From Eledone cirrhosa (taxonomy: Eukaryota): DNA of 64,000 nucleotides. The stretch spans positions 193,564,001 through 193,628,000 of the forward strand of contig OZ024740.1 in the NCBI GenBank assembly GCA_964016885.1, given 5' to 3'. The position numbers and the translations under genes are program-made. Within the stretch, counting starts at the first letter, position 1. Each line of letters begins with the position of its first letter. Of this stretch, positions 1 through 64,000 are shown in pieces. The notes under the pieces were generated by a model that was given only the letters and a program-made list of their open reading frames with translations, was not told the DNA's origin and did no database searches.

Positions 1-458
1 TACGAGCTATCAAGCATGTTCCCTAAAACGCGTTAGAATATTACAGGGTTGATTCGCAATGCAAGCAATTAATATACCCTTAAAATATTGGTATGAATCT
101 CAGAGTATCATCACTTTTTCATTACATCTAAGGTATTTTATCCTTTCAGAACGAAAATAATAATATCATAATAATAGGAATATATAAGACAATGATTGTA
201 CATTATTTCATTTTAAGCATTTTGTTTATAGCCTGAAATTCTACATGGTATTTCCTTCGTATTTCTACGAGTTAACGCAGATGTGCATAACAATTTAGAC
301 ATTCCATTGCATATGATTTTTCCTACAGAATCTCCAGCTACGGTATGTAAGTATGCAACTGTGGATTGTTTAGTCAAGTAATTTTCTCTAGGTGGCATAC
401 TTGTATCCATTTCTCCAAATTCACATTTGTTTTGATTTTAAATATTATGATATTAGGT

Positions 459-647
459 AATAATTGTTTCTACTGTTGGCACAAGGCCAGCAATTACCCA
501 GTGTATTACTGGTACTTTATTTTATCGACCTCATAAGGATGAAAGGCAACGTTAACCTCGGCGAGATTTGAACTCAGAATGGCAAGGGCCGTAACTCTAT
601 GCGTAAAAGTATGGCGTCCGACCCTCTACAGATACTGCCAATACACC
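459..647 (-). mobile_element. tRNA-derived SINE with Deu/Nin-like core
   Basis: Minus strand has a B-box (GAGTTCAAATC), the core GCCTTTCATCCTT..GGTCGATAAAATAAAGTACC and an AGTAGAAACAATTATT tail. The same sequence recurs at 16174, 27186, 35270 and 40598. Confidence 0.8.
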
Positions 648-849
648 AGGTAATAATGTTTGCAAATCTATTTCTACGTTTCAACATCTAACGAAGAATA
701 CAAAATATCAATGCATTGTAAAAACATATAGGTTATTGGATCAGACGATTCTAAACAGTTTCAAGACCAGTAGTGACCTGCAGTATGACAATATTTTTCT
801 GTAAACTCTCTCCCTCTCTCCCTCTCTGTATGTATATGATTATTTGTAG

Positions 850-1189
850 ATATGTATGTGTGATATAACACCTGCAACCCTGATGGTATCCAATGATGTT
901 GACTTGTTCTTCTTTTTGGTAAATATCATCTTGGTTAAGAGAGTGGGACTGGCTTTGTGCAGTGCCTTTGCTCACTATAAAAGCTTCATGGCACAGGCAT
1001 TGCTTTATATCTGGAGATCTCTCTGCACTTGTCGTCACATGGTACCATGGGCCCAGCACTATGTGTCAATAATTGTCACAAGTGTAGTGTTTGTACCAGA
1101 GTTGTCAAGTCGCTGGCTGGACTAAAATGTCACACTCGTTCAGCGCATCGGTAGGTGTTCTCCTACTCGAAAACGAGTTGGCAGCCACC
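850..1189 (+). mobile_element. RTE-clade LINE 3' end (C2H2-like C-terminus and 3' tail)
   Basis: One frame reads CHKCSVCTRVVKSLAGLKCHTRSAHR*, followed by the tail CTCGAAAACGAGTTGGCAGCCACC. A close copy lies at 38681-38938 on the minus strand. Confidence 0.55.
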
Positions 1190-1204
1190 ATATATATATA
1201 TATA

Positions 1205-1273
1205 TTGTATGTAAACTTACCCCTTTATATTTGTCCCCTTCTTTTGTGCCCCTGTGGCTAATAAAGAAACTTA

Positions 1274-1275
<2 letters not shown>
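1205..1275 (+). mobile_element. Severely 5'-truncated copy of the Tx1-like LINE 3' end
   Basis: Matches the reverse complement of 2600-2670 (TGCCCCTGTGGCTAATAAAGAAACTTATC) and runs into (TATC)n/(TC)n. Confidence 0.75.
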
Positions 1276-1360
<85 letters not shown>

Positions 1361-1405
1361 CGTAAAATAAGAAAATTATAAAATTAACTTACTTACTAAA
1401 ATATC

Positions 1406-1487
1406 ACTTCCAACTAATTAGTTTCTGGAATGGAGTAAATATATTTTCCGATGAAGATATATAGAAACATTCCGTCGTCAGGGAAGT
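1406..1487 (-). ncRNA. Type I hammerhead ribozyme
   Basis: acttcc-CTGACGA-cggaatg...cattcca-GAAACTAATTAGTT-ggaagt: 6-bp helix I, long helix II and palindromic helix III. Confidence 0.8.
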
Positions 1488-2249
1488 CTATTCTCAGATA
1501 AGTTTCCAGGCAAAGCGAGGACTCTGGAAACTTATTAAAAAATAATTCAGTGGATAGGAAATAGCAAAGCGTGGAGTGAATTCCTAGCTATTGAGAAACT
1601 CACTGCCTCTGCGTCTGTGGCAAATTCAAAAAGAATCAATCACGTGACATCGAGGTCAATCAGTGGAAAGTGGTTTGCTAATAAGACAGCGGCCTGCCTA
1701 CTACCATAGCATCAGTCATGGCCAATATTGCTCGACAAAAAATTTGGAGATAATTATAAAGAATTAATATCTAGTAACATATATATACATACAGATGCAT
1801 ATCAATGCTAGCAAATATATAGGTTTTGTCTTAGTAACATTATGGTTCAATGCATGGAGTTGCAGAACAATAATATGAGAGACGTCAAATAAGAAAATTA
1901 TAAAATTAACTTACTTACTAAAGTATATATATGTTACTAGATACTAATGTATATATATGTTACTAGATATTAATTCTTTATAATTATCTCCAAATTATTT
2001 GTCGAGCAATATTGGCCATTAGTGCTGCTATGGTAGTAGGCAGGCCGCTGTCTTATTAGCAAACCACTTTCCACCGATTGACCTCGATGTCACGTGATTG
2101 ATTCTTTTTGAATTTGCCACAGACGCAGAGGCAGTGATTTTCTTAATGGCTAGGAATTCAGTCTACGCTTTGCTATTTCCTATCCACTGAATTATTTTTT
2201 AATAAGTTTCCAGAGTCCTCGCTTTGCCTGGAAACTTAGCTGAGAATAG

Positions 2250-2331
2250 ACTTCCCTGACGACGCAATGTTTCCATATATCTTCTTCGGAAAATATATTT
2301 ACTCCATTCCAGAAACTAATTTGTTGGAAGT
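2250..2331 (+). ncRNA. Type I hammerhead ribozyme (inverted copy)
   Basis: acttcc-CTGACGA...cattcca-GAAACTAATTTGTT-ggaagt. Confidence 0.75.
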
Positions 2332-2505
2332 GATATTTTAGTAAGTAAGTTAATTTTATAATTTTCTTATTTTACGTCTCTCATATTATTGTTCTGCAAC
2401 CCCATGCATTGAACCACAATGTTACTAAGACAAAACCTATATATTTGCTAGCATTGATATGCATCTGTATGTATATATATGTTACTAGATATTAATTCTT
2501 TATAA

Positions 2506-2566
<61 letters not shown>

Positions 2567-2599
2567 TATATATATATAGAAAGAGAGAGATAGATAGAT

Positions 2600-5500
2600 A
2601 GATAAGTTTCTTTATTAGCCACAGGGGCAGAAAAGAACAGGACAAATACAAACGGGGAAGTTTACATACAATAAAAACGTGTAAAATGTTATCACAAATG
2701 CAATTTAAAAGGTTAGTCGATTTTCCCCAATAGTTTATATGGGTAACACATACCCCCGAAAAAATGTGCAACCCTCATCTCCAGGAGTACGAAGAGTTTG
2801 TACTCCTTTCCTCTCCTCCTCCTTTTCCTCAACCTACAGGCTGATATAGAGAGAAGGCCCATTCACTCGGGCCATTCTCGACACTTTCACCCACCTTTCA
2901 TAAAACTTGCTGGGGTACAGCACCTCTCTCTCCATCCTGATTATTCTTCCAAAATGGTATTTGAAAAAAAGAATCATTGTTGGCCGGAGAGAAAGGTGTC
3001 TGACCTCAGCCCTTTCAACCTTGTCCACCATACAACCTTTTTCGCCATAGCTATCACACAAAGGAAAACCGCCTCTCCTTCGCTTTTGAAGGAGGGTGGC
3101 GGTTTGATCATGACAATGGACTCGGTGGTCAACCGGATTGGTCCCACCCGGGACAATAGTCGTTCTACATAGCCCCACAGGTCAGTGACACCCGGGCAGT
3201 GTATGAATGCGTGCGCGATGGTTTATTTGTCTCGCACGCACCTCGGACAGATCTTTTTTGCAGGGTCCCTGCGCGCGCCCATGTCTGTAGAGCTTGTCTC
3301 GAACTGGTAGAGCTCCTTGGTAGCACTGCCAGGCCAGGTAGCACTGCCAGGCCAAGGACTTTTGGAAGTTGTCCATGGGTCCCGGGCGGAAGGTCCTACC
3401 GAACAGACTGGCCAGTTCATCTACCTCTAAGCCTAGAGTTTCACCGAGTGCGCCGTCGCACTTGCTGCGGATCAACCCTCTATAGAATGACGAAATGGAG
3501 TCTCCACTGATCGCCGGGTCCGCCTGCCTGAGGGCTGTGAACACCTGAGCACATTCGATGTGCCTGTTCCCCAGTTTCCTCGGTCTTTGCTTGACCCAGG
3601 ACTGCAGCTAGGTCAGCGAGACGAGTCATGGGAAGGCTCGCCTCATGAATGGGGCCCACACCGCATGTCCGGTGAGGAATACGTAGAGATGCCGCAGCCT
3701 GAGCGCGTGTTTGCGCATCGTCAACCACGGCATCCCCAGCCCTCCGTTAGAAGGGTGTTGGCAGCAGATGGATCTTCTCACCAAAGGATCCCGCCTCTTC
3801 CAAAGGAATTGGAAGAGCGCGCGTTCCATTTTGGCGAGCGTTTTGGCTGGACAAGGCACTACGGTCAAGCGGTAGTAGATGGTGGACGCTATAAAAGTGT
3901 TCTCCACCTCCGCTCGACCTTTCAAGGATAGTTTGCAGTCAGGCCCACTTCTGGGTGAGTGCAAACACCTTGGCCGTCACTTCGTTCCAGTTCTTCTCTA
4001 CCTGGAGGTTCGAACCAAACCAGACCCCGAGCAGCTTTACCGGTCCTTCCGTCCAGCGTCCGACGACGCCATCGGAAGGCATCGGTTTGCCTCTCCACGA
4101 TCCGAGTTGCAAACCGATGGACTTGTCCCGGTTCAGCTTCGCTCCTGTGAAACTTCCGTATCCTTCAGTAAGGTGCCGACTTCCTCGATTTCCGAGGTGC
4201 TCGACACCATTACTGGCACGTCGTCGGCGTAGGCCGACGCCGCTTTCCGCAGACCCGGTTCCAGAGGGATGCCCTGCAATAGCTCCAACTTCCGCAGTAG
4301 TGGCTCGAGAGTCAGTAAGTACAGAAGAGAGGAGAGAGGGAATCCCTGTCGAATGGATCGCGTAATATGGAACGGCTCCGAGAGGTTACCGTTCACCTTG
4401 ACCCTTGAGCAGATGTTGCTGTTGTTCATTGCAGCAATCCAGCCCCTGAACACGGGTCCGAAGCCTGCCGCCTCGAACACCGCATCCAGGTAACGATGAT
4501 CAACCTATCGAAAGCCTTAGACTGATCCAAGTTGATCTGGGCCCCACCGAAGCCGGGTTTGCATCCTACTCTCTCTATGATGTATCGCATGAGGTGGAGG
4601 TTGTCGTGTATGAACCTGGTCGGGATTGCGCATGTCTGCGCTTCTCCCACTAGGTTTCCGACAACAAGCACCAGCCTCTTTGCCAACACCTTGGCCAAAA
4701 TCTGTAACTCTGTGTTTAGCAGAGTTATGGGCCGGAAGTTGCCTATGTCATCCCCCTTATTCTCGTCCTTCCTGATTAGTGTGACTACGCCCCCGGTTAC
4801 ATAACTGGAAATTATCCCGTTCTGTTGCCAGTTGCAGTAGACCGCTTCCAGGAGACCGGAGAATAAGTCCGGCATTGCTACGTAAAATTCGTAGGGTAGA
4901 CCGTCGAGACCTCGAGATTTGCGTTTGCCGCATTGGCTCAGCGCGTCCCCTATCTCAGCGGCTGAAATCGGCTTTTCGCAGAACTTTGCCTCGCTGTCCG
5001 AGAGTCGCGGTAGGCCGTCGAGGTATGAACCGAAATCCATAGCCCCTCCCGGCGCGCCGCCCCGCCCGAACGGTTGAGCAAAGTGCCACTGAAAGGCCGC
5101 ACACATCTGCTTCGGCTCATATATCACGCGTCCGTTTTGGTCCTTCAAAGACCGAATCGTGGACTTCTTGCCACTTTTTCCCTCCGTCACTCGGGCCCAG
5201 CTAACAGCTTTGGCTCCCTCGTTTCCCAGAGCACGTATTTTGCTTCTGACGACGCAGCCCTCGTGCTTTGCGTCGAAGAACGGGTCCAAGTCCGTTCTCG
5301 TTGCTAGCACGCTGGTCACGTTGCCACTTCTAATTGCCTCTTCTACTTTATCTACCAGTTCCTTCGCGGTTCTATTTCTATCTAACGCTAATTATTTACT
5401 AAAATCTAAGGAGTCTAATCTAACTGCCCTCTTGAGAGAGTACCACCATCTGTTGTTGACAATGGCCCCTGTCAAGTGCTGTTTAACTAAAGTGCTAATC

Positions 5501-8063
5501 CGTCTACTGTAGGCTTTGCTTGTCGGTAACGACAAGTTCAGCTTCCAGTAGCCGGGTCCTTGTCTATGGGTTCTATCAAGGTTGGCCATGCAGGTCACTA
5601 GTTTGTGATCTGAATAGGCAACCATGAACATTTGTGGGCACGTTAACATGTCCCTATCCTTATTTCTAACTAGATCCTATCTAGGTACGATCTAGATGTT
5701 CCGCTGCGATTAGTCCACGTCCACAGTGGCGCAGTCGGAAAATCTAGTCAATATCTATCGGCCAGGTCAAATCGGGACATGCTCCCACATTATCGGGACA
5801 TGCTCCCACGCAGTCCCAACGTGCATCTAGGATTCCATTCCAGTCCCCCACTAAAAGCAAGGAGCGGGACGTCTGAAGAAGTCTAGCCGCGGTGTCCCGG
5901 ATGGGGCATAAGCGGCCACCAGCCTGAAGGCTCCACCTTCACTACCGTCAACGTCCAGGACCACCAGTCGACCCTGCGGGTCCAGATGTACCGTCTGTGT
6001 TACGAGGCCCAGGTGTTTCCGCAGCAAAACGGCAACTCCGCCCCCACCCCCCTGGTTGACAGAGAGATGCGTAGATCTCAAAGTCATCGAAGATGGGGGC
6101 CAGCTGTCGCTCGCTGTGGATCCTGGACTCGCAAATGGCTACCACATCCATACTGTGCGACCTGAGGTCGTTTAAGAGTTTGCCCTGTTTCCAGGGCATC
6201 CCCAGGCCGCGTACGTTCACACATCCAACTCTTATATTGGCTATGTTGGTGCTCAAAGGTTAAAAGAGGAAAAGAGATCACTCTCCCTTCGTCTCCTGGG
6301 GACCATGCCGCACGATTTCCATGGGGGTGTTGGAGGGGTTGTCTGGATGGGTGGTGGTTTCCGGCGGGGTGGGAACGGAGATGGTTGGTGGGGTGGGGTC
6401 TGGTGGGATGGGGGTGTCTGGGGGTGGGGAGACATTTGAGAAGGACGCGGTTAAGTGGTTTGACGCAGGAATTCCCCACATCCTCAAATGTTTCTTTTAG
6501 GGACCTATAAGTTTGTATAGGGACCCTAATCAGTTTTAGGTTCAGTTTTTTGTTATTTTTAATAGAGTGGGCGAAAGATTTCCTTTCGGTTTTCACCGAA
6601 GGGTCGTTCGTGATGGTCTCCATTAGTGTTTTGTTTTCAGTGTTTATGTAAGTGTAAGTGTAATTTTCTTGTGTTGTGTTTGTTTTTGTCTGTAGTTCTT
6701 GTGTGTGCTTTCATTTTGTTGTAGGCATTTTGTTTAAAGGAGGTGGGGGTTTTGTTTGTGATGTTTTTGTTGTTTGTGTTGGTGGTTGTATGTTTGTGGT
6801 AGTGTTTGCTGGTTTTTTGCTTTTGTGATGTCTTTTCTTTCTTTTCGAGCGATGGGATTCTCCCTCGTCTTCACTGGGTGATGGCGAGATAGCCTCATAT
6901 GTTGTATCTTCTGTGTGATTGGAGAGTCGTATGTCTTGGGGAGCTTTTGTGTCTGTATGTGTGTTTGCAGTGGTTTTAGGTGGAGTCGGGTTGGGTGGGA
7001 CTGTGTTTGTTGTGGTTATTTTTGTGTGTTGGTGTTGTTGTTGTTGTGGTGGTGTTGGTGGTTGTGTTGTTTTGATGGGTGTCGGCAGAAGAGCCTTTTT
7101 TTTTACTCATTAATTTAGGACAGAAGGCCTCAGGTGACCCTTACTAAAGCAATGGTAACATGAAGGCCGCCTACCCTCAACCGAAATCTTTATGTAGGTG
7201 AGTCCGTCCAGGAGTACACGGTGTGGGATCATAGCTATTCGCTCTGGGCTCATTTCCACCAGAACTGCAATTGTCTTAAAAACTATCGTTTTGAGAGCAA
7301 TTTCCTTGCGAATTTCTACCGGAGAATTGATGCTGAAATACCACTTTTTTCGAAAGTGACATATCTCCTAGCGTTCTTTAAAAGTTGTTCGGCATTTGTT
7401 ATGTCGAGATATGTCAGTTCCTCCTTTTTCTGAACTGTCTGTGCAAAGGAGATTTGGTTTCTTTGTGGAATTATCCGTGTTGGTGGTGTTGTCATTATTG
7501 TTGTTATTCTTGTTGTTATTCTTGTTGTCACCAATGTTGATATTATTCGTATTTTCCTTGGTGTTGGTGTTGGTGTTGTTGTTATCTTTGATGCTGGTGT
7601 TATTGGTGTTGTCTTTATTTTTTTCTTTGTTGTTGTTATCATTGTTGGTTTTATCATCATTATTGGTGTTGCTGTTATTTTTGTTATCATTGAACTGTTT
7701 GGTGTCATTTGTTTTTACATTTTCATTTCGTCTTTCCATCTCTATAGTATCTATTGAGAAGGAAAGGGAAGAAGACGATGTTGACTGCGAGCACTGTAGT
7801 CTTACCGACTCTCCACCACCATTATCGTTGAACGCAGCGTTCATAACGTAATCAACCTTATAATTTATTTTTTTTCAAAATTCGATGGAGAAAACATTTT
7901 TCAAACGAATATTTCGCCCCTGTAGGCGCGAACATGAGATGACCCACCACCTGAGGATCCAGACGGTAGGTCAAGTTACACGATGATATAAAATTTAACT
8001 GAAAACTCACGCTTTTTTCTTACATAAATTAACGGAAACTTCTCCGCGAAGTTACACACGTCT
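2600..8063 (-). mobile_element. Near full-length, frameshifted Tx1/L1-clade LINE
   Basis: ORF1 has an Asn-rich N-terminus and a zinc knuckle (VEGRRPSCYHCFSKGHL, about 7125-7185). ORF2 has an APE endonuclease (CVNVRGL, VAICES, YAPSG, SDHKLV), RT (FRPITLLN, LDQSKAFD, RQGFPLSSLL, AYADDV) and a Cys-rich C-terminus. The 3' end has AATAAAG. Confidence 0.92.
2834..6256 (-). pseudogene. LINE ORF2 (AP endonuclease + reverse transcriptase), disrupted
   Basis: ORF fragments 5948-6256, 5851-6087, 5392-5649, 4426-5319, 4133-4480, 3626-3964, 3182-3544 and 2834-3178 are collinear with a Tx1-type ORF2. Confidence 0.9.
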
Positions 8064-8141
8064 GATAGAGAGATAGATAGATATATAGATATACATGTAT
8101 GTAAGTGTGTGTGTGTGTATATATACATATATATACATGTA

Positions 8142-8232
<91 letters not shown>

Positions 8233-8457
8233 GTATGTATGTATGTATACCTATATACATATATGTATACAGACGTACAGTATTATGTATATATATATAC
8301 ATACATGCACACACATATATATATATGCACGTATCGGTTTACCGAACATTTATTATAATGCTAGGTTTGTTTGTTTGTAAACAAACAAACAGCCCGAATT
8401 ACGCCGTACAGTGTTTAGGCAACCACTTTACCTTTTTGTTCAACACTGACACAGGAA

Positions 8458-8498
8458 CGATGTACTAGTTTCAAGGTTATTAGCTATCGTCAGCATCG
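8458..8498 (-). ncRNA. Minimal type I hammerhead ribozyme
   Basis: cgatg-CTGACGA-tagctaataacctt-GAAACTAGTA-catcg. Confidence 0.8.
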
Positions 8499-8850
8499 TA
8501 TACTTTCCTGCCAGATGGTTGAATGTCTGAAAGTATGCATATTAACGGCTGAGCAGCTTAATTTGCATATCGAGTGAGTTCAGTCGGTCGGCAATCCGAA
8601 AACGATAAATGGAATAGAATAAAACGAAATTTCATTTCTCACTCTTATAATACGGCACTTACTTAAATGTAAGTATGTATACGTACATACATATATGTAT
8701 ACAGACGTACAGTAGCATGTATATATATAGATACATGCACACATATATATATATGCACGTATCGGTTTACCGAACACTTATTATAATGCTCGGTTTGTTT
8801 GTTTGTAAACAAACAAACAGCCCGAATTACGCCGTACAGTGTTTAGGCAA

Positions 8851-8891
8851 TGATGCTGACGATAGCTAATAAGCTTGAAACTAGTACATCG
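8851..8891 (+). ncRNA. Minimal type I hammerhead ribozyme
   Basis: tgatg-CTGACGA-tagctaataagctt-GAAACTAGTA-catcg. Confidence 0.82.
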
Positions 8892-9018
8892 TACCTGTGT
8901 CAGTGTTAAACAAAAAGGTGACGTGGTTGCCTAAACACTGTACAGCGTAATTCGGGCTGTTTGTTTGTATACAAACAAACAAACCGAGCATTATAATAAA
9001 TGTTCGGTAAACCGATAC

Positions 9019-9101
<83 letters not shown>

Positions 9102-9244
9102 TGTGTGTGTGTGAATGTATGTATATATATACATACTACTGTACGTCTGTATACATATATATATGTACGTATACATACATATATACTTTCATTTAAGTAA
9201 GTGCCGTACTAAGAGTGATAAATGAAATTTTGTTTCATTCTATT

Positions 9245-9327
<83 letters not shown>

Positions 9328-9747
9328 TACAAAGAGAGACGGAGGGAGAAAGAAAGAATGAGAGTGGGAGAGATATTATTGAAATACTGTCATATTACAG
9401 ACACACAGAGGTGACGATCTTAGTTATGAGACATTAACACCTATTAATGCCCAATTATCTCCTGTTAAGAGGACTTATATGACCTATTATTTCAACTATT
9501 TTACGATAATAACAAATTCTGACGACGCTTTAACTTTCTCATAAATTTCGCACATCGTTTCTAAACACACGTTACTTTGTTTGATTGACGTTATGTATGT
9601 ATAGCTTCAAAATAAGTTAATAAAATGGGACGGGGCTTTGATGTAATGACACCATTTTTTGCCGGGATGCATTTTCCGTGTTACAACAGAGCAACGATAA
9701 CTGAAACTACTGGCGTTTTTGGCATAAGTCACAAAATGGTATATATA

Positions 9748-9841
<94 letters not shown>

Positions 9842-9885
9842 GTGGCGAAACATAAGTCAATTGCATGAACTCATAATCCATTATT

Positions 9886-9943
9886 TACTGCTATATATAT
9901 TTCGATGATAGCCATTGAATGTCTATGACCTCATCAGGCAGTT
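9886..9943 (-). ncRNA. Type I hammerhead ribozyme at the 3' end of a Penelope-like remnant
   Basis: actgc-CTGATGA-ggtcatag...ctatcatc-GAAATATATATA-gcagt. Confidence 0.75.
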
Positions 9944-11061
9944 AGTCAGTTCTTAGATATGTCAGCTCTGTGTTTATGGTGTTGATCGTATCAGAGCCTT
10001 GGGACATATGAGCTTGTTAGGGATGATTTAAGGTTGTCATCAGGAATAATCTTAATTCTCATTGGTCAGTTTGTTGATGGTAGTAGGGTTGGTATTTGAC
10101 CTCAAAGAGGCAGTTGGTGTTGTAAAGTGCAAACCGTCAGGCAAGATGACAATAGTTCCATATGACTGATTTTCAGGAAAAGCATTCCTGGTCAGATATA
10201 TATTCAATTGAGGTTTATAGTATGAAAATCGATACTACAGGTAATTCTTAAATTGAGGTCGTTATGTGGGGTGGTACTACTGAAATTATGGTTAGAGTAG
10301 AATACTAGAACATTTACATATAAACAGACTCATGTTGATTGACTTGCACATACACTCCCAACCACCCCACAGTCACACACACACATCCACACATACAAAT
10401 TGAGGAATTTATTTGGGGTGGTAATAGTGAAAATTATGGTTAGAGTCAAATACTTAGAAAGTTTACAAATAAAAAGACTTATGTTGGTTCACTTGTACAT
10501 ACACTCACAGCTACCCCTACAGATACACACACACATCTACACACACAAATCCATACAGGTGTATATATATATATGTATGTACGCACAAGTGCATACATAT
10601 ATACAACAGAGGCCCTCGAATCCAAGTATAAGGCAGACATAAAACGAGGTGGGTGTTATATTTAAAGAAAAGTAAAGTGGGTGTTTGGAAAAGTTATTGT
10701 TTTGACTAGACACAAGTAGAGTGTGATATATATCTTCACAGCAACAGCTTGGGGGTTTGGAGCTTAGGTGAATCCCTTAGTACAGACATATATACCCCCC
10801 ACACTTTTATACCGCTGGATGCGTGTGTATGTCTATATCCACATGTGCACTCATACAAGAGAGCATATACAAATATACTCTTAAGCATACACTCGAACAT
10901 TTTTCAAATGCAACCTGGGGTATTAGTATTTCGTTGCGTTCACATGAGTGTGTACATTCACGTAATTCCAGTATACACACACAACGCACGACGCACGGTT
11001 GCGGGCACTCATCCATGCCTATATGGTTAGTACCTTAGGATAATTGTTCTTCCTGTGTGGG

Positions 11062-11104
11062 CCACTCCGGCGGGGGGGGGGGGGTCCTCAGGTTCAATAA
11101 ACGT

Positions 11105-11168
<64 letters not shown>

Positions 11169-11202
11169 ACGTTTATTGAACCTGAGGACCCCCCCAGAGT
11201 GG
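11062..11202. repeat. Inverted repeat around (TA)n
   Basis: GGGGGTCCTCAGGTTCAATAAACGTGGTTTA-(TA)n-TAAACCACGTTTATTGAACCTGAGGACCCCC. Confidence 0.85.
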
Positions 11203-11203
11203 C

Positions 11204-11700
11204 GTTGATTTTGTATTTTACATTTAAAAAATAGGTGGTTCAATTTGCGAGAGGAGAACAATTTGTAGATTCGAATATTTTGCTCAGCATTGAAAATGTT
11301 TTCAGAATATTGTTAATTTAGCGAAGTTATATAGATTATCGTACATAATATGTTTATGTTTGCACGATTGAGAAAGGAAAGCTAACTCTAATTTTGTTTG
11401 TTAACCGTTAAATTTGATGAGCGATTAACTCAGAAAATATATAGAGAAAATTATATATTATTTTGTGTGAGATTAATTATTTTAGTCAAAAGATGTGTGA
11501 AAGTTTGAATATCAAAAAGAGAGGAAAAACATGTGCTTTTCGATGAACTATCGTAAAGAGGATACATTTTCAGAATGTCAATTAAAGATTATCAATCTAC
11601 ATCTAAAAAGATATATTTAGAGGTGTGTGATTAGAAAAATAATGTCAGAATTAAAAATATTAAAAAATGTATATATTAAAAAAAAGCAATGTCAAAAAGT
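11204..11700. repeat. Dispersed repeat also present at about 54897-55370
   Basis: Both start GTTGATTTTGTATTTTAC..AAAAATAGGTGGTTCAATTTG and stay collinear for about 450 bp. Confidence 0.75.
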
Positions 11701-12186
11701 AAAAATATTAGAAATATTAAAAAAATTAGAAAGTGTGTAAGCACATCAAATATTGATACCTTTTAAAATTATTAATCTTCCTTGTATATATTTCATTAAA
11801 GAAATATATTTCACCATTAATCAGTACATCCCAGTTTTCAAAATCTGATTTTCAACAAGGGAGAAGATTTAACTATCTGTGTTTACACAGAAAATTCAAA
11901 TCTGCGAATGACCCGTTCCACGTATTGCATTTTTTTATAAATACACACATCGTACCAGCATCGTCCAAATGGCGTGAATATGATTTCCGATATATATATA
12001 TATATACATATAAGTATATATTTATATATATGTATATATATATATTTGCCAGGGAACGTCTTGGATTTTAGATATATTAGAAAGTGAGGGTTTTGTTTAT
12101 AAAATGAAATATAACCTAGGTGTCCTACACGAGTGAACGTATAAAGAAAAAAAGATGAAATTGAAAATGCAACTGGAGTCTTATTA

Positions 12187-12380
<194 letters not shown>

Positions 12381-13530
12381 TTGCTCTACGGTTCTTATAT
12401 ATTTGATATATATTTTCCTTATCGAGCCCTCTTTGGATTTTAGTCTACAATTTTATTATTATTACTATAAATATATATATATATATATATATAGTAATAA
12501 TAATAAATGTATATATATATAAGATATATATATATATATATATATGTATGTATATCCGTGTATGTTTGTGTGTGTAAGTGTGTCTATACGTATGTGGATT
12601 GCATCTGTTCGTGATAGGAAATTTAATGTTTAAGGGAGGCAATATTTAACAATTTTTGCAAGCTTTTATCGCTTTGAAGACAAGAAATTGCAACTACAAA
12701 TAAATCACTGTGAATTCCATTTCTTCTCCTACTTTTTATAGTCTCTACAGTGTAAAAGAATAAAGACTGAAATATTGGTTGTTAAAATATTGTAACCGAT
12801 AGTAATTGAAATAACCAACATCAGTTCTTCTCATGACTAAAATTGCATCAATATCTTTGAGATGCAACTATTGTTTTGTATTACGTCTGTTTCTACGCGT
12901 TTCTGCATTTTTCCTTTTATCCATCTACCACATGAGAAAAAAATTATTCAATCACTCACATCTAATACTGTATGTTTTCTTTGTGTTCGATTCGCATAGG
13001 CGATATTTCTATATTCTTTACATTTATAGTTATTAATATGCATAATTTGTTCGAAAATGAGCCCGTAAACGCTTTCTATCCATTTATGTTCCAGCTTCGG
13101 TGTTTATTTAATATCTCTAATATCTGTGTGTCTTTGTAATGTGTTCCTTTAAGTTAGTATATCTCCGTCTGAAATGTATTATTTTCATACTTTGTATTTA
13201 TTATCCAAGGAGTTGAATGGGTGGAATATATGTCTTTTAATTCTATATGTTTGTTCGCTCCCTTTGGAATACACATGGTAAGAACATTCTATATTTTATT
13301 GTTTTCGGATCGGTAGATATGCACTACAGAGGGAAAGGATTTTATTTAGCTATTACTGCATTATTCCTTTCAAACTGTGCTTCTTTTTAAGAGCACATCA
13401 CTTATACATAAATGATGTACATATACCATAAACCTGTTTCTGGTCGTATAATTTTCTGAGCCTATGCAACAATATGTCTATATGCGCTTGTCTGTCTCCC
13501 ACTGCTCTCTATATTTATCTATCTATCTAT

Positions 13531-13612
<82 letters not shown>

Positions 13613-13617
13613 ATATG

Positions 13618-13648
<31 letters not shown>

Positions 13649-13649
13649 G

Positions 13650-13693
<44 letters not shown>

Positions 13694-14419
13694 TCAATCT
13701 GTCTGACAGTGTATCTCTCTATCAATCTATCTCTCTATCTCTCTAGCGACATCACTCTTTCTCTCCTTCTTTCTCCTTCCTTCTCTACCTATCTATTTAT
13801 CTATCTATCTAAATACCTCTCTGCCTAGCTGCTTCCCTACACTTATTTTCCAACGATTCCTCTTTTATCGTATAATAACATACGTGTTTAGTTGTAAAAT
13901 AAATTATACTCTGATACATAATCAGATTTTCATCTGAACAGTATATTGCGTGATAGTAATATTTCTAAAAAAATAAATACATGAATAAAAAAATAAATAA
14001 CAACAACGATAATAATAAGAATAATAATAATAATAATAATTATAATAATAATAATAATAATAATAACAATAACTGCAGCTACAACTACAATAATATTCTA
14101 CATAATTTTCTTACATTAATAAGCGACATGTGTGATCGTGTGGGATACCTGAAAAACCTTGCTGAGTAACATCCGGAATGTTCACTTCCTTTCATTTTGT
14201 AATGTCACATGATGTCAAGATAAGAAAAAAAAACATTTATAAGATTATATACATTAGTCTAAGTTGATATAACCGATATTACATTCATATGATACAATTT
14301 ACGTGTATACCTCAACAAACATTCTTTACATCACCACAATACAATTCTTCTATTAAACAAACAAAATAACAAAAATAAAATCTTAGCAATCATATCGAAA
14401 TCTACTCAATGTGATATAT

Positions 14420-14442
14420 TTACACACACACACATGCACATA

Positions 14443-14539
<97 letters not shown>

Positions 14540-14693
14540 AATACATATATAATATATATACATGTATATATATCTATATATCTATATGTACACATATATA
14601 TAAGTATTTATATATATATAAATATATATATATATAAAATATAGCATCAAATAACGACACTTATATATATATGCATGTATATATATATATATA

Positions 14694-14771
<78 letters not shown>

Positions 14772-14840
14772 ATGTATATATATTATATATGCATTTATAT
14801 ATATATATATATATATATGTATTTACATATATATATATAC

Positions 14841-14921
<81 letters not shown>

Positions 14922-15045
14922 GTATATGTGTGAATATATATATAATTTATATATGTGTATATATATTATATATGTATTTATATATTTATATTATATATGT
15001 ATATATAAAAATATATTATATATGTATTTATATATATATATATAA

Positions 15046-15099
<54 letters not shown>

Positions 15100-15128
15100 A
15101 GTATATATATATATATATGTGTGTGTGA

Positions 15129-15193
<65 letters not shown>

Positions 15194-15194
15194 A

Positions 15195-15255
<61 letters not shown>
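14420..15255. repeat. Long compound (TA)n/(TG)n microsatellite
   Basis: Seen directly. It produces the spurious YIYI ORFs. Confidence 0.95.
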
Positions 15256-15256
<1 letters not shown>

Positions 15257-15699
15257 ATGCTATATTTTTTTACATCGATATAAAGTTCTTCATGTAAATT
15301 TTTGTTTTTTATTGCGAACAAGGCAAGCAAGCACAAATTCCCATGAATTGAACTGAGCAACATTGAACCACAACAAAGAGAATACCGAAATCCTATTAAA
15401 ACATAAATAACACTCATAGAAGATTATATGTTTATTGGCGATTTTTTGTGTAACTTTATATTGTTTTGTATGTCCATATTTGTGTGTAGATCTGTTGACT
15501 TTTAATAAATATCAGTAAAAGTCAACTCGAGTTAAAAGAAGACATAGAATAGTAGCAAAAAATAGGAAGAACGCAAAATTTGACAGAAGGTGAGACATAT
15601 TGAGAGTGAGGAATGAAAGCAGAATTGTAACAGGAGAACATCTCTTTAACAAAGACGTAATACTACTGAGACTGACATATGAAGTTGCTGGCCTGAATC

Positions 15700-15930
15700 A
15701 TTGCAGTTGCTCTGAGGAGAATCATTGAAGTATCCAAAACAGCATTCGCTGATATTTTTTTCTGACGAAAAAATATATATGACCTGTGTGAGTAATGGAG
15801 AGAAACATACAACAAGAGCGACACAGGTTGGGCTTATAAAAACTGATTTAAAGATTCGGTATCAGACAAAAATCATGAAAAAAGAAGCGATTGAGGTCTG
15901 GTTCAACATTTCAGGATTTTGGTAACTATA
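15700..15930 (+). mobile_element. Tc1/mariner transposase relic
   Basis: IFFSDEKI...EVWFNISG resembles the Tc1 FSDEK and VMVWxxIS motifs. Confidence 0.4.
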
Positions 15931-16173
15931 TCAAAAGTGTTTGAAATCATTTTTCTCTGTATGCCTCTTAATTTCTTCCGCTAATTCCTGAATTTTGCGT
16001 GTGTTGTTGTAGGTTTAACATGATACCGCAATGTCTTTATTGTATCTTCTTATTATTTATAATTTTGTTTTTGTCTATTTTAAACGCAGAAATGCCCATG
16101 TGTAACGTCCTGTATTGACCTGTGCTATCCTTGATGTTATATTAGTACTTTATGCCAACCCCTGTGGTTAATA

Positions 16174-16361
16174 GGTGGATTGGCAGTATCGGTAGATGAA
16201 CGGACGGCATGCTTTGACTCATAGAGTTATGGCCTTGGCCATTCGGATTTCAAATCCCGCCTAGGTTTACTTTGCCTTTCATCCTTACGGGGTCGATAAA
16301 ATAAAGTACCAGCATTGTATTGGGAAATTGCTGGCTTGTGCCAAACATAGAAACAATTATT
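16174..16361 (+). mobile_element. tRNA-derived SINE (Deu/Nin-like core)
   Basis: GGTGGATTGGCAGTATCGG head and GCCTTTCATCCTTACGGGGTCGATAAA core. Confidence 0.8.
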
Positions 16362-16363
16362 TA

Positions 16364-18598
16364 TAATACGGCACCCCTTTACGGGGTGTCGTATTCGTAT
16401 TTGTGTAAAAATATTTTTTTTGTTTTAATTTCAACATGGATAACACAAGAAAGGGAGAGAGCACTCTCAGACAACACACAGAGAGGGAGACTTTATCAGC
16501 ATGTCAACAAGACACTATTCCAGCAGTAAATATAAACACAAATATTACAAAGGAAAAGAAGATTGTTACAGATTTAAAATTAACAAATATTTCTAACACA
16601 AACAACACCAACAATAACACCATCAATAACAACGGCAACAACAAAAATAACAGCGGTAAAGTCGAGAACGACAATAACAATGAAAATAACAACAGCCACA
16701 ACAACAATAATAGTAGGAACAGTATCAACAAAAACAACAATAATAACAACAGCCACAATAACAGTAACAACAGCAACAGTATCAACGTAAACAACAACAA
16801 CAACACCAAAAACTGTACCAACGAAAACAACAGCAATGACACCGATATGTGTAAGAGCGATCTCAGCACCACCAGTAAAACCAGTAGCGGCAGAAATAGT
16901 GGTGCTGCTGAAAAAGAGACCACTTCGTTTGCAGTTGTCGCCCGAAATATCGAGACAGTGTTAGTCACAGAGGAGGAGGTGGCAGTCGCAAGGGCCATGG
17001 TGACAAGAAGCGCAAATAGAGTCTCTCTGAAACCTCCACCCGATCTTTTCAAGGACCAGCAGCTATGGACGGTGACTTACCGCACCGTAAGCAAAATCTC
17101 ACATCGGGTGGAGAGAGCCACGGAGGCTTAAATCCCAAAAGCCTTGGGGTGCGTCTGGGCACGAAAAAACCCCACGTCACTCGAGGCAGAAAGTACGCCA
17201 CAGTAGACGTACATTTCGCCACCTCCCAGGAAGCAAAGTCTCACTCTTTGGAAACCCTAAAGTGTGAGGAGATAGTCTTGGTGCCCTCCTACTGCGTGCA
17301 GAAAATTGTGAGTGTCAAAGTGACCCAGGTCCCACCCGACGTGCCCATAACTTGGCTGGCCGCGTCTGTCCTTGCTGGAATCGAGAACAGGACGACCATG
17401 CTGCAAGTGGTCAGGTATAGGCATACAAATGCTTATACAAACTGACCAGGAATGTATCGACGCTATCCCCGATATCATAGACATCGAGGAAGGACTCCAA
17501 CTCCCTATAAGTGTAGAAGGAAGACGGCCAAAATGTTATCTCTGTGGGTCGAAGGGTCACCTCGGCCTTTTGCCCGCAAAAGACAGCTAACAAGGCCCTT
17601 CTCCTTCCAATACTTGGTCCGCTGCTACCAAGAGCAGGACAGGCAACAAACGAAGAAGCCAGGCAGGCAATGCGGTCAGTGGAAGTTCCACTCTCTAGTT
17701 CTATTGAGGATCAGTGGTGGGCACGTGCGACGACGCACTCGGAGAGGCTCTGGGAGTCAACGAAGTCGAACTAACCAGTCTGTATCGGAGGACTTTCGAG
17801 CCGGGGACGATGGATAATTTCCAAAAATCCCTCGCTTGGCAGTGCTACCGGGGGAGGCACTGCCAGTTCGAGATAAACTCTACAGGCACGGAAGTGCTGT
17901 CAGACGGACCTGCCGGAGATGCGCGCAGAACGACGAAACCGTTCTGCACGCACTCGTCCAGTGTCCGTGCATTACTGACTTGTGGAGTTATGTTGAACAG
18001 CTGTTGTCGCGTGTAGAACGGATCCGGCTACCAGCCGAGTCCATAGTGAAGATGGACCCGCCGTCTCTTTGGCCAGGAAGGGCAGGCAATTTTCCTGTCT
18101 GGTGGCAGTAGCGAAAGAGGTTGTATGGTGCACGAGGTTGAAAGGATTGAAGACAGACACTTTTCTCTTCGGCCAATCCTTCAACAACTTGTTCAAGTTT
18201 CACTTGGAAAGGAAGGTGAGGGTGGAGAGAGTAGTGCTGCCCCCCAGTACATTTGCTGAAAGGTGGGTGAATGTGGCGAGAATGGCCCGTGTGAGTTGGC
18301 CTACTCTGGTCATGCGGTTGTAGGTAGGTAAATTTGAAGAGGAGAGGCGTGCCTTTCCAGGGTGTTCTCGAAGCGTCGGGACGTTTATGACTCGTGGGGT
18401 ACCTGAGCGAACCCTAGGTGGTCATCCCCCCTGTTGGGGAATTTTTTCTTGTTGTAATTTTATTGTTACTTTATTGTTACTTTGTTATTGTTACTTTGTT
18501 TATTCATATTGTTTACTCGATTTTTCTGTAAAACCCCACTGTCCCAGTCGTTTGTATTGCCCCCTATATGACGGCCCTTGTGGACAATAAATGAAATC
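16364..18598 (+). mobile_element. Internally deleted Tx1-like LINE (ORF1 joined to the ORF2 3' end)
   Basis: Asn-rich ORF1 (16436-17590) with VEGRRPKCYLCGSKGH, then directly MDNFQKSLAWQCY/LPVRDKLYRHG, homologous to 2834-3544. The 3' UTR ends GGACAATAAATG. No EN or RT motifs are present. Confidence 0.85.
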
Positions 18599-18599
18599 A

Positions 18600-21500
18600 T
18601 TATTATTATTATTATTATTACAGCTGCATTTATCTTGATTTATGTTCATACGAGTTATCACCAAGTCACAACCAGTGACCTCAATAGACCACAAGGTCCG
18701 CCATGTTCAAGAAAGAACATACATACTCACACATGCATCTTTAGGTGTTTAGACTTGTGATGTACTTATATTGACAGAATCTTCCTTAGTATATGGGCAG
18801 TTCCCATTAGTAATATCTTTTGTATTTCTCCTATACGCGGCTTTCCTGGGATTTGCGATAAGTAATCATTAGACCCCTTAGGTATCATTCCCAGAGCGCC
18901 TACAACCACTGGTATTGTTTTATTTCTGAATTTCTACATTTTTCCAATTTCTCTCTCCAGGTCCTTATACTCGCTCAATTTTTCAAAGGTTGTTATAGAT
19001 AAATTCTTGCCTATTGGAACGGCATATCAATTAGCAGGCATACCATCTTTTTAAAGTCCTTCAATATTATATCAGGTCTACTTGCATTTATTTTTCGGTC
19101 TGTTTGGATGCTAAAGTTCCACAAGATTGAGATGTGATCTTTTTCAAGTATGGGAGGTGGTTGATGTTCCCACCAATTCTTTTGATGGGGCAGGTCAAAA
19201 TGCTTACACATTAATATAATCAATCCTTCAGTCTCCGATTTCAGTCCAGAGGATGCCAACCACTGATGGGTTAAAGTGTTGTCAACATCAGGATTGTTAG
19301 CTCGTTCTGGGTATTTTCCATACAGAGGCTTTTCTTTGCCATTTCTTAGCCAGTTTCTGTAGCAGTTCTTTCTTTGCAGTTACTTTTACCTGATTTGCTT
19401 TTTCTGTGTTTTCCATTTCAGAAGTAAATGGGACTTCTGTAATGTGTAGTCCATTACTGTATCTTTGTGCACCTTTTGTAATGGAGTATGATCTTTTGAT
19501 ACTTTCGTGTTTCAAAACGAGTTTGATCATCCGATCATGTGATTCCCTTAGATATGTAGATAATCCATTTGTTGCAGTTTTCAACGCAATGTCTAACTGG
19601 ATTAACCCACGTCCTCCTTCTTTCCTAGGGAGATATATTCTATCTGTATCTCCCTTAGGGTGATGCATTCTGTGCATGGTTAAGAATTTTCTAATTTTTG
19701 TATCGAGCCGAACAGATCTCTGTGCTTGACCAGTTGATGACATTGTAACTGCAGGTTACTACTGGTATGGCAAGCGTGTTTATGGCATCGATCCTATTCC
19801 TTGCATTCAATTCCGTTCTTAAGATTGCTCTTACTCTGCGGTAACATTCCTTCCTTATCATTTCCCTCATTGTCGAGTGCTTGATTCCGTCTCCTTCACA
19901 AACACCTAGATATTTGTAAGTTTCCTCTTGATCAAGTTCTCTTATCACATTCCCTCGATCAAGATTAATGTCTGAACTTTTCAGCAACTTTCCTCTGGTG
20001 AACGTTCCTTTGGCGCATATATCTAGTCCAAACTCCATTTTAATGTCATCACTGAACTGTTCCGCAGTGGATAATAGCCCTTGCAATTGTTCATCATTTT
20101 TTGCAAATAGTTTCAGGTCATCCATGTAGAACAAGTGATTAATGGTTTTGTCATAGACTTTATATCCATGTTTTGTTTCATTGAGCATTTTACTTAATGG
20201 TATAAGTGCGATGCAGAATAAAAGCGGTGATAAAGTCACCCTGAAAAATTCCACAATTAATATTAACTTCTCCAGCTTCCAGTGATTTTGTTTCACTATT
20301 CAAAAGGAGTGTCGTTTTCCATGTCTTCATACTGAATGACAAAAACCTCCTGACAACGGGAGATATTTTGAAAATCTCTAAACATTTTTCAATCCAACTG
20401 CGTGGCAAACTATCGAATGCTTTTTTATAATCTATCCAAGCAATTGATAGATTTTTGTGTCTATTATGACAATCTTCCAGTATCATTTTTTTAACCAAAA
20501 TCTGATCCTTACAGCCATATGAGCCTCGTTTACACCCTTTCTGCTCAATGGGAAATAGGTCATTTGTTATCAGGTGGTCATATGTATATTCAGTTAGGAC
20601 TGATGTTGAAATGTTATACATTGTGGTCAAGCAAGTTATCGGTCTCTAATTTTGGGGATTGTTTGTCTCATCATTCTTCGGAAGTAAGAATGTAATGCTG
20701 TTAACTAGCCATGATGGTATCTTTTCTGGCTCCTTAACTATTTCATTGTAAAGTTGGGCTAACAGCTCATGAGATTCTGGGAAGGCATTTATCCAAACAT
20801 TTTGTATTTTCTCTTTTCCTGGGGATTTCCATTTGCTGGTTTTTCTGAGAGCCAAACGCAACTGTTCAACTGTTATATTTTCCCATATTTGTTCCTCAAG
20901 GTGAGCTGTATCTTTCATTTGTCTGTCTATCCATGGGGCATGAATATTATGAACTTTTTCTTCGGCCCAGATCTTTTCCCAGAATTCTTGCACTTCCTCC
21001 TTGGGTGGTATTGATTTAGCAATTATTCTGTAGAATTTTCTTTGGTTGTTTTAGAACATATTATTGTCCTTATAGAATCTAGATCGTTTTTCAAAGCGCC
21101 TTATACGAGCAGCTTTGGCCGACACTTTTTGCTTGATTATTTCTATCAGCATGTCTATGTCACTTTTTGATTTTATACTGTATTTACTTTTCAATTTTCT
21201 AAGTTTAGTTAGTTTAACATGTTCACCTACTTTATAGTTTGTTAACATTTCTATGTCAGATCGGAGAAGGTTTATTTGGCGATTGATGTTCTCTTGCCAA
21301 GTAGATTCTTGTGGGAATTCCTTTCTTTTTTTCATTTTCACTCCACATAAGTGAGTGGTGAATTTAGCCGATGCATAATAGAGATGATTAAAATCAGTAA
21401 TGGTGAGTTTGTTTGTGATGATAATGTTTTTGAGAATTATGTTAGAGTTGTGTATTATCTTTTGGTTCTGTTTGGAGTTCTGGATCTTAGGGAGGGGGTC

Positions 21501-22365
21501 TCGTTCCCCCATGTCAGATTCTTTCATTTTCATGCATTCGATCATAATTTCATCCTTCAAGTTGGCAAGTCCATTCTCATTCATTTCCTTATCATTTACG
21601 ATCTCATTCTTTTCATTTTGAGTTTCATCTTGAGCATGCACTCCCTCCACTTTCTCGATCCTTTCTTTAATTTGTTCTGTTGTCAGTGATTCCGCCCCAA
21701 CCCTGGGATTCGAAGTGTTACAATTTACCTCATTTTCACTGACACATGTTTCATTTTCCCTTCGCTGACTTTGTGCTAATAGCTTGATCTGATCAATTTC
21801 TATATCAGTTAGTAACTTTTTTTTTACAATATTTCTTCGTATATTGGCTAGTTTGTTACTGTCAATATAGCCTCTGTTTTCGGGATGTTTCTTTTTCCAG
21901 TTGATATATGTCTGTTCTGTATTCGATGTATTTGATGGGTAGTACATGGCAGTGTAGAAAGCCTCAAGGACTTCTTTATTATCTTCCCTTGACTATTTTT
22001 CTCTCTTTTTCTTTGGATTTCTTGGTTGTGAGCATGGAAGGCCAACAGTCAGAGTATTCCGGTTATGGGAGCTCTCCAGCTCCGAAATAATGGGGAGGTT
22101 TGAACCATTAGCTGATTTTTCGACCCCAGTCTGGTTCCTCTCTGAGGGACGTGGCCCTTTTTTACCCGGGTGACGGCCGATCCGGTATGAGATTTCATCA
22201 TTAGACATTTACTTTATTTTGTCGCGTTTTATCCTTATCCGCCAAGGGGTAATCTTTTCGTGTTACCACTTCAAGGACGAGTGTCAACCAAGACTAGAGG
22301 GGTCGTCCTCCCCTAGAGACACGGCTATTCCCGGCCCGCCGCCATCCCGGTATTTCTTGGTCACA
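18600..22365 (-). mobile_element. Near full-length Dong/R4-clade LINE (RT + restriction-like endonuclease), disrupted
   Basis: WKSPG, EQKGC, WIDYKKAFDS, GIFQGD, HLFYMDDLKLFA, RIYLPRKEGGRGL and RPDIILKD motifs, with a (TAA)n tail at about 18600-18619. Confidence 0.92.
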
Positions 22366-23314
22366 GGCTTTTCTTTTTTGTTGTTTTTTTAAATTGTTAT
22401 TATCATGAGTGATTCCTTAATGTGAGCATTGCGTGGCTTAAGAATGAAATTATTAATAATATAATATACTTTTTGCTGAAGTTGCCTGTTGGATATGTCG
22501 GTGGTGGTGCTGGTGCTTTTTCTATTGCCAGCAGTGCAATTAACGTTGACGTTTGGCCGGTGGCCGGGTCACTAAGTCAATCTATTTATATATTTTGCTA
22601 GCCTCTCTCTTGTCTAGTGATACCGCCACCTTCCCCTTTCTTAAGTTAACAGAAGGTAATGGGGGAATAGTGGTGGTAGCAATGAAGGAGTGGTGGCGAC
22701 GGTGATGGGATAGTGGTAGCAATAATGGATGGAGTGGTGACGGCGGTGACTATGGTGATGGCGTTGTCGTTACTGAGTTTTGTTGAATAGACTGTTGTTT
22801 GTTTGATCTGTGTATCTATGCGTTTGTCGCGTATGTTTAATATATGTGTTGACAAATTACCTTAATATTGGAATTAAACATTTTGTGAAAAGTTGAGACA
22901 ATAATAATAGTAATTCTTATTATTATGCTGGGATTGGTGGTGGTGGTGGTGAAATTGCCGTTATCTGGCTGTTGTATTTAGTGTACACAGTGGGGTGATG
23001 GGATAGGGGGTGTAGTTAGTTTGTGGTGTTGGTGAAATTGCTGTTATTTGGCTGTTCCATATAGTGTAGACAAGGGGGTTTTCTTCCATTTATAACCATT
23101 CCTTTTTTGAATATAAAATGTATAATACAAAATTAAATATTTGAGCGATATAACTGGATATTATGGATCCGAATTTTGTGAGAGTTGAGTCGGGTGCTTT
23201 ATGTATCATTTGTACTAAGAATTGTTATTTCACAATTGATTTAAATATGTTAAAAATCAAAATCTTACGGGAGCGATTTCATGACCTTCTATCCACCACG
23301 TGCGTCTTCTTCCC

Positions 23315-23315
<1 letters not shown>

Positions 23316-23377
<62 letters not shown>

Positions 23378-24500
23378 CTTGAATCTCAGTCATTGATGTT
23401 GGTTAACTGGAAAGTCCGTTGGATTGAATATCAAGCCACTACCTGCAGCCTCAGATATTCAGGACGTATCGGAGGGTTCTTGCCGTTCCAAGCAAGCATG
23501 CCTTTTGAAGCGTTCCAAAAAGCGTGAAGGGGCCGATTTTCTTTAACCATCCCTGGAAACCTTTGGAGATAGTCCCCAGTGCGCCTATGACAATCGGGAT
23601 CACTTTGACTTCATGGCAGTTCCAAATCCTTTTCACCTCCCACTTTAGGTCCTGGTATCGGTTAATTTTCTCCCTCTCCTTCTCTTGCACTCTCGTGTCG
23701 AACGGGCAGGCCACATCCACAATCAGGCACGATCTTTTTTCTTTGTCCACAACCACCAGGTCAGGTCTATTGTGTTCCAGTTTTTTGTCCGTCTGTATCC
23801 TAAAATCCCACAGCACCTTCACCTGACTGTTCTCCATCACCGCCTCTGGCCTATGCTCATACCATTTCTCAGAATGTGGTAGATTGTTTACTTTGCACAG
23901 GTGACAGTGGATCACCCTGCCCATCACATCGTGTCTCCAGCCCTTATAGTGGGTCTGGGCTAGGTGTTTACACTCGGACACAATGTGAGCCACAGTCTCC
24001 TCTCTCTCTCCACAGATCCTGCACAGTGGGCTAGCCTCCTCCTTGTAGATATGGTGCTTCAACCACTTCGTTTTGAGGGCCTGCTCCTGCGCAGCCATTA
24101 GCATTCCTTCTGTAGCCTTTTTGAGGTCTCCTCTTCTCAACCAGTTCCATGTCTGTGGATCTCTAAATTCAGTTTTCTCAAAGAAGGTACTATGAAGGGA
24201 TTTTCCCTTAAGGCTGCTCTTCCTCCTTGATGTTATTTCCTCCTTGGGTATCCCCTGGCCTACTGTCCCCTCCTTCAGTACAGCTCTGAGCATTGGCTCC
24301 TTACTATAGGTCACGTATTTGTATAGGTTGTTTTTCTCCATCTGAACACAGTCCTCTATGCTGATAAGACCTCTTCCACCCTCAGATCTCCTTAGGTAGA
24401 GTCTATCGACATCACTCCTCTTGTGGAACATGTTATTATTATTATTATTATTAGTAGTAATATTATTATTATTATTGTTATTATTATTATTATTATTATT
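23316..24500 (-). mobile_element. 5'-truncated Dong/R4 LINE inserted in (TAA)n
   Basis: (TTA)n on both sides and a short 3' UTR at about 23375-23450. Confidence 0.88.
23451..24431 (-). CDS. Dong/R4 ORF C-terminus: CCHC finger + PD-D/ExK restriction-like endonuclease (open but 5'-truncated)
   Basis: CRICGEREETVAHIVSEC, RHD, RPDLVVVD, VDVACPFD, EKINRYQDL and PIVIGALG in a 326-aa frame with no stops. Confidence 0.85.
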   Translation of the reverse strand: MFHKRSDVDRLYLRRSEGGRGLISIEDCVQMEKNNLYKYVTYSKEPMLRAVLKEGTVGQGIPKEEITSRRKSSLKGKSLHSTFFEKTEFRDPQTWNWLRRGDLKKATEGMLMAAQEQALKTKWLKHHIYKEEASPLCRICGEREETVAHIVSECKHLAQTHYKGWRHDVMGRVIHCHLCKVNNLPHSEKWYEHRPEAVMENSQVKVLWDFRIQTDKKLEHNRPDLVVVDKEKRSCLIVDVACPFDTRVQEKEREKINRYQDLKWEVKRIWNCHEVKVIPIVIGALGTISKGFQGWLKKIGPFTLFGTLQKACLLGTARTLRYVLNI

Positions 24501-24649
24501 GACTCTCTTCTTCCTCTCCTTCTATCAAGCAATTGTTTTCTTATCCATTCCTACATGTCCGTAACATTGGAGCTGTGATCTCTCAATTCAGAGAAGTAGC
24601 GGCCCTACCTGGAGAGACAGCTTGAGCTTTGAGCCCCGATATCTATCAA

Positions 24650-25000
24650 TTAAAGCTACTAAAAGGCAATTCAGAGGCATTTCGCCGCTTGTATTCGCAT
24701 TCCTATACCTTCTATCATACACCATGATTCATGACGATATGTAAGTAGGCCCCTGTAGGATTAGAAAGTCTCTCTTCTCTCGCTTAATTAGAATTATCAC
24801 TACCTATTGCTATTGTATAGGCACGTTTCCAGATACCCTAGCTATCCACCACATACGGTTCAGCAAGAAAATAACTTCTCTATTTAACGTTTTTAAGATC
24901 ATGACATAATTTCCATCCTCCTCAGAGGCATTGACAGAGCGCTTTAATTGCTCTTGTGATCTCAGCCTCCGAGAGATTAGTCATCGCTCCGCGATGTACT
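24650..25000 (-). mobile_element. Decayed LINE reverse transcriptase fragment
   Basis: Minus frame resembles DG..ILKTL..LLNRMW..SGNVPIQ*..VIILIK, the RT domain 0/1 region. Confidence 0.4.
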
Positions 25001-25359
25001 TCATATGTTCCAGACGATTCTCTCCGCCTCGAGAGGATGCAACTCTCTGAAAAGAGACGAACCCAGACGCGATCCTGATGGCAGGTGTGGAACAGGACTT
25101 CTTATTATTAAGATGTATGGTATTATGTGGTGATATGCAATATGGAGATATTTATGTTCATTTAAATGTTGAAGTTAGGCAGTATAAGTGTACGGTATAT
25201 ATAATTGTAGACAATATAAACGTTATTAAAAGGTATTGAAATCAATATCAAGGTGTTTGTAAATCAGGTAAATTCTTTGGGTGTTTCCACTTAACATGGA
25301 GTCGGTTTCAATTTGATACATAGACATCCTCTAAAATGGCAATATCAAATCCATTGTTT

Positions 25360-26160
25360 ATTCAGCATATATCGTTAGAAATATAGCGTGAGGCAGAGAT
25401 TAAACACTCCATCACAGAAAATTCTGAAGTTAGGGAAAGATATCTGGTAAGGTGTATGATCGTTTTGAATGTCGATTTTACTTGAATCTCCACAACTTCA
25501 GTAACACTGATATGAGAACCAACATGGCACTGGCCAAAATAGAATGTCAATTAAATTATAAAGGAGTCCCACAGAAGATTAATTGGAATGTACTTGAAAA
25601 ATTCAGAACTGATACCAACAGTAACAAGAGATGCCTCAACCACACTGACGTTAACACGTTAAAAGCTTCTTGTTGTGCGAATAATAATTATTTGCACTCT
25701 AGGAATGTAATGTTGGGAGCATGTCTTCAACACAAAAAACAAACCCCTGGCTAAGGGAAAACACTCAATGAATTCACATCATCATCAACTGCCTTGATAT
25801 TGTTTTCTATGGTTTCTTAATAAGATTTCTTTTTTCCACACTAATAAATATGGTATACCTTCTAAATACTGGACTCCAATACTAGAATAACAATAAGCAT
25901 AAACAGTATACTACATATCACCACCTAATAGCATACATCTGCTATACTGAGTGCACACAAACAGACATATAATTTCAAATTTACATGTTTGTTATTATAC
26001 GTAAAATAAAATATGAATAAATATTTCATAAATAAGCGTTTAACACGATATATATTTAACCAATTTGTTCAAACTAGGACAACCATCTGATGACTAGGTT
26101 ACAATTTTTATAGTTCTTCCACTCTGAACTACCGAGCGCAATCAGGGAAGACGGTCATAA
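25360..26160 (+). mobile_element. Penelope-like remnant (GIY-YIG C-terminus, 3' UTR, degenerate hammerhead)
   Basis: RFECRFYLNLHNFSN..ALAK..INWNVLEK is homologous to the endonucleases at 32404 and 44626. CTGATGA occurs at about 26087. Confidence 0.55.
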
Positions 26161-26216
26161 TTTGATCATTTGCAAAACAACATATACTTTACTACATACA
26201 CATATATATACACCAA

Positions 26217-26249
<33 letters not shown>

Positions 26250-26261
26250 ATCACTCTCTAA

Positions 26262-26398
<137 letters not shown>

Positions 26399-26503
26399 TA
26401 TATAAATATATATATATCATATATATATATATATAATTCATATAAATATATATATATATATCATATATATATATATATAATTCATATAAATATATATATA
26501 TAT

Positions 26504-26548
<45 letters not shown>

Positions 26549-26995
26549 CCTCTCTCACTCTGTTTCTCTCTTTAAATATATGTATATATATATATATATA
26601 TGTACATAGATGGATTTTGATATGTATATGCATATATATATATATATATAGTAATAATAAAAGTGAAGACTAAAATCTGAAAATCAAAAGATCCCGTTAA
26701 GGGTGAAAGCAGCGATTATTTGCTTAAACTTTAATCTGTTCTTATAATAATTATATATATATATATATATATACGCGTCTTTGTGTGTGTGTGAGAGAGA
26801 GTTTGTGTATAATGGCATATATATATACGTATGGATATAAGAATCCTGGCACCACTTTTCTTGAATTAATTAACATTTACCCTGTCAATGACATTCTCAT
26901 GTTAAGAAATTAAATGACGCCATACGTTAATTATTGAAATCATCATCATTGTGTGTGTTACTTTATTATCAATAATAATAAAATAATAATAATGT

Positions 26996-27026
<31 letters not shown>

Positions 27027-27031
27027 AAGAA

Positions 27032-27375
27032 CCCCGTAAGGATGAAAGCGAAGCTAACATCAGCGGGATTTGAATTCAAAATGTAAATGGCCGTAACTCT
27101 ATGCTGCGAAGCACGTTGTCGGACGTTCTACTTATTCTGCCAATCCACCACTCTTATAATAATAATAACAGTAACAATAATGGTAATAATTGTTTCTACT
27201 TTAGGCACAAGGCCACCAATTACCCAGTACATTACTGGTACTTTATTTTATCGACCCCGTAAGGATGAAAGGCAAAGTTAACCTCGGCGGGATTTGAACT
27301 CAGACTGTAAAGGGACGTAACTATGCTAGAAAGCATGGCGTCCGACCCTTTACCGATACTGCCAATTCACCACCC
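27032..27375 (-). mobile_element. Two adjacent SINE copies (one partial)
   Basis: Same family as 459-647. Confidence 0.75.
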
Positions 27376-27650
27376 TAATGGTAATAATAAGAATAATTTT
27401 TATCGCAAATGTTAACTCGGCCACCAGGTGTCAAAATGAAGCAGGGTTTAATTTCGCACAGACCTCCTGGGTTCACAGTTTTCTGTTCGTAGTGAGGTTT
27501 GATCTGCATCTCTCAACTATCATTTTTTTACCGACACATATTGTGGCCACTTCTAAATTGGCATCACTACTTTTCAAATACGAAACCATTTCAATGGTAC
27601 ATAATTACATGGTTATTACATGGATATATATATATATATGTGTGTGGGGG

Positions 27651-27687
<37 letters not shown>

Positions 27688-27739
27688 GTGTGTGTGTATG
27701 TGATTATATATATATATATACGTGTATATATATATATAA

Positions 27740-27806
<67 letters not shown>

Positions 27807-28544
27807 GCATATATATGTATGTATGCCACGCAGTTTCAATGTTTCTAAAATAGATTGTCTATTTACACTTCCGGCTGATTGATATGCAGCTTAGAATTGG
27901 AAAGGCGTGTTCAGAACCATTGTTTGTGTGTGTGTGGGTGTGAGTGTATGTGTGTGTTAGTATGCACGTGTGTATGTGTGTATGCGTGCATGTGTATGTG
28001 GGTATTTTTAGAATGGGTTAAATGATATTGAGAGGATGTTTGCTTTTACTAAACACTAGCTTCAAAGTTGCCTTTTAAACAATATACTCCACTTCATCTT
28101 TAACAAGATGGAGTAATGATTTATCATCGTCTTGGACCTGAAGTAAAAAAGAAACGATAATATACATACAATCTAATAATCACAATGAAGTATATTGGAA
28201 GAGATCAGAAGGGTTATAATGTCATATTTTTATACTGTCCCGAATAAATTCTGGCGTTAAGTCAATCATTTATATTTCTCCTTCAATCGTAATTTACTAG
28301 CGGTATTACTTAAATTATTACACGTTTTAAAGAGAATTCAGTGCAGTCAATCTTTCACTTAAGAATACCGTGGTAATCAACTATCTATATGTATATAGAG
28401 ATATATTTGTGTGTGAGAAATACGTATGTTTTTGTGTATTTTGTGTATATATTATACTCTCTCCCTATATACACGCTTATATATCTAAGTAAGATTTACA
28501 GCATACTATAAAATAAATGTATGTGGATATGCACGAAAGTGAAC

Positions 28545-28576
<32 letters not shown>

Positions 28577-28609
28577 GTGTGTGTGTGTATCCATATATAT
28601 ATATATACT

Positions 28610-28686
<77 letters not shown>

Positions 28687-28779
28687 GAAGTAATTCCGCC
28701 GGAAAAGTCCAGGAAAAAGGAGTGCTCTATGTAGGTAACAGAGCTTAATAGTTATGTAATAAAAAAAATAAGGCAATTA

Positions 28780-28838
28780 TTCCATTTACCAGTGGTTTCT
28801 TAAAAGTACAGAATTTTGCTTTCAATCATCAGAATGAA
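28780..28838 (-). ncRNA. Type I hammerhead ribozyme (Penelope pLTR)
   Basis: ttcatt-CTGATGA-ttgaaagca...tttaa-GAAACCACTGGTA-aatgga. Confidence 0.75.
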
Positions 28839-29581
28839 AAAAATCCTCGTCTGTTTATTGATATTGGATTTTAAAAACAAAAATGCAATCTATATGAAAG
28901 TGAGGCTGGAGAAGGAAGAAGGAAAGGAAAAATAAAATAAAAACACACATGCAAACACACACACAAACAAATGTATACATACACACACATATATATATAT
29001 ATATATATACATACACTCATACATACACACACACACATATACACATACACATACATATACACATACATACATACACACATACATATCAACACATACATAC
29101 ATACACATACATATATACAACCACACACACATATATATTACACATATATATATAGAATATAAATATATATATATATGCATACATATACACTTACATAGCC
29201 ATACACACATACATACACATACATACATACATACACACAATCATACCTATATACACACGTACACAAATGCATACATATGCATGTACAAAATTAGAAAAAT
29301 ATACACACACATCTACATATTCACACACGCAAATAAATATAAGAAAAGATATATATAAAAAATAAAATAATAAAAACTATTATGAAGTTGACAGCAATAC
29401 AGGCAACGAATAAATGAACAAACACACGTGGTAAGCAATACACACAAATGCACGTACACATAAATACATACACGCACTCTCACACATAAATATACATATA
29501 CAAATACATAAACACATACATACGCATACAGAAATACATACACAAACACACACACACATATATACATATATACACACACAT

Positions 29582-29624
<43 letters not shown>

Positions 29625-29732
29625 AATATACATATATATACAAACATACATATATACACACATACATACATAGCTATACAATTATACACATACAAATACG
29701 TACATATCACAAACACGCACAAACAAATACAA

Positions 29733-29809
<77 letters not shown>

Positions 29810-30013
29810 TATGTACACGTACATACATATATGTATACCGACGTACAGTAGTATGTATATATATATATACATACATGCACACATATATATATGCACGTAT
29901 GGATTCACCGAACATTTATTATAATGCTCGGTGTGTTTGTAAACAAACATCCCGTATTAAGCCGTAGTGTCTAGCAACCACCGTTGCTCGTTTGTTCAAC
30001 ACTGACAAAGGAA

Positions 30014-30054
30014 CGCTGTACTAGTTTCAAGCTTGTTAGCTATCGTCAGCAACG
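30014..30054 (-). ncRNA. Minimal type I hammerhead ribozyme (second minus copy at 30436-30476)
   Basis: cgttg-CTGACGA-tagctaacaagctt-GAAACTAGTA-cagcg. Confidence 0.85.
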
Positions 30055-30839
30055 TATACCTTCCTGCCAGATTGTTGAACGTATATACTTACCTTATGCA
30101 TATTAACGGCTGAGTAGCCCAATATGCATATCGAGTGGGTTAATCGGCCGGGTGCACCGAAAACGATAAACGGAAAAAATGAAACGATATTTCATTTCCC
30201 ACTCTTAGTACGGCTGTTACTTAAATATAAGTATGTACACGTACATACATATATGTATACCGACGTACAGTAGTATGTATATATATATATACATACATGC
30301 ACACATATATATATGCACGTATGGATTCACCGAACATTTATTATAATGCTCGGTGTGTTTGTAAACAAACATCCCGTATTAAGCCGTAGTGTCTAGCAAC
30401 CACCGTTGCTCGTTTGTTCAACACTGACAAAGGAACGCTGTACTAGTTTCAAGCTTGTTAGCTATCGTCAGCAACGTATACCTTCCTGCCAGATTGTTGA
30501 ACGTATATACTTACCTTATGCATATTAACGGCTGAGTAGCCCAATATGCATATCGAGTGGGTTAATCGGCCGGGTGCACCGAAAACGATAAACGGAAAAA
30601 ATGAAACGATATTTCATTTCCCACTCTTAGTACGGCTGTTACTTAAATATAAGTATGTACACGTACATACATATATGTATACCGACGTACAGTAGTATGT
30701 ATATATATATATACATACATGCACACATATATATATGCACGTATGGATTCACCGAACATTTATTATAATGCTCGGTGTGTTTGTAAACAAACATCCCGTA
30801 TTAAGCCGTAGTGTCTAGCAACCACCGTTGCTCGGTATA

Positions 30840-30880
30840 CGTTGCTGACGATAGCTAACAAGCTTGAAACTAGTACAGCG
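30840..30880 (+). ncRNA. Minimal type I hammerhead ribozyme (further plus copies at 31262-31302 and 31684-31724)
   Basis: cgttg-CTGACGA-tagctaacaagctt-GAAACTAGTA-cagcg: intact core, GUA cleavage triplet and palindromic ACTAGT helix III. Confidence 0.85.
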
Positions 30881-32099
30881 TTCCTTTGTCAGTGTTGAAC
30901 AAACGAGCAACGGTGGTTGCTAGACACTACGGCTTAATACGGGATGTTTGTTTACAAACACACCGAGCATTATAATAAATGTTCGGTGAATCCATACGTG
31001 CATATATATATGTGTGCATGTATGTATATATATATATACATACTACTGTACGTCGGTATACATATATGTATGTACGTGTACATACTTATATTTAAGTAAC
31101 AGCCGTACTAAGAGTGGGAAATGAAATATCGTTTCATTTTTTCCGTTTATCGTTTTCGGTGCACCCGGCCGATTAACCCACTCGATATGCATATTGGGCT
31201 ACTCAGCCGTTAATATGCATAAGGTAAGTATATACGTTCAACAATCTGGCAGGAAGGTATACGTTGCTGACGATAGCTAACAAGCTTGAAACTAGTACAG
31301 CGTTCCTTTGTCAGTGTTGAACAAACGAGCAACGGTGGTTGCTAGACACTACGGCTTAATACGGGATGTTTGTTTACAAACACACCGAGCATTATAATAA
31401 ATGTTCGGTGAATCCATACGTGCATATATATATGTGTGCATGTATGTATATATATATATACATACTACTGTACGTCGGTATACATATATGTATGTACGTG
31501 TACATACTTATATTTAAGTAACAGCCGTACTAAGAGTGGGAAATGAAATATCGTTTCATTTTTTCCGTTTATCGTTTTCGGTGCACCCGGCCGATTAACC
31601 CACTCGATATGCATATTGGGCTACTCAGCCGTTAATATGCATAAGGTAAGTATATACGTTCAACAATCTGGCAGGAAGGTATACGTTGCTGACGATAGCT
31701 AACAAGCTTGAAACTAGTACAGCGTTCCTTTGTCAGTGTTGAACAAACGAGCAACGGTGGTTGCTAGACACTACGGCTTAATACGGGATGTTTGTTTACA
31801 AACACACCGAGCATTATAATAAATGTTCGGTGAATCCATACGTGCATATATATATGTGTGCATGTATGTATATATATATATACATACTACTGTACGTCGG
31901 TATACATATATGTATGTACGTGTACATACTTATATTTAAGTAACAGCCGTACTAAGAGTGGGAAATGAAATATCGTTTCATTTTTTCCGTTTATATATAT
32001 ATATATATACATATATATGTTTAAAACTCAATCTTAGATAATTCATATGAACCTTATATAACTGCAAAATATACATATACATATATATAGTAATGTAAT

Positions 32100-32194
32100 A
32101 AACAACATAAGGCAATTATTCCATTCACCAGTGGTTTCTTAAATGCAAAAAATATTGCCTTCAATCATCAGAATGAAAAAAACCTGGTCTATCC

Positions 32195-32227
<33 letters not shown>

Positions 32228-33370
32228 TATACATATATATATATATATACACATACACATACATACACATACATTTTGGTATATGAAGGGTGAGGCAAAC
32301 AAAAATATAAGGAGGGGGTGACGGAGGGGGAGGTGACATATGTAAAGGTTAAATATAAGGGGAGATAAAGGAGAAAAAGAATACAAGAGTACAGAACGTG
32401 GATTCAGCAGGTAGAAAAAACCGTAGTAGAAGTAAAGAGCAGAGAAGGAGATCCAGGTGGTTGAGTTATCATTTGAATGTCAATCCAATTACAGATCAGA
32501 TGTGATTTCAGATGAGGATAATATCTGAAGATCTCGGTCTTTGAGTTTAGGCAAGCAGAAGTGGCTCTCAAGTTTTGCAAAATCCTATATTTTTCTGTGG
32601 TACACAAAGAACAATTCTTTGTGCCCCTTTGGTACTCTCTCGAATGGTCTAAGATAGACCAATCGATAGAGTACGGCATGTTACTATCCTTGAATTCCCA
32701 CACCTTACTTGCGAGGGCCGTTGTTGTTCGTTTATCGGAGTGCTTAAAAGAAGCAACATGTGAGTAAAACCTGGTTTTAAACCCGTCCTGGGTCACGCCG
32801 ACATATCGCTCACTCCTGGCTGGCTGGTTGTTGATTAACGGTGTTATTTTAGCCTCATAAACAACAGATTTGGTGTTACATTTACCCTGCAATGGGCATT
32901 CATCCGGCTTCCTGCAACTGCATCCTGGATTTGCACTCGTATGATTTGAACTAGTGATCTTCGACTTCATCGATGGGGAACAAGAGTAACTGATCTTAAC
33001 TAAGTTCCTATTAAATATCTTATAATATCTATGATTAGGAGGAAAATGTTTGTCTAAGAGTTCAAGGAATTTCCTTCCTACATTAGTTTGTACAGTTAGA
33101 GAGAAGGGGGGTGTGAACCAAATAATGTTCCTTTTCCTGTTATTGTGGCTAGTTTTAGGGGGGGGGGGTAGGTAAATAAAAAATGTTTTCTGCAAAACCG
33201 CTGTTCTTAAGGGCTTTATTACAATAAGGGGCGGCTTTATTAAAAATGTCTATAGACGAAGATAAGGTAGAAATCCTACAGCTAATGTTGGGAATAAGAT
33301 TATTAAAAACTATAGGGGGATGGCAATACTCTTTGTGTATATACTTAAGATTTTCATTAGGTTTATGATA
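32100..33370 (-). mobile_element. 5'-truncated Penelope-like element (GIY-YIG endonuclease, 3' UTR, hammerhead relic at 32119-32177)
   Basis: ORF 32404-33195 has RKRNIIWFTPPFS, CSCRKPDECPLQGKC, VVYEA..YVGVT..FKTRFYSH and CSLCTTEK. The hammerhead has a GTG triplet, which is probably inactive. Confidence 0.88.
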
Positions 33371-33864
33371 AGAAATTGTGTTTTTTTATATTTTTAACAT
33401 TCTTATTTTTCTATATAGATTTACTCCATACAGATCTACTTGTTGTTTCGACTTACTCCCTCCCCCATCCCCTTCTTGATCTCTTATCCTTAGGATTCTG
33501 CTGTAGTCGTCACTGTCAACGCACGACTAGGTTTCCTCCACTCCCTCTCCCTCTTTCTTCTACTGGCAAGTTCAGCTACCTCTCCTTAACACAAAATTCC
33601 ATGATAGAATTATGTGTCTCAACAACAAACATTTGACCAATCCTTGTAACAATCACTTTTACCATATATGGAATATTACCCCCTGAGAAGCTCGGCTATT
33701 CATTTACCAGGATAAAACATTTCATTTAGTCCAGAATTAGCCGTCGAAACAGCCTGAGCTCAGCCGTCGGGGCCCTACTCGTTCCTATTACCCACTCTAC
33801 TACCCTAAATATTGAGTACTTTGGTGCGTTATGGTCCAGCTGGTTCCGTACCACATTTCCTTTG

Positions 33865-33902
<38 letters not shown>

Positions 33903-34514
33903 GAGGGGTATGTGAGCGCGCGCGTGTGTGTGTGTATGTATGCAACTAAACCGTTGCCTGCTGCAAACTGTAAATAAACCACTCAGAATATACCTTGATA
34001 GCATAACTGCGCAGCCCTCATAATTCCCGCTAATCAAAACCACAAGCCGCATCCCTATATTTTGTTAAGCAACCATCAACTAAACTACATCACCAACCGC
34101 TATGGGAAGACAGATGTCATTAAGCTGCAACTATATTTTATATGTACATAAATCTACATTTATATTGAAAGAGAGAGAGAGAGGTTTCGGCTTGTTTGTT
34201 CAGCAAGACTTTTTCAAGGGCGTGGTAATGTCGGTAAGGCCACTGGTCTCGATAGTGTTTTGGTCGAGTTTATCATAGTAGTAATTGAACTGATGGAGAA
34301 AGTGGGGGAGGGACAGACAGTGGTAAGTATATCCAAACAGACAAGGAATCAGAATAAGGAACTAGTGATTGTGGTTGAAGGGCTGGATAGTGGGTACGTG
34401 TGAAATAGGAGAAGGGGCATAATCGTTTTAGAAATAGAGGGTGGGGAAGTTGGGTTATTTACAGATGCGGCTTATATATATATATTTACTTACACATAAT
34501 TATTTTCCGTCTCC

Positions 34515-34649
<135 letters not shown>

Positions 34650-35100
34650 AAGAAAGAGAGACAGAAAGAAAAAGAGAGAGGGATGGGTATGCAGGTGCGC
34701 GTGTTTGTGCATGTGCGAAGTGTGCATGTGGGCCTGTGTGCGTTTGTGTGCGTATGCTTGCGAGTCTCGCTGTGTGTAAAATATTCGACTCTAATAAGAA
34801 ATGAAAACACTGAATATCGTATTATATAAGGTGGATTATAAAACTACAATCAAATGTTAATTTACAATATTTAATCGGGTCAGAATGTTCATACATTCTT
34901 TATATAATGCCCTGAATACATCTGATTTCCTCCCTGAAGAAGCAAAAAATGGTTTTCTTTTTGTTTTTCAGTATTAATCAATATAATAATGAATATTAAT
35001 ATTTTGAATAATTATAATTTCATATCCAGATCATTATAATTACAATATACTAATTATTGATTCTAAAACTTTTCGACATTTTAACCCCCCCCCCCCACAC

Positions 35101-35132
<32 letters not shown>

Positions 35133-35163
35133 GCGCACACACACACCCGCACACACACACACA

Positions 35164-35208
<45 letters not shown>

Positions 35209-35269
35209 AATAAATATATATATATATATTTAATACAGAAATGGCTTCTACAGGACTAGAACTGTTCCG

Positions 35270-35922
35270 CAGTATCGGTAGAGGGTCGGACGCCATGCTT
35301 TGACGCATAGAGTTACGGCCCTTGTCATTCTGATTTCAAATCCCGCCGAGGTCAACTTTGCCTTTCATCCTTACGGGGTCGTTAAAATAAAGTACCAGTA
35401 TGCACTGGGTAATTGCTGGCCTTGTTCCAAAAGTAGAAACAATTATATAAGATTACGGTTTGATTGTAAACTGAATTGGCATTTGGTCTGAGTTCAAATC
35501 AAGCCGAGGTTAACTTTCCCTTTCATCCTTACGGGGTCAATAAAATAAAGTACCAGTAATGCACTGGTTAATTCCTGGCATTGTGCCCAAAGTAGAAACA
35601 ATTATATATGATTACGGTTTGATTGTAAACTGAATTGGCATTTGGTCTGAGTTCAAATCCCGCCGAGGTTAACTTTGCCTTTCATCCTTACGGGGTCAAT
35701 AAAATAAAGTACCAGTAATGCACTGGTTAATTCCTGGCATTGTGCCCAAAGTAGAAACAATTATATATGATTACGGTTTGATTGTAAACTGAATTGGCAT
35801 TTGGTCTGAGTTCAAATCCCGCCGAGGTTAACTTTGCCTTTCATCCTTACGGGGTCGATAAAATAAAGTACCAGTAATACACTGAATAATTGCTGGATTT
35901 GTGCCAAATGTAGAAACAATTA
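35270..35922 (+). mobile_element. SINE followed by three 159-bp tandem copies of its 3' part
   Basis: GATTACGGTTTGATTGTAAAC at 35451, 35610 and 35769, each followed by a B-box and the core. Confidence 0.82.
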
Positions 35923-36682
35923 TTTTATTTTAGATGATATAAATCTAGATATGCTCATTAATTAGTATTTTCAAATGCTTCATCGTTTAAGTGAAAGGAA
36001 AATTAGAAAAAAATGCGGACTGTATATAACAGATAGGAAGTGTAAAAATAAACCAAGTATGTGATATCTTCTGTTTTATATCGTTGAGTAATTGAACCCA
36101 ATGTCGATATGTGCATAGTTGAAACTACCTTAAGATGGATGCATTCAAATTTGAATAATTAGGAAACTTGAAATGCATCACATTTGGACACCTAGTTGGT
36201 GGTCTTTACATTGTGAGATTAATGCCTGGTATTTGGTAGGTGATTGGATGTAATCATACCTGGAGAGGAGATGGGTACCGCAAGGAGTAAATTGCCCTAG
36301 AAATGCCGTCTCTACTTACAGTTTCCCTATGACTCCATCATGAGTTATAGGTCCATGCATATATGTAAACCCAGAAAGCTTTTTAGAGAACACTTTGTGT
36401 GCGGATAAAAGATTTAAAGAAAGTTGTCAATCATATTTCCTTTCATTTACTGGTGTTCCTGTGAGTGATGATTTTAAGAAGAAAGCAAATATGTTCCAAA
36501 ATGTCGGCAAAATGAAAATTCAAATTCAGATATTCATACAGGGATTTCTGTTCTTGAAGAATTATAGAACTTTTAGGCATGCAAAGCTACATTACCTGAA
36601 TCTATTTGCCATCGAATGACTTTTACTATTTTTCTTTATAAACATCATGCCACAAAGCCCACTTGTTTGTTTTGGGGAGTAT

Positions 36683-36769
<87 letters not shown>

Positions 36770-36780
36770 GTCTGCAGTTG

Positions 36781-36928
36781 TGTTCGCATGCCAACATAAG
36801 AGCAAGAATGAAGTGCTCATTCTACTGACATGGCTATTGAGGCTTGTTTGCATAATTGCAAACGAGTCTCAATAGCCATGTCAGTAGAATGAGCGCTTCA
36901 TTCTTGCTCTTATGTTGGCATGCGAACA
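36781..36928. repeat. 148-bp near-perfect palindrome
   Basis: 72-bp arms, a TAAT loop and three mismatches. Confidence 0.9.
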
Positions 36929-37079
36929 GAACAATAAAATTGAGGCTTGTTTGCATAATTGCAAACGCATCGAATGTTATTTTTAATATTCCAAAATCTC
37001 AGATTACATTAATTGTATTCAGCCATGTAGAACGAAATTTTCTTTTTTATATATCTATATATACATATATATACATATG

Positions 37080-37140
<61 letters not shown>

Positions 37141-37842
37141 TTGTGTGTGTATGTGTGTGTGTGTGTTGTATAATTCCGATTCAAAATACCAAGACATTAG
37201 AATGCGCACAGAGGTCTATTTTAAATAGGTTATGGGATATTTCTATGATCATCTTTCATTATCAACACCCTTATTGTTAATCTAACATTATACAAAATAT
37301 AGGTTATATGTATAATATTTTGAATGTAAATTGTTATTAGATATATATGATATAAACCTAAAGAAGGATAGAGAAGTGAAAAACAGTTCACCACACATCA
37401 ACTCCTATCACATAATTATTGATATAGATGAAATTACAAGCCATGCATTTCTCTTTCTGTTTATCTAAACAGCACTCACAATAACATTCGCTTTTATAGC
37501 AATATGTTATTATTCCTCGATAAGTATTAGGTTACTTGTGATTTACTATCAAAGTCTGGCAGACTACGATTCATTTCATGAGATGATTTTAGACAATATA
37601 TTGGGCTTCTCATTTGATTGTGCACTATATAGTGTTGGCTTGTGAAGGAGAATCAAGCAGAAATATATATTTTCGACTAAACAACGTAAATACAGATGCC
37701 ATTTGTCTTGAATACTTTACAGACAATAACAATAAACTAGCGATTGTCTGCAAAACCTTTCTAATTCAAATCAATAATTATTAGACGTTATTAGACGTAT
37801 GATTATGTAGTGAGCAAATGAAATTGTATGAGCGCGTAAATG

Positions 37843-37877
<35 letters not shown>

Positions 37878-37889
37878 CATCATATATAT

Positions 37890-38645
<756 letters not shown>

Positions 38646-38680
38646 ATATACCTATATATATATATATATATACACATACA

Positions 38681-38938
38681 TGGTGGCTGCCAACTCGTTT
38701 TCGAGTACGGCCACTACTTTATATCCATGTGAGAGAACCCCTACCGATGCGCTGAACGAGTGTGTCTTTTAATCTAGCCAGCGACTTGAAAACTCTGGTA
38801 CAAACACTACACTTGTGACAATAAATGACACATAGTGCTGGTCCCATGGTACCATGTGATGACAAGTGCAGAGAGATCTCCAGATATAAAGCAATGCCTG
38901 TGCCGTGAAGCTTTTATAGTGAGCAAAGACACTGCACA
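38681..38938 (-). mobile_element. RTE-clade LINE 3' end (copy of 955-1189)
   Basis: Direct homology to the copy at 955-1189. Confidence 0.65.
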
Positions 38939-38958
38939 AACATACATACATACATACA

Positions 38959-38992
<34 letters not shown>

Positions 38993-39559
38993 CATACCTG
39001 TGTGTGTGTGTATGTGTGTGGGTGTGAGTATGTGTATGTGTGTGTAGTTAAAAGCGAAGGTGAAAATGCACAGAAGTATATTTAAAGAATATATTTTCTT
39101 TAATCAGAGAGAATGATTAATTTTATAAACTCTGCCTCAAACATAACCTGTTTCGATTGGTATAATAATTCTATTAAATATTACATATTAAATATTAAAT
39201 ATTAAAAAAAATATTTCGTGTATTCTGTGTTGAGCTCGAATATATGTGAATTTTCTTTTAACATTTGAAATATATATATATATTCTTTATGAAGGTATGG
39301 TGGTGAAGGTGGAAGTGGGCTTCAACACATCAGGAATTCAACTGAATTCACTTGGTTAAACATAGAAACTGTTCCTACTGTTCTTACTGTTCATGATAAT
39401 GGCCAAATATCATTTTTACTGTGTGTATGCCCGTGTGTATGTGAGTGATTGCGTGAGTTTGTGTGCCTGTGCGTGCGCGCGTATTAGCGAGAGATTTAAT
39501 TGTGTAGAAAGGTCAGTTTAGGTGTGAATAGAGATTTAATCAACAGACTTTTCGTATAT

Positions 39560-40250
39560 GTGTGTGTTTATCCCTTGTATCAAGAGAACAAAATTGTATT
39601 TTACAGGGTGAAGATAAATGTAGAGATAAAAGTGTAAATATAAATAACAATATAGATATAAACATGATTGAAAGGGGTCCTGGGGGGTTGTTGCAGTGGT
39701 CCCTGGAGAATTTACAGAAGAAAAGAATGAGAAAAGAAATAATATCTGGTTGGTAGACAGCACTTCCCCCTCCACACTGATGTTCCACTTCAAGTGAAAG
39801 TTGAAAACATTAATTACCGAAGAAGACGTTGGGCCTCTTCAACACTTTCAAAGGCATCCACCACACGACCCCTTTCGTCATGGCCACCGGGCAGACAAAA
39901 TCTGCCTGCCCGTCTCCGCTAAAGGAAGACGATGGAACAATGGTCACAATGGACTCAGTTGATAGTCGGATACTTCCCACACGGGACAGCGGGTGCTTGA
40001 CATGTCAGCAATACTAGGAAACTCGCTGAGTGCATGCAATATGCATTCGGTGCCCTGCGTGCAGCTGGGACACACCTGTCTGACGCCACTTCCATGCCTG
40101 TAGAGTTCCTCTCGAACTGGCAAAGCTCCTCGGTAGCAGTGCTAGACGAGGGATTTCTGGAAGTTATCCATGGGCACTGCACCGAGAGTCCTCTAGAAAC
40201 AGTGGCTAGCTGATTTTCGGCAGTGCTCAGACACTCCTCAAGTACACGTC
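39560..40250 (-). mobile_element. Tx1-like LINE 3' fragment
   Basis: MDNFQKSL..CYRGALPVREELYRHG is homologous to the 3182-3544 ORF. Confidence 0.75.
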
Positions 40251-40597
40251 GTTTTTATTTTGTTTTGTTTTTTATTTGCCACTAACCCTCTATAATGAAA
40301 AGAAACTCAAAGAATACTGGAAATGAAAGTAAATATTGAAAATGGGAGGAGGAAGAAAAGAAAGAGAAAATAGAAATGAGAAACGAAGAGGTTTCTTTGG
40401 AATTATGCTTTTTTCTTTTTATCTTATGTTGTGCGTGTATGTGTGGATGCAATTGTTGCCATGTAGGTGTCTGTATGAATTAGTTATTCCGATCCATAGA
40501 CCACTATTTATTGCCAAAATGGGGAATAATTTCATATTTAATTATTGTTTATATTTGTTAATGAATTGTTTTATTGTCATTATTATCTGTTGTTGGG

Positions 40598-40790
40598 GGC
40601 GGTGGATTGGCAGTATCGATAGAGCATCATATACCATGCTTTTAAGCATAGTGTTATGGCCCTTTGCGTTCTGAGTTCAAATCCCGCCGAGGTTAACTCT
40701 GCCTTTTATCTTTATGGGGTCGAGAAAATAAAGCACAAGTAACGCACTGGGTAATTGCTGATCTTGTACCAAAAGTATAAATAATTATTA
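40598..40790 (+). mobile_element. tRNA-derived SINE
   Basis: Same family, with B-box GAGTTCAAATCCC. Confidence 0.8.
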
Positions 40791-40799
40791 TCTGTTTTT

Positions 40800-41420
40800 G
40801 AGTGAATGAGTCTGAGTATTTGTACAGTGGAAGAAATTTGAAGGTGGGTATGTCTAACCCACATGTCGTGATGCGTCTGCTTAAGAGGACTTTTCTCGTG
40901 TTTTCATCGCGGATTTTTGTCGGTACGGTTAATATTCTGCGTAATACGATTCCTGTCTTTTCTATATAAATTACAGCATGTAATCACATCTATTAAGTTT
41001 TCCGTATTACAAGTGAAATTTTATTTTATTCTGATGATTAGTCCATCCTTAAGTTGGAATAATGGTACTTCAATTAGATTTAAGTAGATACCACAATTTG
41101 TTCTTCCACATTTTGAAAAAATTCTGGTTGGGGATTCTTCATTGTTTTTTGTCCCAGAAAGGATATGATTTTGTGAGTTTCTATAATTATTTTTCATGTT
41201 CATATAAAATAGGTAGGTTTTTGCGAAGGTGGTCAAACATTTCAATATTTTGTGGGTTGAAAGTTGATACAGATTTTGGATGTCTATAAGTTTAGCTCTT
41301 TCTGTTCCATTGGTAATTTCACCCAGTGGAAATGGTATATTGGCTGAGTACATTTTTGCGTTCATCCAGTCTTTGCTGACATTTGATCGTGTACATCCTT
41401 TTAGATAGGTTAAAAGGAAT
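40800..41420 (-). mobile_element. Penelope-like remnant with Cys-rich linker and GIY-YIG
   Basis: KCGRTNCG, NFTCNTENLIDVITCC and YIEKTGIVLR in minus frames. Confidence 0.55.
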
Positions 41421-41431
41421 GTGTGTTTCGG

Positions 41432-41472
<41 letters not shown>

Positions 41473-41488
41473 TGGATGCACTTGATAC

Positions 41489-41611
<123 letters not shown>

Positions 41612-42096
41612 TCTATATATCTATCTATCTATCTCTATATTTCCTCTCTCCCCTTCTCTCTCTCTGTCTTTATATATATATATGTATATATATGAAGATT
41701 TTCGTTCACTGATATAGGACTACACCAATATCTGCTATCTACATGCAGGAACAATTTCATCACTGTCACAATTGAATAATTCCTGACGTCTGCTAATATA
41801 TTCGTACCTGAAACACGTAAAATTATGTTATAAGTATAAACTTTCGTTTAAGTTTAATAGTCACAATGATAAAAAGTATAGAACTTAGAAAAAATGAGAG
41901 AAGGAGATAAAGAGCGGAGGTGACAAGGTGGCAGGCATAGATAATGGAGAAGAAATATGTAGAAGAAATATGACAACTTATCCATATGAATCATGAAATA
42001 CCTAGAAATCCACCTACAGAGTAAGCATTAATGGTTTTTTTACTTGATTAGTCTCGGTCACAAACCCCCATGAACTTACACACATATATATATATA

Positions 42097-42600
42097 CGAG
42101 GGTGCTTCAAAACGTTCGTGGGAAAAGTACATAGCTAAAATCATATGTAGAGATTTTGATCTCAATGCACCTGTAGGTCCTTATACTAACATTGTAATAA
42201 CATGTTCTAACATGAACCCTTAAATGCATGTTGCAACGTGGCGGCGCCAGTCGGAACTCAGCACCCGCTCGAACAACATAATCACCATCAAAACATCAAA
42301 TACATGGTGAAGCTAGTGTGGAAGGCAGCCAAATTATTGATACTCTGGAACAAGTTTATGGGGACAATGACCACAAAACTGAAACATACAAAATGATAAG
42401 TCGTTTTAGAAGTGGAAGATGATGAGGTTAAAGATGATCCCTAGTTGAAGATACAACAAAAGCTGCTTTGACATGTTTTAAATTGCATGGCCCTCAGGTT
42501 TACACTGATGAATTTAAAGGCTGGTATCAACGCTTCTGCATACGAAGTGTAGATGGAGCATATGTTGAATAATAAACCTCATAACATCATTTGTTTATCA
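42097..42600 (+). mobile_element. Mariner relic
   Basis: TA followed by CGAGGGTGCTTCAAAACGTTCGTGG, resembling irritans-subfamily (Hsmar2-type) TIRs, then decayed transposase N- and C-terminal pieces. Confidence 0.55.
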
Positions 42601-42795
42601 GCGGAAACGAAACACAATCTGAATATGGTAGAATTGAAAACAGTAGCGTAATGGTCACGAGTTGCGAGTCGAATCAAAACATAATGTTTCGGCCCACGCT
42701 TTTCATAAAATTGTTGAGAGGGAAGAAAATCTAGGAAAGTAAGAAATGAGAAACGGAGGCAAGGAAGTAGAATAGCAACAAGGATATCTGTATAT

Positions 42796-42826
<31 letters not shown>

Positions 42827-42870
42827 CATGCTTATATATTTATATATATATGCATGTATATATATATATT

Positions 42871-42936
<66 letters not shown>

Positions 42937-43080
42937 GTTGTTAAACAATGTTCAATGGCTATGTCAAAGAATGAGTTTTACAGTAGATTGGAAGCAGTCA
43001 ACGAAACTAATTATTTTCAGGAGCTATTAAGGTTAAAATATAAGTATTAATAAAATAGATGTTCTTTTGATCAATTACAT

Positions 43081-43131
43081 TTTATTATACATATTTCGGA
43101 TGTACAACAGTACGTCCTCATCAGACGAAAT
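43081..43131 (-). ncRNA. Type I hammerhead ribozyme, inverted upstream of a Penelope body
   Basis: CTGATGA-ggacgtac-tgtt-gtacatcc-GAAATATGTA. Helix I is poor. Confidence 0.6.
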
Positions 43132-43759
43132 ATAATGATACATTAGATACCCTGAGATGTTATATGGTTAAGATTTAATCAAGGTAGTGATTAACCTAAG
43201 AGAAGGTTTTACTTATATCCTATCTATGAGAGAATGCGAAAACGTAATACATTCATTAGAGAATGTGTGAGTAAGAAAAAACGTTGCATACTGTAACTGT
43301 TCTAAAATTGTAAAAGTGTATGCTACTACGATATATCTAGGGAAACGTCTCATGAATCATAGCAGCCACTGGAAAGGTATTTATAAAGAGGGAAAAATAA
43401 AGTGTAGGGGGTGGGGGTGAACTATGTAGAAGGATGTTTTATTCGAAATTTAAACGGTTAAATTTGAAAATATCTAATTCATAATATTAGGGTGAAGACT
43501 CCAGATTTAAGGATTATTTGCTGGTTATTTATATATTATTATCTATATAAATTCGATAAGTGTGTTATTATGTCTAAACTTCTGAATTTTAAGAGTAACA
43601 TTGAAGGGATTTAGCTGGCACATAAAGGATGAAATAATTTACTGTTGATTATTTACCTAAATTCAAACTTTAACAAATATACCAACATATTAGGTATGTA
43701 AAGCTTTTGAGTTACTTATTGTTATAAATATTTAAATAACTATTATGTAGATAGGTATA

Positions 43760-45150
43760 TATTAATGATCCATATTAATGATCCATTCATATTAAATATG
43801 ATAAATAGAAAACTGCTGGAGATTACCGGTGGTTCATATAGGGACGACATTTTATTTACGGTGGTCAAACACAATACTATAGAATTAAATAGAGTTAAGA
43901 AAAGTATAATAGAATTCTTTAAAACGTACGACCTTAAATTAGAAGTAGAAAATGGTACCAAAATAGTTAATTTCCTTGACGTTACCTTTAACTTAAACAC
44001 TGGCTTCTATTACCCTATTCATAAGCCTAATGAAAACTTAAATTATGTTAGTAACTATTCAAATAACCCTAGATCTGTAAAAAAAGCTATAGTAAATAGT
44101 GTACAAAAACGTATTAATAAAATATCAGCTAATAAAGATATATTTGATAAAAGTGCGGAATATTACAACAACGCGTTAAAAAGAGCAGGATATATGAATA
44201 ATATAGAATATGTAGATAATCACAATCCAAGTATTATTCCTAATAATAATAATAAAAATGATAATAACATATATAAGAGTAACTCTAATATCTATAACTC
44301 AAACACACATACGCTAAATAAATCGAGAATACGAACTAGATCTAAACCAGTCATATGGTTTGCACCCCCTGCTTCGGTCGCAGTTAAAACACCAATTGCA
44401 AAACTATTCTTTAAAGCTCTTGACACCTCTTTCCCTACTCAACATAAATACCATTCTATTTTTAATAGACATACCATTAAATTCGCAAATTCTACAACCA
44501 GTAACATGGCTAAAACATCGCCAAATTAAACGCCAAAATCTTAAAACCAAAATGATCATAATAATAGAGTTAACATTAATGATACTAAACCAAAATGTAA
44601 TTGTAGAAATAAAATTAATTGCCCTATGCAAAATAATTATTTAGATTATAATTTGGTTTATAAATGCACCGTAAAAACTGACCAAAAAACATACAATTAC
44701 ATTGGATCAACCTCGTCCATATTCAAAACTCGTTTCGCGAACCATAAATGCTCATTCTCGAACTCTAAGAGGAAATCATCTACGTCTTTATCACAGCTCA
44801 TATGGTCTTTAAAAGAGAAGAATTTAGAATACTCCATTCTTTGGACAAAACTTCGGAACTGTGGAATTTACCGCAACTCTAGTATATCAAATAACTGCCC
44901 GTTCTGTACAATGGAGACCCTGTTGATTATTAATAATTATGAGACCCTAATTAACAAAAAAAGTGAATTATTCTCTAGTTGCCTCCATAAAGCTACGTCC
45001 ACTTTTTTAGCCTCACAAAAGTTACAAACAGGTAAACGTAGCTTGGAAGGGCATAAGGTTATCAATTAAGTGCATAAAGCTGTTGAACCGGTTATTAATA
45101 GTTACGAACCAATTAGCATTTTGGACAATCAATGATGGGTTAATAATCTT
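43760..45150 (+). mobile_element. 5'-truncated Penelope-like element (RT C-half + GIY-YIG)
   Basis: GSYRDDIL, VNFLDVTFNL, HKPNENLNYV, VIWFAPP, LVYKCTV..YIGST..FKTRFANH and CPFCTME. Confidence 0.9.
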
Positions 45151-45153
45151 CTA

Positions 45154-48100
45154 ATAGCGAATTTAGCAGGCCAAAGTTGCTGGGTGTCAGATCTGTCCGC
45201 TATGGTGACCCTGCAAATTTTCCAGACGGCATAGCTCCAACACCTCCAACACCTGCACCAACATCTATAGCACCTCTTTGTAGACGATATTGCGTGTCAT
45301 CCCTTGAGGAGTGTAAGCAAAAAGTCAATTCCTGCTCCATAAGCGGGAAAAGGCAACATAAAGTTGGCGATGGGAGAAGCATGGCTCCCCCAAATAGATG
45401 TCCGCCACCGACAATGTTTGCCCTTGTGACTTCTTAATGGACATGGCAAAACATGGTCTCACCGGAAATTGGGATCGCCGGAAATCGCACGTGATATCTG
45501 ACGCTGAGGGTTCTTCCTTGGAATGAAAACATTCTCCCCTCTCCTGCACCCCGTTACAATGGTGGCCTCATGCGAGTACCGTTGCACTGCTTTGGTGAAT
45601 ACAAGTTCCTTATTAGCATATTTGAACAGCCAACCCTAAGCTTAAGAATGTGATGTGGGAGCCCTGGTGGCTCAAGGGAATTTAATAACTCAACCGGATA
45701 GAAAACGATATCGTCGGGGTCTGACGTCCGGTCGATAGATTTGAAGATGTGTTCTTTACCGGGAATTTTCTCAATTAGCTGCTCGTTAATAAAATTAACG
45801 ATGGTATTTTTCGGAGCAAGGATGGCTCTTTCGCTGAGCCAATCGAGGTTTTTAAAGTTAGATGAGACATTAGGAAAAACTGCTTCCCAAAGGTCAGAAG
45901 GGCTGCTCACACATGTTGCACAGAGAGTCGATTGCTATGCCGCCCTTGTCATCCGCAGGGACCTTGCCGTCACCAAGTGCTAAAATATTCTGAGTAAATG
46001 CTGCAGACAGGTTGTCACAATGCAAATCAGCACGCATATTTGTGCTCATGTACAAACTCTTCACCTGGAGCCACAAGATGGACGACTTAAGACATGCACG
46101 CACTTCATCAACTCTTGTCCCTTTGGGGATGACAGGCAGCGTTTGCCGAAAATCCCCTGATAGCAGAAGGGTTACGCCGTAGAATCCCTAATGTCTTTCA
46201 GTGTCCTGTCCAATGCCTCAAGGGCACTCTTGTGTGCCATTGTGCACTCATCCCAAACAAGGATTAACATTTTTTGAGAACCAGAACTTCGTTTGGACTC
46301 TTGCTGATATTGCATGTTGGTGTCTCAGTTTTTACTAAATCCAAGGGGAGTTTAAAGGTTGAATGTCCTGTCCTGCCTCCCAGCAGCGATCCCGGACGAT
46401 GCAACGGCCAACGCAATTTTTCTCTCCTGAAGAATCTTAGCGAGAATCAATTTCGTTACATAAGATTGTCCGGTACCCCCAGGAGCATCGAGAAAGTAAA
46501 TACCCCCAGTCTGATTTTGAACCGCGTCAATGATCGTTAAATAGGCCAACCTTTGGTCCAACAGACGTTTGGGCTCATTTTCTTCTAAGTATTGGGAAAG
46601 AGAGTCGATGTCATATGCTGTTTCCCGCAACAAATCCGGGGCCAATGTGTTAGCTTCCTCTCTGACGGTTGACGGCAAGCCATACGTCGCCAACTCACTC
46701 TCACCCATGTCGAGGAGGGCGTCCTCGATATCAATGAGTGCCCTGTTGTAGATAATGTCGCTGTAACCAACTTCCACTGAAGTATACTGCAGATGAGCCA
46801 GGCGCAGGAAGTCCTCAGACATGAAGTCGCTGTACTTGACCCATAAAGATTTGGGATCACCCAATTCACACATTTGAAGCAAAATAGCAAAGAGTTCCCG
46901 TAGACCTTTAGGTGATTTCAAAAAAGCACCCTCTGCTAAAGTGGAATCCCATTGCGAATCATCTTCCAAAAGACCACGCTTAAAGACCCGGTACGTATCA
47001 CATATTTCTCCATCAACAGTTTTGAGGTCCTGAAAACTTTGTGGGCCTACAACTTTATGCAGAAGAAGGCGGAGATGAAAGCACTCATGCTGACTTGGGG
47101 GCACAGTGTAAACCCTTCCAAGACAGCTGTCAAATTTTACACCAGGATGTCTTTCAGCACTCTGACCTGACTTTCTTCGCACCCAAGTGTTTTTCGACCA
47201 TATAAAGTAGGATGGTACCTGGAAGTACACATTTGTTTACGCAAATGTATCGAACTGGCAAAGTTTGAAAAAACCCGTGAGAGTGGTCTCTTTCGGATCA
47301 GCGGCCAACTTGGCGGCGGTTTGGTCCTTAAAGTAAACCATTTGCCCATTTTCCAAATGTACCGCAAGCTGTACGATGGCGGGGTGGCGTTGTTGTAGGG
47401 GTAAACCAAGTAGGCACCAAAAAACTTCATTGCTACTGATGTACCGCTCCGCCAGGTATGCTGTGATCTCGTCCCTGCTATTTTCAGCTTGAAATGCGAA
47501 CATTGAGGCATCAGAGCCCATATTTACATGTTTGCATATGTATTTTATCGACTTGACGGAGTTGCAGAACTCAACGTTGATGTGGGCGTTGAACATCTTC
47601 AAGAGAAGCGGGCAAGAAGGGACCACCCATCTATTGTCGATTTGACCCCTCCCCCCTTACTGTTGTGGTGAAGCCATCGTTCTCAGGCCGTCTCCGACTG
47701 TACAAGGGGTACCCGTCGCCACCAGTCTGAGTCTGGTCAACAAATTTTTGGGGGTATCCCTTACTGCACGACCTCCGCCCCTTTGAGACACGTGTGATGC
47801 TCCTTAGGAACCGACGCACACGGACCATGAATCATGTTACCTTTGATGATGTCATGTAATTCCTGGTCAGTTGCTGGGTTAGGGATTTCAGCCGAAATGA
47901 AGCTGTCTATGGCATTTGGATTGATTTTATCAGCTAACCAAATCAAAATGTGAGCATGTGGCAGCCCTCAGTATTTGACATTCGACGGTGAACATGTCAT
48001 ATTTTACAGCTCCAAATACCTGACCGTTTTTATTAAAGCCATGAGTTTAGCCAGTTTCAGTCTGAACACTCTGGCAATGAGATCATGTCTGTTAGAATAA

Positions 48101-49134
48101 TTTTGCCCAGGAAAAGGTTCACGGGTTACATTCCGATTCATATGTCTATAGCATTAATCTGTTATATGAAGTGTTATTTTGCGGGTTGTTATTTGAAATA
48201 AGCCGATTGAAAATGCCCCAGATAAGCCGTATGTCAATACGGAACGCTCCACTGCAGTGTTGTCATATAGGGAGTGAAGAGCGACAGAGAGAGTAAAGCA
48301 GTTACATTTTAGAGAGGGGGAATATATGGAACGCTCCATTTGATCATATACATTGTTTCTCTCTCTGCAGTATTGTCATATAGGGAGTGAGGAGCGAAGA
48401 GTATGTCGTTATGACTGTTTGTTGTTGTATAAAATGATGTTTTGCTTAGTTATCAAAGTTTGTTTCGCGTTCCCGAACGAATAGGGGAAATTATCTATTA
48501 TATATGGAGAGAAGAGCGACGGATAGAGTGGAGCTAGTATTAAATCTCGAAGCATGAAGAGAGTAAAGCAGTTAAATTATAGAGATGGGGAATAATATAT
48601 TGTAGAGAGAGGGAAGAGCGACGGAGAGAGTAAAGCTTTCGTTGCTGTGTTGCTTAAGTTTCAAAGTGTGTGTCGCGTTCCTTCAAAAGAAGTTTTGTCG
48701 TTGTTCTAAATTGTGATAGAGTAGTAGACGGAAGCAGTAACCTTTTTAAGAGAGTTGCAGAGGAGATTGAGGGGAGAGTAGAAAGAGTGATGAACCTTTT
48801 AAAGAGAGTTGCAGAGGAGATTGAGGGTGGAGTAGAGGAAAGGATGAACCTTTTAAAGAGAGTTGCAACATGTATGTAGTTTCATATATTTTAGATGGTA
48901 GTAGTTAGAGGAAGGAAGTGTGTACGAGAGAGGATTACAGCATGTATTTAGTTTTATCGATTATTTTTCATAGAAGCAGGAAATTTCTAGGCAAAAATAA
49001 TTATGCGTTGACCTGCCCGGGTAATTTTAGAGCACATTGGAAAAAGAATCAACAAAATCGGTAGAAAAATGTGGAAATGCATAATAATCATACACACACA
49101 CAGACATACATCTACCGTTTTATATATATATAGA
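45154..49134 (-). mobile_element. Helitron with disrupted Rep/PIF1 helicase
   Basis: 5' end TCTATATATATATAAAACG at 49134. Rep HUH motif GLPHAHILIW at about 47940-47968, NAHINVE and KYICKH. Helicase motifs LDAPGGTG, WDECTM, GDFRQ and QFPVRPCFAMSIKKSQGQTL. The 3' hairpin end is degenerate. Confidence 0.88.
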
Positions 49135-49190
49135 TATATACATATATAGATATATATACAGATATATACATATATATATATACATGCATA

Positions 49191-49229
<39 letters not shown>

Positions 49230-49258
49230 GCATATATACATATACATATATACATATA

Positions 49259-49653
49259 CGAGCGTAATCACAAAAGTAAGGTCTCCAAAGCGATGGGGAC
49301 GCAGAGAAACTGTGGCGTACGGCTGTTGGCAACACTGTTGTGATTGGTGATTCCTTCACTCCCAAACAAGCATGCGCGCGCTTCGCTGGGATGCTTAATC
49401 TTGGCTTGGCAGCCGTTGAGAATGGAGCTCCCGTTGAACGCTACCGCCAAGTGCGAATTTCGCGCAGTTATTATCTACGACGACAATCCCAAGAGTAAGG
49501 TCTTCTTCCGAGGAAAACTTGCGTAAAGATCGGCGGATCACTCTGGATGCTCTCTGCATTTTGGTTCCTGAGGTTTCCCGAAGCACCATCCACAGGATGT
49601 TAACAGAAAAGTTGCAATATCGGAAGGAGACCTTACTTTTGGGATTGCCCGCG
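49259..49653 (+). mobile_element. Non-autonomous mariner derivative with TIRs and TA target duplication
   Basis: TA|CGAGCGTAATCACAAAAGTAAGGTCTCC...GGAGACCTTACTTTTGGGATTGCCCGCG|TA, containing transposase pieces MELPLNATAKCEFRAVI and DRRITLDAL..VSRSTIHRML. Confidence 0.82.
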
Positions 49654-51558
49654 TATATAAATGTGTGCGTGTGCGTGTGCGTGTGTGTGTGCGTGTGTGT
49701 TTGTGTGTGTGTGTGTGTGTATGTAGGTGTGTGTTTGTTTGTTTCTTTGTTTGTATACGTGTATGCATGGGTGATTTGCTTATTTGTGGGTGAGTGCAAT
49801 AAAGTAAACAAACGCCAACTCATGATTATCCTGTATGTGCACTTACAGGGCTGTGTGATTCGTATATAATAATTTCTCTAATTCTTTCCCTTCATCTACG
49901 CTATTCTCTATAATCATTTGACTTAAGTATTGCCCGTATCATGTTTTCTTAATTTTCTTCATAGATATACTTTCTTCTAGAATATAATCAGAGAACGTAT
50001 CGTAGATTGAGAACTACTCATTCAATAATTAAAATATCAAGTATGAAGCGTTTAATACAAATTAATTACTGTTGAACAACTTCTATATCTAATTTATTAA
50101 ATTTGATGAAATCGTTAAAATATATTCGCAGTAAATTCTGCTTCACTTTAAATAAATGGAAGAAGTTGACTTTGTTTAAACCATTTAACTATGCAATATT
50201 AATTTGACTGACCTTGTCAACAAAATGTGAAACAGGGAGCATGGAGGTTGATATTCCGTAACATTTCTCTGTGTCAGATTTCTGTTAGTGACAAATATTT
50301 CTAACATGCTTATTATACCTATATTCAAATACAATGAGTAGGGAGATTTCATTACTACAACATTAGTAGGATGTCATTACTTTGTACGCCCGGAAAAAGC
50401 AAATAATATTAGGCTCAAAATTGCATATCTAAAATAACTTGAAATTAACACCTGGGTTAGGCTTTAATTAAAGATCCATTAAAAATGAATCCTCTTGTAT
50501 ACGAATAAGCATGAGTAATATAGTGATTACTTTACTCCAGACTGTTCAGAATAAGTGAGCTGGGAATACGATAATTTTTTTTTTGTTTAGCATTCTTACG
50601 CAAACCTCTTGTCAGTTCAACTTAGTTCACCACCTCTAACACAAACAGAATAATATTGATTTATGTGTTACCATAGCGTATGCTATAGGAGGGACTAGAA
50701 ACCGCATACCCAAGCATTAATGTGCGAACGTGTATGGAAGTTTGCTGTGATATCTATATCAATTTCAGCATCTCGGATCTAAAATAACCAGCCCCAGTCC
50801 TAGTGATTTTGGTACCCTTAATGTCTCGGTGGAATTAGGTAGATTTAAGAAGAGCTAGATATGTTTGTTCTCGTAAATAATGTAGTTGTGGTTTCATACA
50901 CCCAGGATCTCTGCAAAAGAAATGATTTTAATATTACTTGAATTAGAATTCTGAGCTCGCTCGAATGTGTCGTGTTCTGGAGATTTTCTCCTCGACATAT
51001 GTAATATCAATTGCCATGTAGATTAATTTTCGATTATATTTTGGGCTTATTACATACATCAGTGACATGCTCTTACTCAATTATTTGTCACTAACGTCCA
51101 TGCACAAACACCATTCTTACGCAAGGTGGACACAACATGCAATTATTGACCAAGAATAGAAATATATACGTACTCTACCAAAATATATATAATCACTAAA
51201 AATATCAAAGAAGTAATATTGTACTACTCATTCCTCTTAGAAAACAACATAACAGAATTAATAAATATCGTTATAAATTCTGGATCACAACATTTCCGAA
51301 GTCTTCTGACGTCAATACATATATAGTAATGTGAAAACATGCTTCTGTTAGAAAGCCCGAACTTCATTTCAGCTCATATTTGAGTAGTGCATAAATATTT
51401 ACGATGTCAGTGAATTATAACCTTCTAGCCACAGCTCTAAACAACACAACTGATTGGTTGGCGAAATACTTTCACGAACCTTCCCCTCCTTTCTGCGCCA
51501 CTCTGTCTCTCTCTCTGTTTCCCTGTCTCCTGCTGCTTCTCTCTTTCTCTCTCTGTTT

Positions 51559-51668
<110 letters not shown>

Positions 51669-53168
51669 GTACCTATCTCTTCCTCGTATCACTATTTCAG
51701 TGAGTTTTCTCTTCTGAACTATTAAATTACGTACAAAATCCACTACGACTTCGCTAATGCCCCTGACTCTTTGCATTACATTATATTAAGTTTGACTTAT
51801 TTTACTTCTTAAAATCAGCGCTAAACATTTCACCTAATGTACGTAAAAGTTGGAAATTATATTTGTAACTTTGAAATATAATTATTTTCTTTTATTATCA
51901 GCCTTAAAATTAGTTAGGTGAAATACTATTTATAGAATTCACACTTGAAGAACGATATAAATGTAAACAATTGGAAAGATAATAATTTTACTACAAAGCT
52001 ATGCATTTTCATAGATTAATGTTACGTGGTGTAGGTTTTCTGAAGTTAATGGTCTTGTTTAGTTTTACCGGTAGAAGATAATAGGCGATCCGCTCAGTTC
52101 AAGAACAAAACATAGTATTTCACAGCAGAATGTAAGTTAATTTCCGAGTGTTAGATTTAATAAAATGTTGTAATAAGGAAATTCTAACTTAAAAGAGAAA
52201 GCAATTCATAATTCCTTTTAGGAAGCCAAGAAATAAGAGTGTAGAACTGGTTGATTCTTTGACAAATTGCCTTAGATTTTCTAAACGATAAAAGTCAAAG
52301 TACCAATTAGCGATGATGCAAGAACTTTCCAATTCGATTTGTATTATGTCATTAAATATTATCGTATACTGAGATGTACCTTTATTCTTCTATCAGCGCT
52401 TGTCAGGATTTGTTAGCCGAAAAGAGAACAAGTTCAATAAGGATTAATTACTTTACTAACTGAAATTATAGCAACGATATTAAAAACTTCGAAAGGTTAG
52501 TAGGAATAATTGAGTTGAGACTTGATTATTTCAAATAAAAAGAGAACCTTCCAAAAGAGGGTATATGTTACTTTTACTCTAATTCAATATATAATTGTTC
52601 AATGGATTTTTATAGTGAATGGAATACCTACGCTGAATAATGATTCGTGAAAACTAAACCTGTATGAAGTGGCATCTTTGATCAGTATAAATTCTTACTA
52701 TGACAAGTATAAATCATTTAAAACTAATCTAAATATTGAATTAGTACATTGGCACATGGCCAAACATTTCAAATAGCAATGTAATATTGGACAGAATATA
52801 TTTGAAGTATACCATTAGTAAAAATGGCAATGCTAGCACATTTGTATTTGTACATACACGTGAAGTTGTATCAAACATCGAAGTAATATATTATGGATAT
52901 ACTTCAATATCCGTTCAGTATACGGCCTTACGTTCAAATACATTTGCATATGTCAATGCATCTAGAGAAATTTAAATGTAATTTAATGTCATATCTATAT
53001 CCACGTTTCTTTAAAAAATATAATATTACAAATTATTTGTCAAATCAGCAAACCGTGAGATTAGAACATTAACAATCCTAAGAAATTTTCTGAAATTATA
53101 CATTGTGCTAACAGTATATGTATTTAAATACATATTAATACACACACACATACAAATATATATATATA

Positions 53169-54285
<1,117 letters not shown>

Positions 54286-54287
54286 TA

Positions 54288-55528
54288 TATATACAATGAT
54301 ATTAAATAATGGAAACTATATTTATAAAACCATATTTATTCTATTATATATATTTCAAGGGTACCAACATTTTGGTACGCTATCATCAGATAAAATACGA
54401 AGTGTGTTTTATAAATTCTGACATAACCAAGGAGAATATATCTTAAGGGTTCAAGTTTTCCTTGGATAGTGAATAAAAGTCAGATATTTCAAATTATTAA
54501 GATGAGTATGCAAATGAGGTTTAGGTAAAAGGGATGAAAAAAAAAACGTTATTTTAGAGGCTATGGAAAATTTAAATAATTATGATAAGTTATTTGATGA
54601 GTAGGAAAGAAGAGAAAGCTAGCATTTACGTTAATTTTGGGGAAAAGTGGAATATGATTCCAGAGTTTAAATTTGAATTTATTTACCTATATTATGAGTT
54701 ATAATATTGTATATATAATCAATTAGATTATATGAAGAATTATGGTTGTAAGTATTTTTATCTTATTACATTACGATAGGTTATATGTATATAAATATCT
54801 ATATAGATTAATAATTGCGTATGTATTAATATTATAGAGATAGAGATAATTTACAATTATTAGTTGTTTATATATCAAATATGAGTTACGAAGAAAGTTG
54901 ATTTTGTATTTTACTTAAAAATAGGTGGTTCAATTTGTGAGAGTAGAACAATTTGTGGATTTAAAAATGTTGTTCAACATTGAAAATGTTTTCAGGATAT
55001 TGTTAATTTAGCGAAGTTATTATCAAACATGATATGTTTATGTTTGCACGATTGAGAGAGGAAAGATAACTCCAATTTTGTTTGTCAACCGTTAAATTTG
55101 ATGAGTGATTTACTTCAAAATATATAGAGAAAATTATATATTATTTCGTATGAGATCCATTATTTAGTCGAAAGATGTGTGAATGTTTGAATAACAAAGA
55201 GAGAGAGAGAGGAAAAATGTAATGTGCTTCACGAAGATCTATCGTAAAGAGGATAAGTTTTCAGAATGTCAAATAAAGATTATCAATCTACATCTAAAAA
55301 TATATTTAGAGGGGTGTCCTTAGAAATATAATGTCAGAATTAAAATAATGTCGGAAATTAAAATATTAAATATATATATTCTCCTTAATTATGTCAAAAT
55401 TTATAAAACACACTTCGTATTTTACCTGATGATAGCGTACCGAAATGTTGATACCATTGAAATATATATAATAGAATAAATATGGTTTTATAAATATAGT
55501 TTCCATTTATTTAATATCATTGTATATT
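54288..55528. mobile_element. Head-to-head inverted pLTR-like pair with hammerheads at 54338-54396 (-) and 55419-55477 (+)
   Basis: About 150-bp inverted repeats (54288-54441 and 55374-55528), with attttat-CTGATGA-..gtaccaa..ttggtac..-GAAATATATATA-atagaat. Confidence 0.78.
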
Positions 55529-55641
55529 ATACCAGAAAACTGTCGAGTGCTCTGAATCAGTTATAGACATTTTTTTTTTTTTTTTATAACCAACAAATTG
55601 AATATCCCTTCTGCTTATACATATATATATAAATATATACA

Positions 55642-55676
<35 letters not shown>

Positions 55677-55704
55677 TTATATACAGTATATATATATATA
55701 TACA

Positions 55705-55773
<69 letters not shown>

Positions 55774-56057
55774 GATAAATCTACCAAGAGTTTACGGTAG
55801 TGTCCAATCCGTATGAAGACGGCATATATATGAGTTGGTATGTATATTTAATTTTGATAGTTTGTATAATCTTGTATAATTTTGTACATAGATCTGTTGA
55901 ATATGCATGCCAATTCTAACACATATATATCCTAGAAACGATCGTTAAATAATGAACTTTTTTTGTTTAATATAAGGAACTGTTTCATTGTTTTATTCAT
56001 TATTTTTTTAATATTTTATATATATATACATATATACTGTATAAATGTATATATATA

Positions 56058-57998
56058 TATATTAGAAAGATCGAGTATCGAAAAATCGGCACACGAGTTC
56101 ACGATAAACGAAATTCGATATGAACGGCAGAGGGCTCAATAATTCAGATGAATCAGAGCTATAACTATCGTTAAAATACCGTCACATATAGAACAAGTCT
56201 ACAATCAACCATACGATTTAAAATCGATAAAGGAAGATTCGGGCCAAACAGATAAAAAATATCAATAAAACAATACGTCAATAATTTAAATGAATGTAAA
56301 ATCATACCCGGACCCACTAGACAGGTGTTAAATCTAGCTTCATGGGTTTCTGTAAATCCTTAGACTGTACTCTATCAGCTCACATATAAATATAAAAGCC
56401 TACTAGAGCAAGTGGAACGGAGGTTTACGTTATCAACGAGTTTTTTCCTGGCGGCAGAGGAGCCAACTACCAGTGAAAAACGCACATGGCATTAGACAAG
56501 GGAGATGACCCCTATATCCGCGAAAACAATTCGAGTGAATGTGGAAATACACATATCGAATTAGAGTGCTCAATAGACATGTTAAAATAAAACAAAAGCT
56601 ATTCATCACTCAATAGAATCGACAAAAAATGAGCAATAAAATTAACTGGTGGATAGCTATGTCCAGAGCTAAATATATTAGAAAGATCGAGTATCGAAAA
56701 ATCGGCGCACGAGTTCACGATAAACGAAATTCGATATGAACGGCAGAGGGCTCAATAATTCAGATGAATCAGAGCTATAACTATCGTTAAAATACCGTCA
56801 CATATAGAACAAGTCTACAATCAACCATACGATTTAAAATCGATAAAGGAAGATTCGGGCCAAACAGATAAAAAATATCAATAAAACAATACGTCAATAA
56901 TTTAAATGAATGTAAAATCATACCCGGACCCACTAGACAGGTGTTAAATCTAGCTTCATGGGTTTCTGTAAATCCTTAGACTGTACTCTATCAGCTCACA
57001 TATAAATATAAAAGCCTACTAGAGCAAGTGGAACGGAGGTTTACGTTATCAACGAGTTTTTTCCTGGCGGCAGAGGAGCCAACTACCAGTGAAAAACGCA
57101 CATGGCATTAGACAAGGGAGATGACCCCTATATCCGCGAAAACAATTCGAGTGAATGTGGAAATACACATATCGAATTAGAGTGCTCAATAGACATGTTA
57201 AAATAAAACAAAAGCTATTCATCACTCAATAGAATCGACAAAAAATGAGCAATAAAATTAACTGGTGGATAGCTATGTCCAGAGCTAAATATATTAGAAA
57301 GATCGAGTATCGAAAAATCGGCGCACGAGTTCACGATAAACGAAATTCGATATGAACGGCAGAGGGCTCAATAATTCAGATGAATCAGAGCTATAACTAT
57401 CGTTAAAATACCGTCACATATAGAACAAGTCTACAATCAACCATACGATTTAAAATCGATAAAGGAAGATTCGGGCCAAACAGATAAAAAATATCAATAA
57501 AACAATACGTCAATAATTTAAATGAATGTAAAATCATACCCGGACCCACTAGACAGGTGTTAAATCTAGCTTCATGGGTTTCTGTAAATCCTTAGACTGT
57601 ACTCTATCAGCTCACATATAAATATAAAAGCCTACTAGAGCAAGTGGAACGGAGGTTTACGTTATCAACGAGTTTTTTCCTGGCGGCAGAGGAGCCAACT
57701 ACCAGTGAAAAACGCACATGGCATTAGACAAGGGAGATGACCCCTATATCCGCGAAAACAATTCGAGTGAATGTGGAAATACACATATCGAATTAGAGTG
57801 CTCAATAGACATGTTAAAATAAAACAAAAGCTATTCATCACTCAATAGAATCGACAAAAAATGAGCAATAAAATTAACTGGTGGATAGCTATGTCCAGAG
57901 CTAAATATATTAGAAAGATCGAGTATCGAAAAATCGGCGCACGAGTTCACGATAAACGAAATTCGATATGAACGGCAGAGGGCTCAATAATTCAGATG
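56058..57998 (+). repeat. Tandem array of about 3.1 near-identical 616-bp units
   Basis: TTAGAAAGATCG at 56062, 56678, 57294 and 57910. Confidence 0.92.
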
Positions 57999-58059
57999 CA
58001 ATCGGTACAGTATATGGAAGGTATATATTAGGTTAATGCGTGATATAGCAGGAAGAGTG

Positions 58060-58095
58060 TCTTAACGTTTCGGACGCTAGTCCTTCACCAAAAGA
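58060..58095 (-). ncRNA. Degenerate minimal hammerhead
   Basis: tctt-TTGGTGA-aggactagcgtcc-GAAACGTT-aaga, with a mutated core. Confidence 0.45.
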
Positions 58096-58478
58096 AAGAA
58101 TGAGAAATAAAATAGATTGAGACGACAGGTGATATGGAATTTGAAAAAATGGCTTTAGATATAAATAACAGGTCCATGTCGACATCTCTTGCATGTTGAC
58201 ATCTCTTGTATGTTGACATCTCTTGCAAAACTGTTGGTGCTGGCGTTTTGTGTATGCTTTGTTTTTTTATAAAAGTGGATGATGGCGCGCGTCTACCTGA
58301 AATGGAAAAAAAACGTTTTGCAAAAAGAGCTATACTTGAGCACATGGGTAAGTATGAGTTTGTGTGTGTAGGGGGGGAGGGGTAGTAACATGTGCTTATG
58401 CATTATTTGACTAAATAGAATCGTTCTGTTAGCTGGCATTTTAAAAAAGCCTCTGAATGGAAAAAAAAAGATGAGTAT

Positions 58479-58549
58479 TGACGTACATGGGACACGAACC
58501 CACATCTTTGCTTTGGCGTACCAATGTGTTACCATTAGACAAACACGCC
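58479..58549 (-). pseudogene. tRNA-Gly(GCC)-like pseudogene or SINE head
   Basis: GGCGTGT..AATGGTA..TTGGT-ACGCCAA-AGCAA..GTGGG-TTCGTGT-CCCAT-GTACGTC-A, followed by a T-run. The stems contain mismatches. Confidence 0.55.
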
Positions 58550-58708
58550 ACCCATGCGTCTCTATATTCAATTAGAAGCTATATGACCATGGCAGGTGTA
58601 TGTATGTATTTATACAGGCTTTGTTTACAAACGGTTAGCGATTTTGACTAAATAGAATTAGTCTCTTAGTTGGGATTTAAAAAACCTTCTGTATGAAAAA
58701 ATGGATGA

Positions 58709-58739
<31 letters not shown>

Positions 58740-58779
58740 ATACTACATACCCAACACTAACTGATCTATTATAACACAA

Positions 58780-60250
58780 ACAACGACATCCCTCTGGAAC
58801 CCTTCGCAGGGAGAATACCCATTTATACCTCTACGTCAGGTGTGACAACATCCACCCACTTGAACGGCACTACACCGCTCTAAGGGTAATTTGAGCATGA
58901 ATTGATCGGTTGGATAGTGTTGTGCAGAGGAAACACCTTCCTTAGACAGATGAAAAATGCTTTAATCTAGTAACGCTGTTGACCAGTAGGACCGGGCTGC
59001 TGAGCGCAGTGAGTGAATGCATTGCAACAGCCGTGCGGGTTGTACATATATGGATGATCTGACGGTCAGAGAGGGGTCGCGAGGACTGCGGATTGACCTC
59101 TGGCCGGCCTGGGGATGATTATCTCTCGACATCCAATGTAGCAAGCGATGACCCAGATCTTACCAGAGATCATTGGGTCCTGAAGCATTCCTGCAATCAC
59201 CGCGCCTGGTCCTATGAGTAGACTACGACCACAGAGATCATTAATTTAGAATCCTCGCTCATCATCTATAATTTCCATTTGTGGCACCTTACGATGGGTT
59301 AATCCACCATAATAATAGGATCACCTTCAGCATAACTTAATTAAACTACTCTATAGTTAATACACTTTGTGCTTTAAAAATTTCTCTTGGAGGATGCGCA
59401 TCAGCATAGAAATTAGGGTCTATATGGGACACATTTTAATAGCTAGGTATAGAAACCCCAGAGTTACCTCCCCGCATGCATTAACTCCCCTTAGCCACAC
59501 ACACACTTCCGGGCGGTATTCAATGGCGTTTCTCGAAACGTAACAGCCTCCTGTATTGAACTAAAGAACACCAGACCACGATCTCTAACTGGATTGTCGT
59601 GGATTATGTGAAGGGCATATAATCGAAAAATACACTCCCCTGACCATGAAAATGCCGAAGTACATGAAATACTTGACTTCCCTGCGCTGTGCATCTCCAA
59701 TACTTTTAACACTTTTAATGCTTGCACTATTTTTAATGCTTATAATATTTCTCCACACACAGACTATATCAATCATATAAAGAATTTGCCACCAGATCTA
59801 CCAACCTAACACTCTTGTTTACCTACCTAAGTGCCTCTACCACACATATCTCTCTGCCACACTATATAAACAAGACGCACATGCGTGCCACACATATAAC
59901 ATTTCCACTATATAACCGCTTATCTTCATGTATTTTAACCTGTATTTTTGATTTTTGATTGTACCTCTTAATATAAATGTAATCTCGAAGTGTGTACTGC
60001 CACTCTAAATTCTGTAATGACCCACAATGTTTGAATATGTATCAATGTTTGAATATGTATCGGTATGTCTCTCGGCTGAAAAGGAGGTCATATAACTGTC
60101 CATGCATTAATAAATTGCTCCGAAGAATCCAAACCTCGGTTTGGAGGAAACAGCTGTAAGCACAATAATGTTTTGAACAGTTCTTTGATTCTTATATTTC
60201 ATATAACTGCTCTGTAAATCATCTGATGTTTTTACATTGAGCTACTTAAC
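58780..60250 (+). mobile_element. Decayed Penelope-like element ending in a hammerhead
   Basis: RENTHLYLYVRCDNIHP resembles the PLE RKPTHTxxY..SxHP motif. A hammerhead lies at 60116-60162. Confidence 0.55.
60116..60162 (+). ncRNA. Type I hammerhead (U4C variant)
   Basis: tgct-CCGAAGA-atccaaacc-tc-ggtttggag-GAAACAGCTGTA-agca. Confidence 0.65.
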
Positions 60251-60366
60251 TTACTGGTAATAAGGTAGTAATACATTACTGCCTACCACTATCTAGGGTG
60301 TGTGTAAAATACTTATAACTGCATAAGGTTTTATATTTACATAACCATAAATGGTATAACTAATAC

Positions 60367-60425
<59 letters not shown>

Positions 60426-60539
60426 ATGTTCTTTTGTTCTCAAGAGCTACCACAATCCATCGGGTAAATTACCCTTGAATACGGAAAGTGGACATAAGGT
60501 CAATCATCTCATCTCACAGATGTTGCTGCCTGCTTCCGA

Positions 60540-61290
60540 CTCGGAGCGGAGAATATAGGCTGCAGTCAAGGAACTTAATTATATTTAATAGGAAATTTCA
60601 AAAAAGAAAAGGGAAGAGAGTTTCTAAGCCCTAACGCGTCAGAAAAAAAGAAAACTGAGACAATGATCCACCTGACACGGCAAGGGTTCATATAGAAGAA
60701 AGTGGATTAGACGACAGACAGCCACAGTAAGGGGACGCGCAGTTGCGCCCAGAGACCACCATACCGCGCGCAAGCTGACACGCCAGAACCAGCCAGCACT
60801 CACTCAAGTATCTTCAGCGTCGACAGCATCGCCCGACTGCACAGAAGCCTCCTAAATGCATCATCCGCGATCCCCAGAGCAGGCAACGTCACTTCAGCCG
60901 CGTTTGACCAAGCACCGCAAGCTCCAATGGGAAAGCGATGGACCAAGACTCTCCCACCTGTTTCCTTTTCAAGCAGAGCAGTCAACGGAAGGTATTTTTG
61001 TATCTTCTCCGCCGCGATTCAGGCTCTCCCCTGCTCGTATCTCACCGTGACATCTACCACCAACGTCGTCCACCATCTCCTCATTACCAGATCCGGAATG
61101 AGTCTCGCATTGTCCACACGATACGAGGACCCCATAAACCCCTCCAACCGTGGCGTGTGCACTCGTCCGCAATCAGTCGGCATAGCTGGTCGTGCCTGGC
61201 CGAGCGCCTTCTCTTCTAAAGAGGGCACTGGCCACTGATGTGGGCGATTGTCTCCGCAGCCGTCCCACAGCGTCTGCAGGTCTTCGGTCC
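60540..61290 (-). mobile_element. R2/NeSL-superfamily non-LTR 3' fragment
   Basis: ETIAHISGQCP, RHD, LIPDLVM, LVVDVTVRYE and FPIGACGAW restriction-like endonuclease motifs. Confidence 0.75.
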
Positions 61291-61991
61291 GCAACCACCT
61301 CCCGCAAGATATTCCCGGACCGGAAACGTATTGGTTCGCAAGTCAACATGATGACTCTACGGATGTATAATTTTTCTTCCCAATGAAAATGTGGCGAAAT
61401 CCAGTTCAACAAGGATTTCATGTGTGAGTGCCTGACCAGCACAATCTAAAAAATATCTATTCTGCCACTCAAATACACACAGCTTCTCGTTTAAATGTCT
61501 TAACATAGCTATCTGCCGGTACTCAGCTGGATAACGACACTTTCTGCATCATGGCTTCCTAGTGCTTCTGCTGCAATACAAATGTAGCTGTGAATCCATA
61601 CCAGACGCTTTCGCCCACCAACCAGTCATGTTCCAGAGATTGTGTTGCCTCCCACTCCATGTCACTCACAACGATATCATTAAGTATGGCACTTCACATT
61701 TCGCGCTAGTGTGGCTAGACCGAGGTTATCAAAAATGCCAGGTTACATCACAGCATTCCCAAACTATTTATCCATAAGTTTATCCATATACGACTTAAAT
61801 CTATTCCATCTTCTTTTCTTTGTAAATAATCGAAAGATAAATCGTCCTACCCTGTGTCTAATAGCAATTACCTCATGTATACTCTCACTAGTAATGGGTA
61901 TGGTTCTTAAAGTACCGATGACTCGATCAGATGTCTATTGAGAAGGCAATGACTCGGGTTTTATCCGTTTTGTCGTTGTTCCCGCTCTCAT

Positions 61992-62103
<112 letters not shown>

Positions 62104-62170
62104 TATATGAGTGCGTGTCTGTGGGCATGAGTGTGTATGTTTGTATATATATATATATATATATATATAT

Positions 62171-63895
62171 AATGTATAATAAACAATACAATATAATTAC
62201 CTCATTACCAGAGGTTCCCCGAATAAGACGAATACGAAAAGAAACGTCCTCATTCGTTCGTCGGACAAGTTAATATAAAACATAGTGAAATATTTGGAAA
62301 GTCTCCTCAAGAAATATATTAAAAAATATAAAAAAATATATAAAGAATATAAGGAAATATAGTTAGGTATGTGTATATGAGTGTATATACACTCACAAAT
62401 GTACATATGTGTGTATGTACAAGTGCAAGTGTATGGTGAAAATGTGTGCGTAAGTACACATATAAGGGCAAGTATATTTGTGTATATGTGAACACAAATA
62501 CGGATATAATATGAGTTAAAAAAGAAAATGATAATATAGTTGACACGCATCCAGATACAGGTATTAAATACACATACGAGTATGAAAGCATGCGTATAAA
62601 CACACACACACGCGCGGTCACTTATATGCGGAAGATAAAGAAGGAAGGGAGTATAATGGTAAAAAGGAGTGTCATTCTCGATATATGTATAAAAATGAAA
62701 CAATATATGAGAATGAAAAAAATGTTTAAATGAAAGAGAAAGTAATCAATTGATTACTTTCTCTTTATTTTATACTAGCAGTAAAGCCCGGCGTTGCTCG
62801 GGGTCGCTCAGTAGCTGTGTTAAAGTTACAATGTTAAGTTTCTTTCTTGGCTTAAAAACTGTAGTGTCTACTGTGCAGACTTGCATGTGGTGTTTTTGAT
62901 TAATATTCCCTCAACCAACAATATGCCTTATGAAGTTAAGAAAACATAACGATAACCCGAATGTTATAACAAAAGAGGATGCTGGGGATAGAAACTGCAC
63001 TGGTTATTTATTAACAAAGATCGAAAATGTAAACACTGCAACGCAGAGAAAAACATTAGCGTAACCAAATTATCAGTTATGTCTGTCTGCACGCCTATAT
63101 CACCTCTCTGCACGACTGTCTGTCTGCACGCCTATATCACCTCTCTGCACGACTGTCTGTCTGCACGCCTATATCACCTCTCTGCACGACTGTCTGTACG
63201 CGTATATCACCTCTCTGCACGACTGTCTGTCTGCACGACTGTCTGTCTGCACGCCTAACGACGAAATATTTGCTTGTTTTACGTAGTCTTTAAATAGACT
63301 TGTTTTCAAGTAAAAATATTGTTTTAAAATGCTTTTAAATGGAAATGAAGCTAAACGGAAGTTTAGTGTTCGAACTGATGAATTTTGCAGGTCAATATTT
63401 TGCTGGCTCGACAACTGTTCGTGTATTGTGTTAATGTCATTTTAAACGCTGAGAAAGCCAGCGTAATTTTTTACGTAAGACGCTCAATGTAAACAGAACA
63501 AAGGGAAATAACTGATCACTTACGCTCAAAAATCGATACATTATATTCGATTTCGTCACATAGGGTGGGTCAATTTGAAATATTTTTTTTCCGATGTCTT
63601 CGCTAGGGCTCAATGTACAAGAATAGCAATTTCGGTGCAATTCCGTCAGAGATTCTAAGAGGAGATGTGTGCCAAAAATCGATAGACAGACAGACAACCA
63701 CAGTTTTATATATATAGATTACCTTGTCCGACGAACGAATGAGGACGTTTTTTTCGTATTCGTTTTATTCGGGAAACCTCTGGTAATGAGGTAATTATAT
63801 TGTATTGTTTATTATACATTAAATTTTGCTCTTGTACTTACATAGAGCACTCTTCACTCCTATGACTTTTTCAATTTTCAACGGAAACTTCAATA
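62171..63895. mobile_element. Head-to-head pLTR-like pair (hammerheads at 62200-62270 (-) and 63719-63794 (+)) split by a Helitron
   Basis: 62171-62269 is the inverted copy of 63723-63820. ccttgt-CCGACGA...GAAACCTCTGGTA-atgagg is related to the 28780 family. Confidence 0.72.
62775..63718 (-). mobile_element. Complete non-autonomous Helitron with an internal 37-bp minisatellite
   Basis: A|TCTATATATATAAAAC...CCCGAGCAACGCCGGGCTTTACTGCTAG|T, with the minisatellite at 63080-63255. Confidence 0.88.
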
Positions 63896-64000
63896 CTTAT
63901 ATATATATATATGTATATATGTGTGTGTGTGTGTGTAAATAAATATGTATATGTATATATTTATCATACGTATAGAAATATATACATACAAACTGCAGCA

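Follow-up and report, generated by a model that had tools for sequence, protein, structure and literature searches.

A hammerhead-motif repeat at an Eledone cirrhosa locus is an aged retrozyme insertion with a Penelope-type two-armed footprint

Metazoan non-LTR retrozymes are described as tandem repeats of low GC content that code for no protein and carry a single type I hammerhead in every unit; they occur in thousands of dispersed copies, form a highly self-paired predicted circle and coexist with Penelope-type elements (PLEs) (PMC7229834; bioRxiv 10.64898/2026.07.22.740005). The canonical metazoan type I hammerhead has a helix I of 6 bp, a helix II of 4 bp and a short palindromic helix III, and it needs a dimer to cleave (PMC4209133). 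Circles have been demonstrated for coral, mussel and axolotl retrozymes (PMC7229834), and of 9 predicted Xenopus retrozymes, 8 failed to cleave (bioRxiv 10.64898/2026.07.22.740005). Mobilisation of such circles by PLEs has been proposed as a hypothesis (Cervera and de la Pena 2020; PMC7229834), and Li, Clavereau and Pollet (2026; bioRxiv 10.64898/2026.07.22.740005) have argued for a PLE origin of retrozymes on the grounds that the two co-occur and resemble each other in their terminal repeats.

PLE insertions leave a footprint of their own, an inverted 5'-truncated copy with a tail at a single end (PMC3846280, PMC8557442). In vitro work on PLEs places the tail between two internal reverse transcription (RT) start sites in a stem-loop and shows that both strands of AT-rich DNA are cut and extended by the enzyme, which is predicted to be a dimer; with PAc, insertion in vitro did not depend on cleavage and used unprocessed RNA (PMC11167929). 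Non-autonomous partners are also on record, among them a non-autonomous PLE pair (PMC9977147) and Chlamys MRC1, in which non-autonomous PLE passengers form multicopy head-to-tail insertions (PMC8557442).

We analysed a 64,000-nt stretch of Eledone cirrhosa contig OZ024740.1 (the window; all positions without a contig or locus name refer to it). The segment at 8231-9250 is an aged, decaying copy of an abundant non-coding mobile repeat with a hammerhead motif, an ordinary aged insertion of the metazoan non-LTR retrozyme class. This class is already known, and the locus is a real member of it. Like the described retrozymes, the repeat is made of tandem units that are low in GC, have no coding capacity and bear a single type I hammerhead apiece; it has a high copy number and a highly self-paired predicted circle, and coexists with autonomous PLEs. 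Its units are about 420-540 nt long, compared with 170-400 nt for invertebrate retrozymes (PMC7229834), and fall within the 51-972 nt of the preprint (bioRxiv 10.64898/2026.07.22.740005). Its cleavage and its circle are predictions.

The insertions share with Neptune-type endonuclease-positive PLEs, as described in PMC3846280, PMC8557442 and PMC11167929, the inverted 5'-truncated arms, the one-end tail, the two fixed 3' ends, the AT-rich or (TA)n targets and a hammerhead upstream of the ends. Unlike these PLEs, the retrozyme is without an ORF and its arms are multimers of one short unit; its tail measures about 56 nt, compared with the 30-40 nt cited for PLEs, and no homology could be detected between it and the terminal repeat of the dominant PLE that was compared. 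The head-to-tail multicopy structure recalls the passengers of Chlamys MRC1. However, the Chlamys non-autonomous PLEs share 3' sequence with their autonomous partner, whereas none was found for the retrozyme in the families compared, and the account of the Chlamys PLE clade in PMC8557442 reports no canonical hammerheads, whereas the hammerhead is central here.

Table 1. Positions of the retrozyme features in the window
Feature	Position	Strand	Description
Left (TA)n tract	8118..8230		Inferred target site
Left arm	8231..8850	-	1.4 units, subfamily A
Left hammerhead motif	8457..8499	-	Type I; core 8493-8463
Junction	8850..8851		Two 5'-truncated arms head-to-head, about 1 nt shared
Right hammerhead motif	8851..8892	+	Type I; core 8856-8886, predicted cleavage after 8886
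Right arm	8851..9250	+	About 0.75 unit, subfamily A
Unit-internal (TA)n	9023..9096	+	About 70 nt longer in right arm
Tail	9193..9250	+	About 56 nt, outer end of right arm only
Right (TA)n tract	9249..9325		Inferred target site
Young sister insertion	29800..31994		Subfamily B, identical 422-nt units, five hammerhead motifs, in (TA)n
Sister array, minus arm	29800-30834	-	Ends at E1
Sister array, plus arm	30834-31994	+	Ends at E2

The locus consists of two head-to-head arms inside (TA)n and holds more than one unit, with a repeat period of 432 nt (offset 8235 to 8667) (Table 1). An earlier sequence-only reading had treated 8231-9248 as one ~428-bp homologue of the sister array with many substitutions. 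The homology was borne out, as the unit at 8231-8666 showed 81.9% identity to the 422-nt unit of the array (29803-31994) over 443 columns (E 5e-118); the length has to be corrected to the 432-nt period, and the single unit is replaced by a 1.4-unit minus arm, a junction and a plus arm. When nt 1 was set as the first base past the predicted cleavage site, the 3' end of the left arm fell at a tail-less site, E1, at about nt 216-219, and its truncated 5' end at about nt 45; the 3' end of the right arm fell at a tailed site, E2, at about nt 275. The sister array ends at the same two sites. A target duplication, if any, is not resolvable within the (TA)n of the left flank, and we infer that the expanded (TA)n of the right arm arose by slippage after insertion. 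In three pieces of the locus, the sites that deviate from the majority of subfamily A numbered 10/300, 4/150 and 1/70, and no deviation recurred between pieces; by this comparison the locus is estimated to have decayed by about 3% since insertion. Independent public sequencing runs (kind unrecorded) contained the same helix I letter variants and the same tail-to-(TA)n joins; therefore, the feature is no assembly artefact.

The window also holds other repeats. A 159-nt tandem repeat at 35329-35923 (3.7 copies, 94% alike) has no relation to the retrozyme. A tRNA-like match at 58479-58549 (minus strand), just at the Rfam gathering score (29.2 bits), is possibly a tRNA-derived SINE head. The 294-aa frame at 46355-47236 (minus) resembles a Helitron Rep/helicase fragment, and the minus-strand frames at 4429-5391, 19694-20299, 21054-21992 and 23454-24521 resemble pieces of LINE reverse transcriptases.

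Both motifs of the locus have the type I core (CUGANGA / GAAA / UH), with helices I-III in type I order. Helix I has 6 bp and continues through a bulge into a predicted long lower stem; helix II has 4 bp and is opened by U·U instead of G-C, a weak form; helix III is a short palindromic stub. A helix II U·U and a helix III stub have been described in axolotl retrozymes, where the former has its likeness in HHR_Amex2 and the latter in HHR_Amex1 (PMC7229834). The catalytic core had been called invariant, and indeed both cores (CTGACGA ... GAAA ... TA) are identical to the five cores of the sister array; N7 is the sole core position that differs between subfamilies. An Rfam search of the 64-kb window returned one gathering-level match, which was no hammerhead, and none of the 96 matches in 8200-9300 at E<=10 was a hammerhead; the assignment therefore rests on the motif. 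Matches to miRNA and snoRNA families in 8200-9300 were below gathering and were rejected as TA-repeat noise. The motif is far above chance, as the reversed-pattern control gave 0 matches in 3.0 Gb, and we assign it as a type I hammerhead with predicted cleavage. For the left copy, cleavage is predicted between 8463 and 8462, with an A-U pair at 8496/8460. A private G>C at 8476 breaks one helix II pair of this copy and helix II was absent from the constrained fold; the left copy is predicted to be impaired. The right copy adjoins the junction and is cut short there, with the 5' strand of its own lower helix I missing.

A 31-nt core pattern had 24,911 exact matches in the 3.0-Gb genome, and a non-core 21-mer had 17,664. 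For the locus subfamily (A), a first look gave 2,851 candidates; among the 40 scored, matches lay on 13 contigs, the best at 90-92% identity. For the subfamily of the sister array (B), 40 of 254 candidates were scored, and the 150 matches listed were all 100% identical. Full-unit alignment with one unit per locus resolved subfamilies A (about 425-456 nt), B (about 422 nt), D (about 430 nt) and C (466-538 nt). Their founders differ at 55/312 non-repetitive sites and keep all 12 conserved core nucleotides. Thus, the proposal that this is a dispersed mobile family and not a local satellite holds, given the number of matches, their spread over 13 contigs and the stereotyped anatomy of the insertions. 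No element-encoded ORF, and no RT or GIY-YIG ORF, was seen in the retrozyme unit; ORFs beside some copies are separate insertions. The four subfamilies tested gave a similar branched circular fold in prediction, with z values of -5.9 to -8.7 that are inflated by the TA-rich palindromic part of the unit. On contig C1, which also carries the window, a long array at 51.775-51.793 Mb has exact-motif matches about 856 nt apart, a spacing that suggests a two-unit higher-order repeat formed after insertion.

We then compared the ends of the insertions at the loci collected. Among 89 head-to-head two-armed insertions, 63 paired E1 with E2 (35 and 28 by orientation), 3 were E2/E2 and none was E1/E1; 22 had at least one unassigned end, which we ascribe to deletions, nested insertions and mapping limits, and 1 lay at a locus edge. 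Single arms (78) ended at E2 in 41 cases, at E1 in 23 and elsewhere in 14. The tail-less and tailed ends are about 56 nt apart, and E1 lies within a hairpin loop that the predicted folds of all four subfamilies contain. Within 30 nt of the end, 139 of 174 flanks hold (TA)4, in a genome where TA tracts are common. Junction overlaps of 1-5 nt formed the commonest class, and 254 5' truncations were spread over the unit. A junction beside helix I, seen at both window loci, was rejected as a rule (17 of the 254 at nt 375-395, 12.6 expected, P=0.13). With an inverted 5'-truncated arm, a tail at one end and an AT-rich or microsatellite target, the retrozyme insertions carry a Penelope-type footprint, which the sequence-only reading had omitted. 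Such a two-armed, one-tail footprint of retrozymes was not found in the text of PMC7229834, whose supplements and life-cycle figure may bear on it, in the main text of the 2026 preprint or in literature listings.

A protein search with the frame beside one copy returned 39,594 candidates, with 98 scored matches at 97-100%. The search pointed to a very young, abundant Neptune-like PLE (L224:3537-7187 minus, contig C4 at about 250.69 Mb), whose full copies have a 1217-aa open frame that includes an Asn-rich stretch. By eye, the frame has RT motifs and a CX4CXXC before a GIY-YIG-type C-terminus, a combination given for Neptune and Nematis (PMC8557442). Pfam gave no match on the full-length frame; on a relative with 67% identity it gave RVT_1 and GIY-YIG, sub-threshold only. 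The young PLE carries a hammerhead motif as well; its ends, which lie in (TA)n, fall 224 and 269/282 nt past the predicted cleavage site, compared with 216-219 and 263-275 nt for the retrozyme. One short and one long end were seen by eye in 7/7 two-armed copies with both ends in view. A second Neptune-like family (L203:4300-4700 minus, and near C1 10.04 and 19.48 Mb), with 67% aa identity to the first over 626 residues, differs from it in the hammerhead motif but likewise has the start-of-frame tail that ends in (TA)n. In the window, broken ORFs at 43711-45066 (plus) and 32407-33249 (minus) look by eye like pieces of a further Penelope-type retroelement, with RT- and GIY-YIG-like stretches; Pfam gave no match for them.

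We found no parent PLE by homology. Comparison of the retrozyme with the terminal repeat of the dominant PLE showed no sequence homology, with scores within or just at the shuffle maximum; scores against the second family were higher, probably owing to (TA)n in the query, and three more PLE 3' ends, which all seem to come from that second family, gave no parent by eye. The young PLE is thus a candidate helper and not a shown parent. At L201:1421-4015, an aged retrozyme arm directly abuts young-PLE sequence, made up of an inverted piece of 96 nt and an arm truncated at its 5' end. Co-insertion of retrozyme and PLE (L059/L201) was rejected, as the retrozyme part departed from the majority of its subfamily at 11/314 sites (3.5%) and the PLE part was 98-99% identical to other copies, which puts their ages apart; the structure at L201 is probably a later nested insertion with a deletion.

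To place the observed motif, dispersal, two-arm geometry, fixed ends, (TA)n flanks, neutral decay and young PLE of the same geometry in one account, we propose that the locus is an aged dispersed hammerhead-motif repeat that was probably pasted in trans by a Neptune-type PLE enzyme from an RNA that was probably circular. A tandem retrozyme array would be transcribed, and neighbouring hammerheads with palindromic helix III stubs would cleave as dimers, releasing monomers that would be ligated into circles. The PLE enzyme would cut both strands of a (TA)n site, and each DNA end would prime reverse transcription at the internal site E1 or E2. Synthesis would pass the ligation point and run over 0.3 to 17 or more units, and the two 5'-truncated cDNAs would be joined by microhomology. 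Selection would act only on the propagating RNAs; founders would keep their fold and inserted copies would decay.

The form of the template was considered from the arrays themselves. Arms cross the cleavage site freely, with up to 17 full units in one arm and lengths up to 6.9 kb, and run-off at the cleavage site was rejected, with 3/254 truncations there and 5.4 expected; therefore, cleaved linear monomers were not the template. Locus-specific variants run through both arms at L064 (5/5 units), L067 (15/15) and L068 (14/15), a pattern that fits one circular molecule. A single circular monomer does not explain three other arrays, of which L071 and S9966500 have a mosaic make-up and S19313500 shows a dimeric alternation.

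The insertions might instead have been driven by a PLE from a long uncleaved linear multimer, with the hammerhead a weak or protein-gated relic and no circles. This reading would equally expect the absence of run-off at the cleavage site, it accommodates the mosaic arrays L071 and S9966500 and agrees with the use of unprocessed RNA by PAc in vitro (PMC11167929), and a homogeneous source array would also yield homogeneous daughters. However, the founders keep each of the 12 conserved core nucleotides despite the 55 sites at which they differ, both arms of L064 are fixed for a substitution private to that locus, the predicted helix I extension joins the two monomer ends by pairing, as they would be in a circle, and circles have been demonstrated in coral, mussel and axolotl retrozymes (PMC7229834). 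We regard the linear multimer as unlikely and favour a circle over an uncleaved multimer as the template.

The sequence-only reading had concluded that selection acts on ribozyme structure. Between the copy at 8231-9250 and the sister array, we counted 38 substitutions in 303 non-repetitive positions and 0 in the 12 core positions; because of this background, the invariance of the core in two copies is not significant alone (P=0.20). We then sampled copies at C1:1.6-24.2 Mb with a non-core anchor, obtaining 102 anchors and 68 arms, of which 58 spanned the whole motif; the other 10 were truncated within or after the motif and were dropped. Private mutations in the 58 arms affected 19/684 core sites (2.8%) and 303/9046 sites in the rest (3.35%, P=0.51), and the stems (60/1387) did not differ either; the outcome was the same with CpG sites included or excluded. 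Damaged cores were found in 13 of the 58 arms. A subfamily A set of top matches, biased to low divergence, agreed (core 3/336 vs 160/8456, P=0.22). The core mutates as fast as the rest, and therefore inserted copies decay neutrally; among them, the core is no more conserved than its surroundings, and for them the conclusion fails.

Between propagating lineages the picture differs. Subfamily-diagnostic changes affected 0/36 core and stem positions and 26/205 positions elsewhere (P=0.018) when N7 and the covarying pair were placed outside the ribozyme; with both placed inside, the values were 3/39 and 23/202, no clear difference. The remaining indication is qualitative: where lineages differ within the ribozyme, the changes fall at N7, in loop II, around the helix I bulge and in pairs whose pairing is preserved. 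A wider set, biased because the core pattern had served to find part of it, had its variable motif sites at N7, in loop II, around the bulge and at pair 389/3. When a consensus structure was fitted to 20 units, 7 of its 108 pairs were changed on both sides, and 19 of the 20 pairs varying between subfamilies stayed paired in it. This degree of two-sided change was reached by 33/500 shuffles, a control that ignores relatedness, and slid controls gave 0-6. With a structure from subfamily B alone, changed pairs were kept in 5 and broken in 10 cases in A, and kept in 15 and broken in 13 in C, the broken pairs partly reflecting one hairpin refolding in a shifted register. Over the whole unit, covariation is thus weak outside the fitted structure. 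These results make constraint on propagating lineages plausible and lend it modest support, and this constraint extends beyond the ribozyme (pairs 55/230, 59/226 and 242/303). Any selection on the ribozyme likely acted on source lineages, not on the copy at 8231-9250.

Purifying selection for ribozyme structure on every genomic copy, that is, a host function, might be read from the two intact cores at 8231-9250 and from the helix I pair, which is kept in 6,093/6,298 counted copies. It is opposed by the equal private mutation rates of core and rest in both samples and by the broken helix II of this very copy, and the pair counts reflect ancestry, as any two diagnostic sites are linked likewise. 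For copies in general, this explanation is largely refuted, and we consider it very improbable.

The helix I pair itself was described as a compensatory change from cgttg/cagcg in the sister array to cgatg/catcg at 8231-9250. Since the sister array has a U·G wobble at this pair, the two copies differ by A-U vs U·G. On one fixed background, the genome-wide states were U·G 4,370, A-U 1,723, U·U 146 and A·G 59, counts that leave out G·U. Linkage of the two positions is expected from subfamily ancestry alone, and mismatched states never became large subfamilies. A separate U·U subfamily was rejected, since among 20 U·U loci read by eye, 19 of them distinct, about 13 were sporadic U·G mutants and 1 was an A-U mutant; about 5 had a mixed allele set of a transitional grade. 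The topology of a FastTree tree of 76 copies, midpoint-rooted and with the helix I pair masked, placed the A-U and G·U subfamilies on one side and U·G on the other, with a grade of U·U, G·U and A-U between them. In array L241 (C1 132.73 Mb), which belongs to the transitional grade, units mix U·U and G·U at this pair. Pairing was kept, as had been claimed, and the compensatory change is real; from these sequences it appears to have arisen stepwise through a tolerated mismatch (U·U/G·U), ending in a wobble.

Alternatively, a satellite or foldback element might have spread at the DNA level, through recombination, through the repair of breaks or by means of a DNA transposase, and its hammerhead-like motif would then be incidental. 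This could account for tandem units, inverted arms and the post-insertion duplication visible in arrays S19313500 and S19617000, but it is hardly credible, because the junction from which the two arms diverge lies at random, their ends fall at two different fixed sites inside the unit and never both at E1, the 5' truncations are scattered over the unit, and the geometry is common to an RT-encoding PLE.

Returning to insertion in trans from a circle, we tentatively extend this reading to the family as a whole. The arrays may record a viroid-like circular RNA lineage under RNA-structure selection that is integrated by a dimeric Penelope enzyme without helper homology: two reverse transcriptases would each begin at a fixed site of their own on a shared circle, go round it and copy it onto both ends of one DNA break, and the subfamily ladder would keep the stepwise compensatory path through a mismatch. 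The value of the 8231-9250 locus is comparative, as it shows that the footprint is older than the youngest subfamily, and the conservation between the two window copies reports on source lineages, not on function at this locus. For the hypothesis that PLEs mobilise retrozymes, the insertions themselves here bear the PLE footprint. Because one genome holds both this footprint and a young enzyme candidate whose frame is open, the hypothesis is directly testable in the existing in vitro assay.

Follow-up and report, generated by a model that had tools for sequence, protein, structure and literature searches.

A 422-nt non-coding tandem element with hammerhead motifs in Eledone cirrhosa, and repeated A>G marks suggesting a circular RNA template

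The window analysed here, a stretch of 64,000 nucleotides of the Eledone cirrhosa genome (contig OZ024740.1, positions 193,564,001 to 193,628,000), contains two arms of one tandem repeat, placed back to back within a microsatellite and carrying a hammerhead motif in each repeat unit. The locus raises the question of what kind of element builds such an array, and from which template several identical units are written into both strands of a single site.

Layout of the array and its hammerhead motif

Two methods, Tandem Repeats Finder and a direct test for periodicity, give the array a period of 422 nt and an identity of 100% over both arms, and the comparison of all its units revealed no variants. 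Units are numbered from the first base past the predicted cleavage site (window 31298 = 1). The inverted arm (29803..30834, minus strand) comprises 2.45 units, from an inner 5′ end at unit position 29 to an outer 3′ end at 216 (the short fixed end); the forward arm (30834..31994, plus strand) comprises 2.75 units, from a 5′ end at 381 to a 3′ end at 275 (the long fixed end). Complete monomers, from predicted cut to predicted cut, occupy 31298..31719 (plus; 422 nt, 38% GC), 30876..31297 (plus) and, in the minus arm, 30019..30440 (minus). The two fixed 3′ ends are separated by 59 nt (unit 217–275), a tail present at one outer end only (31936..31994, plus). Both outer ends adjoin the (TA)n target, which lies at 29757..29802 on the left and 31995..32012 on the right, and inside which target-site duplications are not definable. 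The tandem unit has stops in every frame, a longest Met-initiated ORF of 51 aa, 38% GC and no LTR layout. We read the window array as a single, recent insertion belonging to an abundant non-coding element whose 422-nt units each contain a hammerhead motif. An older related copy, about 80% identical and likewise arranged minus then plus, is found at 8235..9252, with hammerheads at 8469–8493 (minus) and 8856–8880 (plus).

Five type I hammerhead motifs were located. On the plus strand these are 30839..30881 (core 30845–30869, predicted cut after 30875), in which helix I is without its distal extension; 31246..31314 (core 31267–31291, predicted cut after 31297), with an extended helix I; and 31668..31736 (core 31689–31713, predicted cut after 31719). 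On the minus strand they are 30424..30492 (core 30447–30471) and 30002..30070 (core 30025–30049). The core is identical in all five, and the cut sites were placed from the hammerhead consensus. Helices I and II of the motif measure 6 and 4 bp, and helix III is short and palindromic, an anatomy matching that of the type I animal hammerheads in the available text of PMC4209133.

The assignment is based on the conserved core and on covariation. The catalytic core does not vary in 14 of 14 aligned sequences, drawn from subfamilies and from a sister family with 65% identity, and 9 of 23 helix pairs are altered on both sides in this set, with helix I paired in 97.6% of cases against 33–45% in slid controls; since the 14 sequences are related by descent, shuffle counts are not to be read as probabilities. 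In the 422-nt family a U.U stands under helix II in place of the usual G10.1-C11.1; two of three rows of the sister family have G-C there. In the natural tandem, helices I and II are predicted, whereas helix III is predicted neither in cis nor in trans, its pair probability being close to 0 in monomer and tandem folds. The monomer folded as a circle has a predicted energy of −146 kcal/mol, compared with −98.7 ± 5.3 for 60 shuffles (z −8.9), and the predicted monomer fold joins its two ends within helices I and III. Ribozyme activity of the unit is plausible, probably with the assistance of a dimer or a protein, although the U.U under helix II might compromise self-cleavage. Among Xenopus retrozymes, one of nine predicted dimers cleaved in vitro, according to the available text of 10.64898/2026.07.22.740005. 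A splice-donor-like motif in the unit was dropped as a functional feature, as it is gone from older subfamilies.

An earlier reading of the window, made from its sequence only, had described a palindromic array of five identical intact hammerheads spaced 422 bp apart in each arm, two minus and three plus, in a unit without credible ORF lying in (TA)n. The cores and the 100% periodicity confirm the number, spacing and orientation of the motifs, and the ORF content and (TA)n junctions given above agree with the remainder. The term palindromic needs correction: the arms are unequal in length and phase (inner ends 29/381, outer ends 216/275), so the array is a back-to-back pair and not a true mirror palindrome. 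Likewise, "intact" has to be qualified by the U.U under helix II and by a helix III that is not predicted in the monomer; the first plus-strand motif, moreover, is missing its helix I extension. The Infernal search with hammerhead models that this reading had proposed gave no Rfam match in the window at the gathering threshold or at E<=10; the matches at E<=10 to other models were AT-repeat microRNA noise and one weak tRNA match elsewhere.

Other hammerhead-like cores occur in the window at 1445–1481 (minus) and 2256–2292 (plus), 54353–54389 (minus) and 55426–55445 (plus), 43094–43124 (minus) and 9900–9937 (minus); the first two pairs have the same back-to-back orientation as the array. They are likely the ends of other families of Penelope-like elements (PLEs). 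The window also holds a 159-bp SINE-like unit in tandem at 35329–35923 (3.7 copies, 94% alike) and fragments matching a PIF1-like helicase and reverse transcriptases at 46355–47236, 4429–5391 and 19694–20299, all on the minus strand. In sampled loci from elsewhere, the sister family has a 466-nt unit that ends in (TA)n, shows about 65% identity in the region of the hammerhead and has, for the most part, the canonical G10.1-C11.1 (L115:200–1400, L065:6300–7300, L094:560–1140). A separate 310-nt tandem hammerhead family (L036:6900–8300), with a back-to-back layout and U.U under helix II, is a candidate second retrozyme family.

Copies across the genome and the Penelope-like signature

Searches of the 3.0 Gb genome with the hammerhead motif returned 1,809 matches to an exact 37-mer and 24,691 to a degenerate 30-mer, with 0 for reversed controls. 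For the study of complete loci, 88 stretches were mapped in detail and 20 were scanned (108 in total, 899 kb), a non-random sample taken mostly from contig C1. Among 187 arms, 82 have the 3′ end at 266–275, 48 at 209–218 and 57 elsewhere, many of the latter being places where mismatches shortened the mapping. When only arms directly abutting (TA)n are considered, 101 of 105 end at 209–218 or 271–275, and arm ends show 2–5 nt of TA microhomology to the target. The 88 stretches include 58 back-to-back pairs, 15 of them with an unclassifiable end; one short end is combined with one long end in 39 of the 43 classifiable pairs (38 of 42 after removal of a duplicated locus, p=6e-8).

The same ends were recovered from independent sequencing runs, whose contigs present loose ends into (TA)n exactly at 31513 and 31572 (unit 216 and 275) as well as strand-switch joints. 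The 275 end recurs in three further runs, and both fixed ends are also found in runs labelled as another organism and in a diverged subfamily. Old arrays of 15–36 units exist, and long older satellites derived from the unit, with 15–36 or more units, were observed in L049, in L051, L078 and L079, in L081 and in L092, the last with a period of about 770 bp that includes foreign sequence.

The insertion signature of PLEs, as given in the available text of PMC8557442, consists of partial tandems, an adjacent inverted 5′-truncated copy and a tail at one end. In vitro, the PLE tail reflects two internal start sites of the reverse transcriptase (RT), and cutting and extension take place on both strands of the target (PMC11167929). 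The 59-nt gap between the fixed ends of the 422-nt family would fit two such start sites. As for coding sequence, the long-end motif was followed in 344 cases: in 264 it is succeeded by more of the unit, in 73 by (TA)n and in seven by what looks like variant unit sequence, and none leads to an ORF; moreover, no ORF with RT and GIY-YIG domains is joined to the unit in the 108 stretches. The absence of copies running into an ORF indicates that the element is non-autonomous, and we classify the family, with high confidence, as a non-autonomous PLE-type retrozyme. Its mobilisation in trans by a PLE is supported by the fixed two-ended tail and the inverted arm.

It could still be supposed that the array is the plain 5′-truncated pLTR end of an autonomous PLE, since its layout is the usual PLE layout and the sample is limited to 108 stretches, or that it is an assembly fold-back. 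Both are extremely improbable. Some arms extend over at least 20 whole units and contain no coding sequence, and the link to an ORF is absent in those stretches; a fold-back is excluded by the asymmetric arms at many loci together with the same ends and strand-switch joints in independent runs. The sequence-only reading had named a plain pLTR and a fold-back as findings that would refute it, and neither was borne out. Its description of a young, non-coding, dispersed element with type I hammerheads and a palindromic helix III stands, and its proposal of mobilisation in trans by a Penelope RT is supported; as to the count of genomic copies that it had suggested, the 24,691 degenerate motif matches point to a large family.

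No autonomous partner sharing the unit sequence was found in the 108 stretches (899 kb, a small sample) or among the loose ends listed, and the loose ends listed from four more sequencing runs gave no well-supported alternative continuation. A truncated PLE ORF at 32404–33249 (minus), which we take from its motifs to be Poseidon-like, adjoins the array and has its own, different hammerhead. Copies of this hammerhead region at 32135–32171 and 28796–28832 (both minus) flank the array, which sits in the microsatellite between two hammerhead regions of the neighbouring PLE. This ORF, the PLE ORF in L068 and L072 and the PLE beside L122 and L123 were rejected as partners, because they have hammerheads of their own or are separated from the unit by (TA)n. 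The PLE observed at L068:1–2200, L072:5020–6470 and L131 has its own hammerhead and likewise ends in (TA)n; it is presumably Neptune-like, judging by its motifs, and is a candidate source of the enzyme.

A>G changes and the template of the arrays

In locus L102, 40 A>G changes were found on the hammerhead-sense strand, compared with five other changes and no T>C. The 5′ neighbour is U or A at 36 of 38 counted edited sites but at 36 of 72 unedited ones (p=8e-7), and ADAR prefers U or A at this position. Edited loci were chosen through one A>G site. Of 41 loci with A384G, 11 show additional A>G within one 35-mer, whereas the mirror T>C control gives 1 of 23; at least three A>G are present in 7 of 40 non-duplicate loci and in 0 of 23 for the control. 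The comparison gives p=0.04 with a control that has fewer mutable sites (6 vs 11). Array-fixed rare alleles are A>G in 34 of 51 cases and singletons in 56 of 445, in a set that is enriched by selection and excludes 14 stretches for being large, duplicated or compound; in unselected loci the values are 3 of 4 and 22 of 167 (p=0.01). The single-site strand test showed no clear bias (97 matches for A97G; T98C in the majority among 100 of 119 matches listed), and A97G was rejected as an editing marker for this reason. The clustering of sense-strand A>G changes in an ADAR-like context points to an RNA template, and the family has almost certainly spread through an RNA intermediate. We infer that ADAR caused the clusters.

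These changes recur from unit to unit. In L082, which has an arm of 5.8 units, nine A>G changes are repeated in each unit covering them, and the haplotype has no other match in the genome assembly. If the units of a linear transcript were edited independently, the chance of a match at seven informative sites would be about 1e-4 per unit from site rates, or 6e-10 with unedited sites included. Apart from L082, edits are shared in 25 of 44 comparisons within loci (57%) and in 276 of 2,715 between loci (10%). The allele A344T provides a similar mark: eight of its 15 genome matches, against 3,956 for the common allele, are units of both arms of L048, and the other seven form no array like that of L048. 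Private alleles also span both inverted arms in L113, and one length variant is common to a 20.7-unit arm and its partner. The inner ends show no relation to the predicted cut site (4 of 116 nearby, 3.0 expected), and 372 crossings of this site contain a single indel, which argues that the RT met no free end there. Homogeneous marks and seamless crossings together favour a closed monomer circle, which was probably the usual template. On balance, we lean towards reading the ADAR edits as barcodes of one 422-nt circle read repeatedly, from two start sites, into both arms.

Other loci are heterogeneous. In L103, none of three edits is common between units; in L106 the arms share 7 of 12; and L041, L065 and L071 have mixed units. 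Multimers, or two separate molecules, must therefore have served as template in some cases, and a minority of templates look multimeric. L080:2515–6833 and L084:2355–4273 contain two alternating haplotypes with a period of 842, which may come from dimer templates or from dimer duplication at the DNA level. L080 looks like the latter in an older array, and the period-2 arrays were consequently set aside as proof of dimer circles. Old arrays are also altered at the DNA level. Arm length has no significant relation to age in the unbiased set, from which loci selected by BLAST were removed (rho −0.12, p=0.30); the trend of the full set (p=0.002) is lost with that removal and was not used as support.

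The observations would be accommodated by the following cycle. Adjacent hammerheads in a read-through transcript, probably paired into dimers by the palindromic helix III, would cut the RNA, and the monomer would be ligated into a structured circle that ADAR sometimes edits. A PLE endonuclease/RT would open the (TA)n target, and each DNA end would prime cDNA inside the RNA, one at about 216 and the other at about 275, by 2–5 nt of TA microhomology. Both cDNAs would then circle the RNA for a variable distance and their far ends would be joined, leaving arms that stand back to back, their outer ends fixed and their inner junction random. We consider it likely that a PLE RT copied a circular RNA monomer for several rounds in this way; cleavage, ligation, twin priming and the identity of the enzyme are what we infer from the arrays. 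An RNA stage and a circular template gain support from genomic marks that were not available to the sequence-only reading.

An uncleaved linear read-through multimer may be imagined as the template instead, in which case the arrays would be homogeneous because the parent array was, and the hammerhead would be incidental. Unprocessed RNA is in fact the dominant PLE substrate in vitro, and hammerhead mutants had no effect on insertion of an anole PLE in that system (PMC11167929). Random inner ends and seamless crossings are expected here as well, and the heterogeneity of L103, L041 and similar loci agrees with it directly. However, the units of such a transcript would be edited independently, which for L082 leaves the match of about 1e-4 per unit; no parent array for L082 or L048 is present in the assembly; and the hammerhead covaries across subfamilies and the sister family. 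We regard this template as unlikely to be the usual one. A cleaved but unligated monomer, its ends held by folding while the RT jumps the nick on the same molecule, would yield equally homogeneous arrays, and the predicted fold does join the ends in helices I and III. Template jumps usually leave scars, though, and the cut site has neither an excess of arm ends nor more than the one indel in 372 crossings, which makes this variant very improbable.

Alternatively, short PLE insertions could have been enlarged afterwards by tandem amplification and gene conversion of the DNA, as in satellites. This view is put forward in the available text of 10.64898/2026.07.22.740005, and local expansion is visible in the perfect dimer repeats of L080 and the large old arrays L049, L051 and L081. 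On the other hand, the smallest direct-repeat seed from which L082 could expand (1.8 units) already holds eight of the nine edits twice, so later expansion is an insufficient explanation. Private alleles lie in both inverted arms of L048 and L113. Multimers are already present among the youngest arms, 10 of 22 having two or more units, and no growth of arms with age is seen. Amplification of DNA is accordingly an improbable origin of the arrays, somewhat less so than the nicked monomer and more so than the linear multimer, and the circular monomer remains the reading that we prefer.

Relation to retrozymes and Penelope-like elements

The retrozyme class is already known, and the 422-nt family is a new member of it. 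No description of the family in cephalopods was found in literature listings, and no account was found of retrozymes with ADAR, of rolling-circle Penelope or of edited genomic retro-copies, in a search that left subscription journals mostly outside. The new point is mechanistic: editing marks repeated unit after unit suggest that one RNA circle was reverse-transcribed. The origin of tandem and inverted PLE insertions and the role of retrozyme circles as templates are stated as open in PMC11167929 and in the available text of 10.64898/2026.07.22.740005, PMC8557442 and PMC7229834. The family joins both questions, as a retrozyme with the full PLE insertion signature and thousands of young copies, whose internal barcodes separate the circle, linear-multimer and DNA-amplification models. 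In addition, its unit offers in vitro priming assays a minimal substrate whose start sites are mapped, and the marks suggest that ADAR editing of a mobile RNA was written back into the germ line. If it is true that one circle was read into both arms, the genome would preserve a fossil record of rolling-circle, twin-primed retrotransposition from a covalently closed RNA. The circular intermediate, a proposal made for retrozymes and PLEs since 2014, would then have direct support from genomic sequence, and the approach could serve as a general test in any editing-rich genome.

Non-LTR retrozymes are recognised as tandem units of about 150–450 nt with a type I hammerhead in each, and the 422-nt array has this form. 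The metazoan members, in the available texts of Cervera and de la Pena 2020 (PMC7229834) and Li et al. 2026 (10.64898/2026.07.22.740005), are alike in their non-coding tandem units of a few hundred nt, which have low GC and a single type I hammerhead each, in the circle predicted to be structured, in copy numbers in the thousands and in the co-occurrence of PLEs. The inverted second arm and the fixed paired 3′ ends distinguish the 422-nt family, as those texts give no account of them. Retrozyme circles were shown there by Northern blot; for the present family the circle is a proposed template. A circular template for cDNA longer than the unit is a hypothesis in the corresponding parts of PMC4209133 and PMC7229834, and the available text of 10.64898/2026.07.22.740005 argues that non-LTR retrozymes derive from PLE pLTRs and favours local amplification.

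Among PLEs, the non-autonomous Chlamys elements such as MRC1 also form multicopy head-to-tail insertions moved by a PLE, but their clade, as described in the available text of PMC8557442, is without canonical hammerheads and shares its 3′ sequence with a known autonomous family, whereas no partner was found for the 422-nt family. Endonuclease PLEs (PMC11167929, and the available texts of PMC8557442 and PMC4209133) have in common with it the partial tandems, the adjacent inverted 5′-truncated copy, the one-ended tail, the AT-rich or microsatellite targets and a hammerhead with a short palindromic helix III. The 422-nt family differs from them in having no ORF, in a repeat that is the entire element and in both arms reaching up to many units; its tail measures 59 nt, compared with the 30–40 nt reported for PLEs, and its ends show TA microhomology, whereas the anole PLE is reported to start without homology.
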